NCBI GenBank assembly: GCA_017634455.1
Contig: JAGBNK010000017.1
Span: 59,625 to 123,624, forward strand
Length of the DNA: 64,000 bases
Source of the DNA: Lachnospiraceae bacterium
GTDB taxonomy: Bacteria; Bacillota; Clostridia; Lachnospirales; Lachnospiraceae
Direction of reading: 5' to 3'
Below, piece after piece: positions 1 to 64,000 of this stretch (position 1 is its first letter; each line of letters opens with the position of its first letter). Position numbers and translations under genes: made by a program. The notes under the pieces are model-generated. The model was not told where the DNA came from. It made no database searches and was given only the letters and a program-made list of their open reading frames with translations.

Positions 1-190
1 CATACTCTCCAGGATATATTCTGTCATATTCCGCCATAGTCATCTTCACTAATTTGCGCATGTCTTCTTCTTCCTGTTCAGACACAAACTTATATACTGT
101 TGTATATCCCACTACTCCTACAACAATCATAAGAACAGTAAAAGATAGAATTGTAATTAAGATAAATTTATTTTTTAAGCTATTTTTCAT
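1..190 (-). CDS. N-terminal part of a membrane-anchored protein of unknown function; the ORF runs off the left edge of the window
   Basis: Not in the ORF track because it is truncated. ATG at 190-188 with GGAGG a few nt upstream (complement of 195-199). It translates MKNSLKNKFILITILSFTVLMIVVGVVGYTT..., a basic N-terminus plus one hydrophobic helix. No stop before position 1. Confidence 0.4.
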   Translation of the reverse strand, partial: MKNSLKNKFILITILSFTVLMIVVGVVGYTTVYKFVSEQEEEDMRKLVKMTMAEYDRIYPGEY

Positions 191-206
191 ATTTCCTCCA
201 CAAATG

Positions 207-259
207 AGAAAAATCCCCTCATGATACAATCAATCATAGCAAAATTGTATCATAAAGGG
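207..259 (-). terminator. Rho-independent terminator after the P-type ATPase gene
   Basis: Arms 215-230 (CCCCTCATGATACAAT) and 244-259 (ATTGTATCATAAAGGG) pair. An A-run at 207-214 on the plus strand gives a U-tract on the minus transcript. Confidence 0.6.
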
Positions 260-299
260 ACTTATTTATAAATATTTCTCTTGTATTTATCTTGTAATT

Positions 300-2198
300 C
301 TATAGCCTTATTTTCAAAGCTCGAGTAGCATTTATGACAGCTAAAATCATAACACCCACATCTGCAAAAATTGCTAACCACATATTCGCCAAACCAAGAG
401 CTGCCAGCAATAGGCAAACCAATTTCACTCCTATGGCAAATACAATATTTTCCTTCACTATCTTCAAAGTCTTTCTAGATATCTTCATTGCAAGGGAAAT
501 CTTGGCAGGATTGTCATCCATCAGCACAATATCCGCAGCCTCAATTGCTGCATCACTGCCCATGGCTCCCATGGCAATTCCTATATCTGCCCTAGACAGA
601 ACCGGTGCATCATTGATTCCATCTCCCACAAAGGCCACCTTCTCCTGAGGTTCCTTGTGGTTTATAATCTTCTCCATGGCATCCACCTTATCACCTGGCA
701 ATAATTCAAAGTGAACTTCATCAATTCCCAGCTTAGATGCCACATTTCTAGCTACAGACTCTGAGTCACCTGTGAGCATAATATTACTCTTGATACCATT
801 GGCCTTCAATTGTTTCAGAGCTTTTTCTGCCTCTGATTTAATTACATCAGAGATAACAATACAACCTGCATATGTACCATTCTCTGATACATAGCATACT
901 GTTCCTTCTAGATGTTCACTGCTTATTACAATGCCAGCTGACTCCATGAGAAGCTTGTTGCCAACTGCTACCTCTGCACCAGATACCGAAGCCCTAACTC
1001 CCTGACCGGCAACAGCTTCAATACCAGACACACGAGTCTCATCCATGGATTCAATTCCAGCCTGGGTCATATAAGCATTTCTCAAACTTATGCTTATAGG
1101 ATGAGCTGATCCAATCTCAGCATATGAGGCCAGCTCCAGAAGTCTCTCTTCAGTAATATCACCTTCAGGATATATACCTGTCACCTCAAATACACCTTCA
1201 GTCAGAGTTCCTGTCTTGTCGAATACCATATACTTAGCATCTGCCAAAGCTTCCAAATAGTTAGAACCCTTTACCAGAATTCCATTGGATGAAGCGCATC
1301 CAATTCCTCCGAAGAAACTAAGAGGTATGGATATAACCAAAGCACAAGGACAACTTATTACAAGAAATGTCAAAGCTCTTATTATCCAGGTACCCCAGGT
1401 TGCCTCAAGGCCCATAATCAACTGAATCACAGGAGGCACAATGGCCAAAGCCAAAGCACTATAACACACAACAGGTGTATAATATCTGGCAAACCTGGTA
1501 ATAAAGTTCTCCGTCTTGGCCTTCTTCATGGCGGAGTTCTCAACCAAATCCAAAATCTTGGATACAGTGGATTCATCAAACTCCTTGGTGGTTCTAATCT
1601 CAATCTGACCTGTCATATTGATACAACCACTGATTATCTCGTCATCCACTCTCACATTTCTCGGCACAGACTCTCCTGTCAACGCACTGGTATCAAGAGT
1701 GGATTCTCCCACGCATACCACGCCATCAATAGGCACTTTTTCTCCAGGATTCACCACAATCACTGTTCCGATTTCCACATCATCAGGATCCACCTGCTCT
1801 ATCTGTCCATCTACTCGCACATTGGCATAATCAGGTCTTATATCCATAAGAGCTGCAATATTCTTGCGGCTCTTGCCAACTGCCATGGACTGGAATAGTT
1901 CTCCTATCTGATAAAACAGCATTACAGCTGCAGCCTCTGTAAATTCTCCCAGGGCAAATGCACCTACTGTTGCCACTGCCATAAGGAAGTTCTCATCAAA
2001 TACCTGCTTCTTCAAGATGCCCTTCCAGGCTTTCTTCAAGATATCATATCCGATAACAAGATATGGAATCAGATACAAGATACACAGAATCCATTTATTA
2101 AGCCGGAGACTATGGTCTACTACCACAATTCCTACAAGTAGCACCAATGAAATAATTATTCTGATTAGTACATTCTTCTGCTTCTTGTTCATAGGCAC
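300..2198 (-). CDS. cadA: Heavy-metal (Zn/Cd/Co-type) translocating P1B-type ATPase
   Basis: 632 aa with the CPC transmembrane metal motif (SCPCALVISIP), phosphorylation motif DKTGTLT and hinge GDGINDAP. It has no N-terminal HMA domain of its own. Confidence 0.92.
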   Translation of the reverse strand: MPMNKKQKNVLIRIIISLVLLVGIVVVDHSLRLNKWILCILYLIPYLVIGYDILKKAWKGILKKQVFDENFLMAVATVGAFALGEFTEAAAVMLFYQIGELFQSMAVGKSRKNIAALMDIRPDYANVRVDGQIEQVDPDDVEIGTVIVVNPGEKVPIDGVVCVGESTLDTSALTGESVPRNVRVDDEIISGCINMTGQIEIRTTKEFDESTVSKILDLVENSAMKKAKTENFITRFARYYTPVVCYSALALAIVPPVIQLIMGLEATWGTWIIRALTFLVISCPCALVISIPLSFFGGIGCASSNGILVKGSNYLEALADAKYMVFDKTGTLTEGVFEVTGIYPEGDITEERLLELASYAEIGSAHPISISLRNAYMTQAGIESMDETRVSGIEAVAGQGVRASVSGAEVAVGNKLLMESAGIVISSEHLEGTVCYVSENGTYAGCIVISDVIKSEAEKALKQLKANGIKSNIMLTGDSESVARNVASKLGIDEVHFELLPGDKVDAMEKIINHKEPQEKVAFVGDGINDAPVLSRADIGIAMGAMGSDAAIEAADIVLMDDNPAKISLAMKISRKTLKIVKENIVFAIGVKLVCLLLAALGLANMWLAIFADVGVMILAVINATRALKIRL

Positions 2199-2201
2199 CT
2201 C

Positions 2202-2420
2202 TTACAAAAAGATTTCGCAATCATCCTCTACTGTCTTGCAGTTCTTCAAAGCCTCAGACATTACAGCATCCACATCTGCTCCATCTTCAAATTCAACCTT
2301 CAACTTCAATGTCATAAAACTGATTGTAGCATTTGCTACTCCAGGAGTATTCTTCACTGCTTCCTCCATCTTGGCTGCACAGTTTGCGCAATCAACTTCA
2401 ATATCGTATGTCTTCTTCAT
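2202..2420 (-). CDS. Stand-alone heavy-metal-associated (HMA) domain protein
   Basis: 72 aa with a CxxC metal site (DCANCAAKMEEAV) in a ferredoxin-like HMA pattern. It ends 4 nt upstream of the ATPase start. Confidence 0.8.
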   Translation of the reverse strand: MKKTYDIEVDCANCAAKMEEAVKNTPGVANATISFMTLKLKVEFEDGADVDAVMSEALKNCKTVEDDCEIFL

Positions 2421-2432
2421 AATATGTTCCTC

Positions 2433-2792
2433 CTACTTGTTCTCTGATATATGTTCCATTCCAAGATTCAAGATCATCTTCACATGGTCATCGTCTAGGC
2501 TATAGAAAATAGTTTTGCCCTCACGCTTATATTTCACCAGCTTGGCATCCTTGAGAATTCTCAACTGATGGCTGACAGCTGACTGATTCATCTGCAACAT
2601 CTGCGCAATGTCAGTCACGCACATATTGTGATCCATCAAAGCGTATAATATTTTGATTCGGGAAGAATCACCAAAGACTCTAAACAGTTCCGATAAATCA
2701 ATCAATTCCTCTTCACCAGGCATATTTTCCATAACCTGTCTAACTTGATGTTCTTCCGCCGCCAAAAATTCAATGTTTTGTTCCATACACAT
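2433..2792 (-). CDS. ArsR/SmtB-family metal-responsive repressor (alpha5-site type)
   Basis: Winged-HTH signature (CVTDIAQMLQMNQSAVSHQLRILKDAKLV). The C-terminal DDDHVKMILNLGMEHISE fits the SmtB/CzrA alpha5 ligand pattern DxH-x10-H-x2-E. Confidence 0.85.
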   Translation of the reverse strand: MCMEQNIEFLAAEEHQVRQVMENMPGEEELIDLSELFRVFGDSSRIKILYALMDHNMCVTDIAQMLQMNQSAVSHQLRILKDAKLVKYKREGKTIFYSLDDDHVKMILNLGMEHISENK

Positions 2793-2819
2793 CCTCCCTA
2801 CGTCATCTGTACATATGTA

Positions 2820-2848
2820 ATTATATTCATATGTTCATTCATTGTCAA
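2820..2848 (-). promoter_or_regulatory. Consensus sigma-A-type promoter of the arsR-HMA-ATPase operon with embedded dyads
   Basis: The minus strand reads TTGACA (2848-2843), a 17-nt spacer, then TATAAT (2825-2820). The imperfect dyad TATTCA-TA-TGTTCA (2824-2837) fills the spacer and overlaps the -10. The 10-bp palindrome TACATATGTA (2810-2819) lies just downstream. Confidence 0.7.
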
Positions 2849-2976
2849 TAACTCTTCTCTTATTTTTCCGCATTCATTTTTCATTTTATTTCTCTATCAT
2901 TTTCATTTTTATCAAAGTAAAATAATGTATAATATGCAGGTAAATTGATTTATTTCACATAATCAGGAGAAACACT

Positions 2977-3771
2977 ATGAGTCTGGACAATGAAAAAGAA
3001 ATACAACAATTTCATAATAGATTATCAGAACTGGCCAATCGCAGCTACAACAGCAGTTGCTATACCTTCACAGAATTCTGCGGTATGCCTGAATTGGCTG
3101 AGTATTACAAGTTGGAGAAAGAATTGCATTTCGCAGGTGTAAAGATTTACGGTGGATATGAAATGGCAGACAGATGTATCATCCGTTTCGGAAGCGAAGA
3201 GGAATTTGGTTATACCCAAAACTTCCCAATCCAGTGTGTGCAGGCCTCTCCCCTTATTGAGAAATTTGCAGACAATCTGACTCATAGAGATTTCCTTGGT
3301 GCCCTTATGAATCTGGGAATTAATCGAAATACCATTGGGGATATTAAAGTATGCGGCAATCGCGCCTACATATTCTGTCTGGAAAATATTTCCGAATATA
3401 TAATAGAGAATCTAAATCGCATAAAACATACTACTGTAAAATGCGATTTGATAGATATATATGACTCAGTTGCTTACGAGAAAATGTTGGGAGACTTCGG
3501 TGTTGATAATCCCGACTCCAAGACTATACAGGTTATGTCTCTCAGAGCTGACGCCGTCATTTCCAAAGTATATAACCTGTCAAGAAGTGCTTCAATAGAT
3601 TTGTTCAGAGGGCAAAATGTATTTATAAACGGTAGATTAGCGGAGAACAATGCCCAGTCCGTAAAAGTCGGCGACACCATAAATGTCAGAGGTTTCGGTA
3701 AATGCAAAATTGCCAGCGACCCAAGCGAAACTCGCAAGGGTAAACTGGCAATTACAATTCTAATTTGGTAA
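2977..3771 (+). CDS. YlmH-like RNA-binding protein with a C-terminal S4 domain
   Basis: 264 aa. AGGAG RBS before the ATG. The C-terminal RADAVISKVYNLSRSASIDLFRGQNVFINGR fits an S4 domain, and overall length and pattern resemble YlmH-family proteins. Confidence 0.65.
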   Translation: MSLDNEKEIQQFHNRLSELANRSYNSSCYTFTEFCGMPELAEYYKLEKELHFAGVKIYGGYEMADRCIIRFGSEEEFGYTQNFPIQCVQASPLIEKFADNLTHRDFLGALMNLGINRNTIGDIKVCGNRAYIFCLENISEYIIENLNRIKHTTVKCDLIDIYDSVAYEKMLGDFGVDNPDSKTIQVMSLRADAVISKVYNLSRSASIDLFRGQNVFINGRLAENNAQSVKVGDTINVRGFGKCKIASDPSETRKGKLAITILIW

Positions 3772-4203
3772 TTATAAAGTCTCCATAATTCTATGTAAAA
3801 TAATATGAAGCTCCATGGCATCATCTGGTGATATGTTTAAGCAGCCTCCCATTTTGGCTGGAATATCCACAGCTTTGTCTTTCAAAGCCTTGCCGGATGG
3901 GGTCAATGTCACAATAAGATTTCTCTCATCTTCTTTGGATCTGGTTCTCTCAATTAAGCCCTTCTTCTCCAGAGTTTTCAAAACAGGAGTCAATGTGCCG
4001 GAATCCAGAAACAATTTCTTGCCCATCTCTTTGACACTTACCTTTTCGTCTTCCCAAACCACCATCATGACGATATATTGTGTGTAGGTCAAGTCAACCT
4101 CATCCAAAAAAGGTTTGTACTTACGAACAATTTCTTTTGAAACCGCGTAAAGCGGAAAGCATAACTGATTATCCAATTTTAGACATTGATATTTATCTGC
4201 CAT
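3772..4203 (-). CDS. MarR-family regulator, OhrR-like (single N-terminal Cys)
   Basis: 143 aa. LDNQLCFPLYAVSKEIVRKYKPFLDEVDLTYTQYIVMMVVWE matches the OhrR-type N-terminus with the sensing Cys. It lies directly downstream of the peroxidase gene. Confidence 0.85.
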   Translation of the reverse strand: MADKYQCLKLDNQLCFPLYAVSKEIVRKYKPFLDEVDLTYTQYIVMMVVWEDEKVSVKEMGKKLFLDSGTLTPVLKTLEKKGLIERTRSKEDERNLIVTLTPSGKALKDKAVDIPAKMGGCLNISPDDAMELHIILHRIMETL

Positions 4204-4212
4204 AATTCATTC

Positions 4213-4752
4213 CTACAATAATGCAACAATCGCTTCTCTTACTTCCTTCATGTCCTTTGTAGGCTCGAAGCGCGCTACAATATTTCCTTCCTTATCAACT
4301 AAGAACTTTGTAAAGTTCCATTTAATATTACCATTATTCTTGTAATCTTTGTCCATTTTCTTAACGATTGGAGAAAGCATAAGCTTTGCTGGGCCGTCAA
4401 ATCCTTCGAACTTGGTATTTGAAGTAATATACTTCCAAAGTGGATCTGCATTTTCACCGTTTACATCAATCTTGGCAAACTGTGGAAATGTAATTCCAAA
4501 ACGTCCTGTACAAAAAGTATGAATCTCATCATCTGTTCCAGGAGCCTGATCAGCAAACTGATTGCAAGGGAAATCTAAAATATCAAATCCCTTATCCTTG
4601 AGCTCATCATATATTTCCTGCAAATCCTTATACTGTGGTGTGAATCCACATCCTGTTGCAGTATTAACAACCAATGTAACCTTTCCTCTATACTGAGAGA
4701 GATCTACATCGCTTCCATCCATAGCCTTTACTGTGAAATCATAAATATTCAT
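4213..4752 (-). CDS. Glutathione peroxidase-family thiol peroxidase
   Basis: TATGCGFTPQY active-site region and the FPCNQFADQAPG motif. I prefer the ATG at 4752 because AGGAGG lies 7 nt upstream; the track ORF starts at 4758. Confidence 0.9.
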   Translation of the reverse strand: MNIYDFTVKAMDGSDVDLSQYRGKVTLVVNTATGCGFTPQYKDLQEIYDELKDKGFDILDFPCNQFADQAPGTDDEIHTFCTGRFGITFPQFAKIDVNGENADPLWKYITSNTKFEGFDGPAKLMLSPIVKKMDKDYKNNGNIKWNFTKFLVDKEGNIVARFEPTKDMKEVREAIVALL

Positions 4753-4802
4753 ATACATACCTCCTATTCGTTTGAACGAAATTAAATTGTGTACAACTTG
4801 TT

Positions 4803-4840
4803 TATAATTGAATTGTACACAATCTATTTTGATATGTCAA
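4803..4840 (-). promoter_or_regulatory. Promoter of the peroxidase/OhrR operon with overlapping OhrR-type dyads
   Basis: The minus strand reads TTGACA (4840-4835), a 17-nt spacer, then TACAAT (4817-4812). The dyad TACAATT-c-AATTaTA (4817-4803, minus) overlaps the -10. A second element, AATTGTGTACAA (4785-4796), is the reverse complement of 4812-4823 and lies in the leader. Confidence 0.6.
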
Positions 4841-4924
4841 CATTTAATTTTTAAATTTATATTTCAGTTTATTTCAGGCCTTATTCTATATTCAGAATTC
4901 ATTCTATAATTAGACTATATTTCT

Positions 4925-5518
4925 TTATTTTAGCTTAGTCCATACCTGTCCATCATATTCGAAAATGGAAGCCTCACAATTATTTTGCAGACCATCTCCC
5001 CAGAAATGTTCTACATCATTATTTTCAAGATAACACATAAGACCTTTGTTCATGGCTCCATGAGCTACAATCATCACTCTCTCAGCCTGTCCATATAGAG
5101 GTTCAATAACCTGCTGGAGAAATTCTCGTCCTCTGGCCTGAACCTCCTCAATTGTCTCACCATCCTGTGGTGGTATGTACTTATGAGGTTCCGTAAAGAA
5201 AGCCCGCTGAGGATTATCCTCCCTCATCCAGGTCTCGTAATCCATTCCCTCTGACACTCCAAAGGAAATCTCTCGAATTCGCTCATCTCTTGTAATTGGC
5301 ACATTCTGTCTGCCACGAATGAGGCAGGCTGTCTCGTATGCTCTTATTAGGGGTGAGGAAAATATTTCATCGAAAGTCACACCCTCTTGTTCTAATTTGT
5401 CTCCTAAATCGATGGCTACCTGTCTACCATTTTCATTTAATTGAATATCTGTCAGACCTTGTAGTTTTCTGACTTTATTCCAGTCTGTCTGACCATGTCT
5501 TACAATATAGAGTTGCAT
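4925..5518 (-). CDS. Histidine phosphatase (phosphoglycerate mutase-like) family protein
   Basis: RHGQTDWN catalytic motif at the N-terminus and a conserved AHGA region. Confidence 0.85.
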   Translation of the reverse strand: MQLYIVRHGQTDWNKVRKLQGLTDIQLNENGRQVAIDLGDKLEQEGVTFDEIFSSPLIRAYETACLIRGRQNVPITRDERIREISFGVSEGMDYETWMREDNPQRAFFTEPHKYIPPQDGETIEEVQARGREFLQQVIEPLYGQAERVMIVAHGAMNKGLMCYLENNDVEHFWGDGLQNNCEASIFEYDGQVWTKLK

Positions 5519-5579
5519 AATATATTCCTATCTTTCCAGTTAGTATATTTTATTGCCCCCAATATATACATCAATATAG

Positions 5580-6755
5580 TTAATACATACGCATCTTCAG
5601 AATCACCCATCTCGCAATGTGATAGACAGGTCCTTCCAAAGACTTTCTAACATTTTTCAGCTCTTTCCTAATCTCAATATGCTGAGGACAATGCTTCTCA
5701 CATTTTCCACAGCCTATACACTTGCTGGCACAAGTCGCATCAGCTCTAAGTGCAGTTGTCATGAGATACTCCTTCTCAGCTGCTATATAACCCTCGCTGT
5801 ACTTGCGATTATATGCAGCAAAACTTCCAGGTATATCCACGCCCTGAGGACATGGCATACAATATCTACACCCTGTACAGCCTACCTTGGTACGCTTATT
5901 AATCTCCAAGAGAACTCGATTTATCATCTTCAGATCTGCATCACTTAATCTTCCAGGTTCAACCTCCGAAGCAGTCTGCACATTTTCCTCAACCATCTCC
6001 AGAGAGTTCATACCAGACAAGACACAGGTCACTTCAGGCTGATTCCACAACCAGCTAAATGCCCATGCTGGAGCAGTCTTTTGTACAGGATATTCCGACA
6101 TAATTTTGGCAGCTGACTCAGGTATGTTGGCAAGCTTACCACCTCTGAGGGGTTCCATTATGACTACAGGAATTCCTTTGGATGCAGCATATTGCAAACC
6201 TGTGCGACCTGCCTGAGAATGCTCATCCATGTAATTATATTGAATCTGGCAGAAGTCCCAGTCATAAGCATCAATAAGCTTAATAAACATATCGGAGTTG
6301 CCATGATAAGAGAAACCAATCTGTTTAATAGCTCCACTGGCTTTCTTCTCAGCAATCCACTCCTTTATACCCAGATCAACCATACGATTCCAGGTAGCGA
6401 TATCGGTAAGCATATGCATAAGATAATAATCCACGTAATCTGTCTGAAGCCTGGTGAGCTGCTCTGTAAAATATTCTTCTATGCTATCTGACTTCTTCAC
6501 CAGATAATGTGGCAACTTGGTTGCAATATTTACCTTTTTGCGGATATTATTTCTGGCAAGAATCTCGCCTAATGCCACCTCACTACCGTTGTAAATATAA
6601 GCCGTATCATAATAATTTACCCCAGCATTGTAGGCAGCCATGATTTCCTTCTCCGCTTTGTCCAAATCAATCTTGCCCCCTGACTGGGTAAATCTCATAC
6701 AACCAAATCCAAGTGCTGATATCTTATTTCCATATTTATCTAATCTATATTGCAT
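5580..6755 (-). CDS. Aldo/keto reductase fused to a C-terminal 4Fe-4S ferredoxin-like domain
   Basis: AKR N-terminal pattern (GFGCMRF, YYDTAYIY), then CTGCRYCMPCP and CIGCGKCEKHCP cysteine clusters. Confidence 0.85.
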   Translation of the reverse strand: MQYRLDKYGNKISALGFGCMRFTQSGGKIDLDKAEKEIMAAYNAGVNYYDTAYIYNGSEVALGEILARNNIRKKVNIATKLPHYLVKKSDSIEEYFTEQLTRLQTDYVDYYLMHMLTDIATWNRMVDLGIKEWIAEKKASGAIKQIGFSYHGNSDMFIKLIDAYDWDFCQIQYNYMDEHSQAGRTGLQYAASKGIPVVIMEPLRGGKLANIPESAAKIMSEYPVQKTAPAWAFSWLWNQPEVTCVLSGMNSLEMVEENVQTASEVEPGRLSDADLKMINRVLLEINKRTKVGCTGCRYCMPCPQGVDIPGSFAAYNRKYSEGYIAAEKEYLMTTALRADATCASKCIGCGKCEKHCPQHIEIRKELKNVRKSLEGPVYHIARWVILKMRMY

Positions 6756-6765
6756 ATAACCACCA

Positions 6766-6996
6766 TTACATCTGTAAATCCTTCAAAGAATTCATCAAAT
6801 CCAAATCTGACTGCAACGCTTTGAAGTTTGTTGTTATCGGTTCCTCTCCTGGCTTGGTTACAGTAATTTCAAATACTGTACCCTCCTCAACAGGTCTTGA
6901 AAATACCACTTTGATAAACTGAACAAACTTTGGATGATTTCTCTCGAAAGTATTCTTGGCATTTATCATTTTGGCCATTGTTGCTGGATTAATCAT
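6766..6996 (-). CDS. Small hypothetical protein (76 aa)
   Basis: AGGAGG lies 5 nt before the ATG. It is tightly packed between the two AKR genes (gaps of about 10 nt). I recognise no motif. Confidence 0.55.
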   Translation of the reverse strand: MINPATMAKMINAKNTFERNHPKFVQFIKVVFSRPVEEGTVFEITVTKPGEEPITTNFKALQSDLDLMNSLKDLQM

Positions 6997-7005
6997 ATTG
7001 TCCTC

Positions 7006-8034
7006 CTACTTCACACTAACCTCACCGGCTAGTACTCGCTTATAATCTTCATAATTCTTCTTCAACAAGTTTGGTGTATCCAACTGATATGGGCACTTGC
7101 TCTTACAAGCGCCGCAATTTAAGCACCCCTCAATCTTGCGCATTTCCTCCTGCATAGGTTCTGCCAGCCATGCATCCGAAGGAGCTCTACGAAGCATCAG
7201 AGATATTCTGGCGCACTGGTGAATCATAATCCCCGCAGGACATGGTTCGCAGTAACCGCATCCTCTACAGAATTCTCCTACTAACTCCTCTCTCTCCTGC
7301 TGGATAAATGATTCTATCTCTTCATTCATTGACACAGGATTGTCCATAAATGTCAACCAGTCCTGAAGCTCCGTCATTTTCTGAACACCCCAGATAGGAA
7401 TCACATTGTCGAACTGTGACATGAAAGCCATACAAGCCTGTGGATTATTCAGAAGCCCTCCTGCCAATCCCTTCATGGCAATGAAGCCCATGTTGTGTTC
7501 CTTGCAAGCCTGAACCAATGCAATTTCTTTATCTGATGAAATATATGAGAAAGGATACTGCAAAGTCTCATACAGACCTGACTCAATGGCTTCCTGAGCC
7601 ACACCTAATCTATGGGTTGTAATACCAATATGTCTGATTTTGCCTGCTGCCTTGGCTTCAAGCATGGCCTCATACATACCCGTTCCATCTCCAGGTTTAT
7701 ATACCATTTCTGCCTGATGGAACTGATAGATATCCACATGATCTGTCTTCATATTAGTAAGGGATGTCTCCAAATCTTTCCAGAATCCCTCTACATTTTT
7801 GGCAGCGGTCTTGGTAGCTATATATATATCATCTCTAATATCTGATATTGCATATCCAATCTTCTCTTCACTATCACTATACGCTCTAGCTGTATCAAAG
7901 AATCTCATGCCACCATCATATGCAGCTCGAAGGATTTCTTTTGCTGTATCAAAATCCACTCGCTGAACAGGAAGAGCTCCAAAACCATTCTGTGGCACAG
8001 CAATTCCTGTGCTTCCCAAAGTTATCTGTTGCAT
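7006..8034 (-). CDS. Aldo/keto reductase with a C-terminal 4Fe-4S cluster domain (paralogue of 5580-6755)
   Basis: AKR pattern (FFDTARAYSDSE) plus CRGCGYCEPCP and CLNCGACKSKCP. Confidence 0.85.
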   Translation of the reverse strand: MQQITLGSTGIAVPQNGFGALPVQRVDFDTAKEILRAAYDGGMRFFDTARAYSDSEEKIGYAISDIRDDIYIATKTAAKNVEGFWKDLETSLTNMKTDHVDIYQFHQAEMVYKPGDGTGMYEAMLEAKAAGKIRHIGITTHRLGVAQEAIESGLYETLQYPFSYISSDKEIALVQACKEHNMGFIAMKGLAGGLLNNPQACMAFMSQFDNVIPIWGVQKMTELQDWLTFMDNPVSMNEEIESFIQQEREELVGEFCRGCGYCEPCPAGIMIHQCARISLMLRRAPSDAWLAEPMQEEMRKIEGCLNCGACKSKCPYQLDTPNLLKKNYEDYKRVLAGEVSVK

Positions 8035-8131
8035 CTAATCATCCTTTCTTATAAATACTTAAATCAACAAATCCCATACTTCAATATATATCCACAACTA
8101 ATATATACCTATTTATTAACATATCTATATC

Positions 8132-8686
8132 TTATTTATAGATTCCGTTAATTGTAACTGTAAATACTGCATCTGCTCCTGACAATACCATCTTATTGCC
8201 CTCAGCATCTGCTGAATCTCTATATCCTTCTGGGAAGGTTACCTTAACATCCACTATATCTCCCACATGAGCACCAACTAACTGCTCTTCGAATCCCGGG
8301 ATAAATGTTCCCGAACCGATTTCCAGGTCATAATCACCTGTACCACCCTGGAATTCAACTCCATCTACAGATCCCACATAATGAATATTTACTGTATCTC
8401 CATCTGCTACCTCAAGGGAAGTATCAGTATTGAGAGTTGTTGATGCAGCACTTGAAGATGCTGTATCATCTGATACCGATGTAGATGCATCAGTTGATGA
8501 TTGCTGTGTAGCCTCATTAGCTGAATTATTGTGCTTGCTGTCATACACTCCATATCCTACAAGTCCCACAACAGCTGCCACTATGACAGCAATAATTGCG
8601 ATTCTTCTAAGCAATGCTTCTCTTTCCTTTTTCTTTCTCTCTGCCGCTCTTCTCTCCTGAGCTTCTCTTTTGTTCTCCATCTTCAT
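8132..8686 (-). CDS. Membrane-anchored FKBP-type peptidyl-prolyl isomerase
   Basis: Charged N-terminus, one TM helix ([19 protein letters not shown]) and a Ser/Thr-rich linker. An FKBP core follows ([17 protein letters not shown]...[11 protein letters not shown]). Confidence 0.8.
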
Positions 8687-8790
8687 GATCTAGTATCCTC
8701 TTTTCTCTTTTTTCATCTATTATAATTAACCACTTATAGCACAAATCATTTCACAAAGCAGCCGCTGTATCCCTCTATGTTACAGGTCAT

Positions 8791-9675
8791 CTACATAAGC
8801 TTATTAATGAGAAATCCCATGTGGCACTTGAATGCATCCTGAAATTTTCTCACATCAAGTCCTGTATCCTTCTGGAATTTGTCCAATCTATATACCAGCG
8901 TATTTCTATGTAAATACAATTTTCTGGCTGTCTCAGCTATACTAAGGTCCGACTCCAAGAATGTTTTAATAGTATTAATGGTCTCTGTATCAAGCTCATT
9001 AAAGTCAGCATCCGGCATATTTTCAAAGCAATAATCTGTAAGAATATCTGTGTCTGTCAAGTATAATATCTTCTCCAGTCCCATCTGATAATACCCATAT
9101 ACATATTTATCACTGCAAAATATTTGACCAACTTTTCTAATAAGCTGCAGATGTTTATAAATATCTGGAGCCTCTTCATAATTTTCAAAAGCTTCGTCGT
9201 ATGATATTCTAACCGGATTCATAGACTGAGTCTCAATCATATCAAGCATCTCATAAGCTGTTGATTCTGTATTCTTTCTGGATGGCTTCAACTGACTGTA
9301 TTGAATGACGCACAGAGTCCTGTCATCCACTCTAACCACATCCACTGGAGATGGATAGAACAGAGATGTGATAATTGTTATATCCATATCTGTATAAGTA
9401 TCCTTGAAGTCCAGCATGAATACAGTCTTATAACCCACATCGCTTAAGTGGAACTTCCTGGTGCCATCAGCAATCTCCGTCTCATTGAGCTTACCCTCGA
9501 ATAATTTAATATAGAAATCATCCTTGGAATTGGTCATGCCCTTATATCGATTCAGGAGAAGTTTCAGTTTCTCCAAAGTCTCCTCCTCGGACATATCTGT
9601 ATCCATGGAAAATGTAATTCCAGTAGCATTATTCAGTTCTTCTAAAGTCTGTTTTATATCTGTTTTTATGTCCAT
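8791..9675 (-). CDS. PucR/CdaR-type transcriptional regulator (C-terminal HTH)
   Basis: C-terminal IAETARKLYLHRNTLVYRLDKFQKDTGLD is a PucR-type HTH. I prefer the start at 9675 (MDIKTD...) because GGGGG lies 8 nt upstream; the track ORF begins at 9735. Confidence 0.7.
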   Translation of the reverse strand: MDIKTDIKQTLEELNNATGITFSMDTDMSEEETLEKLKLLLNRYKGMTNSKDDFYIKLFEGKLNETEIADGTRKFHLSDVGYKTVFMLDFKDTYTDMDITIITSLFYPSPVDVVRVDDRTLCVIQYSQLKPSRKNTESTAYEMLDMIETQSMNPVRISYDEAFENYEEAPDIYKHLQLIRKVGQIFCSDKYVYGYYQMGLEKILYLTDTDILTDYCFENMPDADFNELDTETINTIKTFLESDLSIAETARKLYLHRNTLVYRLDKFQKDTGLDVRKFQDAFKCHMGFLINKLM

Positions 9676-9794
9676 ATGTTTTACCCCCGCTAACTCTATT
9701 ATTTTAGCTAAATGCAGATTTATAGTCAATTTCACACAGATTTATCACTGCATTTATTTTCAGCTTTTATAATTAATATATTGCTCCTCTTACA

Positions 9795-9831
9795 CAAAAA
9801 AACCACCGGACTCCATATAGAAATCCGGTGG
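9795..9831 (-). terminator. Rho-independent terminator after the sugar ABC ATPase gene
   Basis: Stem CCACCGGA (9803-9810) pairs with TCCGGTGG (9824-9831). A U-tract on the minus transcript comes from the A-run at 9795-9802. Confidence 0.7.
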
Positions 9832-9853
9832 AAAAAGGGTAGAAAAAGAGTTA

Positions 9854-10972
9854 CTAGTTTGTAATTGTCATCTCTGTCTCTTTGTCGAAGAAGTGAGACT
9901 TCTCCATATCAAATGCAAATGTAACTGTATCACCTGTTCTAGCTGTTGTACGAGGATCAACTCTAGCTGTAACCTTGGCACCTGCATAATCGAAGTATAA
10001 AAATACTTCAGCACCAAGAAGCTCATATACATTTATCTTTGCATCAAACTTGCACTCCTGTGCTGTTTCAATAAACATCTGTGAATCATTGATATCCTCT
10101 GGGCGAATACCAAATACAACTGTCTTGCCTTCATATCCCTTCTCAATAAGAGTCTTTGCCTTGGCAGCTGGGATTAATAAATCAGTCTTACCACCATCGA
10201 TTGAAGCATATACCTTGTCTCCAACCTTCTTGATAACCGCATCGATGAAGTTCATCTGTGGTGATCCAATAAATCCAGCAACGAACTGGTTGCATGGCTT
10301 GTTATATAAGTTCTGAGGTGTATCAATCTGCTGTGCAACACCGTCCTTCATAACAACGATTCTAGTTCCAAGAGTCATAGCCTCTGTCTGATCATGTGTA
10401 ACGTAGATGATTGTAGCTCCTAAATCATCATGTAATTTAGAAATCTCTGTTCTCATCTGAACACGAAGCTTAGCATCAAGGTTAGAAAGTGGCTCATCCA
10501 TAAGGAACACCTTTGGCTCACGAACGATTGCACGTCCCATTGCAACTCTCTGTCTCTGTCCACCTGACAAAGCCTTTGGCTTACGCTGTAAATACTCTGT
10601 AAGATTCAATACCTTAGCTGCATGCTCAACTTTTTCCTTGATTACATCTGCAGGAACCTTACGAAGCTTCAATGCAAATGCCATGTTATCAAATACTGTC
10701 ATATGTGGATACAATGCGTAGTTCTGGAATACCATTGCGATATCTCTATCCTTTGGCTCCACATCATTCATTACCTTGCCGTCGATTGTAAGCTCACCAG
10801 CTGTAATATCTTCAAGACCAGCAATCATTCTAAGTGTAGTAGACTTACCACATCCTGAAGGTCCAACGAAGATGATGAACTCCTTATCCTTAATATCAAG
10901 ATTGAAATCCTTTACAGCCTCTGCGCCGTTTGGATATGTTTTACAAATGTTTTTTAATGTAATATTAGCCAT
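9854..10972 (-). CDS. Carbohydrate ABC transporter ATP-binding protein (MsmK/MalK/UgpC type)
   Basis: Walker A GPSGCGKST, signature LSGGQRQR, Walker B FLMDEPLSNLD, and a MalK-like C-terminal regulatory domain. Confidence 0.9.
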   Translation of the reverse strand: MANITLKNICKTYPNGAEAVKDFNLDIKDKEFIIFVGPSGCGKSTTLRMIAGLEDITAGELTIDGKVMNDVEPKDRDIAMVFQNYALYPHMTVFDNMAFALKLRKVPADVIKEKVEHAAKVLNLTEYLQRKPKALSGGQRQRVAMGRAIVREPKVFLMDEPLSNLDAKLRVQMRTEISKLHDDLGATIIYVTHDQTEAMTLGTRIVVMKDGVAQQIDTPQNLYNKPCNQFVAGFIGSPQMNFIDAVIKKVGDKVYASIDGGKTDLLIPAAKAKTLIEKGYEGKTVVFGIRPEDINDSQMFIETAQECKFDAKINVYELLGAEVFLYFDYAGAKVTARVDPRTTARTGDTVTFAFDMEKSHFFDKETEMTITN

Positions 10973-11071
10973 GAAAAAACCTCCCTATTTCAATTGCTTT
11001 ATGTTGCAATTATAAGAGAGGTTTAAAATTCATGCTATGTTAAATCAACCAAATATTTATTCTATGTTTCG

Positions 11072-11692
11072 TTATTTTGTAAAAACCTGGTTATTATACA
11101 GGTCAATCCACTCTTCTAAGCTCAGTGGTTCATAGTCAGAATACATGCAGAAGCAGTTGATCATATTGCTCTGTAAATGTACATCCTGTCCCTCACGGTT
11201 CTGTACGACTGTATCTCGTGTAATAGTTTGAAACTGTCGAACAAGCTGTTCATCATGGGTGTCATGCACATGTCCATAGAGCATATAGGTCTTGGGCTGG
11301 CCTTCCTTGTTCATAATATACTGCCCGCTATAACATACAATTGGATAATGGCACATAACCACCTTGTATCCATTATCATGAGTCTCCGCATATGCCTTAA
11401 CCCATTTAAAACGATTTCTGTCAAATCCGCCTCTGTTGAGGTATCTGCCGTCATGATTTCCTTCTATTAAATGTAGCTTACCATTTAACCTATCTAAAAG
11501 CCAATTGGTCTCCTCAGCATTTCCATAAGACAAATCCCCCAGTATAAATACCTCGTCCTTGTTTCTGACTTTGGCATTCCATTTTTCAATCATGTATTCA
11601 TTCATTTCTTCCACCGTAGCAAATCCACGGTTGTCCATACTATGGTTCAGACTCTTATGGAAGAAATGGCAATCTGAAATATAATATTTCAT
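11072..11692 (-). CDS. Metallophosphoesterase family protein
   Basis: Calcineurin-like motifs: DCHF near the N-terminus, GDLS, GNHD and GHVH. Confidence 0.8.
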   Translation of the reverse strand: MKYYISDCHFFHKSLNHSMDNRGFATVEEMNEYMIEKWNAKVRNKDEVFILGDLSYGNAEETNWLLDRLNGKLHLIEGNHDGRYLNRGGFDRNRFKWVKAYAETHDNGYKVVMCHYPIVCYSGQYIMNKEGQPKTYMLYGHVHDTHDEQLVRQFQTITRDTVVQNREGQDVHLQSNMINCFCMYSDYEPLSLEEWIDLYNNQVFTK

Positions 11693-11696
11693 ACAA

Positions 11697-12503
11697 TTAT
11701 CCCTTACTCATTTCTCTCGATTTATCTGAGCAGGCTTTCTGTCCAGCCATTACAGTGCCTCTGAAGCCCAGCTCTTCCAACTTGGCCACAGCCTCAATTG
11801 TAGTTCCTCCCGGAGAACATACAGCATCCTTTAACTCACCAGGATGTTTACCTGTCTCAAGCACCATCTTGGCAGAGCCAAGAACTGACTGTGCAGCAAA
11901 TTTATATGCCTGAGCTCTAGGCATACCATCTGCAACTGCAGCATCTGCCATAGCTTCAATAAACATATATACATATGCAGGAGAAGAACCGCTAACTCCA
12001 ACCACTGCATCCATAAGCTTCTCAGAAACAACTTCAGCCTCTCCGAAGCTTTCAAATATTTCCATAACAGTAGCCAGATCAGCTTCACATATATGCTCAT
12101 TTGCCACAACAGCGCTCATGGCTTCTCCCACAAGAGCAGGAGTATTTGGCATAGAACGCACCAGCTTAATATCTCTGCCAAAAGCTTCCTGAATTCCAGC
12201 AATAGTCTGGCCTGCAGCAATTGACACAATTATTGTATCTTCAGACACCACACCCTTAATTTCCGGAATAACCTGTGCGAACATATTTGGCTTCACTGCC
12301 AGAAACAAAATGTCTGCCTTCTCAGCTACTTCCACATTGCTTAAAGTAGCTTTGATACCAAGGTCCCTTTCCACTCTATCTTTGGAAGCTTCACTGTGAA
12401 CCGATGCTATCACATGTTCCTTGTCAGCAATACCAGCCTGCAGGATTCCTCCTACAATTGCACTTCCCATATTTCCACAACCTATAAAACTTATTGTCTT
12501 CAT
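11697..12503 (-). CDS. proC: Pyrroline-5-carboxylate reductase
   Basis: N-terminal Rossmann motif IGCGNMGSAI and a C-terminal SPGGTT motif. 268 aa. Confidence 0.9.
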   Translation of the reverse strand: MKTISFIGCGNMGSAIVGGILQAGIADKEHVIASVHSEASKDRVERDLGIKATLSNVEVAEKADILFLAVKPNMFAQVIPEIKGVVSEDTIIVSIAAGQTIAGIQEAFGRDIKLVRSMPNTPALVGEAMSAVVANEHICEADLATVMEIFESFGEAEVVSEKLMDAVVGVSGSSPAYVYMFIEAMADAAVADGMPRAQAYKFAAQSVLGSAKMVLETGKHPGELKDAVCSPGGTTIEAVAKLEELGFRGTVMAGQKACSDKSREMSKG

Positions 12504-12622
12504 TTCTTCTCTCCCATATAACTTCTATCACAACCTATATGCATACAAGTACTATTCCAAATCTGTCAAAACTGATATGCATATGAATTCAAACTTCTAC
12601 CACATTGTATCACAACTTTATA

Positions 12623-12654
12623 CAAAAATAACTATGGCATGAAACCATAGTTAT
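12623..12654 (-). terminator. Rho-independent terminator after the aminotransferase gene
   Basis: ATAACTATGG (12628-12637) pairs with CCATAGTTAT (12645-12654). A U-tract on the minus transcript comes from the A-run at 12624-12628. Confidence 0.6.
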
Positions 12655-12679
12655 TTCGTAATCATCTCACCACAGACTA

Positions 12680-13963
12680 TTATGCATTAAGCAATTTCTC
12701 TAATGTAGCGTATCTTACACATACTGTAAAGATTTCTGCAGCATCCTTTAACTCTTCAAGACTTGGATAAGAAGGCGCAATTCTAATTGTAGAATCATGT
12801 GGATCCTTGTGATATGGGAAAGGTGCTCCTGCCCCTGTCATTACCACTCCAGCTTCCTTCGCCAATCTGATAACCTCAGTTGCACATCCATCCAAAGTTA
12901 CATATGTAATGAAGTATCCACCCTTTGGCTTAATCCATTCTCCAGCACCACGACCAGCAAGTTCTCTATCAAGTGTCTCAAGAACCAATTCGAATCTTGG
13001 ACGCAAAATATCTGCATGCTTCTCCATATGCTCAAGTACACCCTGGGCATTCTTGAAATATCTGGCATGACGAAGCATATTTACCTTGTCAAATCCGATA
13101 GTCTGAATTGTAACTGTTCTCTTCATGTCATCCAAGTTCTTCTTAGAAGAAGCAATTGCAGCAATTCCAGAACCTGCAAGAGAAATCTTGGAAGTAGAAG
13201 CGAACTCATAAACCATATCTGGATTTCCAGCCTTCTCACACTCATCAATAATATTTAAAATCTGTCCCATCTTCTCGCCGTAGAGATGATGTACGATGTA
13301 AGCGTTGTCCCAATATATTCTGAAATCCTTGGCAGCTGGCTTCAAGTTGGCCATTCTGCGAACAGTCTCATCTGAATATACAACACCCTGTGGATTAGAA
13401 TACTTTGGCACGCACCAGATACCCTTGATTGCTGGGTCAGAAGCTACAAGTTCCTCCACCATATCCATATCAGGACCATCCTCAGACATTGGCACATTTA
13501 TCATCTCAATACCAAAATGTTCTGTAACAGCAAAATGTCTGTCATATCCAGGAACTGGGCATAACCATTTCACCTTATCAAGCTTGCACCATGGTGTCTC
13601 TCCGCACACACCGAAAATCATAGAACGGGCTACCATGTCAAACATAGTGTTCAGACTTGAGTTACCAAATATCATTACATTTTCAGGAGAAACCTCCATG
13701 ATTTCAGCCATAAGGCGCTTTGTCTCAGGTATACCATCAAGCAAACCATAGTTTCTTGTATCAGTTCCGTTTTCAGATTTCATGTCAGAGCTTGAATTAA
13801 TTACATCAAGCATTTCCATACCCAAGTCCAACTGCTGTGGAGATGGCTTACCTCTAGACATGTCCAGCTTTAAGCCTTTGCCCTGATACTCTTTGTAAAT
13901 CTTCTTTACATTCTCAAATTCCTGCTGTAATTCTTCCTTTGACATTGTCGCATATGACTGCAT
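12680..13963 (-). CDS. PLP-dependent aminotransferase (class I/II fold)
   Basis: 427 aa with a typical fold-type I pattern, including the STSKISLAGSG Lys region and NPQG. Substrate is not assignable from sequence. Confidence 0.75.
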   Translation of the reverse strand: MQSYATMSKEELQQEFENVKKIYKEYQGKGLKLDMSRGKPSPQQLDLGMEMLDVINSSSDMKSENGTDTRNYGLLDGIPETKRLMAEIMEVSPENVMIFGNSSLNTMFDMVARSMIFGVCGETPWCKLDKVKWLCPVPGYDRHFAVTEHFGIEMINVPMSEDGPDMDMVEELVASDPAIKGIWCVPKYSNPQGVVYSDETVRRMANLKPAAKDFRIYWDNAYIVHHLYGEKMGQILNIIDECEKAGNPDMVYEFASTSKISLAGSGIAAIASSKKNLDDMKRTVTIQTIGFDKVNMLRHARYFKNAQGVLEHMEKHADILRPRFELVLETLDRELAGRGAGEWIKPKGGYFITYVTLDGCATEVIRLAKEAGVVMTGAGAPFPYHKDPHDSTIRIAPSYPSLEELKDAAEIFTVCVRYATLEKLLNA

Positions 13964-14039
13964 CTTCTCTTTCTCCTTTTCTCGTTCTTTTATTTAGCTT
14001 ATATACTTCAACAAGGCTTCGCCCTTGTCGTAAACTGTA

Positions 14040-15364
14040 TTATTCTGCCTCCCGGCGAATCTGTTCCATATACTTACGCAGTTTCTCCTCATATCCCATG
14101 TTGGTAGGATTGTAAAATGTACTTCCAACCAGAGAATCTGGTAAATATTGTTGTTTTACATAATGGTTAGGATAATCATGTGCATATTGATATCCCACTC
14201 CATGTCCCAACTTACCTGCTGATTTATAATGAGCATCCTGCAAATGTGTTGGAATCGGTTCTGTCACTGTGGAAGCAACTGTATTCATTGCCGCCGCAAT
14301 GGACAGATATGAAGCATTGGACTTCGGTGCAGTAGCTACATAGTTGACTGCCTCCGCCAATATAATCTGACTCTCCGGCATACCAATTCTCTCAACCGCC
14401 TGTGCAGCTGAAGTTGCCACTGTCAGAGCCATTGGATCTGCCATACCCACATCCTCTGCAGCGCATATCATAATTCGGCGGGCGATAAATTTAATATCTT
14501 CCCTGCATATAACATTCGGGCCAGATAATAAATAGCCGCATCCGGATCAGATCCTCGCATGCTCTTGATAAATGCTGATATGGTATCGTAGTGGTTATCA
14601 CCGCTCTTGTCATATTTCACAACACGGCGCTGTATACACTCACTTGCCACATCAAGGGTTATATGTATATGACCAGTCTCATCAGGAGCCGTGGTCAACA
14701 CTCCAAGTTCAATAGCTGTCAAAGCCGCTCTGGCATCACCATTTGCCACATCGCTCAAGAAGTCCAGGGCGTCATCATCAATAGTAGCCTCGTAGGCTCC
14801 AAGTCCTCTGTCCTTATCTGACAAAGCTCGAAGCAAAAGTGTCTTGATATCCTCCTGAGTCAGTGACTTCAGTTCAAAAATAATTGATCTGGACAAGAGA
14901 GCTCCATTTACCTCAAAATAAGGATTCTCTGTTGTGGCTCCAATGAGGATAATAGTTCCGTCCTCCACAAATGGAAGCAAGTAATCCTGCTGCCCTTTGT
15001 TAAAACGATGAATCTCATCTATAAATAATATGGTCTTCTGACCATACATTCCCATATTATCCTTAGCTGCACTTACCACTTCCTCCATATCCTTCTTTCC
15101 TGCCGCTGTAGCATTAATGGAAGTAAACTTGGCACTGGTGGTATTGGCTATAACCTGAGCCAATGTAGTCTTGCCTGTTCCCGGAGGGCCGTAGAAAATA
15201 ATAGAACTCAGCTTATCTGCCATAATTGCTCTATAAAGCAATTTGTCCTTACCAATAATATGCTGTTGTCCTACAACCTCATCCAATGTTCTAGGTCTAA
15301 GCCTGGAAGCCAATGGAGATTCTTTCTTCTTATTCTCTTGTCTCATGTAATCGAATAGATCCAT
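14040..15364 (-). pseudogene. rarA: Replication-associated recombination protein A (AAA+ ATPase), split by a -1 frameshift
   Basis: ORFs 14468-15364 (Walker A GPPGTGKTT, FIDEIHRFNK) and 14040-14471 ([13 protein letters not shown]...) are the two halves. Adding one G to the GGG run (plus-strand CCC at 14501-14503) restores [19 protein letters not shown]. Confidence 0.8.
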
Positions 15365-15593
15365 AAGTCTTACCTCTTTGCTGTTTTAATATGTACAGGA
15401 GTACATCTAAAACATCCTTTTCTATTATATAATGAATTTTGTAAAAATGAATTATGCATTTTGACTATTTTATAAACGTATTTAAGCCTTATCTTGGGGA
15501 ATAATGAATTTTTAAGATTCATTTCCTGCATTTTGGCTCGTTTTTCTCGCTTTTCGCCTGCAAAATGCATCTCACCCTGCAATTTAACAAAGC

Positions 15594-15628
15594 AAAAAAA
15601 TAGCAAGGCAGTGACCACCGTCTTGCTA
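15594..15628 (-). terminator. Rho-independent terminator after the PilZ gene
   Basis: TAGCAAG (15601-15607) pairs with CTTGCTA (15622-15628), followed on the minus strand by a 7-nt U-tract (A-run 15594-15600). Confidence 0.65.
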
Positions 15629-15675
15629 TTATCTGTAATCAACTAACCCCATATGTCAATTACCTGTGTTCAGCC

Positions 15676-16380
15676 CTATGCCTTGGCCGCTGCACTATTC
15701 ACCTGTTTCTCCACCTGCTTCTTAGCAATATATCTCTCCACATTATTGCTTTTCATAGGATAGAGAGCCAATCCAATCACTTTATGAGTATCGCTGAGCT
15801 TCTCCTCTCGAACAATTCTAGACTTAAGATCAAATACATATATATAATCAGAAAACTGAATTCTGACATCCTGACCTCTGTCTACCTCCAAAGCATTTGG
15901 AACAATTATACCTACACCTGTTTCGCTTATGTCCCGGATAATAACATTCATCATACCCTTATCCAACACAAGCTTCCCATCTAATCCTAATGGAACCCGG
16001 TAAGCATTTCGTCTGTTGTATCTTACGCCGGGATGATTTCCCATTATAAGCTGGATAGTATCCTTCTTATCAATCTTGGCCCTTGGCACAATTACATTTT
16101 CAAATTTATATAACTGTCCCTTATGATTAATCAACGCTTCCAAAGAACAATTTGCATCTGCGAACAAAACAACTGCATCCTTACGATTTGGCACATTTAC
16201 CATTTCAATAGGAACAAAATTATCACTATGTGCTGCTGCCGCAATCTGACCCTTTATCTTCGGATTAATTTCTGAATAAATAGCCTTTAATTCAATTTGA
16301 CAATCATCATTGTACGCTCGAATTGTAATGTCATCGTCCTTCTCAATCTCTTCGAGCGTGATACTCCTTCCAGTATTCAT
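15676..16380 (-). CDS. PilZ-domain (c-di-GMP-binding) protein, YcgR-like architecture
   Basis: RxxxR (RNAYR) followed by DxSxxG (DISETG) in the C-terminal half. Confidence 0.75.
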   Translation of the reverse strand: MNTGRSITLEEIEKDDDITIRAYNDDCQIELKAIYSEINPKIKGQIAAAAHSDNFVPIEMVNVPNRKDAVVLFADANCSLEALINHKGQLYKFENVIVPRAKIDKKDTIQLIMGNHPGVRYNRRNAYRVPLGLDGKLVLDKGMMNVIIRDISETGVGIIVPNALEVDRGQDVRIQFSDYIYVFDLKSRIVREEKLSDTHKVIGLALYPMKSNNVERYIAKKQVEKQVNSAAAKA

Positions 16381-16390
16381 ATTAAATCAT

Positions 16391-16497
16391 CCCCATAAAA
16401 TACCCAAAACCACTGTTTTCAGGCTTACCCATATATACCTGAAACCATTTGTCTTAAGCATACCCATAAACACCTAAGACTTATGTTTAATAGTATA
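16391..16497. repeat. Three degenerate tandem repeats of about 35 bp in the PilZ gene leader
   Basis: Units start at 16392, 16428 and 16463. Each begins CCCATA-N3/4-ACC and carries AAACC/AAGAC and TGTnTT cores. Confidence 0.5.
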
Positions 16498-16648
16498 TTT
16501 TGATTTATGGGGCTTTTCAATATTTTTGGACTCATTTTCCTTTGTAGAATTTGTAGATTTTAAAGTTTCTCAATTGTGGGAATTCCACAAAGACTAAGAC
16601 GAATAATCCTCACGAGTCCATTTATTTCTCTGTTTGTGTAATTATTTA

Positions 16649-19240
16649 TTAACTTCGCACCACCTTGGCATACAGTCCATTTTCTGATACATCAATCATA
16701 ATGGTATCCTGTAATGAAACCTCATCTGCAAGTATGCATTTAGCAGCCAATGTCTCCACATGCTTCTGAATAAATCTTCGAAGAGGTCTTGCACCATAAG
16801 CAGGCTCATAACCATTTTCTATAATATATTCTTCTGCCGCAGGAGAAAGTTCTACTTTGATTTCCTTGTCTTCAAGTCTCTTGTTCAAATCTGCCATAAG
16901 AAGCTTAATGATTCCACCTATGTTGTCCTTGGTCAGAGGCTTGAACATAATTATCTCATCCAACCTATTAAGGAACTCTGGTCTGAATGAATTTCTTAAA
17001 TCAGCCATAACCATGTCTTCCGCTTCTTGCTTGATATTGCCATTATCATCAATACCATCCAACAGGTAAGAAGATCCCAAATTACTTGTCATAATAATGA
17101 TTGTATTCTTGAAATCCACAGTTCTGCCCTGGGAATCAGTAATTCTACCGTCATCCAAAACCTGCAACAACACATTAAACACATCAGGATGAGCCTTCTC
17201 AACCTCATCAAACAGTACTACTGAATAAGGCTTACGACGCACTGCCTCAGTCAACTGACCACCCTCATCATATCCTACATATCCTGGAGGCGCTCCAATA
17301 AGACGAGACACTGAGTATTTCTCCATATATTCACTCATATCAAGTCTCACCATGTTGTTCTCATCATCAAAGAGAGCTTCTGCCAATGTCTTGGCCAGTT
17401 CTGTCTTACCTACACCAGTAGGCCCTAAGAACATAAATGATCCAATAGGCTTTGCCGGATCTTTGATTCCGGCCTTACTTCTTATTATAGCTTCTGTAAC
17501 CTTGGTTACACCTTCATCCTGGCCGATAACTCTCTTATGAAGTTCATCCGCCAGATGTAAAGTCTTATTTCTCTCTGACTCATTCAATTTAGCAACAGGT
17601 ATTCCTGTCCAACGAGATATGATTCTGGCAATCTCCTCATCAGTAACTGACTCATGAACCATGGAGATATCCTTCTGTTTCAGTACATCTTCCTGGTGTT
17701 CCAATTCCTCTTCCAATCTAGGAATTGTGCCATATTGAAGTTCTGCCGCCTTTTCCAAATCATAGGACTGTCTGGCCTGCTCCAATTCAGCCTTAGCCTG
17801 TTCCAACTCCTCTCTCAAAGTAGAAACCTTGCCAACAGCATTCTTCTCATTATCCCACTGAGCTTTCTTGGTAGCCAAATCAGCCTTCAACTCAGACAGC
17901 TCCTGCTGTAGATTCTCCAATCGTTCTCTGCTGAGATGGTCTTCTTCCTTTTTGAGGGCAGCTTCCTCAATCTCAAGCTGCATAACCCTACGATTTAATT
18001 CATCCAATTCAGTAGGCATAGAATCCAGCTCAGTCTTGATAAGAGCACAGGCCTCATCTACCAAATCAATTGCCTTGTCCGGCAGGAACCTGTCTGATAT
18101 ATATCTGTTGGACAATGTGGCTGCAGCCACCAAAGCACCATCAGTAATCTTCACACCATGATATACTTCATATCTATCCTTGATTCCTCTGAGAATTGAT
18201 ATGGTATCTTCCACTGTTGGCTCATCAACCATAACAGGCTGGAATCGTCTCTCTAGCGCAGCATCCTTCTCAATATACTCTCTGTACTCATCCAAAGTTG
18301 TGGCGCCGATACAATGCAATTCACCCCGGGCAAGCATTGGCTTCAACAGCTGTCCTGCATCCATGGCCCCGTCTGTTTTACCGGCTCCAACTATAGTATG
18401 TAGTTCATCAATAAATAGGATTATCTCTCCATCAGAATTCTTGATCTCATCAAGAACCGCCTTCAGTCTCTCCTCGAACTCACCTCTGTATTTGGCACCA
18501 GCAATAAGTGCTCCCATATCCAGGGCAAATAATCTCTTGTCCTTCAAGCCTTCTGGCACGTCCCCTCGTACGATTCGCTGAGCAAGTCCTTCTACTGCAG
18601 CAGTCTTACCTACACCAGGTTCACCAATAAGCACTGGATTGTTCTTGGTCTTACGGGATAGGATACGAATAACATTTCTTATCTCTGCGTCTCTACCTAT
18701 TACAGGGTCTGTCTTCTGTTGTCTCGCACGCTCCACCATATCATATCCATACTTCTCCAAAGTATCATATGTAGCTTCAGGATTATCAGATGTCACACGC
18801 ACATTTCCTCTTACCTCTGACAAAGCCTGCAAAAATCTATCTCTGGTCAGCCCATATTCATTGAACATCTCCTTCATGGCTTTATTCGGTTTCTTTAGCA
18901 TTGCAAGGAATAAATGTTCAACAGATACATATTCATCCCCCATTACCTTGGCTTCGTCTTCTCCATGTATGAGGACATTATTCAAATCTTTGCCCACATA
19001 CACCTGTCCTGCTCCAGATACCTTCACTCTGGCTTCCACTCGTTTTATTGCATTTTCTGTGAAATGTTCCAGATTGATTTCCATCTTCTCAATCAGTCTT
19101 GGAATCAAGCCATCCTGTTGTTGAAGCAATGCAAGCATCAAATGTTCCTGCTCTATTTCCTGATTGCCATAATCATATGCAAGCTTCTCACATGCAGACA
19201 CTGCTTCCATTGATTTCTGTGTGAACTTATTGATATTCAT
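16649..19240 (-). CDS. clpB: ATP-dependent chaperone/disaggregase ClpB
   Basis: 863 aa with two AAA+ modules (GEPGVGKTA and GPTGVGKTE Walker A motifs), a long coiled-coil middle domain and a Clp N domain. Confidence 0.97.
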   Translation of the reverse strand: MNINKFTQKSMEAVSACEKLAYDYGNQEIEQEHLMLALLQQQDGLIPRLIEKMEINLEHFTENAIKRVEARVKVSGAGQVYVGKDLNNVLIHGEDEAKVMGDEYVSVEHLFLAMLKKPNKAMKEMFNEYGLTRDRFLQALSEVRGNVRVTSDNPEATYDTLEKYGYDMVERARQQKTDPVIGRDAEIRNVIRILSRKTKNNPVLIGEPGVGKTAAVEGLAQRIVRGDVPEGLKDKRLFALDMGALIAGAKYRGEFEERLKAVLDEIKNSDGEIILFIDELHTIVGAGKTDGAMDAGQLLKPMLARGELHCIGATTLDEYREYIEKDAALERRFQPVMVDEPTVEDTISILRGIKDRYEVYHGVKITDGALVAAATLSNRYISDRFLPDKAIDLVDEACALIKTELDSMPTELDELNRRVMQLEIEEAALKKEEDHLSRERLENLQQELSELKADLATKKAQWDNEKNAVGKVSTLREELEQAKAELEQARQSYDLEKAAELQYGTIPRLEEELEHQEDVLKQKDISMVHESVTDEEIARIISRWTGIPVAKLNESERNKTLHLADELHKRVIGQDEGVTKVTEAIIRSKAGIKDPAKPIGSFMFLGPTGVGKTELAKTLAEALFDDENNMVRLDMSEYMEKYSVSRLIGAPPGYVGYDEGGQLTEAVRRKPYSVVLFDEVEKAHPDVFNVLLQVLDDGRITDSQGRTVDFKNTIIIMTSNLGSSYLLDGIDDNGNIKQEAEDMVMADLRNSFRPEFLNRLDEIIMFKPLTKDNIGGIIKLLMADLNKRLEDKEIKVELSPAAEEYIIENGYEPAYGARPLRRFIQKHVETLAAKCILADEVSLQDTIMIDVSENGLYAKVVRS

Positions 19241-19366
19241 ACATCCTCACCTCCAAACTCATTTTCAAATTCATATATGTATTACTTGGTATATACAAGG
19301 ATTTGGCTCTATTAATCTGTAATAAATCAAGGCCTCTTTCCTTATAAAATAGGTATAACACCAAAA

Positions 19367-19393
19367 TTAGCACTCGTCAAGGGCGAGTGCTAA
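19367..19393. promoter_or_regulatory. CIRCE operator (HrcA binding site)
   Basis: TTAGCACTC-GTCAAGGGC-GAGTGCTAA is a perfect match to the consensus TTAGCACTC-N9-GAGTGCTAA. It lies 127-153 nt upstream of the clpB start codon. Confidence 0.85.
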
Positions 19394-19420
19394 CAATTAA
19401 TAAAAATTTAAGATTTTCAA

Positions 19421-20050
19421 TTAGAATCCCAGATTATCATTTACCATAATCACGTGAATTCGGCCTGTGTGGCGGGAATATCTGGTGATAAGGAACTGAC
19501 AGCAAATTGTATCAGGTGATTTGCAGTTCATACATGAACCGGTCTTGGCACAAGGAGTGCTGAGATTAAATCTCTGAGCATTAACAGGTGCTGCCACATT
19601 TCTGGCGCGCTTCATAGCTGAGTCCACATCAGGGCACACCTTGTTCATTCCCACAATGAAAATCACATGCTTCGGTCCCTGGGCAATAGCTGATACTCTA
19701 TTAGAATTTCCATCAATATTTACCAATACCCCATCTTCTGTAATAGCGTTAGCACTAGATAAGAAGTAGTCTGCATCATAAGCCGCCAGCATTGCAGCTC
19801 TCTTATCCTCATAATTATCTCTATCAATAAAATTGTACTCATCTGTACATACCGCATCTACCAAGCCGATTTCACGAGCCGATGTGCATCCCCCCATGGT
19901 AATGCTTGAACCCCTCTCAATAAGAGACAGGGCAATCTCAAGAGCCTCTTCCTTGTTTGCCGCATAATGTCCAGTCATGTTTCTGGACTCCAAACCTTTA
20001 ATAACCTTCTGTGCCAACAACTCATTTCGCTTTAAAATCATCTCATTCAT
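19421..20050 (-). CDS. LUD-domain (LutC/YkgG-like, DUF162) protein
   Basis: 209 aa. Length and pattern resemble lactate-utilisation protein C-like proteins, with a Cys-rich C-terminal part (CAKTGSCMNCKSPDTICC). Confidence 0.7.
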   Translation of the reverse strand: MNEMILKRNELLAQKVIKGLESRNMTGHYAANKEEALEIALSLIERGSSITMGGCTSAREIGLVDAVCTDEYNFIDRDNYEDKRAAMLAAYDADYFLSSANAITEDGVLVNIDGNSNRVSAIAQGPKHVIFIVGMNKVCPDVDSAMKRARNVAAPVNAQRFNLSTPCAKTGSCMNCKSPDTICCQFLITRYSRHTGRIHVIMVNDNLGF

Positions 20051-20214
20051 AGCAATATTCCTTTCAGATTATACAATTTATAAATGTCTTGACCAATTTC
20101 TTATCATTTTATTCTAACACTTGTTGTATCATTTTGAACTGTTCGGTGTTCTTTTTTATTTCAAAAATAATCACCATTACTTATAAATTATTGAATCTGG
20201 AGGTAACAATAACA

Positions 20215-21582
20215 ATGAAATCAGAAAAACACAATGTCCAATCTGATCCTAACAGACTTGGTTTTGGTCGACTGATGTTGTGGAAAAGTTCCGACATCAC
20301 AGCCAGCTGGATCAACCTACTTATGTTAAACTACCTGTCAATCTACGCCAGTGATACCCTCGGGGTAAATGTCGGTGTAGTAGGTACACTCCTTCTCGCA
20401 TCTAAATTTGTAGATGGTATAACTGATTTACTTGCAGGCTGGATTGTAGACAACACACATACCAAGCTCGGCAAAGCAAGACCTTATGAATTATGCATTC
20501 TGGGAATGACAATATGTACTATATTATTATTCTCTTGTTCCCCTGAATGGTCATACAATTTCAAGTTAGTATGGATATTTATTATGTATACACTTACATT
20601 TTCAATATTCACAACCTTGCGTCAGGGAGCTAGCAACCCATATACCATCAGACATTTCTCCAACAATCCTGTATTGTTGAAAAAAGTTGCATCTTATGGC
20701 GGTATTATCTCTATGGCAGGTTCAATGATACTTGCAATTGTATTCCCTGTATTAATGGGCAAAATTGCCACAAGCCCAGCAGGATGGACCAGACTTGTAG
20801 CGGCTATTATGATTCCAGGCACATTTATCGGCATACTTCGTTTCATTTTCTGCAAAGAAGACGAGAGTGTAGATGCAGAATCCAGTCAGGAACCTGTTAA
20901 AATCAAAGAAATATTTACCATGTTTTCAAAAAACAAATATGTATGGCTCTTTGCCATCATAATGTTGTGTTATAACATTATTGTCAACTTAGCTGCCGGA
21001 ACTTACTTCTTCAAATGGGTTATTGGAGATGTATCACTATTAGGACTTAGCTCTATGCTTTCCATTGTGCTTCTTCCGCTGATGATGTTCTTCCCTAAAA
21101 TCATGGATAAACTTCATTCTATGGGCAAGATGATATTCCTCTTCTCCATCATCGGAGTTGTAGGTTATGGCATATGTTTCCTGGGAAATGATAATCTAGT
21201 TATCGTTATGATTGGATTTATTATGGGACAGTTCTCTACTCTTCCTCTTTCATACTATGGAATATTATTTATCATGAATATCTGTACCTACAACGAGATT
21301 CTGGGATTGCCTCGAATGGATGGTTCCGCAGGAATTCTGTCTAATTTCTCCACTAAGGTTGGCGGAGCTTTAGGAGCATTTATCACAGGAGGGTTGCTTC
21401 AATTATCCGGTTATATCTCTGCGGAAAATGTTGTGTCTCAACCAGATTCCGCTGTATTGATGATTCGTGTAGTATATGCCATTTTGCCATTGATTATGGT
21501 TGCTGTAATTGGAATCTGCTCTCTTGCATTTTCAAAGCTTGAACCTATAGCTGAAGCCTTCGAAGCGAAAAAGCAACATTAA
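20215..21582 (+). CDS. GPH-family (glycoside-pentoside-hexuronide) cation symporter, MFS-like
   Basis: GPH signature DGITDLLAGWIVDNTHTKLGKARP and about 12 hydrophobic segments. I place the start at 20215, which has GGAGG about 11 nt upstream. Confidence 0.8.
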   Translation: MKSEKHNVQSDPNRLGFGRLMLWKSSDITASWINLLMLNYLSIYASDTLGVNVGVVGTLLLASKFVDGITDLLAGWIVDNTHTKLGKARPYELCILGMTICTILLFSCSPEWSYNFKLVWIFIMYTLTFSIFTTLRQGASNPYTIRHFSNNPVLLKKVASYGGIISMAGSMILAIVFPVLMGKIATSPAGWTRLVAAIMIPGTFIGILRFIFCKEDESVDAESSQEPVKIKEIFTMFSKNKYVWLFAIIMLCYNIIVNLAAGTYFFKWVIGDVSLLGLSSMLSIVLLPLMMFFPKIMDKLHSMGKMIFLFSIIGVVGYGICFLGNDNLVIVMIGFIMGQFSTLPLSYYGILFIMNICTYNEILGLPRMDGSAGILSNFSTKVGGALGAFITGGLLQLSGYISAENVVSQPDSAVLMIRVVYAILPLIMVAVIGICSLAFSKLEPIAEAFEAKKQH

Positions 21583-21638
21583 TATACATATTTTCACAAA
21601 ACTAGTATATAATAGCTTTGGAAAGGAAAGGTGTAATT

Positions 21639-21968
21639 ATGGAATTATCTTCATTAAATAAAGAATACAAATTAGTTCGCCAGGACAATATGGATAAGTT
21701 CATCAAGCTTAGTCAGATTAATCCAAGCATAGTCTTAGTGGAAGAATATTGGATTACATCAGATCACACCATGGGCAATAGATGCTCATATTTCGAAGCT
21801 TATAATCAGGCTGAAGAGTATGCATATATGCTCGCTGCAAACCGCGCAGCATTAAATGTCAACAATGAGAAACCATTTATGATTTTGATAAATGGTCGCG
21901 AGACAACAGTAGATGGTAAGCTTGAAGATTACCTTGGTGGAAAACTTGAATCACTCAATAATAATTAA
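21639..21968 (+). CDS. Hypothetical protein (109 aa)
   Basis: ORF following the symporter. No recognisable motif. The start at MELSS is preferred over the track start at 21618. Confidence 0.45.
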   Translation: MELSSLNKEYKLVRQDNMDKFIKLSQINPSIVLVEEYWITSDHTMGNRCSYFEAYNQAEEYAYMLAANRAALNVNNEKPFMILINGRETTVDGKLEDYLGGKLESLNNN

Positions 21969-21980
21969 ACCTGAATATTT

Positions 21981-22018
21981 AAAAAGGCTGATGCGTTTCA
22001 TTTCGCATCAGCCTTTTC
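21981..22018. terminator. Bidirectional rho-independent terminator between convergent genes
   Basis: GGCTGATGCG (21986-21995) pairs with CGCATCAGCC (22004-22013). It is flanked by an A-run (21981-21985) and a T-run (22014-22017). Confidence 0.75.
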
Positions 22019-22033
22019 TATTTATATTCTATG

Positions 22034-23578
22034 TTAATCCTCTGCAGGAACCTGTGTATCCCTCTCTTCAAGAGTTTCAAGAATATCTGCATATCCACTT
22101 GTAGATGCATGCTGCATAGATGAAGAATTCATCTGATCATTAATAGCCTTGGCAGTCTTGGCAATCGGCTGAACTGTTCCAGCTCCGGCAATACATCCGC
22201 CTGGACAAGCCATACCTTCCAACAGATAACCATTGTATCTACCAGCCTTAGCCATAGTCAGAAGCTTACGACAGTTATCAAGTCCGTCAGCCTTCTCCAT
22301 CTTAATTTCCATATCAGGATAGTTCTCCTTGATGTACTCAGCAACTGCATGAGCCACACCACCACCAACAGCAAATCCTCTACCATCAGCAGATGCTCCG
22401 TGCATTGAATGATCAACCTCAAGCTTATCAAACTCAACACCCTTGGCCTCAAACATACCCATAACTTCCTCAAATGTGAGAACGAAGTCAATATCAGATC
22501 TGATTGATTTTCTCATTGCTTCAAGCTTCTTAGCTGAGCAAGGTCCGATAAATGCAACCTTGGCATTTGGGTACTCTTTCTTGATCAATCTACCTGTAAG
22601 TACCATTGGCGTCAAAGCCATGGAAATACATTTTGCCTGCTCTGGGAATAATTTCTTGGCCATCATAGACCACGCAGGACAACATGATGTAGCCATAAAC
22701 GGAATCTCATTTGGCACTTCTCTAACGAAATCCTCCGCCTCTGAGATGGTACATAAATCCGCGCCAATAGCAACTTCAACTACATCTTCAAATCCCAACG
22801 CCTTGAAACCGGAACGAATCTTCTGTGGTGTCATATCCGGGCCAAACTGTCCCGTAACAGCAGGAGCAATGGCAGCAAATACTGGCGCATCACTCTTGAT
22901 AGCCTGGATTGTCTGGAATATCTGTGCCTTGTCAGCAATAGCACCAAATGGGCAATTAGCAAGACACTGACCACATGATACACATTTCTCATAATCAATA
23001 TCTGCGCATCCAGCCTCATCAGAAGAAATAGCCTTCATACCACAAGACTTGGCACAAGGTCTCTCCATCTTCAAAATAGCTCCATATGCACAGGCATCCT
23101 TACACTTACCGCACTTGATACATTTCTCAGGATCAATATGAGACTTGCCATCGTATATGCTTATAGCATCCTTTGGGCACACTTCCTTACATGGATGTGC
23201 CAGGCATCCCTGACAAGCATCTGTTACCTTCATCACATTGTCAGGACACTTGTGACAAGCAAACTTGATGATATTAATAAGAGGCGGCTCATAGTATGTC
23301 TCATCCTTGGTACACTCATCCACACCATCTGTAATTGGATCATACTCATCATAAGAACGGAGATTCAATCCCATTGCCAGACGAACTCTCTCACGCACAA
23401 TAGCTCTCTCCAAGAAAGCACTATCTCTATACTTGGCAACTGTTCCAGGGATAATCTTGTATGGAAGCTGATGCATAATCTCCATATCGAATCCCTCGTC
23501 ATACTCATAAGACAACTTTGCAACTTCCGCAAATACATTCTTACGGATGTCATTTACGTTTGTGTAAATTCCTCTCAT
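22034..23578 (-). CDS. [FeFe]-hydrogenase catalytic subunit with an N-terminal multi-Fe-S-cluster region
   Basis: H-cluster motifs TSCCPAW (L1), GPCSAKK (L2) and EGMACPGGCIAGAG (L3). Several CxxCxxCxxxCP ferredoxin motifs lie upstream. Confidence 0.88.
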   Translation of the reverse strand: MRGIYTNVNDIRKNVFAEVAKLSYEYDEGFDMEIMHQLPYKIIPGTVAKYRDSAFLERAIVRERVRLAMGLNLRSYDEYDPITDGVDECTKDETYYEPPLINIIKFACHKCPDNVMKVTDACQGCLAHPCKEVCPKDAISIYDGKSHIDPEKCIKCGKCKDACAYGAILKMERPCAKSCGMKAISSDEAGCADIDYEKCVSCGQCLANCPFGAIADKAQIFQTIQAIKSDAPVFAAIAPAVTGQFGPDMTPQKIRSGFKALGFEDVVEVAIGADLCTISEAEDFVREVPNEIPFMATSCCPAWSMMAKKLFPEQAKCISMALTPMVLTGRLIKKEYPNAKVAFIGPCSAKKLEAMRKSIRSDIDFVLTFEEVMGMFEAKGVEFDKLEVDHSMHGASADGRGFAVGGGVAHAVAEYIKENYPDMEIKMEKADGLDNCRKLLTMAKAGRYNGYLLEGMACPGGCIAGAGTVQPIAKTAKAINDQMNSSSMQHASTSGYADILETLEERDTQVPAED

Positions 23579-23647
23579 ATTTTATTTTCCTTTCCTACTC
23601 ACAACTATAAATACTTCTATATAAATAACAAGTTATAACCTTGCAGT

Positions 23648-24238
23648 TTATTCTACATCATCATTTATGAGGCTCTCTACAAATCTATGTTTGCCATCCT
23701 TGTACTCATATACTCTGATTTCACAATTCTTGGGTCTAGGGCGCCACTTGATTCCATTGCGACGATCCTCCAAGTATCCGCAGATAGCTCTGATGATTCC
23801 GCCATGACATACTACCAATACATTCTCATAGTCCTTGGCTTCCAATTCACGCATAAATGAAGAGCTTCTCTCCACCATCTCCGATACTGTCTCAACAGTC
23901 TTTGGCGCTGGAAATATTTCTGGGAAGCCCCAGTACAGTGACATCCGCAACCCTACTGCACCGTACTTTCTCAAATCATATTTGCCAAATTCCGCTTCAA
24001 TAATTCTATCGTCAATTATCAAATCCTTCTCATCAATATGACCAATAATCGAAGCTGTCTTTTTGGCTCTATCCAAAGGGCTTGCATATACTGCATCAAA
24101 CTTAACATCTGCCACCTTGGTAGCTGCATGTCTCGCCTGCTCAATCCCCACTTCATTAAGTGGTTCATCTACACGTCCCTGCATAATTTCCTGTTTATTT
24201 AAATTAGTCTGACCATGTCTTGTGACATAGATTCTCAT
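23648..24238 (-). CDS. Histidine phosphatase family protein
   Basis: RHGQTNLN motif and a CHGG region. Second member of this family in the window. Confidence 0.85.
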   Translation of the reverse strand: MRIYVTRHGQTNLNKQEIMQGRVDEPLNEVGIEQARHAATKVADVKFDAVYASPLDRAKKTASIIGHIDEKDLIIDDRIIEAEFGKYDLRKYGAVGLRMSLYWGFPEIFPAPKTVETVSEMVERSSSFMRELEAKDYENVLVVCHGGIIRAICGYLEDRRNGIKWRPRPKNCEIRVYEYKDGKHRFVESLINDDVE

Positions 24239-24405
24239 ATAACATACTCCATCTCAATTGATTGTTATTTTTTTCACATATATCTTATCATAGTTTATTT
24301 ATGTCTATTGTGCATAATCAAATACAAAAATACATTTTGGACAAAACATCCATAATCCATCGTATTTTCTTACACTTAATATAACAAATGAATAATCTAC
24401 TAACA

Positions 24406-24447
24406 ACAAAAAACTCTTTGGGGCACTCACAGTACCCCAAAGAGTTT
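24406..24447 (-). terminator. Rho-independent terminator after ddh
   Basis: AAACTCTTTGGGG (24411-24423) pairs with CCCCAAAGAGTTT (24435-24447), with a U-tract on the minus transcript. Confidence 0.75.
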
Positions 24448-24549
24448 CCTTATCATTTTTATCGTATACCATTTTTGCCAATATCTCATCATGGCCATAT
24501 TTATTTTAAATTATAAAACATAACACGCTGATCCATGAGCTTATTCTAA

Positions 24550-25533
24550 TTATAAGAGATGAGCTCTCAATTCCTCGCCGCTCTTATCTGAGAAATATGC
24601 TGGTGGAATATCAAGGATAGTCTTGCATCCTGTCATTCCCTCGGCCTTCATTCTGTAAGCAGCTCTAGCCACACATACCAATACGCTTGTTGTAAACTCT
24701 GGATTTGAATCCAATGTCAACTTATATTCGATAATGTGATTATGCTCCTTGTCTGCTCCAGTCTTACCTGATCTGAATACATAACCGCCATGAGCTAATC
24801 CTTGATGATTTGCATTAAACTCTTCCTCTGAGATGAAGTTCACTGTTGTATCATAATCAGCGAAGTAGTTAGGCATCTCCTTGATTTCCTTCTCAACTCT
24901 AGCTGCATCAGCTCCATCCTCGAGAACTACGAAGCATTCTCTTGTATGCATCTGACGAGTTGTAAATGTAGGATTCTCCCCATTTCTAACAGCCTCAAGA
25001 GAAGCTTCTACAGGAACTGTATACTGCTTAGCATTCTTGACACCATCAATTCTTCTGATAGCATCTGAATGTCCCTGAGATACACCCTTGCCCCAGAAAG
25101 TATAATCCTTGCCATCAGGAAGGATTGCATTGGCATAAGTTCTCATGATAGAGAACATTCCAGGATCCCATCCACATGAGATTACTGCAATCTTGTCAGC
25201 AGACTTAGCAGCCGCATCAACATTTGCAAAATGCTCTGGAATTCTGGCGTGTGTATCAAACGAATCAACTACGTTGAACATCTGTGCATATTCAGGTGTC
25301 ATCTCTGGCAAATCTGTTGCGCTACCACCACACAGAATCATTACATCTATTTTATCTTTCCAATCAGCTACCTCTGATACATTCACAACAGGTACACCAG
25401 CTGTCAAAATCTGTACGCTTGAAGGATCTCTTCTTGTAAATACTGCCACAAGTTCCATGTCTACAGCATCACGAACAGCAACTTCTACGCCGCGTCCCAA
25501 ATTTCCATAACCCATAATTCCAAGTCTAATCAT
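24550..25533 (-). CDS. ddh: meso-Diaminopimelate D-dehydrogenase
   Basis: 327 aa. The N-terminus MIRLGIMGYGNLGRGVE...VAVFTRR closely follows the Ddh pattern known from Corynebacterium and Bacillus sphaericus enzymes. Confidence 0.85.
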   Translation of the reverse strand: MIRLGIMGYGNLGRGVEVAVRDAVDMELVAVFTRRDPSSVQILTAGVPVVNVSEVADWKDKIDVMILCGGSATDLPEMTPEYAQMFNVVDSFDTHARIPEHFANVDAAAKSADKIAVISCGWDPGMFSIMRTYANAILPDGKDYTFWGKGVSQGHSDAIRRIDGVKNAKQYTVPVEASLEAVRNGENPTFTTRQMHTRECFVVLEDGADAARVEKEIKEMPNYFADYDTTVNFISEEEFNANHQGLAHGGYVFRSGKTGADKEHNHIIEYKLTLDSNPEFTTSVLVCVARAAYRMKAEGMTGCKTILDIPPAYFSDKSGEELRAHLL

Positions 25534-25748
25534 CTTTCTTCCTCCTTGATCATACTATTCATGTGCATATACTCAAGCATTTCATCAGGCCACTTCATCC
25601 GTTGTCCTTATATCGATCTGCTATAAATACTTATTTAAAAATATGCCATATCATTTCACAAGAAATAATATAGCATATCCTTTATTGTACTAAAATAATT
25701 TTTTTGCTAAAATTTGCAATCAATCTCATTCTAATTTCTACATATATT

Positions 25749-26501
25749 CTAAATTTCTTGATAATAATATCTGATTGGAAGTTCCAGACCATGGGATTCG
25801 AGCAATTCCTTGTCCCTCAATATTTCATCAGCAGGTCCATCGGCAATTATCTCTCCCTCATATAGAAGCACCACCCTGTCACAGGTATCCAATACAAAAT
25901 CCAAATCGTGACTTGCAATAATCTTCATTGGTTCCAAATCATTTAACAGGTTAATCAGGTGCCTCCTGTTCTGAGGATCCAATGCCACCGATGGTTCATC
26001 CATCAATATAATATCCGGTTCCATTGATAAAATAGTTGCAATGGATGCCAGCTTCTTCTCTCCACCAGACAACTTATATACCTGCTTATCTCTCAAATGC
26101 TCTATATGTGTCAGTCGCAAAGCCTCATCAACTCTACGATTCACCTCGTCCTGAGGCAGGCCATAATTAATAGGGCCAAAAGCCACATCCTCCTGCACAG
26201 TTGTCATAAAAAGTTGATTGTCCGAGTCCTGAAATACATATCCTATATGCTCACGGATATGATTTACATTTTCCCGAACCATAGGATGATTAACCACCTC
26301 AAGAGTGCCATCATAATCCAGAAGAAGTCCCACCAGAAGCTTCAGCAAAGTTGACTTTCCCACACCGTTAGTTCCAATGACACCGATGCTCTCTCCATGG
26401 TTTACATCAATATTAATATTTCGCAGAACCGGCTCATCATTCTCATAATGATAACTCAGATTTTCTATATGTAATAAATGTTTCTCTATTCCAGTTTTCA
26501 T
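25749..26501 (-). CDS. cbiO: ECF-type Co/Ni transporter ATPase
   Basis: Walker A GTNGVGKST, signature LSGGEKK, Walker B ILMDEP. Overlaps the upstream gene by 4 nt. Confidence 0.88.
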   Translation of the reverse strand: MKTGIEKHLLHIENLSYHYENDEPVLRNINIDVNHGESIGVIGTNGVGKSTLLKLLVGLLLDYDGTLEVVNHPMVRENVNHIREHIGYVFQDSDNQLFMTTVQEDVAFGPINYGLPQDEVNRRVDEALRLTHIEHLRDKQVYKLSGGEKKLASIATILSMEPDIILMDEPSVALDPQNRRHLINLLNDLEPMKIIASHDLDFVLDTCDRVVLLYEGEIIADGPADEILRDKELLESHGLELPIRYYYQEI

Positions 26502-27331
26502 ACAAACAAACCTCCAAGTGCCTCAACCACATTGGTGAATCTAAATATGGCAAATATAACCACCCAGCACACCAGATAAATAATATCAGCTTTATTGAAT
26601 TTATGATCTCCCACATATTTGTACTCTCCATTGAAGCCTCGAAGCTGCATGCTTTCATATACAGTCTCCGCCCGGTCCATGCTTCGAATCAACCATTGTC
26701 CCACCAGAGGTCCCCAAGCCTTATAGTGAATTCCCCTTTGAGACGGTGCACGAAGTTTATAGGCTGTCATTATGCGGCTGGCCTCCTCACCTAATATGTA
26801 GATATATCTGTTGATAAGCAAGATAACCAGCGCCAGAATCTGAGGCATGTGAAGTTTGCGCATTGCATAGCATATCTCCTCAATGGATGTGGTAGCTATC
26901 AATATGTAAGCTGCAAGCACCGCATATATTCCCTTGAGCATAAGAGTCAGCATGGAAATAACTCCTGCAGATATAGCAATTCCGCCTGCATGTTCTCCAT
27001 TTGCCATTACAGTACCGCCAATATATAGCATAATATCTCTGTCAAATATTGGGTTAAATATACCTACCACCATAACCAGTGGCAAAATCAGTCTCATGCG
27101 ATATAGGGCATCCTTGAATCTCAAATCCGCCAGATTGAATTCAATAAATGGATAAATAGCAAATACAAGCATTTTGCTCAAATCATATTTGCCAATTGAA
27201 ACAACTGAAATAATATATAAGAATGTTAAAAGCAGCTTAACCAGTGGATGAAGATTATTCACCCACTGGTCTCGCTGCTGTAAAGTATTTATTTTTGAAA
27301 TTTCTTTTAGACTACTATCAATACTTGCCAT
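26498..27331 (-). CDS. cbiQ: ECF transporter transmembrane (T) component
   Basis: Polytopic membrane protein in the CbiQ position of the operon, with conserved Arg-containing coupling helices (ARAxxxRG-like: RAPSQRG). Confidence 0.82.
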   Translation of the reverse strand: MASIDSSLKEISKINTLQQRDQWVNNLHPLVKLLLTFLYIISVVSIGKYDLSKMLVFAIYPFIEFNLADLRFKDALYRMRLILPLVMVVGIFNPIFDRDIMLYIGGTVMANGEHAGGIAISAGVISMLTLMLKGIYAVLAAYILIATTSIEEICYAMRKLHMPQILALVILLINRYIYILGEEASRIMTAYKLRAPSQRGIHYKAWGPLVGQWLIRSMDRAETVYESMQLRGFNGEYKYVGDHKFNKADIIYLVCWVVIFAIFRFTNVVEALGGLFV

Positions 27332-27335
27332 TTAC

Positions 27336-28367
27336 CTATGCTTCGGCTTCTTTTTTATTATTCTTGAAGAACTTGAAAGCCAAGCTTACACCTACACATA
27401 GTAACACGACAACCAATCCGCCTACAAGTCCTGATGTGGTTGTGCCAAGTACAGAATCAGATCCCTTGAAAGCATAATCTGGCAAAAGAGAAGTTGCTGT
27501 CTGAATATTATTTGCCACATCATAAGCACCACCTGCTGCCTCAAGCTCGCTTGTTCCTGCAACCTGTTCCATAGACCACTCAAGTCCATCTGGATATGCC
27601 GAAGCGAAAAGCGATACGATACCCGCTGCAATAGCTGCTACAATTGCAAGAACACCAAGAGTTTTCTTAAATGTTAACTTGCCCTTTGAATCAGCAACAT
27701 CAATAGATGTAAAATTCTCATTTCCGCCAACACCCCAGAGCATCTCTGGTCTGGCTTCATGAATAAATACCAAAACTGCTGAAGTAATGAGGCCTTCTAC
27801 AAAACCAATTGCCAAGTGAATAGGCTGCATTGTTGCAACGAATACACTAAATGGTAATTCTGTAATGCCTGATGCCAAAGTCTCTAATACTACTGAAAAT
27901 GCTCCCAGCTGCAATGTGAGGACACATCCCAAAATTGAAGCTCCTACAATCTTGCCCTTTGAAGCGCCCTTTTTCATAATCGGCTTCCATATTAATAATG
28001 ATCCAATAAAGCATCCGTAGAATGCCATATTCCATACATTTGCTCCCAAAGCTAACAGTCCACCATCAGCAAACATTAGACACTGAACCAACAGCACTCC
28101 AATCATTGTAAGGAATCCTGCCCAAGGTCCAAGCAATGCCGAAAGCATCATGCCTCCACATAAGTGTCCTGAAGAACCTGTTCCAGGAATTGTGAAGTTC
28201 AACATCTGTGTTGCGAAAACAAATGCTCCCATTACTCCCATTACAGGAATCTTCTTTGGATCATTTTCCATCTTAACTTTCTTAATTGAATAAGCAGCTA
28301 CTCCTGTAGATGCCACATACATTGTTCCTGCAACCGCTGGTGCAAGAAGCGCGTCTGCCATATGCAT
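27336..28367 (-). CDS. cbiM: CbiM/NikM substrate-capture component fused to a CbiN-like PDGLE domain
   Basis: N-terminal MHMADALL (the metal-ligating MH N-terminus typical of CbiM/NikM). The C-terminal extension contains YPDGLEW plus a final TM helix. Confidence 0.83.
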   Translation of the reverse strand: MHMADALLAPAVAGTMYVASTGVAAYSIKKVKMENDPKKIPVMGVMGAFVFATQMLNFTIPGTGSSGHLCGGMMLSALLGPWAGFLTMIGVLLVQCLMFADGGLLALGANVWNMAFYGCFIGSLLIWKPIMKKGASKGKIVGASILGCVLTLQLGAFSVVLETLASGITELPFSVFVATMQPIHLAIGFVEGLITSAVLVFIHEARPEMLWGVGGNENFTSIDVADSKGKLTFKKTLGVLAIVAAIAAGIVSLFASAYPDGLEWSMEQVAGTSELEAAGGAYDVANNIQTATSLLPDYAFKGSDSVLGTTTSGLVGGLVVVLLCVGVSLAFKFFKNNKKEAEA

Positions 28368-28681
28368 AATTCTATATTCCCCTTCCTTGTTGTTTTATCA
28401 ACTCTGTACTACATCTTATATAAAGAGTCACCTGCTCACAAGCCCCCCTGGGGGTTATTAGATAACTTGTTTTTGTTCTTTTATAAATACATTTCACACA
28501 GCAAATTTTTTCCAACAATATCCAATTTCTATATATTTGAGCAAAAAATCTGTATGCCACAATTTCTATCACTTCCTATAATAATGTCATAATCTTATTA
28601 ATAAATAATAAATCACTTTGCATCTGGCAGTCTCTATAGATTATGCTATAGATAAGAAGTGTTCTTTCAGGAGGTATAACC

Positions 28682-29536
28682 ATGAAAACAGGCGTACAAC
28701 AGATAATGCTTGGAACTATTTCCAAAAATGAATCACAGGCTCTAGACACTTTAAGGAAAATAAAAGCTGCAGGATATGACGGCATTGAGCTCAACGGCTT
28801 TATGATTCGTCCATCATCCATGATGGTTCGCATGCTCACAAAATTTGCAGGAATGCCAACAGGAAACGGCGGCAAATTCAACTGGCTGGAAATGACTCAG
28901 GTTGCCGGATTAGATATCATAAGCATCCATGAAGATTTAAATGGAATCAAAAATAATACGGATGCCATAATCGCTGAATGCGAGAAATATAATACCAAGA
29001 ACATTGTAATCACTGGCATGTATCGTTTTGACTACACTGACCCAGGGGCTATCAAAGGTTTATGTAATAACTTAAATACCTGCGGAGCCAGACTTGCTGA
29101 AGCCGGAATCACTTTAATGTATCACAATCACAATGTAGATTTTCTGAAGGTGGCAGGCACTGACAAATCCGCCTATGAGACTATTTTAGATGAAACAGAT
29201 CCTGATTCTGTGCACTTCGAGTTTGATTCTTATTGGGCTACAGAGTGCGGGGTAAATGTGCCAGCTCTAATGCATAAAATCGGAACACGCATGGATCTCT
29301 ACCATATTAATGACAGAGGTTCTCGTGTCACAGGCCCTTCCATGACTCCTATCCTGAAATCCGGCGCCATGGAATTAGGCACAGGCACAATGGATTTACC
29401 AACACTGGTTGACATAGCCCAAGGAAACGGTGTGGAAGCCATTGTTTTGGAGACACATAATAACTGGATTAACGGAGATCCTATGCAATCCATAGAGATA
29501 AGTGGTAAATATTTAGATAATCTGTTAAAAAAATAA
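28682..29536 (+). CDS. Sugar phosphate isomerase/epimerase (xylose isomerase-like TIM barrel)
   Basis: 284 aa. AGGAGG RBS. Pattern of the AP_endonuc_2 / TIM-barrel family (GYDGIEL, HNHN, FEFD, HINDR). Confidence 0.78.
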   Translation: MKTGVQQIMLGTISKNESQALDTLRKIKAAGYDGIELNGFMIRPSSMMVRMLTKFAGMPTGNGGKFNWLEMTQVAGLDIISIHEDLNGIKNNTDAIIAECEKYNTKNIVITGMYRFDYTDPGAIKGLCNNLNTCGARLAEAGITLMYHNHNVDFLKVAGTDKSAYETILDETDPDSVHFEFDSYWATECGVNVPALMHKIGTRMDLYHINDRGSRVTGPSMTPILKSGAMELGTGTMDLPTLVDIAQGNGVEAIVLETHNNWINGDPMQSIEISGKYLDNLLKK

Positions 29537-29641
29537 CGATATGTGTGGCCAATGTATTGATTTTTATACAAATCTAATTTATTATAGTACTCGGTTAAGA
29601 TTTTTTTAAATCAAACACAAAGGAAAGGATAGGTAAAAACT

Positions 29642-31255
29642 ATGGCAAATATCGATTTGACAAAATATGGTATTACTGGAACAACTGAGGTTGTTTACAA
29701 TCCTTCTTACGAGCAGTTGTTCGAAGAGGAAACAAAATCTGGTCTTACAGGATATGAAATTGGTCAGAACACTGAGTTGGATGCTGTAAACGTAATGACA
29801 GGTATCTACACAGGACGTTCTCCAAAAGACAAGTACATCGTTATGGATGACAACTCAAAGGACACAGTATGGTGGAATACACCTGAGTATCCAAATGACA
29901 ACCATCCAATGAGCGAAGAAGTATGGGCTACAGTAAAGGATCTCGCAAAGAAAGAGCTTTGCAACAAGAGATTATTTGTAGTTGATGCATTCTGTGGTGC
30001 AAATGCTGACACACGTATGGCAGTTCGTTTCATCGTAGAAGTTGCTTGGCAAGCACATTTCGTAAAGAACATGTTCATTCAGCCAACAGCTGCTGAGCTT
30101 GAGAACTTCGAGCCTGATTTTGTAGTATACAACGCTTCAAAGGCAAAGGTAGAAAACTACAAGGAGTTAGGTCTTAACTCTGAGACATGTGTAGCTTTCA
30201 ATATCACAAGCCGTGAGCAGGTTATCATCAACACATGGTACGGCGGAGAGATGAAGAAAGGTATGTTCTCTATGATGAACTACTACCTCCCACTTAAGGG
30301 TATTGCTTCAATGCACTGCTCAGCTAACTGCGACATGGACGGAAAGCACACAGCAATCTTCTTCGGATTATCTGGAACAGGAAAGACAACTCTTTCTACA
30401 GATCCAAAGCGTCGTCTTATCGGTGATGATGAGCACGGTTGGGATGACAACGGAGTATTCAACTTCGAAGGTGGATGCTATGCCAAGGTTATCGGACTTG
30501 ACAAAGAGTCTGAGCCAGATATCTACAACGCAATCAAGAGAGATGCTCTTCTTGAAAATGTAACTGTTGATGCAAACGGAAAGATTGACTTCGATGACAA
30601 GAGCGTAACAGAGAACACTCGTGTATCTTACCCAATCAATCACATCAACAACATTGCAGCAGAAGTTAACAATGTATCTTCTGGCCCTGCAGCAGACAAT
30701 GTAATCTTCCTTTCTGCTGATGCATTTGGAGTATTACCTCCAGTATCAATTCTTACACCAGAGCAGACTAAGTACTACTTCCTTTCAGGATTTACTGCTA
30801 AGCTTGCTGGTACAGAGAGAGGAATCACAGAGCCAACACCTACATTCTCAGCATGCTTCGGTCAGGCTTTCTTGGAGCTTCATCCAACAAAGTATGCAGA
30901 AGAGCTTGTTAAGAAGATGGAGAAGTCTGGAGCAAAGGCTTATCTTGTAAATACAGGATGGAATGGAACAGGCAAGAGAATCACAATCAAGGATACAAGA
31001 GGAATCATCGATGCTATCCTTTCTGGTGATATCAAGAATGCTCCTACAAAGACAATTCCAATGTTCAACTTCGAAGTTCCTACAGAGCTTCCAGGTGTAG
31101 ACCCAGCTATCCTTGATCCTAGAGATACATATGCTGATGCTTCTGAGTGGGAAACAAAGGCAAAAGATCTTGCAGAGAGATTCAACAAGAACTTCGTTAA
31201 GTACACATCAAATGATGCTGGAAAGGCTCTTGTATCAGCTGGTCCACAGTTGTAA
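29642..31255 (+). CDS. pckA: Phosphoenolpyruvate carboxykinase (ATP)
   Basis: 537 aa with kinase-1a motif [18 protein letters not shown] and NTGWNG. Confidence 0.95.
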
Positions 31256-31296
31256 TTTGTCAAAAGCTATTTAACTAGTTTATATCTTAGAATATA

Positions 31297-31337
31297 TAAA
31301 ACGGATTAATGCAAATTGCATTAATCCGTTTTTTTAT
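31297..31337. terminator. Bidirectional rho-independent terminator (pckA and the convergent gene)
   Basis: Near-perfect palindrome AACGGATTAATGCAA/TTGCATTAATCCGTT (31300-31330), flanked by an A-run and a 7-nt T-run. Confidence 0.8.
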
Positions 31338-31342
31338 ATGAA

Positions 31343-32047
31343 CTAACCACATATATCTATCATAATAACATCATGATTTTCAATGAGATTCTCAACCTGA
31401 GATTTCAACTCATCCGAAGTCATTATCCCCTGACTCCAACCACACTGAAATTCATCTTCCTTAAGCACATCCAAATCAAGAGAAATGGCCAGTGGTAATG
31501 CCTCACCCTTCAACGCATCAATAATATCATTATTAGCCAATTCATATTCCTGCATAATATCATCTGTCCTTCGCTGCACCTGCCATTTTCCACCTCTATA
31601 TGCTTTCACATATACCACCTTATCATGAATACTTTCCAACTCATCAATGAGGTTTGACTCCATACCAATCATATATATCCCCTTGAGATGTTCTAACTTC
31701 TCCGCCGCCTCAAGGACCCATCCTCCGCAAGATGTAATACCACCAAAAGCCGGTGGCTTCATATCCGGATGATTATCATACAATACTAAAGTAAAGTCTT
31801 CTTCTATCATTTCAAGAAACAACAATGATAAATAATGATAATTGCCATTATCAATATAATGTATTCCATTTGCCCCGTACTTTTTCAAATCATTTCGGAT
31901 AACCTTGCCTGACTCATCATCAAGATAACAATTTATTCCATTCATCTCATAATAATCCAATCTAACATCTGGATTACTTGGCATATATGGAGCATCAAGG
32001 CATTCATTTGACATATTCAAAACCATAGTCTGGCTATTTCTAATCAT
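31343..32047 (-). CDS. Arginase-fold (ureohydrolase-like) family protein
   Basis: DNHPD (resembling DAHxD) and SLDLDVL (resembling SxDxDxxDP) metal-ligand-like motifs. Weak, motif-only call. Confidence 0.5.
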   Translation of the reverse strand: MIRNSQTMVLNMSNECLDAPYMPSNPDVRLDYYEMNGINCYLDDESGKVIRNDLKKYGANGIHYIDNGNYHYLSLLFLEMIEEDFTLVLYDNHPDMKPPAFGGITSCGGWVLEAAEKLEHLKGIYMIGMESNLIDELESIHDKVVYVKAYRGGKWQVQRRTDDIMQEYELANNDIIDALKGEALPLAISLDLDVLKEDEFQCGWSQGIMTSDELKSQVENLIENHDVIMIDICG

Positions 32048-32092
32048 AGTTGCATCTCCCTAGGAATCATTTTCTATAAATCATTTTACACT

Positions 32093-32121
32093 AAAAAGAG
32101 CGTGACATAAAAGCCACGCTC
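32093..32121 (-). terminator. Rho-independent terminator ending the maltodextrin/glycogen operon
   Basis: GAGCGTG (32098-32104) pairs with CACGCTC (32115-32121), with a U-tract from the A-run at 32093-32097. Confidence 0.7.
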
Positions 32122-32137
32122 ATTAGTTTTATCAATC

Positions 32138-34459
32138 TTACTTCAATTTCCAGATATCTCTATTGTATTCTGCAATAGTTCTGTCTGATGAGAAGAATCC
32201 AGCTTTGGCAATATTTACCACAGCCATCTGATTCCAATGCTTTCTGTCAGCATAATCAGCATATATTCTCTCCTTGATATCAATATACTCTCTCAAATCA
32301 AGAAGTGTCATAAACCAATCCTTGCTTACAAGTTCATGATGCAGTCTCTCCAGATTCTCAGCACAGCCAATTGACATAATCTCTGGTCCCACAATGAAAT
32401 CTACCAACTTATGAATCAGCTCATCCTCTTCATAAATCTTGCCGGCATTGTACGCAGATTCAGCATACAACTTGATTACATCATCTGATTTCTTACCAAA
32501 TATATAGATATTGTCATCACCAACTAAATCCTTGATTTCCACATTGGCTCCATCCTCTGTTCCAAGAGTGATAGCACCATTTAACATGAACTTCATGTTG
32601 GAAGTTCCTGATGCTTCCTTTGAAGCCAGAGAAATCTGTTCAGAAATCTCTGCTGCAGGAATAATCTTGGCAGCATATTCTACATTATAATTTTCTGCCA
32701 TAACAACTCTAAAATAAGGAGCTACATCAGGATCATTTGCTGTAAGTTCCTGCAAACATAAAATCAAATGAATAATATCCTTGGCAATTATATATGCAGG
32801 AGCAGCCTTGGCACCAAATATCATAGTGATTGGTTTCTCAGGTTTATTGCCAGCCTTAATCTCTAAATACTTATAGATAGCATACAATGCATTCATCTGC
32901 TGACGCTTATATTCATGCAATCTCTTGACCTGTACATCGTAGATAGAATCCGGGTTAATCTCTAAGCCCTGGCGGGATTTCATGAAATCAGCCAACTCTA
33001 CTTTGTTATTATGCTTGATTTCTTCGAGGCGATTAAGTACCTCATCATCACTCTTATACGCCTCGAAGTCAACAAGTTTCATAGCATCCTTCTTAAATTC
33101 AGATCCTATCTTATCCACGAGCAAGGAGGTAAGCTCTGGGTTGCAGTGAAGTAGCCATCTACGGAAAGTAATTCCATTAGTCTTATTATTAAACTTCTCT
33201 GGATAGAGTTTATAGAAGTTATTCAACTCACTTTCTTTCAAAATGTCTGTATGTAATGCAGCCACACCATTTATTGAGAATCCATAGTGAATATCCATAT
33301 GTGCCATATGCACTCTACCTGAATCATCAATGATATATGTACTTGCATCATCAACTGATTCGCGAACTCTATTATCCAGTTCTCTAATGATTGGAAGAAG
33401 ATGTGGTACCACTTCCTCCAGGTAATCTATAGGCCATTTTTCAAGAGCTTCTGCCAATATTGTATGATTGGTATAAGCGCAAGTCTGCTTTACTACATCA
33501 ATGGCCTCATCCATTGTAAATCCTTCCAACTGAAGCAGACGGATCAATTCCGGAATAACCATAGATGGGTGTGTATCATTTATCTGAATCACAACATGGT
33601 CATATAATTTATGCAAATCATATCCCTTGGCCTTGCAATCAGACAGAATGTACTGTGCGCCATTACTTACCATGAAATACTGCTGATATATACGAAGCAA
33701 CTGGCCCTTTCTATCACTGTCATCAGGATACAGAAACAGTGTCAGGTTCTTCTCTATATCATCCTTATCGAAATCTATGCTATCTTCCGGTACAATCTTC
33801 TCATCGATAGAATCCAAGTCAAATAGATGAAGCATATTCACTGCACCTGTCTCGTATCCTGGAACAGCAACATCATAAAGCACTGAGTTAACACTATATC
33901 TTCTGAAAGGAACCACGAAGCTTTCCTCTCTTCTAATAAGCCAATTCTCTTTATCAATCCATGGATTCTTCACTTCCTTCTGAAGTTTATTCTCAAACTC
34001 CTGTTTAAATAATCCATAATGATAATTCAATCCAATTCCATCACCTGGCAGATTCAATGTAGCAATTGAATCAAGGAAGCAAGCTGCCAGTCGGCCTAAT
34101 CCGCCATTTCCAAGAGAAGGTTCGCTCTCGAACTCCTCCACCTGTTGCATGCTCTTGCCATATTTCTGCAACACCTCATCAACTTCATTATATAAACCTA
34201 AATTGATGAGATTATTTGACAATAATTTGCCTATCAAAAACTCTGCTGAAATATAATATACCTTCTTGTCTCCTGAGACTCTTGGCATATCCTCCATCAA
34301 AGCTTTGGTATATGTAAGAAGGGCTGCGGCCACTTCCTGGTCTGATGCGTCATCTAGACTCTTGCCATATAACTCACGCAAGATTCCATTGATTTTATTT
34401 TCCAATGTATCCTCTGATGCCGCCACTCCTCTTAACTTTGCAAATAATTCCTTTAACAT
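32138..34459 (-). CDS. glgP: Alpha-glucan (glycogen/maltodextrin) phosphorylase
   Basis: 773 aa with the PLP-Lys region [15 protein letters not shown] and the [15 protein letters not shown] motif. Confidence 0.93.
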
Positions 34460-34468
34460 GATCCTCTC

Positions 34469-35485
34469 CTATATACTTCTTACACTTTCGCCAATTCTAA
34501 GTTCTGCGTCCACAATCTCGTGAACCCCATTCTGCTCGCCTTCTATAATCTGAGCCATTATCTCAACTGCTCGATTTGCCATTAAATCTCTAGGTTGTAC
34601 CAAGGTAGTGAGTGTAGGTATGAAATAAGATGTCATATCAATTCCATCTATTCCTACCACAGATACATCTTCCGGTATCTGCTTGCCACAATCCGATAGA
34701 GCCTTCATGGTAGCTAGAGCAATAAGGTCAGATATTCCAAAGGCAGCTGTAAATTCAGCCCCTTCCATAACAGCTCGTTTCACTCCATCATAAGCCGCTT
34801 CCATGGAATAATCCCCTGTAGAAATAATCAAATCATTTTCAACTTCTAAGCCGGCTTCCTTCATTGCCTTACAATAGCCCAAATATCTCAATTCAGAAAT
34901 TGATTTATCCTCCACAGACGGCAACACAATAGCAATTCTCTTGTGTCCCTGTGAAGCTAAATAACTAACTGCTTTGTATGCAGTATCCTCATCATCTATA
35001 CATACAGATGAGAAATCCTTACTGGATATTCCACCAAAGATATTGGAAAATGTACAACATACAATAGGCACATCAATCTGTTCCATCTCTGCCGGTGTAC
35101 GATCAAAATTTCCACCCAACAGAATCACGCCTTTGAGCTTATGGCTCTTGGCAAGAGATGCCGCCTCTGCAATTTCATTTTCCCCCACACGAATCTGATG
35201 CAAGTAAGTATTGTATCCCAGTTCATGAGCTCGCTTTAAGATTGTTGATACCATCTCATTGAAGAAAGGATTCTTGATACCTCTGATAACAACTCCAATA
35301 GAGTCCTCCTGAGTTCTGGCAAGAGACGCCGCTCCCTCGTGAGGCACAAAATGCTCTTCCTCTATAACCTTCAATACTTTCTCTCTTACATCCTGTTTCA
35401 CATAAGGTTGATTGTTCAAAACCCTAGATACTGTGGATACTGACACGCCACATTTGGCAGCAATATCTTTGATTGTCATTTTCAT
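34469..35485 (-). CDS. LacI-family transcriptional regulator (MalR-like by context)
   Basis: N-terminal HTH MTIKDIAAKCGVSVSTVSRVLNN plus a periplasmic-binding-protein fold. Confidence 0.9.
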   Translation of the reverse strand: MKMTIKDIAAKCGVSVSTVSRVLNNQPYVKQDVREKVLKVIEEEHFVPHEGAASLARTQEDSIGVVIRGIKNPFFNEMVSTILKRAHELGYNTYLHQIRVGENEIAEAASLAKSHKLKGVILLGGNFDRTPAEMEQIDVPIVCCTFSNIFGGISSKDFSSVCIDDEDTAYKAVSYLASQGHKRIAIVLPSVEDKSISELRYLGYCKAMKEAGLEVENDLIISTGDYSMEAAYDGVKRAVMEGAEFTAAFGISDLIALATMKALSDCGKQIPEDVSVVGIDGIDMTSYFIPTLTTLVQPRDLMANRAVEIMAQIIEGEQNGVHEIVDAELRIGESVRSI

Positions 35486-35582
35486 TTCCCTCTCCGTTAA
35501 TGGAATTATTTACTGTATATTCTTCCATTATTATATTTATTGACCATAATAAATACAAGATAAAGGACTATAAACTTCGACT

Positions 35583-37058
35583 TTAACGGTTGTTTTTGAT
35601 AGTTACTTCTCTTATTCTACGCGCCAACGCCTTCAGGTCCACATCAACTCTCATACGCCAACGCCAATTGCCTTGTAATGTACCAGGCACATTAATTCTA
35701 GCCTCGCTATCCAGCTCCAAGTAATCCTGCATCTGTGCCACGAAAAGATTACATCTAGTAGCCATTCCACCATCAATGGCTTTCCAATTGAAGTTATCCC
35801 AGAAATGAATATGGAAGAACTTCTTCATCTTGCGTACATCTGCCGGATTAGCTTCATGCTTCCAACCGCGCATAGTAGTATTATCATGAGTTCCTGTATA
35901 GCAGATTGAGTTCTCAATGAAATCATTTGGTGAAGCATCGCTCTTGTCTCTGGCGTCAAATGAGAACTGCAGTACATTCATTCCTGGGAAGCCTGAATCT
36001 CTAAGCATCTGTCTCACATCATCTGTTAGGAATCCCAAGTCCTCTGCTATAAACTCTGTATTTGGGCAAGCCTGTTTCAATGCATTGACAAGCTTAATGC
36101 CAGGTCCCTTGACCCACTGCCCGTTCTTGGCAGTTTTCTCGCCATAAGGTACAGCCCAATAGCTTTCAAATCCTCTAAAATGATCTATTCGAATCACATC
36201 ATAGAGTGACAAAGCACCTCTGATTCGTCTAATCCACCACTGATATCCATCTGCCTCCATATCGTCCCAACGGTACAGAGGATTTCCCCAAAGCTGTCCA
36301 TCAGCTGTAAATGCATCTGGGGGAACTCCTGATACCTTTACAGGTACATTTTTCTCATCCAGCTGGAACCAATGTGGCTCAGCCCATACATCAGCTGAAT
36401 CCATAGCGGTGTAAATAGGAATATCGCCTATAATCAGAATTCCCTGTCTTGCAGCATATTCCTTTAACTTAGCCCACTGCTTGAAGAATAGATACTGTAC
36501 ATATTTGTACACCTCTATTTCTTCTGCCAATTCTTCTGTCTTGGCCTTCACAACTTCAGGTTTGCGAAGCTTAATATCCTCTGGCCACTCAGTCCAGGAT
36601 TTCATGCCGTTCTCTCTCTTGACAGCACAGTACAATGCATAGTCATTCAGCCAATATGACCTATCTTCTTTAAATCTCTTGTATTCTAACTCATCCCTTG
36701 CTATACCACGTTTTGCAGCAATGGTTAGCACCTTCATTCTATTCTCATATATTTTGCCATAATCGATTTTCTCAGAATCATTTCCCCAATCGATATTTGC
36801 ATACTCCTCTGGTTTCAACAATCCATCCTGAGACAGCATCTCAAAATCTACGAAATATGGATTGCCTGCATACACAGACAAACTTGAATAAGGTGAATCG
36901 CCATAGCTAAGAGGTCCCACCGGCAGCATCTGCCAATAAGTCTGCTTAGCATCCTTTAGAAAATCAATAAATTCATAAGCAGCTCGACCTATTGTCCCAA
37001 TGCCATATGGTGATGGCAAGGATGCTATTGGCATTAAAATTCCGCAACTTCTCTTCAT
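35583..37058 (-). CDS. malQ: 4-alpha-glucanotransferase (amylomaltase)
   Basis: 491 aa with GH77 motifs (IGDIPIY, RIDHFRGF, IAEDLG, TGTHDN). Confidence 0.92.
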   Translation of the reverse strand: MKRSCGILMPIASLPSPYGIGTIGRAAYEFIDFLKDAKQTYWQMLPVGPLSYGDSPYSSLSVYAGNPYFVDFEMLSQDGLLKPEEYANIDWGNDSEKIDYGKIYENRMKVLTIAAKRGIARDELEYKRFKEDRSYWLNDYALYCAVKRENGMKSWTEWPEDIKLRKPEVVKAKTEELAEEIEVYKYVQYLFFKQWAKLKEYAARQGILIIGDIPIYTAMDSADVWAEPHWFQLDEKNVPVKVSGVPPDAFTADGQLWGNPLYRWDDMEADGYQWWIRRIRGALSLYDVIRIDHFRGFESYWAVPYGEKTAKNGQWVKGPGIKLVNALKQACPNTEFIAEDLGFLTDDVRQMLRDSGFPGMNVLQFSFDARDKSDASPNDFIENSICYTGTHDNTTMRGWKHEANPADVRKMKKFFHIHFWDNFNWKAIDGGMATRCNLFVAQMQDYLELDSEARINVPGTLQGNWRWRMRVDVDLKALARRIREVTIKNNR

Positions 37059-37063
37059 GTGTC

Positions 37064-37927
37064 TTATCCTTTCACAGCTCCAGCCGCAACTCCCTTGATA
37101 ATATATTTCTGGCAGCTCATGTAGAATACAATAATTGGAATAATACTTACTACAATAAGAGCCATAATCGCACCAAGATCGACTGAACCATAACTACCCT
37201 GTAAATACTGAATATGAATTGGAATTGTCATATACTTCTTTCTATCAAGCACCAGATAAGGAAGCAGATAATCATTCCATATCCACATAATCTCCAAGAT
37301 ACCAACAGATATCATGGTAGGCTTCAACATAGGAAGCACCACCAGGAAAAATGTACGAAGAGGTCCGCATCCATCAATAGCAGCTGCCTCTTCAATTTCC
37401 AACGGCAGACTCTTTACAAATCCTACAAACATAAAACTTGCAAGTCCTGCTCCAAATCCCAGATATATTATCGGTATGGTAAATGGTGTATTTAAGTCCA
37501 GAGAATCTGCAGTCTTGGACAAGGTGTACATAACCATCTGGAATGGAACTACCATTGAAAATACAAATAGGTAATAACAAATCTTACAGAATAAACTGTT
37601 TACTCTGGCAACATACCATGCAGCCATTGAAGTACATAACAAAATCAAGAATGTAGACACAATGGTAATTATCAAAGAGAATGCTACTGATTTCATAAAT
37701 GGATAATTACCAAAAGTCATACCTTTAATATAGTTTCCCATTCCAACAAACATATCTCCAGTTGGAAGGGAGAAGGCCTCTGTCTTGATATATCTGTTAT
37801 TTTTGAACGAATTCATAAGCACCATCAAAAGGGGCATAACATATATGACTGATACAATTGTAAGGCATACAGTAACTGCCATTTTCTTTCTATTAGTATC
37901 TGTCTTGGTCTGCATTTTCTTACTCAT
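37064..37927 (-). CDS. Carbohydrate ABC transporter permease (MalG-like)
   Basis: Six-TM permease with an EAA loop (EIEEAAAIDGCGPLRTFFLVVLP). Confidence 0.88.
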   Translation of the reverse strand: MSKKMQTKTDTNRKKMAVTVCLTIVSVIYVMPLLMVLMNSFKNNRYIKTEAFSLPTGDMFVGMGNYIKGMTFGNYPFMKSVAFSLIITIVSTFLILLCTSMAAWYVARVNSLFCKICYYLFVFSMVVPFQMVMYTLSKTADSLDLNTPFTIPIIYLGFGAGLASFMFVGFVKSLPLEIEEAAAIDGCGPLRTFFLVVLPMLKPTMISVGILEIMWIWNDYLLPYLVLDRKKYMTIPIHIQYLQGSYGSVDLGAIMALIVVSIIPIIVFYMSCQKYIIKGVAAGAVKG

Positions 37928-38847
37928 TACTGCTGTACCTCCTTTGATTTTGTTGCTTTAAGCTGAATCAATGAGATTGCAGCTACTAATATGAAAAACA
38001 ATACAGCCTTGGCCTGTGCCACACCCTTGGCGCTGGCAGCCTGTCCATAAAATGTATTGTAAATATTCAAAGCTAACATTTCTGTTGTTCTAATCTGTGT
38101 ACCATCCGCCATGAACTTAAATGGCTGTCCACCTGTCAAAGCTAAGTTCTGATCAAATAACTTGAATCCATTGGTAAGTGATAAGAACATACAAATTGTA
38201 ATTGAAGGCATAACATTTGGTAATGTGACATGTATCAATGTCTGCCATCTTGAAGCTCCATCAATTACTGCAGCTTCCATTAAATCTCCTGGCACTGACT
38301 GTAGTCCTGCGATATAGATAATCATCATATATCCAATCTGCTGCCAGCACATTAATACTACCAATCCCCAGAAGCCGTATTTGGTTTCCAGCAAAATCGA
38401 AGTATTGTATCTGCTAAGTATTCCATTGAAAATCATACTCCAGATGTATCCTAATACAATTCCACCAATTAGATTAGGCATAAAGAATACTGTTCTAAAA
38501 ATATTGGTTCCTTTCAACCCTTGTGTCAAAAGGTAGGCCAACAAAAAAGCAATTAAGTTAATCAAGACCAATGATACAACAGCATACAAAGCTGTATACC
38601 CGAATGCATGTCTGAAACTGGCATCATTAAAGGCTTTGATATAGTTATCGAATCCGATAAAAGTAGCATTGCTAGTAGTAACAAATTTACAGAATGACAG
38701 ATATATACCTTTTAAGAAAGGATATATAAATCCTATAAAAAATGCTGCAAATGTTGGCAAAAGAAATATAGGGAAACATCGACGAATTGGTCTGGTTACC
38801 ATGCTTGAATTTGTGACTTTAACGTCTAACTTGTTATTCTCTTTCAT
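37927..38847 (-). CDS. Carbohydrate ABC transporter permease (MalF-like)
   Basis: EAA loop LMEAAVIDGASRWQTLIHVTLP. Start/stop overlap with the next permease. Confidence 0.88.
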   Translation of the reverse strand: MKENNKLDVKVTNSSMVTRPIRRCFPIFLLPTFAAFFIGFIYPFLKGIYLSFCKFVTTSNATFIGFDNYIKAFNDASFRHAFGYTALYAVVSLVLINLIAFLLAYLLTQGLKGTNIFRTVFFMPNLIGGIVLGYIWSMIFNGILSRYNTSILLETKYGFWGLVVLMCWQQIGYMMIIYIAGLQSVPGDLMEAAVIDGASRWQTLIHVTLPNVMPSITICMFLSLTNGFKLFDQNLALTGGQPFKFMADGTQIRTTEMLALNIYNTFYGQAASAKGVAQAKAVLFFILVAAISLIQLKATKSKEVQQ

Positions 38848-38877
38848 AATTATTTTGCCTCTTTTTATATAATTTGA

Positions 38878-38899
38878 GCGGTCACAGTCTTGTGACCGC
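38878..38899 (-). other. Intercistronic stem-loop without a U-tract after the SBP gene
   Basis: GCGGTCACA (38878-38886) pairs with TGTGACCGC (38891-38899) around a 4-nt loop. No T-run follows on the minus strand. Confidence 0.5.
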
Positions 38900-38964
38900 C
38901 CAGTAAATTAACATATGTATTTTATTTCTCCAGAGGAGTTTTTCTATTATTATCTATACTCTAA

Positions 38965-40257
38965 TTACTGCTGTGCAGCCTGGTACTGTGTAGCCCATCC
39001 ATCAACAAATGCTGATACTACATCATCCCAGCTTCCGCCTGCATCATACTGATTGATTGCTGAAACAACACCAGCTCTCCAATCATCTACATTTGGTGTA
39101 AGATTGAATGTCCAATCAACTGTATACTTACCAGCTTCACGCATCTCATCACCCTGCTTGATGAAGAGGTTTGTATTCTCCTGTGCTCCCTTGTAAGGAA
39201 TTACACCGAACTGATCAGCCATGCACTTTGTACCTTCTTCACTTGTAACCATCCACTTCATGAAATCCAAAGTAGCCTGGATATCTTCTTCTGAAGCATT
39301 TGCATTTACAGCCCAGCAGTTCTCTGTACCAGAGCAAAGTCCCTGATTCTCCTCACCTTCAACTCCTACATAGATAGGAATCATTGCAAGTTCATCATCT
39401 GAGTACTTCTCTGAAAGTGCTGAATATTCCCATGAACCATTCTGATAGAATACTGCCTCACCATTTAAGAACTCTGTCTCAGCATCATATCCTGCATCAG
39501 CAAGTGTTGCCTTGTCGTTCTTAGCATCTGTTGTATACAGATCCCAAATCTTCTTGTAGTTATCAAGGTATGTACCCTTGATAGTTGCAGGACAAATTCC
39601 ATCCCATCCATCAGCTTCTGCCTCATAGTAGAGTGGCATATTTGCAAGATGTCCTGAGAATCTCCAAGATGAAGAATCATCCATTCCTGATGATGTGAAT
39701 GCATCAAAACCAAGTGTTGCTGCATTTGCATGAATATCATCAGCTACTGCCTTTAAAGAATCAAAGTTCTTGATTTCATCAAGTGAATGTCCAGCCTTTG
39801 CAAGTAATGTCTTGTTTACAATAATACCAAATGACTCATAGCAATATCCAATAGAAGCAACCTTGTCTCCATCGTATAATGTGAAATCATCTGTTGTTAA
39901 TTCCTTGTATACATCTGTGTCCTTCAAGTCATAGCAGAAGTCACCCCATGTCTTTACTGCTGCCTGGTTACCAACAACAAAAAGTGTAGGAGCCTCATCC
40001 TTGTCCATCTCTGCTGTAAGAGTAGAGTTGTATGTTCCCTCTGCTGCTGTAACGATTGTAACAGGAACACCTGTCTGATCTGTGTAAGTCTTAGCAATTC
40101 CCTGCAAAGCCTCATCAGCCTCTGGCTTGAAGTTCAACCAATAAACCTGTCCTTCTGAATCACTACTAGATCCAGATGTTGTCTTGTTACCGCATCCAGC
40201 GAAACAAGCTGCAACCATTGTCGCTGCCATAGCGACAGCCAACATTCTTTTTTTCAT
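38965..40257 (-). CDS. Maltodextrin/sugar ABC transporter substrate-binding lipoprotein
   Basis: Signal peptide with lipobox (MKKRMLAVAMAATMVAACFAGC). I prefer the start at 40257 because GGAGGG lies 7 nt upstream; the track ORF begins at 40272. Confidence 0.88.
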   Translation of the reverse strand: MKKRMLAVAMAATMVAACFAGCGNKTTSGSSSDSEGQVYWLNFKPEADEALQGIAKTYTDQTGVPVTIVTAAEGTYNSTLTAEMDKDEAPTLFVVGNQAAVKTWGDFCYDLKDTDVYKELTTDDFTLYDGDKVASIGYCYESFGIIVNKTLLAKAGHSLDEIKNFDSLKAVADDIHANAATLGFDAFTSSGMDDSSSWRFSGHLANMPLYYEAEADGWDGICPATIKGTYLDNYKKIWDLYTTDAKNDKATLADAGYDAETEFLNGEAVFYQNGSWEYSALSEKYSDDELAMIPIYVGVEGEENQGLCSGTENCWAVNANASEEDIQATLDFMKWMVTSEEGTKCMADQFGVIPYKGAQENTNLFIKQGDEMREAGKYTVDWTFNLTPNVDDWRAGVVSAINQYDAGGSWDDVVSAFVDGWATQYQAAQQ

Positions 40258-40300
40258 TTTGATACCCTCCATTATATTTCCTCTGTTAAAATACGTCCTC

Positions 40301-40339
40301 CGAAACGATTTCTGAAATCGTTATCTGAAACCGTTTTCA
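40301..40339. promoter_or_regulatory. Cluster of cre/LacI-type operator half-palindromes in the mal operon leader
   Basis: CGAAACGATTTC (40301-40312), TGAAATCGTTATCT (40313-40326) and TGAAACCGTTTTCA (40326-40339). The last fits the cre consensus TGNAANCGNWNNCA. Confidence 0.5.
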
Positions 40340-40351
40340 GAACCTGCATAT

Positions 40352-40380
40352 AATTTACACCCCAGCGCCAAAACTGTCAA
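40352..40380 (-). promoter_or_regulatory. Putative promoter of the maltodextrin operon
   Basis: The minus strand reads TTGACA (40380-40375), a 17-nt spacer, then TAAATT (40357-40352). The operator cluster lies just downstream of the predicted start site. Confidence 0.5.
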
Positions 40381-40449
40381 CAATTATGACGGTTTTTACA
40401 TTCACTTTGTGAAAAGCCTCCAAAGCTGCCACCTGTTTTTTGTACAAAT

Positions 40450-40463
40450 TGAAAACGTTATCA
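40450..40463. promoter_or_regulatory. Additional cre/LacI-type operator upstream of the mal promoter
   Basis: TGAAAACGTTATCA fits TGNAANCGNWNNCA. Confidence 0.45.
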
Positions 40464-40533
40464 GATTCTATGCCTTAATATATTTTGAGCTTAAGCACCA
40501 TATATTAACAATCTATGCTATAATCTCTGTGTT

Positions 40534-41883
40534 ATGATACAGACATTAAACAAGAATTTCCAAAAATCAACTTTATTATACAGTTTCATAGGCCTGGCGT
40601 GGCCTACAGTATTGGAAGAGCTCCTCGGCACCATACTTCAATATGTAGACACTGCCATGGTAGGTCATCTCGGTCCGCGTGCCACAGCTACTGTGTCTCT
40701 CAGCTCTACCTATACATGGTTGCTGGGTTCAGTAATGTATGCCTTCGGCATTGGCTTCCTGTCATATATTGCCAGGGCAATCGGTGAAAAAGATCAGCAG
40801 AAAATTGAAGCTGCAGCAAATCAAGCTGCCATTACAGCAATTATTGTGGGCGCTGTATTAACACTAATCACCATAGCATTCGCGCCTTTTATGCCAATAG
40901 TTATGGGTGCAGAAGAATCCATCAGACATGATGCTTCACTATATTTCACTTTAATTAATCTACCTTTGATATTGCGCGCATGCCTGACAATCTTTGGTTC
41001 AGTTATCCGCGCCACTGGCGATTCCAAGACACCGATGAAAATCAACCTGTCCATAAATGTCATGAACATTGTACTCAATTATTTATTCATTTATGCTTTG
41101 AAATTTGGAGCTATTGGTGCTGGTTATGCTACATGTATATCTTATTCAATTGGCGGATTGATAATGTGCATTGCATTCATTCGAAACAAGACCTTGAACT
41201 TCCATTTGAACACCTTGAGATTTAACAAGACTATAATGGGCAGTTGTCTGAGAATCTCCCTACCAGTTGTTCTCACCCAGATAGTATCCTGTATGGGATA
41301 TGTGGTTGCCACCAGCTTCGTATCGTCCATGAATACGACAATATACGCAGCACATTCAATTGCTATTACAGCTGAGCAATTGTTCTATATACCAGGCTAC
41401 GGCATGCAGGCAGCCACATCCACTCTGATTGGGAACGCCCTAGGGGAAACAGATATGACTAAGGTAAAGAAGGTCATGAAAATATCCCTCACATCCGTCA
41501 TAACTCTAATGTGTGTTTCAGGATTGCTGTTATTCATTTTTGCTGAATTTATGATGGGGATATTTACTACAGATACTACTGTAATATCTACAGGTACCAG
41601 ACTATTACGCATAGTAGCATTTACAGAACCAATTTTCGGAAGCGCCGCTGTAATGGATGGTATATATGCCGGGCTAGGCAAAACAAAACCACCACTTTAT
41701 ATCGAGCTAATAACCCGTTGGGGAATCAGAATTCTAGGTTCATTTATCTGTGTCAGAATTCTGAGCTTAGGAATTAATCAGATCTGGTACTGCATGATCG
41801 CAGACAATATCAGCAAATCAATTCTGTTAGCGATTGGATTGGTTATTGTAATAGACAGGTTAAAGAAAAAGGCAGAGTTTTAA
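40534..41883 (+). CDS. MATE-family efflux transporter
   Basis: 449 aa with 12 hydrophobic segments. The N-terminus PTVLEELLGTILQYVDTAMVGHLG is typical of MatE repeats. Confidence 0.88.
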   Translation: MIQTLNKNFQKSTLLYSFIGLAWPTVLEELLGTILQYVDTAMVGHLGPRATATVSLSSTYTWLLGSVMYAFGIGFLSYIARAIGEKDQQKIEAAANQAAITAIIVGAVLTLITIAFAPFMPIVMGAEESIRHDASLYFTLINLPLILRACLTIFGSVIRATGDSKTPMKINLSINVMNIVLNYLFIYALKFGAIGAGYATCISYSIGGLIMCIAFIRNKTLNFHLNTLRFNKTIMGSCLRISLPVVLTQIVSCMGYVVATSFVSSMNTTIYAAHSIAITAEQLFYIPGYGMQAATSTLIGNALGETDMTKVKKVMKISLTSVITLMCVSGLLLFIFAEFMMGIFTTDTTVISTGTRLLRIVAFTEPIFGSAAVMDGIYAGLGKTKPPLYIELITRWGIRILGSFICVRILSLGINQIWYCMIADNISKSILLAIGLVIVIDRLKKKAEF

Positions 41884-41899
41884 CTCTGCCTCTTCTTCT
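41871..41899. terminator. Bidirectional terminator at the low-coordinate edge of the island
   Basis: GGCAGAG (41871-41877) pairs with CTCTGCC (41884-41890), enclosing the MATE stop codon. It has a T-rich tail on the plus strand and a U-tract on the minus strand (A-run 41866-41870). Confidence 0.7.
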
Positions 41900-41934
41900 A
41901 CATACGTAAAACGATCTTAACTATTATATCAGCT

Positions 41935-42357
41935 TTAATATTTTAAGGATTTCCATGCATCAACCAAGCCATCAGTATCACCTTCATCACGGCTTAATAT
42001 AAAACTAATTTTTTTGCAGGGCAGGCTAAGCATAATCTTAACATCCTTCACGAATATACTATAATCATGCATTGACAATTCATCCCCATTATTATGTTCA
42101 TAACGCCTCTCTTTATTATCTTTTACAATAATTACAAATCTTTCATCACGCACAATTTTCACTTTCTGATTAAAAAAAGATAGATAAGGGCAAATTGCTA
42201 GTAACAAAAACATAATAACAAAGGATATAAATGAATTAATTCCGTAGGATGCTCCTGTAATATTAGTTAAGTAATCTAAAATCAAAAAAGCAAAAAAACC
42301 ACTTGCAACTGATAACACTTGCTTTAACATAATTCTTTGACATTTAAACTCAATCAT
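41935..42357 (-). CDS. Hypothetical membrane protein: two TM helices plus a soluble C-terminal domain of about 80 aa
   Basis: GGAGGAAA RBS before the ATG. Hydrophobic segments are VLSVASGFFAFLILDYL and FISFVIMFLLLAICPYLSFF. No recognised motif. Confidence 0.5.
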   Translation of the reverse strand: MIEFKCQRIMLKQVLSVASGFFAFLILDYLTNITGASYGINSFISFVIMFLLLAICPYLSFFNQKVKIVRDERFVIIVKDNKERRYEHNNGDELSMHDYSIFVKDVKIMLSLPCKKISFILSRDEGDTDGLVDAWKSLKY

Positions 42358-42374
42358 AGAGTTCTTTCCTCCAA

Positions 42375-42962
42375 TTAGTCCACAACATGATACACGCCTT
42401 CCCCTTCCTGGAATGCATACATATTATATCCATCCATTGGATTGTCTAATTCAGCTCCGTAACTATCCGGCAATAAGCTATGGTCAAATATCACCTCATC
42501 TTCATCTATAAACTCTAAATGAACATAATAAATTGTTCTATTCGCCTCATCTACCAACGCATATTCATATCCACAGTCCCATTTATTAATAGTTTCATAT
42601 GCATTAAACTTATAATCAGTAGTATTATTGTTTATTGTATGAATGTCGGACTTATATGTAACGGAAATATTAGTCAAACGACTAACCTCATCGTGGAATT
42701 TATCCACATCATATTTACATACAAGATAAATCTGATAATCATCATCAAAGACTCCACTTCTTTCCCAATAATAATAATCAAGTACTTCTCCTTCATTCAC
42801 TTTATCTGGAAAAATCAGCAAATTACCGTTTCCACTGAATTCTGATTTATCCATATACTTACTAACATCAGTATTTGCTCTAGGATGGATTGTAAAATAT
42901 CCTCCAGCAACAACTATCGCCAAAATAATTAATACTATTCCCAAAAATATTTTCTTCTTCAT
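42375..42962 (-). CDS. Hypothetical N-terminally anchored extracytoplasmic protein
   Basis: I prefer the start MKKKIFLGIVLIILAIVVAGG at 42962, which has GGGGGG 8 nt upstream; the track ORF begins at 42995. No recognised domain. Confidence 0.5.
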   Translation of the reverse strand: MKKKIFLGIVLIILAIVVAGGYFTIHPRANTDVSKYMDKSEFSGNGNLLIFPDKVNEGEVLDYYYWERSGVFDDDYQIYLVCKYDVDKFHDEVSRLTNISVTYKSDIHTINNNTTDYKFNAYETINKWDCGYEYALVDEANRTIYYVHLEFIDEDEVIFDHSLLPDSYGAELDNPMDGYNMYAFQEGEGVYHVVD

Positions 42963-42994
42963 AAGCTTATCCCCCCAATTACATACAATGCACA

Positions 42995-43663
42995 TTAAAG
43001 GTTCAATTTCTCAATCACAGACTCATCCAGCTCATTTGATAAATCTCCATAATACCAATTGCCATTCTCCTTTAACATAATGGCATATAAAACCATAGGC
43101 ATTTCTGTAGAATACAGTGAGCCAGCTGCATAAGCATTTGATGAATTAGAGCCATTAGCATAATTACCACTATTTTTTGCACATACATATATAATTGAGT
43201 CTGCATCTCTTATTTCTTCATCAGAATATTTAACATCTGGATATATATCATTTAAACTCACCAAAATCTCCTTGCTTATATCCACATGCTTATCCATACT
43301 TCTGCCTAGCATATTGGGTTTAATCATCTCAAAAGAATCTTTTTTATTCAGCATATTCTGCCTATACTCCTGCGATTCAAACAGAGATGAATCCGCATAT
43401 AATTGATTATTCTCATTGCATCGATATAAAACCTGCCCATCTGATGTACTATAAATCCGATACTTTCCTTCTTGTTCATATTGTTCAACATCAAATGATT
43501 CAAAATCCATAACATTGTCTGATGCAATAAACAACTTTCCATCATATACAACTGGCGAGTAAATCTCACCGCGAAGTCCTGATACACCATCCGATGTAGC
43601 CTTTGACGCACATCCTGTCAAAACTATACTACACAGCAGCATTGCTACTACACATTTAAACAT
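42995..43663 (-). CDS. Hypothetical lipoprotein
   Basis: The start at 43663 gives MFKCVVAMLLCSIVLTGCASK, a classical lipobox (LTGC). Its ATG overlaps the stop of the upstream gene (ATGTTTAA). Confidence 0.6.
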   Translation of the reverse strand: MFKCVVAMLLCSIVLTGCASKATSDGVSGLRGEIYSPVVYDGKLFIASDNVMDFESFDVEQYEQEGKYRIYSTSDGQVLYRCNENNQLYADSSLFESQEYRQNMLNKKDSFEMIKPNMLGRSMDKHVDISKEILVSLNDIYPDVKYSDEEIRDADSIIYVCAKNSGNYANGSNSSNAYAAGSLYSTEMPMVLYAIMLKENGNWYYGDLSNELDESVIEKLNL

Positions 43664-44045
43664 TCCATGCCAATTTATACGCTTCAACTCTATACCATTC
43701 ATCTTTATTATCCCCCAAAGAAATTCCATCTAAACCTTTTGATGCAATATATGCGGCCGCAGTAGCAACCATAGGATTGACTGTAGCTAACGCCGGCACA
43801 GCAGCCGCTCCATAATATCCATACACAGCATGTGCATGAATTTCTTGCGCTACTTCAGTCCGTGTCATATTCAAGCAATATCCATCTTGCTTAAGGTATT
43901 TCGCTTTTGCTAAACAAACATCTTTATTTAAATAATCTCTTCTTGTCTGTAACGTGATAGCTCTCCCTCCTTCAATTTCCTCCATTTTGTCTAGTACTTC
44001 ATACCCTACAGGCAATAAAATACTCTCCTCTCTTGTCTTCTTCAT
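43656..44045 (-). CDS. Candidate double-glycine-leader secreted protein B (129 aa precursor, about 102 aa mature)
   Basis: AAAGGAGG RBS. The N-terminus MKKTREESILLPVGYEVLDKMEEIEGG/RAIT... has M at -7, I at -4 and GG at -2/-1. The mature part is Ala/Gly-rich with 2 Cys. Confidence 0.5.
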   Translation of the reverse strand: MKKTREESILLPVGYEVLDKMEEIEGGRAITLQTRRDYLNKDVCLAKAKYLKQDGYCLNMTRTEVAQEIHAHAVYGYYGAAAVPALATVNPMVATAAAYIASKGLDGISLGDNKDEWYRVEAYKLAWNV

Positions 44046-44077
44046 TGTAAAAATCCTCCTTTAAAATAAATATATAT

Positions 44078-44096
44078 ATGTAAATTAGTATTACAT
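44078..44096. promoter_or_regulatory. Dyad ATGTAA-N7-TTACAT upstream of precursor B
   Basis: 6-bp perfect inverted repeat in the 74-bp gap between the Big_2 gene and precursor B. Confidence 0.35.
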
Positions 44097-44119
44097 ATCC
44101 ATTTTGTAAACACTCCCAG

Positions 44120-45304
44120 CTACCAAAACCAATATCTTTTAGCAGAAAAAATATATATCGACAAAACTACCGCGCCTAACCCTGCTGAGCCTATAAGTAT
44201 ATATTTTAGATTTACAGTTTTTGCACCCAATTTTTTATCTGTAATAATATACTTTCCCTCTCGAGTTATCGTCAGACAAGCAATATCATCAGTATCCAGC
44301 AATTCATATTTATCTTTTTCATCATTAAAAAGATATAATTTACCACCATTTAAATCGTCTAATTCAAGTTTTATCTCACCACACAATTTTTGACCTTTGT
44401 TAATTTCAAATTCCAAGCCATCATCTGTCTTAACCATATTTATATTCGTATAAAATATATTTTTAAAATTCTTTATCTTCTTACCATCAATTATAATTGA
44501 ATATCCTTCTCCCACTATCTTTACTGACTTTCCACTCTTGTTGAGTTTATACAGGAATTCAGCATCTAAACATTCAACTGTAGAAGCATATACTACATCC
44601 GGACAATCAAAAATCTCACCAACTTCAACCGACCCTATATTTACAGGATCTCTATAACGATAATTATCCGCTGTATCTTCATTTACAATTACATTTATAG
44701 AATTAGACATCTGTCCATTTGAAACAATAATTGTAGTTGCACCAGAATTATTAGCAATTACATTCCCCTCAACATCAACGTCTGCTACAGAGGCATCCAT
44801 CGTCTTATATGATAATAATTGTTCTGCATCTTCCGGAGAAACTGATGCTTCAATTCTATATCTTTCTCCCGGCTTTAATACAACATAATTGTTTAATACA
44901 TTAATAGCTTTCGTTTTTACCTTCACATTAATATCAACCTGCTTTATTACATTATCAGCAGCGATTGTAATAGTAGCACTTCCCTTTGATATAGCTTTTA
45001 TTTCACCATCCGAGTTAACAGTAACAATGTTTTCATTAGATGATTCATAACGGACATTGCTTTTATCAGCTGACTCTGGAACAATTTTCACTCTCAAATC
45101 ACCCGTTGCTCCAACATATAATTCATCATCATATTCTAATATCTCTATATCTGTAATCTGCGATGATATCTCAGCCTCTTTTTCATCCTCGTAATCTTCC
45201 CTTATCTCTTCCGCTTGGCATAAGTTCTCTGATATGCCAAATACTATAACAATACTGATAATGCAAACAATTGTTTTCAGATTTCTATAAAAATATCTTC
45301 TCAT
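44120..45304 (-). CDS. Surface protein with two Big_2 (bacterial Ig-like) domains and a C-terminal TM anchor
   Basis: Signal peptide, then two segments of about 75 aa with the Big_2 pattern (VTVNSDGEIKAISKGSATITI and ADVDVEGNVIANNSGATTIIV). C-terminal helix LIGSAGLGAVVLSIYIF. Confidence 0.7.
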   Translation of the reverse strand: MRRYFYRNLKTIVCIISIVIVFGISENLCQAEEIREDYEDEKEAEISSQITDIEILEYDDELYVGATGDLRVKIVPESADKSNVRYESSNENIVTVNSDGEIKAISKGSATITIAADNVIKQVDINVKVKTKAINVLNNYVVLKPGERYRIEASVSPEDAEQLLSYKTMDASVADVDVEGNVIANNSGATTIIVSNGQMSNSINVIVNEDTADNYRYRDPVNIGSVEVGEIFDCPDVVYASTVECLDAEFLYKLNKSGKSVKIVGEGYSIIIDGKKIKNFKNIFYTNINMVKTDDGLEFEINKGQKLCGEIKLELDDLNGGKLYLFNDEKDKYELLDTDDIACLTITREGKYIITDKKLGAKTVNLKYILIGSAGLGAVVLSIYIFSAKRYWFW

Positions 45305-45311
45305 CTTTTTA

Positions 45312-46439
45312 TTATCTAATCTTCACTCCAAGCTTTTCTAATACATAATTAAAGTATGTCACCTTGTCGTATTGAATATTTGCTTTTGCAGTCATGCCGT
45401 TTACAATATCTACCTTATCGCCTTTTTTACTCAGCAAATAATCCTGCGGCAATGATATCTTAATCTTAAAGACCTGATTTTTGCTTCCATCAGAACCTTC
45501 CTGGACTGTGACATCACTATCAATGCTCAATATTTTTCCAGCTATGGTACCATACACATTTTGCGCCAAACCATCTACAACAATTTGCGCAGAATCATCC
45601 ACATGCATCCTTGCCATATCTGCTGTTGAGACATATGCTTCTACAATTTTAGATGTGTTTTCTGGTGTGATTGTTGCCACAGCAGTTGTTGTCTGAACCA
45701 CCACTCCATTTTTGAATTCACCTAATAAATGTAATGTACCTGAAGTTGTTGCCGTAACCCTACTTGCATTTTGACCATTAGCAACCGCAAGAAGCTGAGC
45801 ATCAATAGCAGATATCTGTGCCTTCAGCTCCTCTATTTTTACTTCTGCATTTTGTATTGAAGAGTAATATATGTCACTTATTTTATTCTGATTAATATCA
45901 AGTTGTGTCTGTATCTGTTCCTCACTATATCCATATGCTTGATATGTTGATACATCTAGCTGGCTCTGACCTATCTGTGATTTATACGCTTCATACATGC
46001 TCCAATATAAACCTTCTTCTGAATCCGACTCATCAAAATAATTATAATCATCCTTTATAGACTTAATAAGTTTCTGATATTGTCTGATTGACTCTTCATA
46101 TGACTTTTTATTCTCTTCCAGTTGTACTTTTTGCAAATCATACTCAGTAGACTTAATTGTAAAAAGCACATCGCCTTCTTTTACCAATTGTCCTTCGGTC
46201 ATATTACAATCAGTAATCTCCCCTGTATTAGAACACATTACATAAGAACCACTATCATTTGTAATTGTTCCGTGCGCCTGAATAATATATTTCTTAGGTG
46301 TCTTTATACTCCAAATAATCACAAATGCTATTACAACTGATACTAGCAGAATAAAAAAATAGCCAAATGCAGGTGGTTCCTTTTCAAACAGCAATCTTGA
46401 ATCCCTTAATTCATTTATACTTTTTATGTCCCGACTCAT
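45312..46439 (-). CDS. HlyD-family secretion accessory protein (LcnD/ComB/CvaA-like)
   Basis: N-terminal TM helix, lipoyl-like beta segment (GEITDCNMTEGQLVKEGDVLFTI), long coiled coil and C-terminal beta barrel. Confidence 0.8.
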   Translation of the reverse strand: MSRDIKSINELRDSRLLFEKEPPAFGYFFILLVSVVIAFVIIWSIKTPKKYIIQAHGTITNDSGSYVMCSNTGEITDCNMTEGQLVKEGDVLFTIKSTEYDLQKVQLEENKKSYEESIRQYQKLIKSIKDDYNYFDESDSEEGLYWSMYEAYKSQIGQSQLDVSTYQAYGYSEEQIQTQLDINQNKISDIYYSSIQNAEVKIEELKAQISAIDAQLLAVANGQNASRVTATTSGTLHLLGEFKNGVVVQTTTAVATITPENTSKIVEAYVSTADMARMHVDDSAQIVVDGLAQNVYGTIAGKILSIDSDVTVQEGSDGSKNQVFKIKISLPQDYLLSKKGDKVDIVNGMTAKANIQYDKVTYFNYVLEKLGVKIR

Positions 46440-46486
46440 GTTACTTTAACTTCCTTATCTTCCTACTCATGACACATCTCCTATTA

Positions 46487-46509
46487 GGCGAGACATTAAC
46501 TGTCTCGCC
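46487..46509 (-). other. Intercistronic stem-loop without a U-tract
   Basis: GGCGAGACA (46487-46495) pairs with TGTCTCGCC (46501-46509) around a 5-nt loop. It lies between the precursor A / 2-TM gene pair and the hlyD-like gene. Confidence 0.45.
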
Positions 46510-46548
46510 CTCATTTCCATTCTTTATTAGGCTAATCAAACCACTCCT

Positions 46549-47031
46549 CTACTTTTCATTAGAATAAGTTAAGCATTTTAATGCAGAATAAAGATTTGAT
46601 ATCTCCGTTTTCTCCCAATCTAATCCATCAGAATAAGCTTGTAACTTGACAATTGAATTATTATATTCAAAGACTATCAAATATCCAATCACGTCTAGCC
46701 ATTTACCACCATATCGTCTTTCTTCGTAGCGAAGATTTGCAATATTACTTAAATAATAAACCTTCTTTTCATTGACAGCATTTAGTTCAAAAACTTCATC
46801 TGAAACACTATAATTCCATGTTTTTATGCGTTTAAAGCACTTACTTTTCTCAACCACTCCATATAATACAAACGCTAACAACCAAATTAAACTTATAAGC
46901 AACTGATTACTTACATATCTTATAATTATTAACGAACATATATACGCTAGAAACATGAATAAAATAAATAAAATTAATCTTATCATCCGCCATTGAAAAA
47001 AATTAGCTAGTTTAATAGTCCCTGATGTCAT
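46549..47031 (-). CDS. Hypothetical membrane protein (two TM helices plus a soluble domain); candidate immunity or accessory protein
   Basis: Start overlaps the precursor A stop (ATGA at 47031-47028). Hydrophobic segments are IRLILFILFMFLAYICSLIII and LLISLIWLLAFVLYGVV. Confidence 0.5.
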   Translation of the reverse strand: MTSGTIKLANFFQWRMIRLILFILFMFLAYICSLIIIRYVSNQLLISLIWLLAFVLYGVVEKSKCFKRIKTWNYSVSDEVFELNAVNEKKVYYLSNIANLRYEERRYGGKWLDVIGYLIVFEYNNSIVKLQAYSDGLDWEKTEISNLYSALKCLTYSNEK

Positions 47032-47432
47032 ATTGTCACATACCCATCAAGTTTTTTGTCCCAAGCATCCCACGTTGTTGCAATCATTCCTCCGAGAGAA
47101 GTCATTCCTAAAACCGTCCCAACTATTCCAATTTTACTTGGAATGTATTGACCCAACGCCGTCTGAAGAACCTTATTCTGTAATACAGCTCCAATTACTT
47201 TTGAACCAACCTTCGCTGTAATACCACTACATAATTTTGCTAAACCTTTTCCCATTAGCCATCCTATTGCACTAACATTCCATACACCAAGTGCAGATAA
47301 TCCCACATCAATAGCTGTACCAACAATCCATGTAGAAACCTGCAAGCCACCTTCTGTATAGCTCATTTCATCCTCATCCATAACCATATAAGATGATGGC
47401 ATCACTAATGCTCCTTCATAACATAGTTCCAT
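47028..47432 (-). CDS. Candidate double-glycine-leader bacteriocin-like precursor A (134 aa, about 105 aa mature)
   Basis: AGGAGG 7 nt before the ATG at 47432. The leader is MELCYEGALVMPSSYMVMDEDEMSYTEGG, with M at -12, E at -8, M at -7 and GG. The mature part is Gly-rich, hydrophobic and amphipathic. Confidence 0.6.
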   Translation of the reverse strand: MELCYEGALVMPSSYMVMDEDEMSYTEGGLQVSTWIVGTAIDVGLSALGVWNVSAIGWLMGKGLAKLCSGITAKVGSKVIGAVLQNKVLQTALGQYIPSKIGIVGTVLGMTSLGGMIATTWDAWDKKLDGYVTI

Positions 47433-47509
47433 TTTGTTACCTCCTTTTTTCTTGTATTTGGGGTTACTTGTCATATCTATTTGCAACTAGACATAACATA
47501 TATCAGCAT

Positions 47510-47545
47510 ATGTTTATCAAATTATTGGCGCCATATGATAAACAT
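47510..47545. promoter_or_regulatory. 10-bp perfect inverted repeat upstream of precursor A
   Basis: ATGTTTATCA (47510-47519) and TGATAAACAT (47536-47545) are separated by 16 nt containing GGCGCC. On the minus strand the distal arm supplies a TTGATA -35-like hexamer. Confidence 0.4.
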
Positions 47546-47583
47546 CTGATGATATTCATTGCTGTTAAAGAAATCAATCTAAA

Positions 47584-48060
47584 TCACTCCTTGATTGGCA
47601 TAAATATATCTGCAATCATTGTTTCTTCATCTTCATTTCTATCCACATAAACAGTGTAATTGCATCCATCAAGTTCAATTTCATTTTCAAATGCATAAAC
47701 ACCCAATTTATCATATGCAAACTTCAATTTATCTTCCGGGCCCATATATCTGGCATATAAACAATTAGTTACGCGCATGAGAGATTCCATCTTATACGGT
47801 TCATACACGTCATGAATGTAATTATCACTTTGAAGCATAAACTGCATATTTATATCAATTTCATTATTCTCATCTAATTCCATCTTGGTATACTGTATAA
47901 GCGGGCCAATTTGTCTTGCGCCATGAGTCTGGATATATGTATTCATCTTCGTGACCTCTGTATCTAAATTTCCGCTCTCTTCTAATTGCAAATCCACTCT
48001 ATAAGATAATACATTCTGTAATTTTAAAGTTTTGTTCTCTGAAACTATTATTTGATTCAT
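47584..48060 (-). CDS. GyrI-like (SbmC / AraC-effector-binding fold) small protein, tentative
   Basis: About 158 aa from MNQIIVSE. It has a two-repeat beta-alpha-beta-beta-like pattern ending ...TVYVDRNEDEETMIADIFMPIKE, typical of GyrI-like domains. The start is uncertain (48060 or 48108). Confidence 0.45.
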   Translation of the reverse strand: MNQIIVSENKTLKLQNVLSYRVDLQLEESGNLDTEVTKMNTYIQTHGARQIGPLIQYTKMELDENNEIDINMQFMLQSDNYIHDVYEPYKMESLMRVTNCLYARYMGPEDKLKFAYDKLGVYAFENEIELDGCNYTVYVDRNEDEETMIADIFMPIKE

Positions 48061-48111
48061 ATATCTACAGCAAATCCTCCTATTATTTAAGATGTATATC
48101 AAGCACATTCA

Positions 48112-50400
48112 TTATGTATAAGCAATTTCCTGCTCATCAAAAAATTGTTTGTACCCTTTGGGCTTCTCAGTGTCGTATGAATCATCTGCAACTTCATATA
48201 TTCCCTGTTGCATCTGCCAAAGGCGATAATACTGTCCTTGAAGCTTTATAAGTTCATCATGACTACCCTGCTCTGCGATATGACCTTTATCCATTACAAT
48301 TATCTGATCACAATTACGAACAGTAGCTAACCGATGAGCTACAATCAGCATCGTCTTATTTTTAAACTTGTTATATATCATGTCAAAAATTATATTTTCT
48401 GTTACAAAATCCAAATTAGATGTAGATTCATCCATAATGTAAAACTCATTATCTTTAAGAAATGCCCTGGCCAATGCAATACGCTGCTTCTCACCTCCGC
48501 TCAAACCGTTTCCAGCCTCCTCCAAATACGTGTAATATTGCATCGGAAGCTTCTTTATAAACTCATGTGCATCTGCTTTTTTAGCAGCTTCCTTCACTTC
48601 ATCTAAAGTAGCAGTCTGTCTACTCACTCTTATATTGTCATATATACTTTTAGAAAATAATTCTATATTCTGTGGAACATATGAGATTGCTCTACGCAAA
48701 GAACTGTTATGATACTCATTAATATCCACCCCATCTATAGTTATATATCCCTTCTCCGGCTCATAATATTTCAACAATAATTTTGCTATAGTGGATTTAC
48801 CACTTCCACTAGCCCCAACCAATGCAACTTTTTGCCCCTTTGGAATAGTAAAAGTTACATCTTCAAGCGCAGGTTTCCTATTCCCATATCTAAAAGTTAC
48901 ATTTTTAAATTCTATATCTCCATCAACTTTTTCAATCATCTGATATTGTTGATCAATACGCACTTCTGAAACAAAATCTGGCAAGCAACTGTCTTCAGCC
49001 AGTCCGACCTCCTGTTCTCGCTCATAATCTAATATTTCAGACAGCCTCTTCATCGAAATATTTGCTTCCTGAATCTGCAACTGTAACCCCACTAAATTAC
49101 TTACAGGATTAGTAAAATAACCTGCCAACGTCATAAATGCCATATAAGTTCCAAGTGTCAATTCATTATTTATTACTGATGAAATTCCCACATACATCAG
49201 CACTAAATTTCCTGCTCCAGATATAATGCTTGAAATAGTCCCCTGTACATTAGAAAGCATCGATTCCTTATATCCTATTCTTAAAGCCTTGATATATTCA
49301 CGCTCGATATTTTCTAACTCTATTTCTTCATTTGCGTTACCTTTTATTGTTTCAAAAGCTCTCAAGCTCTCAATTATTTCGGAATTTAATGCAGAATTCT
49401 GCTGCATCTGCTCTTCATTAATCCTTTTATATGGCTGTTTAAATATAAAAACCAAAACAATACTAATTAATGTCATAATCGCAATTATGCCAAATAATTT
49501 CGGATTCATCTGCCATAGAATAATCCCCGAGACAAAAGCCATACCTATATCCATAAACAATGATAATGCAATACTCGTAAAAATATTTTTAATAGTAAAT
49601 GCATCAGAAAATCTCGTCGTTATATCTCCCGTTCTTCTACTGGCAAAAAACTTCATCGGCAGCTTATAAATATGCTCGAAATATCCAAGCATAAGCGGTA
49701 TGTCAATTTTTATAGACAAATGTAGAAGTATCCATTGTCTGATAAAACTTACCATAATTGACGTAAGATTAACTCCAATAAAGACTGCCAACATCATTTT
49801 CAGAACGTCTTGTTGCTGATATGGAAGTATCTCATCATATATAACATTATTAAATAGAGATGAAACAATCCCAAGAACTGTCACAATAAGAGATGCCAAT
49901 AATGCATAAGCAAATAGTTTCTTCTGTGGCCAAAGCAATTTAATATAGCGTTCAAAAACTTTATTCCCTTTTATCTTTCCAGTAGTAAATTCATTATTGG
50001 GTTTCAGCAAAAGCAAAACGCCTGTAAAAGACTTATAAAATTCATCAATCTCGACTCTCATCAAGTCTCTTGCTGGATCACCGTATATCACATATTTCTT
50101 TGTTATTTTAAAAATAACAACAAAATGTGAAAATCCTTCCTTTGTAATAACATTTGCTATTGCCGGAAGAGTATACTTACTTTTAAACCCATCTTTATCT
50201 ACTTTTACCGCCTGTGATATAAAACCTAGCTCATCTGCGCACTTGGATAAACCAACCAAATTAGTCCCTTTTATATCTGTGCCCATAATATCTCGCAAAC
50301 TGGTAATCGTCGTCTCTTTCTTATAATGTAGGCACACCATCGCCATACAGGCTGCAGCACAGTCAGTAATATCATGCTGTTTTACAAATGTATATCTCAT
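48112..50400 (-). CDS. Peptidase C39-domain ABC exporter (bacteriocin/GG-leader processing transporter)
   Basis: N-terminal C39 motifs with the catalytic Cys (QHDITDCAAACMAMV) and the His region (FSHFVVIFKI...YGDP). Six-TM domain, Walker A GASGSGKST, signature LSGGEKQR, Walker B YIMDESTS. Confidence 0.93.
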   Translation of the reverse strand: MRYTFVKQHDITDCAAACMAMVCLHYKKETTITSLRDIMGTDIKGTNLVGLSKCADELGFISQAVKVDKDGFKSKYTLPAIANVITKEGFSHFVVIFKITKKYVIYGDPARDLMRVEIDEFYKSFTGVLLLLKPNNEFTTGKIKGNKVFERYIKLLWPQKKLFAYALLASLIVTVLGIVSSLFNNVIYDEILPYQQQDVLKMMLAVFIGVNLTSIMVSFIRQWILLHLSIKIDIPLMLGYFEHIYKLPMKFFASRRTGDITTRFSDAFTIKNIFTSIALSLFMDIGMAFVSGIILWQMNPKLFGIIAIMTLISIVLVFIFKQPYKRINEEQMQQNSALNSEIIESLRAFETIKGNANEEIELENIEREYIKALRIGYKESMLSNVQGTISSIISGAGNLVLMYVGISSVINNELTLGTYMAFMTLAGYFTNPVSNLVGLQLQIQEANISMKRLSEILDYEREQEVGLAEDSCLPDFVSEVRIDQQYQMIEKVDGDIEFKNVTFRYGNRKPALEDVTFTIPKGQKVALVGASGSGKSTIAKLLLKYYEPEKGYITIDGVDINEYHNSSLRRAISYVPQNIELFSKSIYDNIRVSRQTATLDEVKEAAKKADAHEFIKKLPMQYYTYLEEAGNGLSGGEKQRIALARAFLKDNEFYIMDESTSNLDFVTENIIFDMIYNKFKNKTMLIVAHRLATVRNCDQIIVMDKGHIAEQGSHDELIKLQGQYYRLWQMQQGIYEVADDSYDTEKPKGYKQFFDEQEIAYT

Positions 50401-50421
50401 ATTATCTAAGCCACCTGTTTT

Positions 50422-50658
50422 TTATTTAATCAAAATCCAATCTGATAGCCATCTTTTATTTTTTCCATCATATAACCGCCTATACATTTTCCCATTTATA
50501 ACTTTTTTGATCCATTTATACTCTGTTTTCATCGATATAGATACTATTTCTTCCTGTCCCAACTCTCCATAACCAGTATACATAACTGGGTTAATTAACA
50601 AGCTCATTAATACAAACGCAATTACTATATTTACCTTTTTTGAAATACTTCTACGCAT
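50422..50658 (-). CDS. Small signal-anchored protein (78 aa), unknown function
   Basis: GGGGG RBS. N-terminal hydrophobic helix NIVIAFVLMSLLINPV. The stop lies 21 nt before the ABC start (AGGTGG RBS), so the two are probably co-transcribed. Confidence 0.45.
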   Translation of the reverse strand: MRRSISKKVNIVIAFVLMSLLINPVMYTGYGELGQEEIVSISMKTEYKWIKKVINGKMYRRLYDGKNKRWLSDWILIK

Positions 50659-50668
50659 AATAATCCCC

Positions 50669-50706
50669 CTAAAAAAATAATCACGAAAGAACCTTTCGTG
50701 ATTATT
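50669..50706 (-). terminator. Strong rho-independent terminator after the BlaR1-like gene (also a perfect 14-bp DNA palindrome)
   Basis: AATAATCACGAAAG (50676-50689) pairs with CTTTCGTGATTATT (50693-50706) around a 3-nt loop. A 7-nt U-tract follows on the minus transcript and runs directly into the RBS of the 78-aa ORF. Confidence 0.7.
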
Positions 50707-50732
50707 GTAACACTGTTAGCTTGTAGCTTCAA
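50704..50732 (-). promoter_or_regulatory. Putative promoter overlapping the terminator 5-prime arm
   Basis: The minus strand reads TTGAAG (50732-50727), a 17-nt spacer, then TACAAT (50709-50704). The palindrome TAACA-G-TGTTA (50718-50708) overlaps the -10. Confidence 0.4.
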
Positions 50733-50751
50733 GTTTTACTGTATCAATATT

Positions 50752-51921
50752 TTATTTATTCTCTCTAATCGCCAAACTATCTGGCAACAAGTACTCATAC
50801 CATTTATCTCTCTCATTAATAACATTTATACGCTCAAAAGATTCATCCATTTGTGAAATGCTCCCAAAATAAGCATCCTTATAATAAATATCATATGTGC
50901 CATCCGATTTATGAATCATATAAGAGTTTTCCGGTGTAAGATATACCGCACCCTCTTCTTCAAGAACATCTTCATCAACATAGTCCGGTTCAAAAATAAA
51001 AATATATGACAATACAAAAAAACATACTGTCATTAATAAATAAAAGTACCTTTTAAACGAGACTTTTCCCGAACTAGTCATATATTCAAACCGCTTCTTC
51101 AGAATGCTTTTATTAGATGCAAGTGTCATAATTGGTGTTTTTTCTTTATTAGCTTTATCATTTAAAGAAGCTACCAATAATTCCATATACTTTATAGTCG
51201 TTTCTTTATTTGACGCGATCTCATGATCAACCCGAATTTCTAATATTTCATTTGTTTCATTTCTAACTAGCAAAGTGACTGGATTCCACCAAAACATACA
51301 ATTCATTAGTGCAACAAAAAATTTTAACAATAAATCGCAGTTATTATAATGGGTAATCTCATGCCTTAATATTAATTCAAGATTATCATCTGAGAGCTCT
51401 ATATCTTGTGGCAATAAAACTTTTTGAACAAATAAACCCGCAATCTGAGCACTTTCTACCTTATTTGTTCTCAAAACAATCAATCTTAAAAGGCGCTTCT
51501 TCTTATACTTTTCTAAACATTTTCTAATGTTTTTATCAGCTGTAACATCAACTGCATTCCTACCAATATACTTATCAAATCGAACTGTCTCTCTTATTAA
51601 ATATACACTTTTAATTGCAAATCCAAACATCCATATTAGTAATAGAACATGCGCCACTCGAATTCTAGTACCGCCAATTTCATTCCACATTACATCTAAA
51701 TATTTGGATATATTATATGGCCAATATACATTTCTACTAATATTAAGCATCTCAACCGGAAATGCCAACCGAATAATCAATAATATAATCGAAATTATTA
51801 TTGTATTATAACCGATAGCAACTATTTTTTTGGTACTATTCAACACAATATATATATAAACAATAAACAAATTACACGATATAATTGTTGTTATAACTGA
51901 TGAAACCGTAAAATCAATCAT
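50752..51921 (-). CDS. BlaR1/MecR1-like M56 metalloprotease signal transducer lacking a penicillin-binding sensor domain
   Basis: Polytopic N-terminus, HExxH zinc motif (HEITHYNNCD), a further TM helix, then an unrecognised domain of about 90 aa. TAATG overlap with the blaI-like gene. Confidence 0.78.
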   Translation of the reverse strand: MIDFTVSSVITTIISCNLFIVYIYIVLNSTKKIVAIGYNTIIISIILLIIRLAFPVEMLNISRNVYWPYNISKYLDVMWNEIGGTRIRVAHVLLLIWMFGFAIKSVYLIRETVRFDKYIGRNAVDVTADKNIRKCLEKYKKKRLLRLIVLRTNKVESAQIAGLFVQKVLLPQDIELSDDNLELILRHEITHYNNCDLLLKFFVALMNCMFWWNPVTLLVRNETNEILEIRVDHEIASNKETTIKYMELLVASLNDKANKEKTPIMTLASNKSILKKRFEYMTSSGKVSFKRYFYLLMTVCFFVLSYIFIFEPDYVDEDVLEEEGAVYLTPENSYMIHKSDGTYDIYYKDAYFGSISQMDESFERINVINERDKWYEYLLPDSLAIRENK

Positions 51922-52322
51922 TATTTAATCTCTTTTTTGTACTCCTCAAGCATCTTTTCTAATTCAGCTACATCTTTTAATCTCTGTTTCTTTGACTTTT
52001 CTGCTCCAAGCAATCCACATACAAGTTCAATAGCTGGACGCTTATTGAGTTTCTCCATCTCATCAATATAGCATCTTGTCTGGAACTCCTCAGCAGTCAT
52101 TGTGGGCAAATAGCTTCTGCACAACACTGTTCCGCTATATCCGATTTCTCCAACCTTGATATATTCAAATTTAAGCAGCCTTCTAAGTTCAGCCTGTACA
52201 GTATTTACATTTAACTCAGAATTAATGTCACATATCTCGCTATAAGACAACGGCTTCTCTGTGTTCCATAAAATATCCATAATTTTTCTTTGTGCCTTTG
52301 TAAGTCTTTGCATAATAATCAT
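51921..52322 (-). CDS. BlaI/MecI/CopY-family winged-helix repressor
   Basis: 133 aa. The TKAQRKIMDILWNTEKPLSYSEICDINSELNVNTVQAELRRLLKFEYI pattern is typical of penicillinase-repressor family proteins. Confidence 0.83.
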   Translation of the reverse strand: MIIMQRLTKAQRKIMDILWNTEKPLSYSEICDINSELNVNTVQAELRRLLKFEYIKVGEIGYSGTVLCRSYLPTMTAEEFQTRCYIDEMEKLNKRPAIELVCGLLGAEKSKKQRLKDVAELEKMLEEYKKEIK

Positions 52323-52359
52323 ATTCCTTTCGTTATAAATTATTAATTGTGTTACTTAT

Positions 52360-52388
52360 ATTTTAAATAACTGCATTTCTTATCGCAA
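52360..52388 (-). promoter_or_regulatory. Putative promoter of the blaI/blaR1-like operon
   Basis: The minus strand reads TTGCGA (52388-52383), a 17-nt spacer, then TAAAAT (52365-52360), directly after the upstream terminator. GTAACACAATTA (52355-52344) lies just downstream of the -10. Confidence 0.45.
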
Positions 52389-52429
52389 CAAAAAAATACT
52401 CTCTTTACTGCTTTCCAATAAAGAGAGTA
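52389..52429 (-). terminator. Rho-independent terminator after the SDR gene (high-coordinate edge of the island)
   Basis: TACTCTCTTTA (52397-52407) pairs with TAAAGAGAGTA (52419-52429). An 8-nt U-tract comes from the A-run at 52389-52396. Confidence 0.75.
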
Positions 52430-52462
52430 ATACTTGCCATGTTCAATTTCTTTTTTATAAAA

Positions 52463-53275
52463 TTATAGCTTCTTTAATGTTGTCGCTCCACCATCGCACA
52501 ATATATCAACGCCTGCCAGGTATCCATTTCGCTCATCAACAGCTGTAGCAATGGCATATCCCAGTTCTTCCGGTTTACCCATTCTCTTCTCTGCTGTTTG
52601 AGATACCATATCTCCAGCATTATCTGATTCCAGATTTCCCATATCCGTAGCGATCAATCCCGGACTCAGAGACAATACTCGTATTCCTCGCTTACCATAC
52701 TCCTTCGCACTGTATCGAGCATACCACAAGACAAAATTCTTGGAGAGAGCATATGCAAATCCAGCTTTATTATAATCCGTTTTTGCCAGATTACTCTTCT
52801 TAATCATCTTCTGCACAAATTTATCTTCATCCTTCAATGCCAGCTTATACTGTTTCTCATTTATTAGAAATTTAGGGAGTAAATATGCTGAATTAGATGA
52901 CACATCCAAAATCACGCTACCTGCTTCCATCTTCTTTGAAAACTCCTGATTTACATAAACTGTACCAAGAGCATTCACTCGAATTAACTGTTCCTGCTTT
53001 GCCATTGCCGGAGACAGTCCAGCAGCATTTATCACATTAGTAATCTTGCCTAATCCAGCACAAAACTCTGCCAACTCTCTCACGCTGTTTCTATCTGAAG
53101 TATCGCATGTATGTGCATAGGCCTTATGTCCACTTGCCTCAATCTCAGCAACAGCTCTCTCAAGTTTCGTAAGCGTTCTACCCGATACTACTATTACCTT
53201 ATCCTTTGGCATATATTTAGCAGCAGCGAGACCCATTCCACTTCCGCCACCAGTTATTACACATATTTCACTCAT
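52463..53275 (-). CDS. Short-chain dehydrogenase/reductase (SDR)
   Basis: TGGGSGMG cofactor motif and a YxxxK region (YALSK). I prefer the start at 53275 because GGAGGAA lies 6 nt upstream. Confidence 0.85.
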   Translation of the reverse strand: MSEICVITGGGSGMGLAAAKYMPKDKVIVVSGRTLTKLERAVAEIEASGHKAYAHTCDTSDRNSVRELAEFCAGLGKITNVINAAGLSPAMAKQEQLIRVNALGTVYVNQEFSKKMEAGSVILDVSSNSAYLLPKFLINEKQYKLALKDEDKFVQKMIKKSNLAKTDYNKAGFAYALSKNFVLWYARYSAKEYGKRGIRVLSLSPGLIATDMGNLESDNAGDMVSQTAEKRMGKPEELGYAIATAVDERNGYLAGVDILCDGGATTLKKL

Positions 53276-53339
53276 TATATATTCCTCCATCTATATCGAT
53301 TAGAGTAAATATATCACCCCTGTGTAAACAGTAAGTAAA

Positions 53340-53984
53340 CTAGAAACACTCCAATGTATCATCTTCATCTATATTATTTGCCACATATTTCACATAAAAT
53401 ATAGATTCAGCAACCTGAGGTATACACAGCACCAACAGCGTTAATACCCCTTCTATCAAAAGGTAACTTCCATCATATACTATGTTGTACCACAGATTTG
53501 CAGCAAACCCTTCTCTGTAATTTGGATAGAATATCTCAGCTGATATTACGTAGCATACAAACATACCAACCAGCCCCATTACATATCCCAACTTCAATTT
53601 CATGGGTTCAACCTGAATCGCCTCATTCTCATCAATACGTATCACATCAGGATTGTTTGGTTCATGCACCATCGCACCAAGTGAGAACATCAAATGGGCA
53701 ATTGGATACTCTAACACAATTGAACCTATTGCCGGATTTACATACTCGCCTGTCAGGATATTTAACCCAAGTCGGATAAAACCAAATATAACAGATGAAG
53801 CAATACCATACTTTGGGCCACATACAAATGTTATAAGCCACAATGCCAACAAACCAAAATATGTCACGCACCCTCCTTGTGGCAACACTATTACCTTGAT
53901 GCAGGATAATCCGGTAGCAAGGGCAAGCAATATCAATGTCCACAATATTCTATTATTCCAAAATATGTTCTTACTCTTCTTCAT
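53340..53984 (-). CDS. Polytopic membrane protein, ThiT/YuaJ-like ECF S-component (tentative)
   Basis: About 6 TM helices. LPQGGCVTY resembles the MPQGGS motif of YuaJ/ThiT-type proteins. Motif-only call. Confidence 0.45.
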   Translation of the reverse strand: MKKSKNIFWNNRILWTLILLALATGLSCIKVIVLPQGGCVTYFGLLALWLITFVCGPKYGIASSVIFGFIRLGLNILTGEYVNPAIGSIVLEYPIAHLMFSLGAMVHEPNNPDVIRIDENEAIQVEPMKLKLGYVMGLVGMFVCYVISAEIFYPNYREGFAANLWYNIVYDGSYLLIEGVLTLLVLCIPQVAESIFYVKYVANNIDEDDTLECF

Positions 53985-55326
53985 CTCTCAGTTCCTTTAT
54001 ATGCATAGATCCTTTTCTGGTTTTATCTCTCATATACTTAAGCAATATCACCACAAGTACAAATGATATGGTGCCGCAGATAATCAATGTGGAAAATGTA
54101 GTATTGGCATAATCCGCGTTTATTCCAACAAATCCATAGAAATGCTCCAGCATCTCCACTACAAATGCCTGTACCTGAATAATCGCCAATATTGTAGCCA
54201 CAATGCTTAATATATTTCCATTTCTCTCTGACACGCGAGCACTCTTCAACTCCACGATATGCTCTAAGAAGCTCTGATGTTCCAGATAAGTCTCTTGCAG
54301 TTCCTCATTTCCGAAAGCTTTGATAATCTGCATGGCCTCCTGCTGAGTCCCCCAGTATTTGAAATTGTGTTTCTCCCAGAATCTAACGGTCTTACCGAAG
54401 TTTCTATACAATGACAATATCTGCTCATGAGATATATCACCATCATTGGCCAGTGCATTGGTTATCTGCATATTTACTTTTACAATAGAAGTATTCTGGA
54501 ACATTACCAGAATCAATATAAAAGCATATGTTGCTGTTATATCATTTCGCCCCTCCACATTATCATCAAAGGATTCCATAATACAAGCAACCACAGTTTC
54601 AGACATATATACATGGTAATAATCATACTGGGCATAGTCTGTTTCACATATAGTTTTCAAGTTCTCACTGTCAACATGAAATGTCTGGTGTATGCTGTTA
54701 TAAGTCTCCCCCGCCATCATACATTTGAACTCCGGTTCCTCCGGTCTGTCTGATAACAAAACAAATGCCTTGGCTTCCCCACATTTCAAAAGACCATATT
54801 TATATTTTAGGAATTTATAAATATCCAGATATTTATTTCGCAGCAGTCGGCTACGATTTTCCTTTGTCAGAAAATCCTCCGCATCCTCAGGCATCTTGAT
54901 CCACATGCTTTCATGACTCATCTGATCTAAAACCTGTGTAGCATCATATGCACAGTTTGGCAATACAATTGTAAGCACATATATATGAGTTGGCTCATGC
55001 AAAGTCAAAATCATATGACAGTTTTCAGTAGCAACACACTCTGGTTCTTCATTAGCATCCGGATAATCATCTGTTGAATGGATAAATTCATAGGAACCCA
55101 GGTATGCCATTTCCAATTCATCTGCAACTACATTTCGGCATTCATACTGGAAATTTTCTTCCAATTTAGCCATTAGCGTGGCTGCAAATTTATCACGCTG
55201 CTTAATCCAATCATAACCATGACGCTTATTCTTCTTTGCTTGCTCTAATATCTCATCCAATCGCCAATTATTCTTGTTATCAGCCAATGGAATCATCAAA
55301 AAGATATCCTTCTTATAACTTCCCAT
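53971..55326 (-). CDS. Hypothetical protein with a large soluble N-terminal region and two C-terminal TM helices (CorA-like topology)
   Basis: AGGAGAGG RBS. 451 aa. The C-terminus is ILSIVATILAIIQVQAFVVEML...FYGFVGIN...FSTLIICGTISFVLVVILL. Overlaps the next gene by 14 nt. Confidence 0.4.
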   Translation of the reverse strand: MGSYKKDIFLMIPLADNKNNWRLDEILEQAKKNKRHGYDWIKQRDKFAATLMAKLEENFQYECRNVVADELEMAYLGSYEFIHSTDDYPDANEEPECVATENCHMILTLHEPTHIYVLTIVLPNCAYDATQVLDQMSHESMWIKMPEDAEDFLTKENRSRLLRNKYLDIYKFLKYKYGLLKCGEAKAFVLLSDRPEEPEFKCMMAGETYNSIHQTFHVDSENLKTICETDYAQYDYYHVYMSETVVACIMESFDDNVEGRNDITATYAFILILVMFQNTSIVKVNMQITNALANDGDISHEQILSLYRNFGKTVRFWEKHNFKYWGTQQEAMQIIKAFGNEELQETYLEHQSFLEHIVELKSARVSERNGNILSIVATILAIIQVQAFVVEMLEHFYGFVGINADYANTTFSTLIICGTISFVLVVILLKYMRDKTRKGSMHIKELRDEEE

Positions 55327-55339
55327 TTAAAGTCCTCTC

Positions 55340-55948
55340 CTACTTGCTAAAATCCAAATCATTTGCCATAAGCTTCCGCAAACCATCCCCTTCACATACA
55401 AAGAGTACATTCCCGTCTTCCTTCAGCACTCTCTCATCTATGAACCGCAATCTCTTCAAAGCCTTTTTTCCGTCAGGTGATACCGCAGTAGCCGTTATAG
55501 TTTTGATTCCATAACCCGCATCATTCATATGATTCAGATAGTCTATCCATGCATCAGTCAGCAATTTAATGACACCACTATCTCTATAATCAGGATTCGT
55601 AGCAATAGAGATAATAAATATATTATTATCGCCCTGCTGCCACTTACTCAATTCCTTCGGCTCAATATCATCATCGCGAATAATCTCCGTATCATATCTG
55701 ATGTCCTGGTACAGCTCATCTGAACATGGAATAAAATTTATATATCCCGCCAGTCTGCCATTTGCCTCATCCTCTACACAGATAAACTGTCTCGGCTCAG
55801 CCTCATATCTGGCAATCATATTTTCCAGCTCACCTACATAACCATCCGCAGCATAGACTATTTCATCAATGCCCATTACCTTATTTAAATATTTGACATC
55901 AATTTCTTCTCCATTCAATATCTTAAAACTCATTTTATTCTGCTCCAA
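55340..55948 (-). CDS. GNAT-like N-acetyltransferase (tentative)
   Basis: IFIISIATNPDYRDSGVIKLLTDAWIDYL resembles GNAT motif A (acetyl-CoA binding). Confidence 0.5.
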   Translation of the reverse strand: MEQNKMSFKILNGEEIDVKYLNKVMGIDEIVYAADGYVGELENMIARYEAEPRQFICVEDEANGRLAGYINFIPCSDELYQDIRYDTEIIRDDDIEPKELSKWQQGDNNIFIISIATNPDYRDSGVIKLLTDAWIDYLNHMNDAGYGIKTITATAVSPDGKKALKRLRFIDERVLKEDGNVLFVCEGDGLRKLMANDLDFSK

Positions 55949-55998
55949 TTATCATCATATTTTACTCATTACTACCAATGCTAAAACTAGACCAGGTA

Positions 55999-56862
55999 TC
56001 ATTTATCAGAATCTAATAATTCATAATAAAACAGATATTGCTGAATTATACCTGCAAAACCTGCATACCTATCAAAGTCAAAGCCATCTGCATAATATTT
56101 GTCCAACAATTGCTTCACATGGGTATCTATAGGAAATGCATCCACATGGTGCAATCCAAACAAACATATACAATTAGCCACCTTGGGACCAATACCCTTG
56201 TGAGATATGAGTTCCTTGTATGCCTGGTCGTAAGACATATGTGCCAACTCAACAATCCACTGGGGATTTGCTGCAGTATATGCATACATTTCTCTCAAGT
56301 AAGGTGCACGATATCCGAATCCCATAGATGAATCCTCAAATACATCCTCATGCACTTCCCCTGGCTTTGGAAAAGCATACATCTCTTCCACAGGCAAACC
56401 AAAATCACCTGCGGTTTTAAATTTGCGCCCACAACATCGGCACAACGCATCAACGCTATTACCTATTCGCTTGATATTATTATTTTGAGAAATCATAAAT
56501 GTAATTATAATCTCCCAAATATCCTGCTTCAATATTCTCACGCCATTTCCAGCACGAAATGCTTCCTGTAAATGCACGTCATCAGAATCAAGTATAACCT
56601 GTTCAATTGCATTATAATCTGTCAGCATGTCAAAATAATCCTGCCAAATATTCTCCCACTGAACCTCAGTGCAGGCGAATGTGAATTTATCTCCCTGCTG
56701 CATCACATCAATATATGTTCCAAAAGCTGGTATCCTATATATAACCATCTCTGCATCTGCAACAATCTGTCTCCATCGAAAACACTGTCCGCTATCTGCA
56801 ATCTGTTTTAAATCAAAATTTCTAATCTGTCTCTCAATCATTATATCACCGGCTTTTATCAT
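55999..56862 (-). CDS. 8-oxoguanine DNA glycosylase / AP lyase (OGG-type, HhH-GPD)
   Basis: HhH-GPD motif HKGIGPKVANCICLFGLHHVDAFPIDTHV with the catalytic Lys and Asp. Confidence 0.8.
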   Translation of the reverse strand: MIKAGDIMIERQIRNFDLKQIADSGQCFRWRQIVADAEMVIYRIPAFGTYIDVMQQGDKFTFACTEVQWENIWQDYFDMLTDYNAIEQVILDSDDVHLQEAFRAGNGVRILKQDIWEIIITFMISQNNNIKRIGNSVDALCRCCGRKFKTAGDFGLPVEEMYAFPKPGEVHEDVFEDSSMGFGYRAPYLREMYAYTAANPQWIVELAHMSYDQAYKELISHKGIGPKVANCICLFGLHHVDAFPIDTHVKQLLDKYYADGFDFDRYAGFAGIIQQYLFYYELLDSDK

Positions 56863-56896
56863 ATAAATTACATATCTACCACACTTTTTGGCACCA

Positions 56897-58696
56897 TTAT
56901 TTCACAAGGGAATCCATATATTTATCAAATACTTCAAAGGTCTTGGTATATTTATTATCTATCATCTTGATGTCATCTGCGAATTCTAATATCTGTGTTG
57001 GGTCATCATTATATCTCTCCCACTTTGGAAGTCCCGATGCATTTGGATTTCCTGTCTTAGCAAAATTAGTCCAGTATGCCACCATAGTATCAGATACATA
57101 TTCATCCACATCATCATAATTACCTGATGATAAATCCAGGTTACCATAAGCATATGGAATTTCTCCAGAATGCCATACCCCAATTCCGCCATTGTCCTTA
57201 TTAAAATAGTATAGATATACATCACGATTCTCAGCCGCCATATAATCCGACCAGGTATGATGACTATAGTCAAACCAAGCCACACCATAGAGTTCGTACA
57301 AGTTGGCCTTGGCTTCGTCATCTGTATCCGCCGGATACATCTCGGCAAGTTCCTTGTTATAATCGCCAACCATTTCCTTCAAATCCTCCACATATGTATC
57401 TGCGGTCGAATTATTATCAAACATCATAAATACATATGCTTCATCTGCATTATAACCGTTAAGCAATGCCTGCTCATTGTTGGCACCCTTCTCGTAAGTA
57501 AGATATGGCTGTTCTGTAATTGCATATCCATCAACCGTCATAGAACCATTGTTGGTCTTGGTCTGTAACAGTTTCTCAGCTGGAACCTCTCTCATCTGGG
57601 CCATATTTTCGCAGCCCATCTCCTCCATTACTTCCTTGCCTGTAGAGATTGCCTTGTCATATGTTCTAAAAGTATGATATGGCACCTTTGGTGTAATTCC
57701 ACTACTCTCTGCAATTACATTCTTGAACAATCCCTTGGCAAGAGGAGATACACAAAGTGCATTTACCGAAGAAGAACCTGCAGATTCGCCTGCTATTGTA
57801 ATATTTGACACATCACCTCCAAAGTTGGATACATTTTCATTTACCCACTTTAATGCTTCAATCTGATCCAACAGACCATAGTTGCCTGTAGTATGATTTG
57901 GAGATTCTGCGGCCAATTCATCTGTAGCAAGATATCCAAACACGCCCAATCTATATCCGACTGTTATAAATATAACTCCATTTTCCGCGAAAGTCTCACC
58001 ATTGTAATCCTGATAATAAGGCTGACCTGTAGTAAGTGAACCGCCGTGATAATATACAATTACCGGCAAATTATCACCTGGCTTTACTCCAGCTGGAGTC
58101 CACACATTCAGATAAAGTGAATCCTCGCTTGCAGCCTCATTATAATTGTCCTCAAAAGTGAACTTATAATTGTGATATCCAATAATCTGAGACCCCACAC
58201 TATAAATAGGAGAATTCGGACTCTGCATAGACATTGGTGCAAATGTATCACATACTTTTACACCATCCCATTTGTCAGCAGGCTGTGGTTCCTTCCATCG
58301 CAAATCGCCAACAGGTGGTTTTGCATATGGAATTCCAGCGTAAACTGCCACTGACTTATCCTCATTATATACACCAGTTAATTGTCCCTGCTGAACTGAA
58401 ATCACATCGGTAACTTCAGGTTCCTTGTTGGTAACTGCAGGAATCTGAACTGTAGGAGGCCAAAACAGTTTGGCATTGGCAAATAATAATGCCGCCAGAC
58501 AAACCCAGCTTAGAAATTTCAAATACCATTTCTTATCTCTAAGCTTAAACTGATGAAGCAGGAAATAACAAATCAAAATACCTGCTGCCACTATCCATCC
58601 TCCTATAGTGATTTTGTATATTTCTATAAGAAGGAAGTATATCAGGGTAAATAATACAAATCCAATTACAAATCCTATGCTTCTCTTTTTCTTCAT
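56897..58696 (-). CDS. Type-B carboxylesterase/lipase with an N-terminal membrane anchor
   Basis: GESAGS nucleophile elbow, an HGG oxyanion region (YYHGGSL) and three N-terminal hydrophobic helices. Confidence 0.87.
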   Translation of the reverse strand: MKKKRSIGFVIGFVLFTLIYFLLIEIYKITIGGWIVAAGILICYFLLHQFKLRDKKWYLKFLSWVCLAALLFANAKLFWPPTVQIPAVTNKEPEVTDVISVQQGQLTGVYNEDKSVAVYAGIPYAKPPVGDLRWKEPQPADKWDGVKVCDTFAPMSMQSPNSPIYSVGSQIIGYHNYKFTFEDNYNEAASEDSLYLNVWTPAGVKPGDNLPVIVYYHGGSLTTGQPYYQDYNGETFAENGVIFITVGYRLGVFGYLATDELAAESPNHTTGNYGLLDQIEALKWVNENVSNFGGDVSNITIAGESAGSSSVNALCVSPLAKGLFKNVIAESSGITPKVPYHTFRTYDKAISTGKEVMEEMGCENMAQMREVPAEKLLQTKTNNGSMTVDGYAITEQPYLTYEKGANNEQALLNGYNADEAYVFMMFDNNSTADTYVEDLKEMVGDYNKELAEMYPADTDDEAKANLYELYGVAWFDYSHHTWSDYMAAENRDVYLYYFNKDNGGIGVWHSGEIPYAYGNLDLSSGNYDDVDEYVSDTMVAYWTNFAKTGNPNASGLPKWERYNDDPTQILEFADDIKMIDNKYTKTFEVFDKYMDSLVK

Positions 58697-58759
58697 GTTC
58701 AGCCCTCCTTGTACATATCCAGAATTCTTTCTATTACAATATATAAATTAATATTCCAT

Positions 58760-59602
58760 TTAAAAATCTGTTGGTTTACGAAAATCTAATATCAGCTTCT
58801 CTTTCTGCTTATGACTCAATTGTTTCAACAAAACTTCTCTACTCTGAGCCTGTCTCTTCTCATTAAACTCTTCATAATATACCAGTTCAACTGGTCTTCT
58901 GTACTTAGTATACTTGGCTCCGGTTCCATTATTATGAGCCCGCAGCCGCTTCTTCAAATCAGGCGTATAACCCACATAGAGACTATCATCATTGCATCTC
59001 ACCATATAAGTGTAATAAGTCTTCTCTTCTCCCGGTGCAGTTGCATCCAGCCTTGCCAATATAGGGCCACCATTTTCCTTCAGCCATTTTCTTCTCTCCC
59101 TATAGTCAGGAAGAATTTGCTCCACATGTTTCCAAAATACAGCGGAATGATTCATTTCCAATCTATGACACAACTCATGGACTATTACATAATCTATAAT
59201 CTCATCATTGGTCAGCATAAGCATACAGTTAAAATTCAAATTTCCCTTGGAAGAGCAGCTTCCCCATCTGCCTCTCTGAAATCTATAGGATACCCTCCCA
59301 TATGTCACTCCAATTTCCTGAGCGTATCTATCAATTCTATCTGGCATTATAGACTTAGCCTGTTTGGCTAGAGCCTTCTTCTCAGACTCTGATATTGGTT
59401 CAATAGTCCCAACCTCGGCTCTACGCTTCAGTATCTGTTCACGATGAGTTTCAATCCAATTTTGCTTCTCGGCAATAAATGAATCTATAAATCTCTTGCT
59501 CATCAACCTTGGTGCTCTAACTACCACGGTGCCATCAGGCTTAATCTCTATTGCAACGGTTTTTCGTTTACTTCTAACAAGCTCATACTCTATATCTGTC
59601 AT
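58760..59602 (-). CDS. YgjP-like (DUF45/M48-type) metallopeptidase fused to a GIY-YIG nuclease domain
   Basis: HELCH zinc motif around residue 143. The C-terminal YYTYMVRCNDDSLYVGYTPDLKKRLRAHN...PVELVYYEEF is a GIY-YIG (UPF0213-type) module. Confidence 0.75.
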   Translation of the reverse strand: MTDIEYELVRSKRKTVAIEIKPDGTVVVRAPRLMSKRFIDSFIAEKQNWIETHREQILKRRAEVGTIEPISESEKKALAKQAKSIMPDRIDRYAQEIGVTYGRVSYRFQRGRWGSCSSKGNLNFNCMLMLTNDEIIDYVIVHELCHRLEMNHSAVFWKHVEQILPDYRERRKWLKENGGPILARLDATAPGEEKTYYTYMVRCNDDSLYVGYTPDLKKRLRAHNNGTGAKYTKYRRPVELVYYEEFNEKRQAQSREVLLKQLSHKQKEKLILDFRKPTDF

Positions 59603-59619
59603 ATTAATTCACATCTCTT

Positions 59620-61299
59620 TTATCGGCTCTTCTTAGTAATGATTATGCCTCTTACAAATCCAAAGACATAATATATAATATTCTTTATTACAAAGAATCC
59701 TCCCCACAAAACAACTATCCCTTTTAATATCTCATCTATCGGATTAATCCCAATGAAAATATTCCAATTAGTAAAGCACACTCCGCAGGCACCAATCAGA
59801 GACACTGTCTCTATCATCATTCTGATGAAAGGTCTGATTCTGGTTCGATAATTTCTACCATTTACACGCCAGTCACCATAACCGCATAACACCGCCAAGG
59901 CGAAAAATGCCGGATATCCCCAACTGAAATGTGCCGACTCTCCAATAAAAATCAACCACAGGATCATAAATATCAGCTGAATTAGTTCCAAAGTATAATC
60001 CTTGTGCCCATCAATACCTGGTATCTTGTATGCAGCAACAACCCTGCAGTCCCTCTTAGTTATCCAATTAATTAGCTTCTGGACTCCAATCATTCCAAGG
60101 AGTATATATACAGGAGCATAGTGATATAAATATCTGGCTCCCGCTTCAAACACTGTCAGGTAAATAAAATACATCAGGCAGCATAACTCCAGCATAACCT
60201 CTCCGGCGCCTCTATAATATGGATTTCCCATAAATAATGCCAATAAACTTAAGAGCATCACCGCAATCCACAATGCGGTTCTAACGTTTTTCCACTTCAT
60301 AATACTATGACCGCGCCAGAAAACCGCTCCAAAGAAACCATCTCCATAGGATTCCCTGGTTTTACTTGCAACCAGCTTCATATATCCCACTGGCCCCAGT
60401 TCCTTCAGGCGTTTCCCTATCATTGCAATATTTGCAGTTTCCTTTTCCTCTTTGGTGAAATAACTATTAGTATATTCATCATCTGCCACATTGTATTTGC
60501 CATTAGATTCTACATTTAATCCCATCATGGCATAATGCGTCCATGTTTTCTCATATCTCTCATTATAATGATAATCAAACTGGTCTAAAATGGCGCTCTT
60601 GAAACAGAGATAAACTACCATAGCCAGAAGTACAGCCAACATACATTTCGACATTTCTTCCCAAGAGATTCTCTTGCATATCCATCCTGCCAATTCCAAC
60701 ATGCATATGGACACCGCCATAAATATATTGGTTGGTTTAATAAGTATGCCAATGGCCACCACAACCATGATTCCAAAGAATTCTCCAAATCCAAATATCT
60801 TGTGACTTCTGATTCGATTGAACATCCACGCAGCCAAAATAGGAAAAACCACTGAATATACATCTGTATAAGGCACTGTAGCCCCCGGATGCATACAAAC
60901 CAAAAAAGCTGTCAGCAAAAATCCCATCACTGAAACCACCGGAGAAGCTCCCGTTCTATCAAGAAAGATTCCAACTATTACAGCTGCTACAACTGTAAGC
61001 ATCATTCCAAAGAGACGCATTATAGTCAATCCGTTTAGCCCTGTCATTCTGCCTAATCTAACAAAGAGAGATGCAACATAGACTATTCCTAAATTATTTG
61101 GATTGTGCATCAGATATATCTTCTGCCAATCCTGCATATGATTATATACATGATCAACCGCCATCTCCGTAACATATTGCGCGTCGTAAGCATAATTATT
61201 TTCATTCGTCAAGAAAATAACAATCTGAAAAATGTATGTTAATACAGCCAGTACCAATATTATATACGCTGGCCGTATCTTAAGTTTTGTTCTATTCAC
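59620..61299 (-). CDS. Polytopic membrane protein, GT-C (family 39/83-like) glycosyltransferase candidate with an extra C-terminal TM bundle
   Basis: 559 aa with more than 12 hydrophobic segments and an extracytoplasmic loop (DDEYTNSYFTKEEKETANIAMIGKRLKELGPVGY). Paralogous to the partial ORF at 63359-64000. Confidence 0.5.
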   Translation of the reverse strand: MNRTKLKIRPAYIILVLAVLTYIFQIVIFLTNENNYAYDAQYVTEMAVDHVYNHMQDWQKIYLMHNPNNLGIVYVASLFVRLGRMTGLNGLTIMRLFGMMLTVVAAVIVGIFLDRTGASPVVSVMGFLLTAFLVCMHPGATVPYTDVYSVVFPILAAWMFNRIRSHKIFGFGEFFGIMVVVAIGILIKPTNIFMAVSICMLELAGWICKRISWEEMSKCMLAVLLAMVVYLCFKSAILDQFDYHYNERYEKTWTHYAMMGLNVESNGKYNVADDEYTNSYFTKEEKETANIAMIGKRLKELGPVGYMKLVASKTRESYGDGFFGAVFWRGHSIMKWKNVRTALWIAVMLLSLLALFMGNPYYRGAGEVMLELCCLMYFIYLTVFEAGARYLYHYAPVYILLGMIGVQKLINWITKRDCRVVAAYKIPGIDGHKDYTLELIQLIFMILWLIFIGESAHFSWGYPAFFALAVLCGYGDWRVNGRNYRTRIRPFIRMMIETVSLIGACGVCFTNWNIFIGINPIDEILKGIVVLWGGFFVIKNIIYYVFGFVRGIIITKKSR

Positions 61300-61341
61300 T
61301 TTAAATCAAACCTCTATGCTAATTATTTATTCCCCGAATGA

Positions 61342-62334
61342 TTAATCTAATGTGCCAATGGCTTTACGCAGTATTTTATATAACCCCTCAATTATATAAA
61401 TAGCCGCCAATGTAACAACCAGCACAATAATCATTTTAATAAACGGATTCAATCCATATATTCTTGGGAAGAATCCTATGATATATATAATAAATTGATG
61501 TAACAAATACAATTCAAAGGCCTTGTCCCCCACAAATTTTAGAATCCTTCGAATAATACCATTGCTCTCGCGAACATTTATATAATAATACAATACATTA
61601 CAAAGTCCAACAATCGTTATAAACACAGAAATTTTTACCATGGATGTAGCCAAATCATTTCTGCCAAAATCCATCCACCAGTGGCTCTCAATAAATTGCA
61701 ATACCAATCCAACAACTGCAATTAATGCCCCCAAAAGTACCTGCGATTTTCTCTTCTTACATTCCGGCAAATTGTCGCCTTGAGAATCTTCCAGGAATCT
61801 CCATCTCATACCTATGGCGAAATAAGTAATCCATACAAAGAAATTATTAATATTATTTGGGAAAACAATCCATGCCCCTCTTCTTATAAGTATCTCCTCC
61901 GCAAGCATGGCAAGCGGTGTTATAAAAAGTAAAATGAAATACCATTTGCTCTCTACAATTTTAGCAATTAGTGGAGTGAGCAAAATCAATTGTACAAACA
62001 CAAATATATAGTAGTAGGTCAGATTACACTGTCCAAGAATCAGACGCATAATCAGATTGTCCCATGAGTGACTAATTGCGCAATATAAAATCGAACATAT
62101 AAAGTAAGGCACTAAAACCTTTACCAATCGTCTCTTATAAAACGCTGGCAAATTAGGAATATTCGCTCTTGTCAAATATCCTGAGATAAATATAAAAACT
62201 CCAACGCAAGGTGCAATAAATGGAAATACCACATAATCATAGGGCCAAAAGGTTGTAGTATGAATCAGTATCACCGCCATGGTGGCAAGTCCCTTTATTA
62301 TCTGTATATTATTTCTCTTATAATCAGTCCACAT
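61342..62334 (-). CDS. Acyltransferase-3 family membrane O-acyltransferase
   Basis: About 10 TM helices. The N-terminal IIKGLATMAVILIHT is typical of the AT3 family. Confidence 0.75.
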   Translation of the reverse strand: MWTDYKRNNIQIIKGLATMAVILIHTTTFWPYDYVVFPFIAPCVGVFIFISGYLTRANIPNLPAFYKRRLVKVLVPYFICSILYCAISHSWDNLIMRLILGQCNLTYYYIFVFVQLILLTPLIAKIVESKWYFILLFITPLAMLAEEILIRRGAWIVFPNNINNFFVWITYFAIGMRWRFLEDSQGDNLPECKKRKSQVLLGALIAVVGLVLQFIESHWWMDFGRNDLATSMVKISVFITIVGLCNVLYYYINVRESNGIIRRILKFVGDKAFELYLLHQFIIYIIGFFPRIYGLNPFIKMIIVLVVTLAAIYIIEGLYKILRKAIGTLD

Positions 62335-62369
62335 TGTAATATCTCTTTTCTTCTTTATTATTTCATATT

Positions 62370-63359
62370 CTATATCGCATTCTTGCGTATTAAATTGTCT
62401 CGCAATTTTTTAAAACCATATGCACATAGCATAGCAGCTACAACAATAATTATCTGTAACACAAACATACATGTGTACCCTAAGGAAATAGTCATATCTT
62501 TCCAAGGCATAAACTGTCGACATATATTTTGCACAGCAACAATTAATATAGTATTTTCGCCAAATACAACAAGCACTCTTTGGCAATACTTCCACTTATT
62601 TAAATAATTGCACAGGCATATCACAGACAAACTTCCGGCAATCGCCACCAATATACAGGCAGGGTATCCCTCATAAATATTTAATGCCAGCACCAATTTA
62701 GTAAAAGGCACCCCCACCGCCCAAATAGTTATTAATGCTACAAACTTCCTAAAATCTACCGCTTTCCCGTCATCCAGCAATCCCACTTTACGAATTCCCA
62801 TCTCATGACCAACAGCCACAAAGCATACGCATATAAGTGCCGTATCAAATTTATACCAGACCTCCTGATAAATACAACTTATAATGTAACCACTAATATT
62901 TAACAAAATAATTATCAGCCAACGCAATACTATGCGTTGAGAAAGCAATCGATATATACAGGCATAAATTATTTCCGACTCAAACAAAACCACAAAGAAC
63001 CATAGAAACCACACATCCCGGCAGGTTACAAGTCCCCTCAGCCTGTTAAATGATACAAACGCAGCATCTGCCAGGGAATAATCATAAAACAATAACAATC
63101 TGACTAAACCTATAAATATTGTAAATATTCCCAGGGAAACATACACCCCCAACAGAGACCTGACTTTTTTCTTAACCAATATCTTCATGTTATCCGTCTT
63201 TAAAAAGAAACCTGCCATAACAAAAAACACAGGCATATGAAAAGATGTAATGATCCGGCCTCTCATTAATACATGATCTAAAATCATGAGTATGATTGCC
63301 AGGCCTTTGACCATATCTACTATGTTGTTTCTCTGCTTTGTTTCTTTATTCACCACCAT
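62370..63359 (-). CDS. Acyltransferase-3 family membrane O-acyltransferase (paralogue)
   Basis: MVKGLAIILMILDHV AT3 motif. The start at 63359 forms a TAATG overlap with the upstream stop; the track ORF begins at 63395. Confidence 0.75.
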   Translation of the reverse strand: MVVNKETKQRNNIVDMVKGLAIILMILDHVLMRGRIITSFHMPVFFVMAGFFLKTDNMKILVKKKVRSLLGVYVSLGIFTIFIGLVRLLLFYDYSLADAAFVSFNRLRGLVTCRDVWFLWFFVVLFESEIIYACIYRLLSQRIVLRWLIIILLNISGYIISCIYQEVWYKFDTALICVCFVAVGHEMGIRKVGLLDDGKAVDFRKFVALITIWAVGVPFTKLVLALNIYEGYPACILVAIAGSLSVICLCNYLNKWKYCQRVLVVFGENTILIVAVQNICRQFMPWKDMTISLGYTCMFVLQIIIVVAAMLCAYGFKKLRDNLIRKNAI

Positions 63360-64000
63360 TATTTCTTCGCGTAATCTACAATCTCTTTCTTGCATAATTT
63401 AGATACTATTTTATATATTCCTAAAAATCCTATCAAAATATAACAAGGGGCAAACATGTATAAATATCTGGCTCCTGTCTCAAATATTAATAAATACAGC
63501 CATACCATTGCCCCCATAAAGACCATTGCCATTTCTCCCCAGGAATACACTCTCTTTTTAAAAGCTCCAACTACCACAACTGCAATTGTATTAGCAAATG
63601 AACTTATCAAAAGAATTATCCAAATTACATTTCTAAGCTCTTTTAACACAATTTGATTGCTGTCCTTTGACCATATCCCCCATGCAAAACTGCCATCTGA
63701 ATAGGTATTTATAGTCTTTTGACCGGCAAAGGACACATATCCTGCCACGCCCATTTTCTCTAATCGCTCCTGTATTATTTTTTTATTTGCAGCAATTTTA
63801 TCTTCCTTGCTGGTAAAACTATTTGTATAATCATCATCCACTCTATAGTATCTACCATACTTTTTCTCATTAAGCCCCATCATTACATAATGCGTCCAAG
63901 GTTTTAGATAAGCCTCATCAGTTTTATAATTCACCCCAATTTTCTCTATCTTTAAGCCGACTATACATAAAACCAAAACACCTGCAATAACAGCAACTAT
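63359..64000 (-). CDS. C-terminal part of a second GT-C-like polytopic membrane protein; the ORF enters from beyond the right edge
   Basis: The frame stays open to position 64000. The loop VDDDYTNSFTSKEDKIAANKKIIQERLEKMGVAGY aligns with 59620-61299. Confidence 0.5.
   Translation of the reverse strand: MVAVIAGVLVLCIVGLKIEKIGVNYKTDEAYLKPWTHYVMMGLNEKKYGRYYRVDDDYTNSFTSKEDKIAANKKIIQERLEKMGVAGYVSFAGQKTINTYSDGSFAWGIWSKDSNQIVLKELRNVIWIILLISSFANTIAVVVVGAFKKRVYSWGEMAMVFMGAMVWLYLLIFETGARYLYMFAPCYILIGFLGIYKIVSKLCKKEIVDYAKK

Follow-up and report, generated by a model that had tools for sequence, protein, structure and literature searches.

Exporters of the PCAT type are usually pictured as pumping peptides, namely small bacteriocins and pheromones. 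Secreted effectors of Gram-positive bacteria, for example the type VII secretion system (T7SS) toxins that act on the envelope, are paired with membrane-anchored immunity proteins. PCAT substrates with a double-glycine (GG) leader include class II bacteriocin precursors, the ComC/BlpC pheromones and class II microcins; their leaders are acidic and amphipathic and end in GG. The peptidase domains of PCATs recognize a leader pattern of hydrophobic residues at positions −4, −7, −12 and −15 combined with a Glu at −8 (PMC6959990, PMC7018657). In PCAT1 of Clostridium thermocellum (structures 4RY2 and 6V9Z), an L(−12)A change strongly reduces substrate binding, and the 90-residue substrate CtA is held unfolded in the transporter cavity (PMC6959990). 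The pneumococcal Rtg peptides of the RtgAB system, which are presumed bacteriocins, have a long leader with an extra N-terminal motif that includes a Pro at −18, and downstream of each of the multiple cargos lie small genes that are candidates for immunity (PMC7018657).

Here we analyze cargo B, a precursor protein encoded in a 64,000-nt stretch of Lachnospiraceae DNA (hereafter, the window), and compare its locus with these systems. Cargo B shares with the GG-leader substrates an acidic amphipathic leader ending in GG, a family consensus with the hydrophobic positions and the Glu described above, and an operon that also encodes a C39-ABC exporter and a HlyD/ComB-type protein, in which several cargos have leader and exporter in common. 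As in the PCAT1/CtA system, the exporter is a clostridial PCAT with a homologous C39 domain, the cargo is about 90–130 residues long and the leader occupies about 24–29 residues. Both the long leader with its additional Pro-containing motif and the arrangement of several cargos, each followed by small candidate immunity genes, have their counterparts in the Rtg system. The differences are as follows. A profile search of PDB sequences, 6V9Z included, found no sequence similarity between CtA and the cargo B family, and the cargo B locus, unlike that of PCAT1/CtA, adds HlyD, Big_2, p174-like and candidate immunity proteins. The Rtg system differs in its hosts and in its regulation, which is by Rgg/SHP there and would be by BlaI/BlaR-like proteins or ECF sigma factors in the cargo B loci. 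Unlike the usual GG-leader substrates, which are short cationic or Gly-rich peptides, cargo B has a mature part of 102 aa (11.3 kDa) that is confidently predicted to be folded and helical and that carries invariant polar residues; charge is not conserved in its family, and the leader in the window is shortened and misses the −12 and −8 positions.

Cargo B is a real gene

The sequence-only reading had placed the cargo B precursor on the minus strand at 43656..44045, and translation of this interval, with the stop codon counted in, gave exactly the 129-aa sequence that it quoted. The start ATG occupies positions 44045-44043 when read on the minus strand. The ribosome-binding site that had been claimed, AAAGGAGG, is read directly from the sequence at 44055..44062 (minus strand), 9 nt 5′ of the ATG. 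The residues singled out in the protein are likewise present: GG at 26-27, Ile at −4, Met at −7, Cys44, Cys57 and the stretch AVYGYYGAAAVPALATVNPMVATAAAYIA. The databases list cargo B under accession MBO6154533.1, annotated as a hypothetical protein and derived from a metagenome-assembled genome of Lachnospiraceae. An identical gene is carried by three other metagenome contigs (L018-L020), and a fourth contig carries a 98% twin with 9 nucleotide differences, 5 of them synonymous. Because of these identical copies, the twin, the database deposit and the homologues described below, cargo B is a real gene and not a chance open reading frame. Searching plasmid and phage collections by tblastn returned no match to cargo B, and a literature search on the motifs EIYAHA, MTYVEGG and EIHAHAV returned nothing relevant.

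A rare family with a shared, modular leader

A word-indexed protein search with cargo B recovered the 98% twin only, and an exhaustive search was therefore needed. HMMER was run against 1.84 billion representatives with a threshold of E≤1e-3 and gave 54 matches, two of which were spurious repeat proteins. The remaining relatives, about 50, are nearly all 90–135 aa long; at these match lengths, the cargo B domain is not fused to larger polymorphic-toxin scaffolds. Forty-two members were aligned (alignment A2), and all counts out of 42 given below refer to this alignment; the genome scan for the family was run with a 12-sequence alignment. The known range of the family so far comprises Clostridia and Lachnospiraceae only. 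Judged by these sequence searches, the family is rare.

The putative double-glycine leader of the window protein, MKKTREESILLPVGYEVLDKMEEIEGG, spans residues 1-27 (43965..44045, minus strand), with a predicted cut after G27. GG ends the leader at the same alignment column in 37 of the 42 relatives; therefore, the loss of the motif among homologues, which the sequence-only reading had named as evidence against a leader, does not apply to the bulk of the family. In two AlphaFold models, this column is where a flexible leader (pLDDT 66-71) gives way to a compact helical domain (pLDDT about 95-96).

The family leader has the consensus ALVMPSSYAVMDEEEMTYVEGG, with hydrophobic residues V−4, M−7, M−12 and Y−15 and Glu at −8, and can be written as the motif ALVMPxxYxVMxEEEMxYVEGG. 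A Pro at −18 is found in 34/42 members, and the positions before it, −19 to −21, are hydrophobic. Relative to this consensus, the leader in the window has a 2-residue deletion. It presents Ile at −4, Met at −7 and Val at −15 but, because of the deletion, Glu at −12 and Lys at −8, and for the same reason its Pro lies at −16 and not at −18. Its canonical fit is counted at −1, −2, −4 and −7 only, as the deletion removes the −12/−15 register. The GG, Ile −4 and Met −7 read from the sequence alone are thus confirmed, and the canonical −12 and −8 positions are missed. V−11 and L−10 of the leader in the window might act as stand-ins.

The check proposed earlier, a search with double-glycine leader models, had a mixed outcome. 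Among the Pfam and NCBIfam leader HMMs, no match to the window protein was found at E<0.1, but relatives did match weakly, below the curated cutoffs: 13/42 with PF10439 (best E=0.002) and 5/42 with TIGR01847 (best E=0.025). The Clostridium argentinense member is named ‘bacteriocin-type signal sequence domain protein’ by NCBI. Exceptions to the common leader were also present. In a small clade (P0035, locus L003), ‘FDG’ replaces GG, and a PCAT was not found within 6.8 kb; a few family members appear to be leaderless; and the homologue in L013 has a Sec-type signal or anchor where the GG leader would be, which favours a location outside the cell for this domain as well.

The same leader is attached to other proteins. 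Loci L031 and L029 each encode 8-9 cargos with a near-identical leader and unrelated mature parts, one of which belongs to the cargo B family, and L007 likewise has several cargos with unrelated mature parts under one leader. One leader is thus found on up to nine unrelated cargos within single loci. The window itself encodes a second GG-leader precursor, cargo A (MELCYEGALVMPSSYMVMDEDEMSYTEGG...; 47028..47432, minus strand; 134 aa according to gene callers), with a Gly/Ala-rich, hydrophobic mature part. Its leader is common to the consensus of the cargo B family.

The mature domain is predicted to be a compact, mostly helical fold

The mature domain, as delimited by the alignment and by AlphaFold, comprises residues 28-129 (43659..43964, minus strand), that is, 102 aa with a mass of 11,302.8 Da and a pI of 8.6. 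Two AlphaFold models (mean pLDDT 89-90) have identical topology, and in both the domain is compact, mostly helical and predicted to be globular, while the leader is flexible or helical. Residues E68, H72 and A73 are invariant in alignment A2, and G26, G27, L39, C44, A48, A66, Y77, D115 and W127 are conserved in at least 90% of the members. Cys44 (41/42 members), Asp115 and Trp127 are near-invariant. The conserved core, as judged from the alignment, is a central helix with Glu68-x3-His72 together with Cys44, Asp115, Arg119 and Trp127. We tentatively suggest that the Glu/His/Cys/Asp cluster forms an active or metal site, an assignment that we hold to be possible but less likely than not; these polar positions may instead be conserved for structural reasons only.

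Two further properties had been proposed for the mature part. The first was a disulfide between its two cysteines. Cys57 is present in 4/42 members vs 41/42 for Cys44, and, since the second Cys is not conserved, a disulfide was rejected as a family feature. The second was an Ala/Gly/Tyr-rich hydrophobic stretch. The stretch is present (AVYGYYGAAAVPALATVNPMVATAAAYIA), but it forms a helical hairpin within the globular domain and is variable across the family. Its 19-residue Kyte-Doolittle average peaks at 1.39, and it contains two prolines. Because of this low maximum, and in view of the globular model and the variability of the family, the stretch was rejected as a transmembrane segment.

The reading that cargo B resembles no known bacteriocin family was borne out by Pfam, NCBIfam, PHROGs, PDB sequences and Foldseek. 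Searches of Pfam, NCBIfam and PHROGs with the window protein gave nothing save a meaningless match to RRM_8 (E=0.036). PDB sequences returned chance matches only, whether the query was the protein alone or the profile of the family. When the two models were compared by Foldseek with the PDB, and one of them with BFVD, the best match had E of about 2 and TM scores were at most 0.3; a scatter of HD-domain/phosphohydrolase matches in BFVD (probability up to 0.06) was judged to be noise. No match to colicin, Bcl-2 or saposin structures was found by Foldseek.

The established classes of bacteriocins also differ from cargo B. Class II bacteriocins are smaller than 10 kDa, are usually cationic and either amphiphilic or Gly-rich, and have little stable structure in water, whereas mature cargo B is an 11.3-kDa, predicted globular helical domain. 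Searches of Pfam, NCBIfam, PHROGs and PDB sequences, and Foldseek, placed the mature domain in none of the class II subclasses (pediocin YGNGV box, two-peptide GxxxG, lactococcin 972, circular, leaderless). Class III bacteriocins exceed 30 kDa, are released by Sec or by lysis and have a recognisable hydrolase domain (M23, lysozyme-like), whereas mature cargo B is 11.3 kDa, is preceded by a GG leader and matched no hydrolase in Pfam or NCBIfam. In contrast to typical cationic bacteriocins, the mature domains of the cargo B family span pI values of 4.5 to 10.4, and their net charge is not conserved. By sequence and model comparison, the mature domain family is new and has no match among the known bacteriocin families and solved folds.

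Exporter genes adjoin cargo B and its homologues

Upstream of cargo B by 4 kb, on the same strand, lies a gene for a 762-aa PCAT (48112..50400, minus strand) composed of a C39 domain, an ABC membrane domain and an ATPase (Pfam C39, ABC_membrane and ABC_tran). The protein scores 568 bits against TIGR01193 (cutoff 524), and its C39 domain, which retains the Cys, His and Asp motifs, aligns to that of PCAT1 (4RY2) with E=1e-31. A HlyD/ComB-type exporter accessory protein of 375 aa is encoded at 45312..46439 (minus strand) and adjoins the PCAT in related loci too. The gene immediately upstream of cargo B encodes a 394-aa Big_2 Ig-like protein that is anchored in the membrane by its C terminus (44120..45304, minus strand; Pfam Big_2, 3e-19), and such a gene occupies the same place after HlyD in L002, L008 and L031. 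Homologues of cargo B are adjoined by a PCAT and/or HlyD in L002, L004, L006, L007, L008, L012, L026, L030 and L031, and by a stand-alone C39 peptidase in L009 (C. argentinense), L011 and L032. Taken with the GG kept in 37/42 members and the leader shared across cargos, this linkage upholds the earlier prediction of a GG-leader cargo for a C39 ABC exporter. On this sequence evidence, cargo B is very probably an exported GG-leader cargo.

Candidate partners and regulators are found downstream

Downstream of cargo B, the window encodes a 195-aa protein of the p206 family (42375..42962, minus strand), in which a membrane anchor at the N terminus is joined to about 165 aa of extracytoplasmic domain. 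Since a KKK at the N terminus precedes the membrane helix, most of the protein is predicted to be extracellular. Genes of this kind adjoin cargo B homologues in at least 10 independent loci, including L003, L004, L009, L011, L022, L023, L024, L030 and L032; in L024, cargo/p206 pairs are arranged in tandem, and there are extra p206 copies besides. Judged by gene neighbourhood, the p206-family protein is likely an immunity factor. T7SS effector-immunity pairs are generally known for the same features, namely a globular domain encoded beside an anchored extracytoplasmic protein and tandem arrays with orphan partner copies, as in L024. Unlike these pairs, the predicted route for cargo B is a PCAT with a cleaved GG leader and not type VII secretion, and homology of cargo B to known toxin or immunity families was not found.

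A lipoprotein gene (lipobox LTGC; 42995..43702, minus strand; possible starts at 43702 or 43663) overlaps the 3′ end and stop codon of cargo B with its start, which suggests translational coupling, and the lipoprotein is another candidate for the role of partner or immunity protein. A search for its homologues returned only itself. Kinship to the anchored proteins downstream of the homologues in L002 and L014, or to the p206 family, was considered and dropped as unproven: BLASTP aligned no more than two short, collinear segments (E=0.008 and 0.086), and hhalign probabilities were 5% and 0.5%.

Other downstream genes vary by locus and encode ECF sigma/anti-sigma factors, two-TM proteins or anchored proteins of 270-310 aa. 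ECF sigma and anti-sigma genes lie directly downstream of the homologues in L006, L007, L024 and L025, and a two-TM protein follows the homologue in L008 and is encoded in the window at 41935-42357. In the window, L003 and L014, a trio of BlaI, BlaR-like (M56) and 78-aa proteins is encoded beside family members. The histidine kinase/response regulator pair that usually accompanies bacteriocins was not found in the locus.

A proposed function for cargo B

We propose that the PCAT (48112-50400) and its HlyD-type partner (45312-46439) export the cargo B precursor. The amphipathic N-terminal leader would be bound by the C39 domain, which would cut after Gly26-Gly27; the 102-residue remainder would then cross the membrane unfolded and, outside the cell, fold into the compact, mostly helical domain. 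Cleavage and export are what we infer from properties that were computed, namely the gene itself, the conservation of its family, the GG at the domain boundary, the modular leader, the linkage to PCAT/C39 and p206 genes, the globular model and the lack of known relatives. The most likely role of the exported domain would be that of a protein bacteriocin acting outside target cells through its polar site, which would be enzymatic or bind a metal or ligand. The producer would be shielded by the surface-anchored p206-family protein and perhaps by the lipoprotein. From the same properties we infer antibacterial activity, the immunity role and a catalytic nature of the conserved residues. The model as a whole, a PCAT-exported folded effector with surface-anchored immunity, is in our judgment moderately probable, and for the component in which cargo B is an antibacterial effector with p206-family immunity, the chances appear about even. 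Several observations weigh against the model: the leader in the window matched no leader HMM and lacks two residues, which puts Glu at the −12 position that matters for binding in PCAT1; the pI of the mature domains varies widely; a small clade has ‘FDG’ for GG, and a few members appear leaderless; and downstream genes vary by locus.

Different activities can be considered for the same exported domain. The apolar hairpin (residues 74-104) could insert into the target membrane, as in colicin-type or Bcl-2-type bundles with a buried hydrophobic hairpin, so that cargo B would be a membrane-permeabilising bacteriocin whose polar residues are structural. A long apolar hairpin between amphipathic helices is indeed seen in the window protein, P0050, P0036 and P0012, the same loci encode sister cargos that are classical bacteriocin-like peptides, hydrophobic and rich in Gly/Ala, and the two-TM proteins in L008 and the window are of a kind typical of immunity to membrane-active bacteriocins. 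However, no other part of the family varies as much in length and sequence as the hairpin, which is polar in many members (e.g., P0021, P0033 and P0038), while the conserved set consists of polar residues and net charge is not conserved; the modest Kyte-Doolittle maximum, the two prolines and the failure of Foldseek to match colicin, Bcl-2 or saposin folds also argue against insertion, and we regard it as unlikely. We also think it quite unlikely that the exported protein is not antagonistic at all, serving instead as a self-directed cell-surface enzyme, a structural factor or a signal sensed by BlaR-like (M56)/BlaI or ECF sigma/anti-sigma pairs, with p206 as its receptor, anchor or maturation partner. 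The regulatory genes beside family members and the missing histidine kinase/response regulator pair are consistent with such a role, but most loci lack these regulators, the pheromones of PCATs are short and do not form folded domains of 100 residues that carry an invariant Glu and His, and the tandem cargo/p206 cassettes with orphan p206 copies in L024 follow the pattern of toxin-immunity arrays.

The GG could, on the other hand, be incidental. Cargo B would then stay uncleaved and unexported, as a cytoplasmic or membrane-associated protein with, for example, an immunity or regulatory role in the locus. The window leader with its missed −12 and −8 positions, the lack of a leader HMM match and the few relatives without GG or without a leader point in this direction. 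Against it stand the position of GG exactly at the predicted boundary between disorder and domain in 37/42 members, the use of the same leader by up to nine other cargos, the replacement of the leader by a Sec-type signal in one homologue and the stand-alone C39 peptidase as immediate neighbour in three loci. We consider an incidental GG very improbable, and return to the PCAT-exported effector with surface-anchored immunity as our preferred reading.

This preferred reading has a bold extension, which we regard as speculative and rather doubtful. Cargo B and its relatives would represent a new class of Gram-positive interbacterial effectors, small globular enzymes or metal-binding proteins of a new fold that are exported by PCATs, attack the envelope of competing bacteria from outside and are neutralized by p206-family proteins, with a modular GG leader, a Glu-x3-His/Cys/Asp centre and cassettes like those of type VI and type VII effectors. 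The same leader and pump would serve classical hydrophobic peptides as well as a conserved, predicted folded domain of about 100 residues, whose invariant residues are enzyme-like and which has a surface-anchored partner family of its own. If cargo B is an antibacterial effector, then the cargo repertoire of PCATs in gut Clostridia and Lachnospiraceae is wider than thought, a new fold, and perhaps a new activity directed at the envelope, becomes open to study, and the leader motif given above can be used as a bioinformatic handle for mining more cargos.

A dyad upstream of cargo B

The sequence-only reading had also assigned to cargo B its own upstream dyad. An 8+8 dyad, ATATGTAA-N7-TTACATAT, is present at 44076..44098 (no strand assigned), within the 74 nt that separate cargo B from the Big_2 gene, but it is statistically unremarkable: its RNA fold is no better than that of shuffled sequence (z-score −1.1), and its pattern occurs exactly once in the window vs 0.56 occurrences expected with one mismatch allowed. 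An RNA element was dropped as an explanation, given this z-score and the lack of any Rfam family across the locus, as was a BlaI box, since the geometry is TGTAA-N7-TTACA and not TACAnnTGTA. The dyad may be an operator or a chance feature.

A rare clostridial gene family

Cargo B is a candidate secreted protein of 129 residues, comprising a leader (residues 1-27) and a mature domain (residues 28-129). The translation of 43656-44045 on the minus strand exactly matched the open reading frame (ORF) proposed in the sequence-only reading. Identical copies of its 390 nt were found in three more metagenome contigs, each carrying the entire locus. A 98% identical twin differs by nine nucleotide changes, five of them synonymous, and a deposited entry for the protein, annotated as hypothetical, comes from a Lachnospiraceae bacterium MAG (MBO6154533.1 / MBQ2089005.1). 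Cargo B is therefore a genuine gene and not a chance ORF. A ribosome-binding site (AAAGGAGG, 44055-44062, minus strand) lies 9 nt 5' of the ATG. The dyad that had been noticed upstream is indeed present, as an 8+8 repeat (ATATGTAA-N7-TTACATAT, 44076-44098) within the 74-nt spacer separating cargo B from the preceding gene, but it is not statistically notable: the folding of the spacer RNA was no better than that of shuffled sequence (z = -1.1), and the single occurrence of the pattern in the window (38% G+C) is near chance expectation. No Rfam family was found within the locus.

A word-indexed protein search with cargo B returned nothing beyond the 98% twin. An exhaustive phmmer search of 1.84 billion cluster representatives yielded 54 matches at E<=1e-3. 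Except for two repeat proteins that are spurious matches, some fragments and a single chimera, these are 90-135 aa long. The family is rare, with ~50 clusters at 50% identity, originating only from Clostridia, Lachnospiraceae or metagenomes. Forty-two sequences were aligned (alignment A2), and the alignment is divided into two parts, the leader and a mature domain of ~97 residues. In Clostridium sartagoforme JCM 1413 (L007, 9886-10306), the homologue is frameshifted right after its double-glycine (GG) leader: the leader ORF stops at 10044 and the domain goes on in another frame (10001-10297), representing either a pseudogene or a sequencing error.

Organization of the locus

Every gene of the cargo B locus is on the minus strand. 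First come the genes (50752-52322) for a BlaI-like repressor and an M56 sensor resembling BlaR, followed by a 78-aa protein and by the peptidase-containing ABC exporter (PCAT; 48112-50400). The exporter scored 568 bits with TIGR01193, over the cutoff, and combines a C39, an ABC membrane and an ATPase domain. Its C39 domain retains the catalytic Cys, His and Asp motifs in an alignment with that of C. thermocellum PCAT1 (4RY2; E=1e-31). Next are a 174-aa protein (47584-48108), cargo A (47028-47432), a 160-aa protein with two transmembrane segments (two-TM), the exporter accessory protein HlyD (45312-46439) and a Big_2 (Ig-like) protein anchored in the membrane by its C-terminus (44120-45304). 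The start of a lipoprotein gene (lipobox LTGC) overlaps the stop of cargo B, and the lipoprotein is followed by a 195-aa protein with an N-terminal anchor (p206; 42375-42962) and, last, a two-TM 140-aa protein.

Proteins of ~155-175 aa that match DUF5085 only faintly, among them the 174-aa protein, are conserved between the PCAT and the HlyD or cargo genes (L004 4231-4704; L006 8245-8751; L008 9959-10438; L012 10674-11141; L030 2716-3180; L031 10557-11045). In all of these loci the cargos bear a long leader of the form LVMPxxY, and the protein may be an unrecognized exporter accessory, such as a leader-binding chaperone or adaptor. In one relative, P0011 (139 aa), an N-terminal part homologous to this protein runs into the second half of a domain like that of cargo B, with 60% identity to residues 70-127; either a deletion fused two locus genes or the sequence is an assembly chimera. 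The Big_2 protein regularly comes after HlyD (L002 6827-8578; L008 11562-12491; L031 12441-13502).

Evidence for an export leader

GG occupies one column at the leader end in 37 of the 42 aligned sequences. The leader has a long flavor of 29 residues (xALVMPSSYAVMDEEEMTYVEGG) and a classical flavor of 21 residues (MKNLKGIKILTEDEMKLIEGG). The long-form consensus is hydrophobic at -4, -7, -12 and -15 and has Glu at -8, a pattern that docks on PCAT peptidase domains according to structures and mutagenesis (PMC6959990, PMC7018657). Pro occurs at -18 in 34/42 members, preceded by hydrophobic residues, a feature reminiscent of the additional N-terminal motif (-22 to -18, P-18 among them) that pneumococcal RtgAB requires (PMC7018657). 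The window leader is two residues shorter than that of the family (LLPVGYEVLD--KMEEIEGG). Ile at -4 and Met at -7 fit the pattern as had been claimed, as does Val at -15, but Glu stands at -12 and Lys at -8. In the search with leader HMMs that had been proposed, PF10439 weakly matched 13/42 relatives (best E=0.002) and TIGR01847 5/42; cargo B of the window had no match. The C. argentinense member is named "bacteriocin-type signal sequence domain protein" by NCBI.

The leader is also modular. Arrays of eight to nine consecutive genes in L031 (5508-10176) and L029 (328-4256) share a nearly identical GG leader (ALVMPKNYAVVNEEEMTYVEGG) with unrelated mature parts, one of which belongs to the cargo B family; the same holds for C. 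sartagoforme and, through cargo A, for the window. The array mature parts are diverse and Gly/Ala/Trp-rich, several starting with WCIE(R/T)HWWG or WS(I/L)S, and the arrays would represent a rich, unannotated multi-bacteriocin locus.

PCAT and/or HlyD genes adjoin the homologues in nine loci (L002, L004, L006, L007, L008, L012, L026, L030 and L031), and a stand-alone C39 peptidase of 135-142 aa does so in three. These last three are compact three-gene cassettes, composed of a homologue, the peptidase without ABC domains and a p206-like anchored protein (L009 10025-11676, Clostridium argentinense CDC 2741; L032 1123-2895; L011 8524-10240); the L011 peptidase ORF is without the N-terminal Cys motif. 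Two AlphaFold models were computed from the family alignment, and in both the confidence rises at the GG from 60-70 to 92-98. Thus several independent lines agree that the N-terminus is probably an export leader. A few family members appear leaderless. In a small clade (P0035, L003), FDG replaces GG and no PCAT is present within 6.8 kb; a Phage_holin_4_1 (TcdE-like holin) gene lies 2 kb from the L003 homologue (3756-4211, minus strand), and an alternative release route through it is conceivable.

A mature domain without known relatives

The mature domain of the family is marked by three motifs, Y-L-x-K-x-x-C, G-M-T-x-x-Q-I-A-x-E-I-Y-A-H-A-V-x-Y-Y and D-I-x-D-G-G-D-x-x-x-R-x-x-A-Y-x-x-I-W. Glu68, His72 and Ala73 are invariant in A2, Cys44 is found in 41/42 members (Ser in one), and Asp115 (40/42), Trp127 (40/42), Tyr77 and Leu39 are near-invariant; Arg119 is found in 33/42. 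The two models (mean pLDDT 89.3 and 89.6) agree in topology. A short strand leads into two helices, the second with Cys44 near its start, and a loop connects these to a long central helix on which Glu68 and His72 are separated by one turn. Then come a variable helical hairpin, another short strand, a DGGD-type loop (Asp115) and a C-terminal helix bearing Arg119, Tyr123 and Trp127. With Cys, Asp and Arg, the invariant Glu-x3-His may form an active or metal-binding site.

Two features of the mature domain in the sequence-only reading did not hold. Since Cys57 occurs in only 4/42 members, the suggested two-Cys disulfide is not characteristic of the family. The Ala-rich stretch, read as a hydrophobic segment, is part of the predicted fold. 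Its Kyte-Doolittle average over 19 residues reaches at most 1.39, and with two prolines in it as well, it is not a transmembrane segment. The stretch (residues 78-104) is the most variable region of the family in both length and polarity. The mature protein of cargo B has a mass of 11,302.8 Da and a pI of 8.6; family pI ranges from 4.5 to 10.4, which is at odds with a mechanism of cationic amphiphilicity.

The impression that cargo B resembles no known bacteriocin family was borne out. No relative of the mature domain was found in Pfam, NCBIfam or PHROGs, nor among PDB sequences with the single protein or the family profile, the PCAT1 substrate CtA being among those searched. Foldseek searches of both models against PDB and of one against BFVD gave a best E of ~2 and TM of 0.3 or less. 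Plasmid and phage collections contained no match, and a literature search on the motifs found nothing.

Partner genes and regulators

Proteins of 184-236 aa resembling p206, a candidate immunity protein, adjoin cargo B homologues in at least 10 independent loci (the window, L003, L004, L009, L011, L022, L023, L024, L030 and L032). All of them combine a membrane anchor or lipobox at the N-terminus with an extracytoplasmic domain, and IFP, YL, E-x-x-R, Y-x-Y-A and P motifs are conserved. L024 contains a tandem series of cargo/p206 pairs with additional p206-like copies after it, a layout typical of toxin-immunity arrays. The lipoprotein between cargo B and p206 had no detectable relatives in a homologue search; its faint resemblance to the anchored proteins encoded after the homologues of L002 and L014 was not supported by hhalign. 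In other loci the homologue is followed instead by ECF sigma/anti-sigma pairs or two-TM proteins. None of the partner or downstream families has an annotation.

Genes for a BlaI-like repressor, an M56 sensor of the BlaR kind and a 78-80-aa protein form a trio that flanks family genes in three otherwise different loci (window 50422-52322, minus strand; L003 4809-6497; L014 8046-9798), which suggests that it regulates them; no two-component system is present. The palindrome TACANNTGTA, the core of BlaI/CopY-type operators, occurs nine times in the whole 64-kb window (e.g. at 50383-50392) against 1.1 expected from shuffles, and one copy lies inside the first codons of the PCAT gene. An ECF-type sigma factor with one or two zinc-finger anti-sigma proteins is directly downstream of homologues in four loci (L006 10513-12017; L007 10429-11948; L024 10420-11864; L025 6843-8080).

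Proposed function

Leader, linkage and modularity all support the core of the sequence-only reading, a GG-leader cargo of the neighboring C39 exporter. In the best-supported scenario, the precursor would be processed and exported by the PCAT/HlyD machinery, and cut after G27. Once outside, the mature part would adopt the fold of a small globular protein of a new kind. That it stays inside the cell uncleaved is unlikely; the L013 homologue carries a Sec-type signal/anchor in place of the GG leader, which points to an extracytoplasmic destination of the domain. Given the surface-exposed partners, the arrangement in cassette arrays and the use of the same leader by classical bacteriocin-like cargos, the function of cargo B is most likely that of an antibacterial, envelope-directed effector with cognate immunity. 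In one rival reading, it is a helical bundle inserting into membranes by its apolar hairpin; this reading is weakened by the variability of the hairpin across the family. In another, it would serve as a signal or as a self-directed factor of the cell surface, with a link to the BlaR-like or ECF regulators.

As a GG-leader/PCAT cargo, cargo B would work by a mechanism of an already known kind. Its mature part is too large and, as predicted, too folded for class II bacteriocins, and it is too small for class III and without a hydrolase domain; because of this misfit, and because the mature domain has no sequence or structural relative, cargo B belongs to no described bacteriocin class. The nearest parallels are PCAT1/CtA, with a clostridial 90-residue cargo of unknown function, and the pneumococcal Rtg peptides, in which a long leader with P-18 precedes cargos of unknown function that are followed by immunity-like genes.

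What the first reader, a model, noticed from the sequence alone, without database searches (positions are those of the whole stretch)
50669..50732. A terminator, a promoter and a perfect palindrome are superimposed between the sensor pair and the exporter genes
- **Terminator:** a 14-bp perfect stem (AATAATCACGAAAG/CTTTCGTGATTATT) plus U7 should stop transcripts coming from the blaI/blaR1-like genes. The U-tract runs straight into the RBS of the next gene, leaving no room for a downstream promoter.
- **Promoter:** a reasonable TTGAAG-17-TACAAT promoter lies just upstream. Its -10 overlaps the first 3 nt of the 5-prime arm. Transcripts starting about 7 nt later would lack most of that arm and could not form the terminator.
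- **Consequence:** the same DNA insulates the regulator operon yet lets promoter-initiated transcripts read into the exporter and cargo genes.
- **Operator candidates:** the 14-bp palindrome at +1 and TAACA-G-TGTTA over the -10 are ideally placed repressor sites.
Basis: partly seen in the sequence, partly recalled or inferred. Interest (0 to 1): 0.6.

Follow-up and report, generated by a model that had tools for sequence, protein, structure and literature searches.

The report
Promoter firing from inside a terminator
Between a BlaI/BlaR1-like regulator pair and the next gene lies a 75-base element that most likely stops incoming transcripts with a hairpin while starting new ones inside that hairpin, so they escape it; four diverged versions of the locus keep this layout with different hairpin sequences.

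Summary
All features lie on the minus strand:
- **Promoter:** TTGAAG-17-TGtTACAAT at 50732-50704.
- **Hairpin:** a perfect 14-bp stem at 50706-50676, -14.9 kcal/mol, starting inside the -10.
- **Downstream:** five U, then a GGGGG ribosome-binding site and the ATG at 50658.

- **Conservation:** thirteen related loci fall into four allele types whose BlaR1-like proteins are only 41-56% identical. All keep the same register of -35, 17-nt spacer, TGn, -10, hairpin, U-tract, ribosome-binding site and ATG.
- **Covariation:** the hairpin sequence differs in types C and D. Five stem positions change on both sides, several G·U pairs appear, no pair is broken, and the energy stays near -15 kcal/mol.
- **Start site:** the base 7 nt after the -10, the predicted +1, is G in every type.

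- TAACA-G-TGTTA occurs in this strain only, so it is not a credible operator.
- The next gene is not exporter or cargo. It encodes a small secreted protein that follows BlaR1-like genes in about 20 of 24 distant loci.
- Whether the palindrome is also a repressor site is unresolved.

No RNA data could be obtained, so start and stop sites remain inferred. The closest precedent, promoter-coupled terminators, has the opposite order of elements.

The parts
51921..52322 (-). blaI-like repressor gene (133 aa, Penicillinase_R winged helix)
   Evidence: Pfam PF03965, E = 1.4e-7. About 97% DNA identity to the B-type locus L067.
50752..51921 (-). blaR1-like M56 membrane metalloprotease gene (389 aa, HEITH motif, no penicillin-binding sensor domain); its transcripts should end at the hairpin
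   Evidence: Pfam PF05569, E = 9e-25, is the only domain. NCBIfam blaR1_generic scores 69.9 bits against a cut-off of 400. Only 47% aa identity to the B-type allele.
50727..50732 (-). -35 hexamer TTGAAG of promoter P2
   Evidence: The aligned column reads TTGAAG, TTGAAT, TTGAAA or TTGTAA in the four allele types, always 17 nt from the -10.
50704..50712 (-). Extended -10 TGtTACAAT of P2; its last 3 nt are the first 3 nt of the hairpin 5' arm
   Evidence: TGn plus TACAAT, TAAAAT or TAAGAT is kept in the same register in all types. In type C it lies inside the blaR1 coding sequence and contains its stop codon.
50697..50697 (-). Predicted transcription start (+1) of P2, a G 7 nt after the -10 and preceded by a pyrimidine
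   Evidence: Inferred from promoter geometry. This position is G in all five sequence versions while neighbouring stem positions covary. Not mapped experimentally.
50676..50706 (-). Hairpin AATAATCACGAAAG-GTT-CTTTCGTGATTATT; intrinsic terminator stem for blaI-blaR1 transcripts and a possible protein-binding palindrome
   Evidence: -14.9 kcal/mol, z = -7. Identical in 13 A/B-type loci. Replaced by different hairpins of equal energy in types C and D, with five double-sided changes and no broken pair.
50671..50675 (-). U-tract (5 U after the stem, 7 counting the stem end)
   Evidence: A T-rich tract follows the hairpin in all allele types.
50665..50669 (-). Ribosome-binding site GGGGG of the small gene, 6 nt before the ATG
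   Evidence: It reads GGAGG, GGAGA, GGGGG or GGAG in the other types.
50422..50658 (-). Small secreted-protein gene (78 aa; signal peptide; C-terminal W.[YK]K..nGk.YrR.Y.....W..W motif), first gene of the P2 unit and third member of the module
   Evidence: Homologous small genes follow BlaR1-like genes in about 20 of 24 distant loci (a strict pattern finds 11). No Pfam or NCBIfam family matches.
48112..50400 (-). C39-peptidase ABC exporter gene, 21 nt after the small gene and probably co-transcribed from P2
   Evidence: Pfam C39, ABC_membrane and ABC_tran. No convincing minus-strand terminator between 50676 and about 41900.
50708..50718 (-). TAACAGTGTTA palindrome in the P2 spacer; judged a chance feature of this strain
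   Evidence: Not significant in the window. Not kept in any relative.
52360..52388 (-). Promoter-like site P1 (TTGCGA-17-TAAAAT) upstream of blaI, preceded by the terminator at 52429-52397
   Evidence: The region is about 90% conserved in L067.

Best explanation
The 75-bp segment is a compact boundary between two transcription units, built from two overlapping elements.

1. **Termination.** Transcripts of the blaI-like and blaR1-like genes, started at P1 near 52360, run into the hairpin at 50706-50676 and its U-tract. They end just before the ribosome-binding site of the next gene. That gene is therefore neither transcribed in full nor translated from these RNAs.
2. **Initiation.** An extended -10 promoter, TTGAAG-17-TGtTACAAT, lies immediately upstream of the hairpin, and its -10 shares 3 nt with the 5' arm. 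RNA polymerase starting there begins at about G 50697, inside the 5' arm.
3. **Escape.** These RNAs carry only 5 of the 14 arm nucleotides and cannot form the terminator. They read on into the small secreted-protein gene and the C39-ABC exporter behind it.

**Basis.**
- *Shown by sequence and comparison:* the elements, their fixed register, stem covariation and promoter conservation.
- *Inferred:* the actual 3' and 5' ends, the efficiency of termination, and what regulates P2.
For: **Hairpin**
- -14.9 kcal/mol, z = -7, comparable to the neighbouring terminator at 52429-52397 (-18.4).
- It has a U-tract on the gene strand only.

**Conservation in close relatives**
- Thirteen A/B-type loci, giving seven distinct versions of the intergenic region with the window's own, keep the -35 (TTGAAG, TTGAAT or TTGAAA), a 17-nt spacer of variable sequence, TGn and the -10 (TACAAT or TAAAAT).

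**Conservation in distant alleles**
- Types C (L098) and D (L099) have BlaR1 41% and 56% identity steps away. Both have the same layout with different hairpin sequences.
- In type C the promoter sits inside the blaR1 coding sequence.
- The scan tool independently reports TTGTAA-17-TGnTAAAAT in L098 and TTGAAA-17-TGnTAAAAT in L067.

**Stem covariation, in register with the -10**
- Stem positions 4-14 pair in all five versions.
- Double-sided changes occur at positions 4, 7, 10, 11 and 12. G·U pairs occur at 9, 10, 11 and 14. No pair is broken.
- Energies are -15.1 to -18.5 kcal/mol.
- Types C and D have GAAA tetraloops.
- The G·U pairs work only in RNA of the gene strand.

**Start site and escape**
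- Position 13, the predicted +1, is G in all versions.
- RNAs starting there show no significant fold: z = -0.02, -0.98 and +0.52.

**Independent relatives**
- The distant loci L029 and L030 have a terminator followed by a separate promoter between blaR1 and the small gene. A transcriptional break at this junction is therefore recurrent.
Against:
- The promoter match is 9 of 12 and such matches are common in this AT-rich DNA. The D-type promoter is only 8 of 12 and falls below the scan threshold.
- The scan tool did not list the L067 and L098 hairpins as terminators. Probably it extends the stem into the U-tract, which leaves too few T in the tail.
- The stem has only 4 G-C pairs in 14.
- In most distant relatives the small gene is translationally coupled to blaR1 with no break. 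Separate transcription is therefore not essential to the module.
- The perfect identity of the A and B hairpins, amid flanks at 40-71% identity, is more than a plain terminator would need.
Confidence: 0.68

Rival explanations
1. The palindrome is also, or mainly, the DNA operator of the BlaI-like repressor. Bound across -9 to +22 of P2, the repressor would block initiation and could act as a roadblock to read-through. Cleavage of the repressor by the BlaR1-like protease would then switch on the small gene and the exporter. This does not exclude the terminator role.
For: - The A-type and B-type loci share a 98%-identical BlaI and a 100%-identical 31-nt palindrome plus -10.
- The blaR1 gene, the rest of the intergenic region and the small gene around it are only 40-71% identical. 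At 71% background identity, 31 unchanged sites have a probability of about 1e-5.
- Types C and D have BlaI only 52-55% identical and carry different palindromes.
- The position over +1 is the classic place for a repressor.
- Precedent: the LexA box that is also the yobI terminator stem (bioRxiv 10.64898/2026.08.19.745784).
Against: - The palindrome has no TACA/TGTA-type box, whereas distant relatives carry such boxes upstream of blaI, for example ATTACAATTAATTGTAAT in L045.
- There is no second copy or half-site at the blaI promoter or elsewhere in the island or genome.
- The recognition helix (NTVQA.LR) is nearly the same in types A, C and D although their palindromes differ.
- The D-type stem has three G·U positions, which are mismatches in a DNA palindrome.
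Confidence: 0.35
2. The element is only a terminator or a partial attenuator. The promoter-like hexamers are AT-rich coincidence, or the A-rich tract often found before terminators. The small gene and exporter would then be expressed by read-through from P1 or from a promoter elsewhere.
For: - Promoter-like sites are as frequent as in shuffled sequence.
- The TAAAAT and A-rich bases before the stem pair with the U-tract in types B, C and D.
- In most distant relatives the small gene is co-transcribed with blaR1.
Against: - TTG at -35, the exact 17-nt spacing, TGn and TA...T stay in one register across four allele types, while the spacer sequence varies freely.
- In type C they persist inside coding sequence.
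- No other promoter fits in the 17 nt between stem and ATG.
- Among 691 strict terminators in this genome, no other has an extended -10 promoter at this offset. The overlay is therefore not a by-product of terminator composition.
Confidence: 0.12
3. The hairpin is a regulated leader element of a transcript that starts upstream of it. It would be a terminator/antiterminator switch or an RNA stability or processing signal, rather than a boundary between two transcription units.
For: The hairpin lies directly before a ribosome-binding site, as in leader attenuators. The conserved GAAAG in or next to the loop of all types could be a recognition feature.
Against: - No alternative (antiterminator) pairing is evident in the fold of the region.
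- No Rfam family matches.
- The only conserved promoter starts inside the stem.
- The upstream sequence is the end of the blaR1 coding region.
Confidence: 0.06

Closest known systems
Promoter-coupled terminators (Fletcher, Forrest, Cooper, Adams, Kapanidis, Grainger; bioRxiv 10.64898/2026.08.19.745784, 2026)
   Same: A terminator and the promoter of the next tandem, functionally related transcription unit share the same short intergenic DNA. This saves space and couples the two units.
   Different: - **Order in their class:** the termination site lies about 10 bp upstream of the start site. The stem DNA serves as the -35, and the T-tract lies just upstream of the -10.
- **Order here:** it is reversed. 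The -35 and -10 precede the stem, the start is inside the 5' arm, and the termination point is about 25 nt downstream of the start.
- **Consequence:** the promoter's own RNA must cross the 3' arm and U-tract, and it escapes only because it lacks the 5' arm.
- A text search of the preprint for five phrases describing this order found it nowhere.
yobI terminator / LexA box / ruvA promoter of E. coli (same preprint, Figure S6)
   Same: One palindrome serves both as a terminator stem and as a repressor site at the neighbouring promoter. The novel reading here proposes the same.
   Different: Binding of a repressor to the palindrome is shown there and only inferred here. The promoter geometry also differs, as described above.
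bla and mec operators of Staphylococcus aureus and Bacillus licheniformis (BlaI/MecI dyads with TACA/TGTA cores overlapping promoters; from general knowledge)
   Same: A BlaI-family repressor gene and an M56 protease gene lie next to a promoter that carries a long palindrome over the -10/+1 region.
   Different: - The palindrome here lacks the TACA/TGTA core and is not repeated at the blaI promoter.
- The sensor has no penicillin-binding domain.
- The regulated gene is a small secreted protein rather than a beta-lactamase or PBP2a.
Pherotype loci such as agrBDC, comCD and blpCH (hypervariable signal and receptor between conserved flanks; from general knowledge)
   Same: A sharply bounded hypervariable block covers a membrane sensor and a small secreted product. 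The regulator and the export genes on either side are conserved.
   Different: The sensor is an M56 protease rather than a histidine kinase. The secreted product is a protein of about 50 residues with a Sec-type signal peptide. No signalling role has been shown.

Membership tests
Intrinsic (Rho-independent) terminator | Stable stem-loop on the transcribed strand, directly after a gene | tested here: met
   14-bp stem, -14.9 kcal/mol, z = -7. It starts 45 nt after the blaR1 stop codon.
Intrinsic (Rho-independent) terminator | U-rich tract immediately 3' of the stem | tested here: met
   Five U follow the stem, seven counting the stem end. A T-rich tract is kept in all allele types.
Intrinsic (Rho-independent) terminator | Structure rather than sequence conserved among relatives | tested here: met
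   Five stem positions change on both sides, there are four G·U positions and no broken pairs. Energy is constant across types A to D. Only three independent hairpin sequences exist, so the statistics are thin.
Intrinsic (Rho-independent) terminator | RNA 3' ends at the U-tract | not testable with these tools
Sigma-70/SigA promoter with extended -10 | -35-like and -10-like hexamers 17 +/- 1 nt apart, with TGn before the -10 | tested here: met
   TTGAAG-17-TGtTACAAT, 9 of 12 matches with TG.
Sigma-70/SigA promoter with extended -10 | Hexamers and spacing conserved while the spacer sequence varies | tested here: met
   Seven A/B versions plus types C and D. The D type reaches only 8 of 12.
Sigma-70/SigA promoter with extended -10 | Mapped transcription start | not testable with these tools
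   No RNA data. The predicted +1 is an invariant G.
Promoter-coupled terminator (Fletcher et al. 2026) | Termination and initiation sites of tandem units within 35 bp on the same strand | tested here: met
   The predicted +1 at 50697 and the predicted 3' ends at about 50675-50668 are roughly 25 nt apart. Both positions are predictions.
Promoter-coupled terminator (Fletcher et al. 2026) | Termination site upstream of the start site (mode about 10 bp), stem DNA acting as -35, T-tract upstream of the -10 | tested here: not met
   The order is reversed: the -35 and -10 precede the stem and +1 is inside the 5' arm.
BlaI/MecI-type operator | Dyad with a TACA/TGTA-type core | tested here: not met
   The palindrome reads ...ATCACGAAAG/CTTTCGTGAT.... 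The TAACA-G-TGTTA dyad is not conserved.
BlaI/MecI-type operator | Related site at the repressor's own promoter (autoregulation) | tested here: not met
   No copy or half-site enrichment in the window or genome. A loose AATAAT-N19-ATTATT resemblance upstream of blaI is not kept in L067.
BlaI/MecI-type operator | Specific binding by the repressor | not testable with these tools
   Needs a gel shift or footprint.
BlaI-BlaR1/MecI-MecR1 beta-lactam sensing system | Penicillinase_R repressor plus M56 protease with HExxH | tested here: met
   PF03965 and PF05569. HEITH is present in the translation.
BlaI-BlaR1/MecI-MecR1 beta-lactam sensing system | C-terminal penicillin-binding (transpeptidase-like) sensor domain | tested here: not met
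   The protein is 389 aa with M56 as the only Pfam domain. blaR1_generic scores 69.9 bits against a cut-off of 400 and covers model positions 102-387 of 585.

The most novel reading that the evidence does not exclude
The element is the fixed control point of a strain-specific signalling circuit.

- **Ligand and sensor:** the small secreted protein is the cognate ligand of the BlaR1-like protease.
- **Switch:** ligand binding makes the protease cleave the BlaI-like repressor. The repressor otherwise sits on the palindrome, blocking P2 and reinforcing termination.
- **Feedback:** release of P2 makes more ligand and turns on the double-glycine exporter and its bacteriocin-like cargo.
- **Evolution:** sensor and ligand diversify together as a cassette, so types A and B act like pherotypes. 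Repressor, palindrome and exporter stay constant.
Probability: 0.2. Interest if true: 0.8.

Novelty: new variant of a known kind. Interest (0 to 1): 0.5.

Why it matters
**Design.** The element shows a way to place a full stop and a fresh start within about 75 bp. The new transcript is immune to the terminator simply because it begins inside it. The recently described promoter-coupled terminators have the opposite order, so this would widen that concept. It would also offer a compact insulator-plus-promoter part for synthetic biology.

**Biology.** The element separates a constitutive-looking sensor and repressor unit from a small secreted protein and a bacteriocin-type export locus in rumen Lachnospiraceae. 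It is the one invariant piece inside a hypervariable sensor and secreted-protein cassette. That makes it the natural place to test how this uncharacterised BlaI/BlaR1-like module is wired.

Tried and rejected
- **Rfam:** no family matches at E <= 1 across 50300-51000.
- **Other copies of the palindrome:** none in the genome with up to 3 mismatches. Half-site matches number 22 against 20 expected.
- **TAACA-G-TGTTA as an operator:** rejected. It is not significant and not conserved.
- **A motif shared by P1 and P2:**
  - Only loose resemblances turned up: ACGAAAGG, AATAAT-N19-ATTATT, GTAACA/TGTTAC and ATTGT cores.
  - None is kept across alleles.
  - The search is inconclusive.
- **Solved structures:** a PDB sequence search with the BlaI-like protein, meant to map the recognition helix, gave no hit.
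- **The same geometry elsewhere in this genome:**
  - Among 691 strict terminators, no offset is clearly enriched for promoters.
  - Only this locus has an extended -10 promoter overlapping the 5' arm.
  - It is therefore not a general design of this organism.
- **A longer type-C context in species genomes:** none among 400 genomes of the family. It was found through the protein database instead.
- **Literature:** no paper links BlaI/BlaR1-like pairs to a small secreted protein or to double-glycine exporters.
- **Chance origin of the hairpin:** rejected.

Full report
**1. What is there**

All genes of this region lie on the minus strand. In reading order they are:

| Feature | Coordinates | Evidence |
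|---|---|---|
| blaI-like repressor gene | 51921-52322 | PF03965 |
| blaR1-like M56 protease gene, 389 aa, M56 domain only | 50752-51921 | PF05569 |
| Intergenic region, 93 nt | 50659-50751 | |
| 78-codon gene | 50422-50658 | |
| C39-peptidase ABC exporter gene | 48112-50400 | |
| Double-glycine cargo and accessory genes | further downstream | |

- The blaI ORF has its stop overlapping the blaR1 start.
- The exporter gene begins 21 nt after the 78-codon gene.

On the gene strand the intergenic region reads: TAA-(19 nt)-TTGAAG-(17 nt ending TGT)-TACAAT, then the hairpin.
- The last three bases of the -10 begin a perfect hairpin, AATAATCACGAAAG-GTT-CTTTCGTGATTATT (50706-50676).
- After the stem come TTTTT, A, GGGGG, ATTATT and ATG.
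- The scan tool lists both the promoter (9 of 12, with TG) and the terminator (14 pairs).

**2. Is it more than chance?**

- **Hairpin: yes.**
  - It folds at -14.9 kcal/mol, z = -7 against shuffles.
  - It is one of two perfect short-loop inverted repeats of at least 14 nt in 64 kb.
  - It is unique in the genome.
- **Promoter on its own: no.** Promoter-like sites are as common as in shuffled sequence.
- **TAACAGTGTTA on its own: no**.

**3. Relatives**

*Close relatives*
- The organism is a rumen Lachnospiraceae bacterium. The nearest named record is a roe-deer rumen MAG.
- Whole-genome, metagenome and protein-database searches gave 13 syntenic loci that reach this intergenic region. With the window's own, they give seven distinct versions of it.
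- All 13 loci carry the 31-nt hairpin unchanged.
- The -35 reads TTGAAG, TTGAAT or TTGAAA. The spacer is always 17 nt but varies in sequence (GCTAACAGTGT, GATAATGATGT, GCTAATAATGA, ATTAATAATGT, ACTAATAATGT). TGn is kept, and the -10 is TACAAT or TAAAAT.
- This is the expected signature of a working promoter. It also breaks the TAACA-G-TGTTA dyad in every relative.

*More distant alleles*
- Two further alleles were recovered through the protein database.
- **Type C (L098):** BlaR1 is about 41% identical to the window's and BlaI 55%. The sequence reads TTGTAA-17-TGgTAAAAT-AATTGTGTCGAAAGGCACAATTATT-TTTTT-GGGGG-7 nt-ATG. The promoter lies inside the end of the blaR1 coding sequence, and the stop codon is part of the -10.
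- **Type D (L099):** the sequence reads TTGTAA-17-TGaTAAGAT-GATTGCGTGAAAGCGTGGTCATCT-TTTTTT-..GGAG..ATG.
- Both hairpins fold at about -15 kcal/mol with GAAA tetraloops.

*Stem comparison, in register with the -10 hexamer*
- Stem positions 4-14 pair in all five versions.
- Positions 4 and 7 change from A-U to G-C in type D.
- Positions 10, 11 and 12 change from C-G, A-U, C-G to U-A, G-C, U-A in type C.
- Positions 9, 10, 11 and 14 show G·U pairs, and nothing is broken.
- G·U pairs are valid only in RNA of the gene strand.
- Position 13, seven bases after the -10, is G in every version and follows a pyrimidine. This fits a transcription start.
- RNAs beginning there have no significant structure.

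**4. Interpretation**

An intrinsic terminator ends the blaI-blaR1 transcript just before the next ribosome-binding site. A promoter abutting the hairpin launches transcripts that lack the 5' arm and so pass through.
- Independent support for a transcriptional break at this junction comes from two distant relatives, L029 and L030. There a terminator and then a separate TTGACT-17-TATAAT-type promoter lie between blaR1 and the small gene.
- In this genome the overlaid arrangement is singular. Of 691 strict terminators, only this one has an extended -10 promoter overlapping its 5' arm.
- None of this replaces RNA end mapping, which I could not do.

**5.

(a) *The downstream gene.*
- It is not exporter or cargo. 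It encodes a small secreted protein with a signal peptide and a C-terminal W.[YK]K..nGk.YrR.Y.....W..W motif.
- Homologues follow BlaR1-like genes in about 20 of 24 distant loci from Lachnospiraceae, Oscillospiraceae and relatives. They usually overlap blaR1 or lie within 40 nt of it.
- It matches no Pfam or NCBIfam family.
- The element therefore splits a conserved three-gene module.
- In type C the module precedes different genes, a DUF2712 protein and ABC-type transporter genes. So it is portable.

(b) *The TAACA-G-TGTTA operator.* It is not supported, as shown in section 3.

(c) *The palindrome as an operator.* This remains open.
- **For:**
  - Between the A-type window and the B-type L067, blaI is about 97% identical in DNA and the exporter about 98%.
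  - A block of about 1.4 kb (51880-50470), covering blaR1 and most of the small gene, is only 40-60% identical, and the upstream intergenic part 71%.
  - Inside that block the -10 plus hairpin (50710-50671) is 95-100% identical.
  - Hairpin identity thus follows repressor identity, not that of its neighbours.
- **Against:**
  - There is no TACA/TGTA-type core.
  - There is no second site at the blaI promoter or elsewhere.
  - Recognition helices are nearly identical in types A, C and D despite different palindromes.
  - The D stem has G·U positions.
- I put this at about one in three. It is compatible with the terminator role.

**6. Comparison with known systems**

- The nearest described concept is the promoter-coupled terminator of Fletcher et al. 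(bioRxiv 10.64898/2026.08.19.745784).
- In Acinetobacter, E. coli and B. subtilis, hundreds of termination sites lie about 10 bp upstream of a start site. The stem DNA serves as the -35 and the T-tract sits before the -10.
- In one case, yobI-ruvA, the stem is also a LexA box.
- The present element shares the dual use of intergenic DNA between related tandem units but has the opposite order. The start site is upstream of the termination point, inside the stem. Escape from termination therefore relies on a truncated 5' arm.
- A text search of that preprint for five phrases describing this order found it nowhere. Literature searches did not turn it up under another name.
- The gene pair itself is BlaI/BlaR1-like only in its repressor and protease domains. 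The penicillin-binding sensor is absent.

**7. Verdict**

The terminator-plus-promoter reading is well supported by comparison, with confidence about 0.68 for the joint mechanism.
- One operator proposal is rejected and the other is unresolved.
- It is a new variant of a known kind, of moderate interest.
- The more surprising lead is the hypervariable sensor and secreted-protein cassette around an invariant control element.

Noticed in passing
window 50470-51880 (minus strand), compared with L067: There is a sharply bounded hypervariable cassette. Nearly all of blaR1 and most of the small secreted-protein gene are only 40-60% identical in DNA between allele types A and B (47% in BlaR1 protein). 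The flanking blaI and C39-ABC exporter genes are 97-98% identical. This pattern resembles pherotype loci. L066, L077 and L080 carry a recombinant blaR1 with an A-type front and a B-type end.
   Followed up: partly
window 50422-50658; L004, L005, L025-L048, L067, L098, L099: An uncharacterised family of small secreted proteins (about 75-105 aa, signal peptide, C-terminal W.[YK]K..nGk.YrR.Y.....W..W motif) is encoded directly after sensor-less BlaR1-like genes in about 20 of 24 distant loci. It matches no Pfam or NCBIfam family.
   Followed up: partly
L066:1710-, L092:5181-, L094:3929-, L003/L070/L083/L084 downstream of the hairpin: At least three independent deletions in related strains begin 9-18 codons into the small gene and remove it together with part or all of the exporter and cargo region. 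The G002-type loci also have a nonsense codon at codon 3. The promoter, hairpin and ribosome-binding site remain intact in every case.
   Followed up: partly
L098:2475-7109: In the type C locus the blaI-blaR1-small module precedes different genes from those in the window: a DUF2712 protein, several unannotated proteins and an ABC ATPase, not a C39 exporter. The module therefore appears portable between effector loci.
   Followed up: no
window 47495-47560 and 44076-44098 (minus strand): Inverted repeats lie in front of the two double-glycine precursor genes. They are ATGTTTATCA...TGATAAACAT, AACATAT-N6-ATATGTT (near 47514), and ATATGTAAT-N5-ATTACATAT (44098-44076). They could be regulator sites. 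They do not resemble the 50706-50676 palindrome.
   Followed up: no
L028:2376-2429, L045 about 2400, L029-L031 upstream of blaI: Distant relatives carry BlaI-box-like dyads upstream of their blaI genes. L045 has ATTACAATTAATTGTAAT. L028 has ATTACAATTTATTGTAAT inside a 54-nt palindrome. L029 has TGTAAC-N14-GTTACA. The window's blaI leader has only a half-matching ACAATTAATAAT.
   Followed up: partly
window 31298-31332: A perfect 17-nt inverted repeat with a 1-nt gap, AAAACGGATTAATGCAA / TTGCATTAATCCGTTTT, is the longest perfect palindrome in the window.
   Followed up: no
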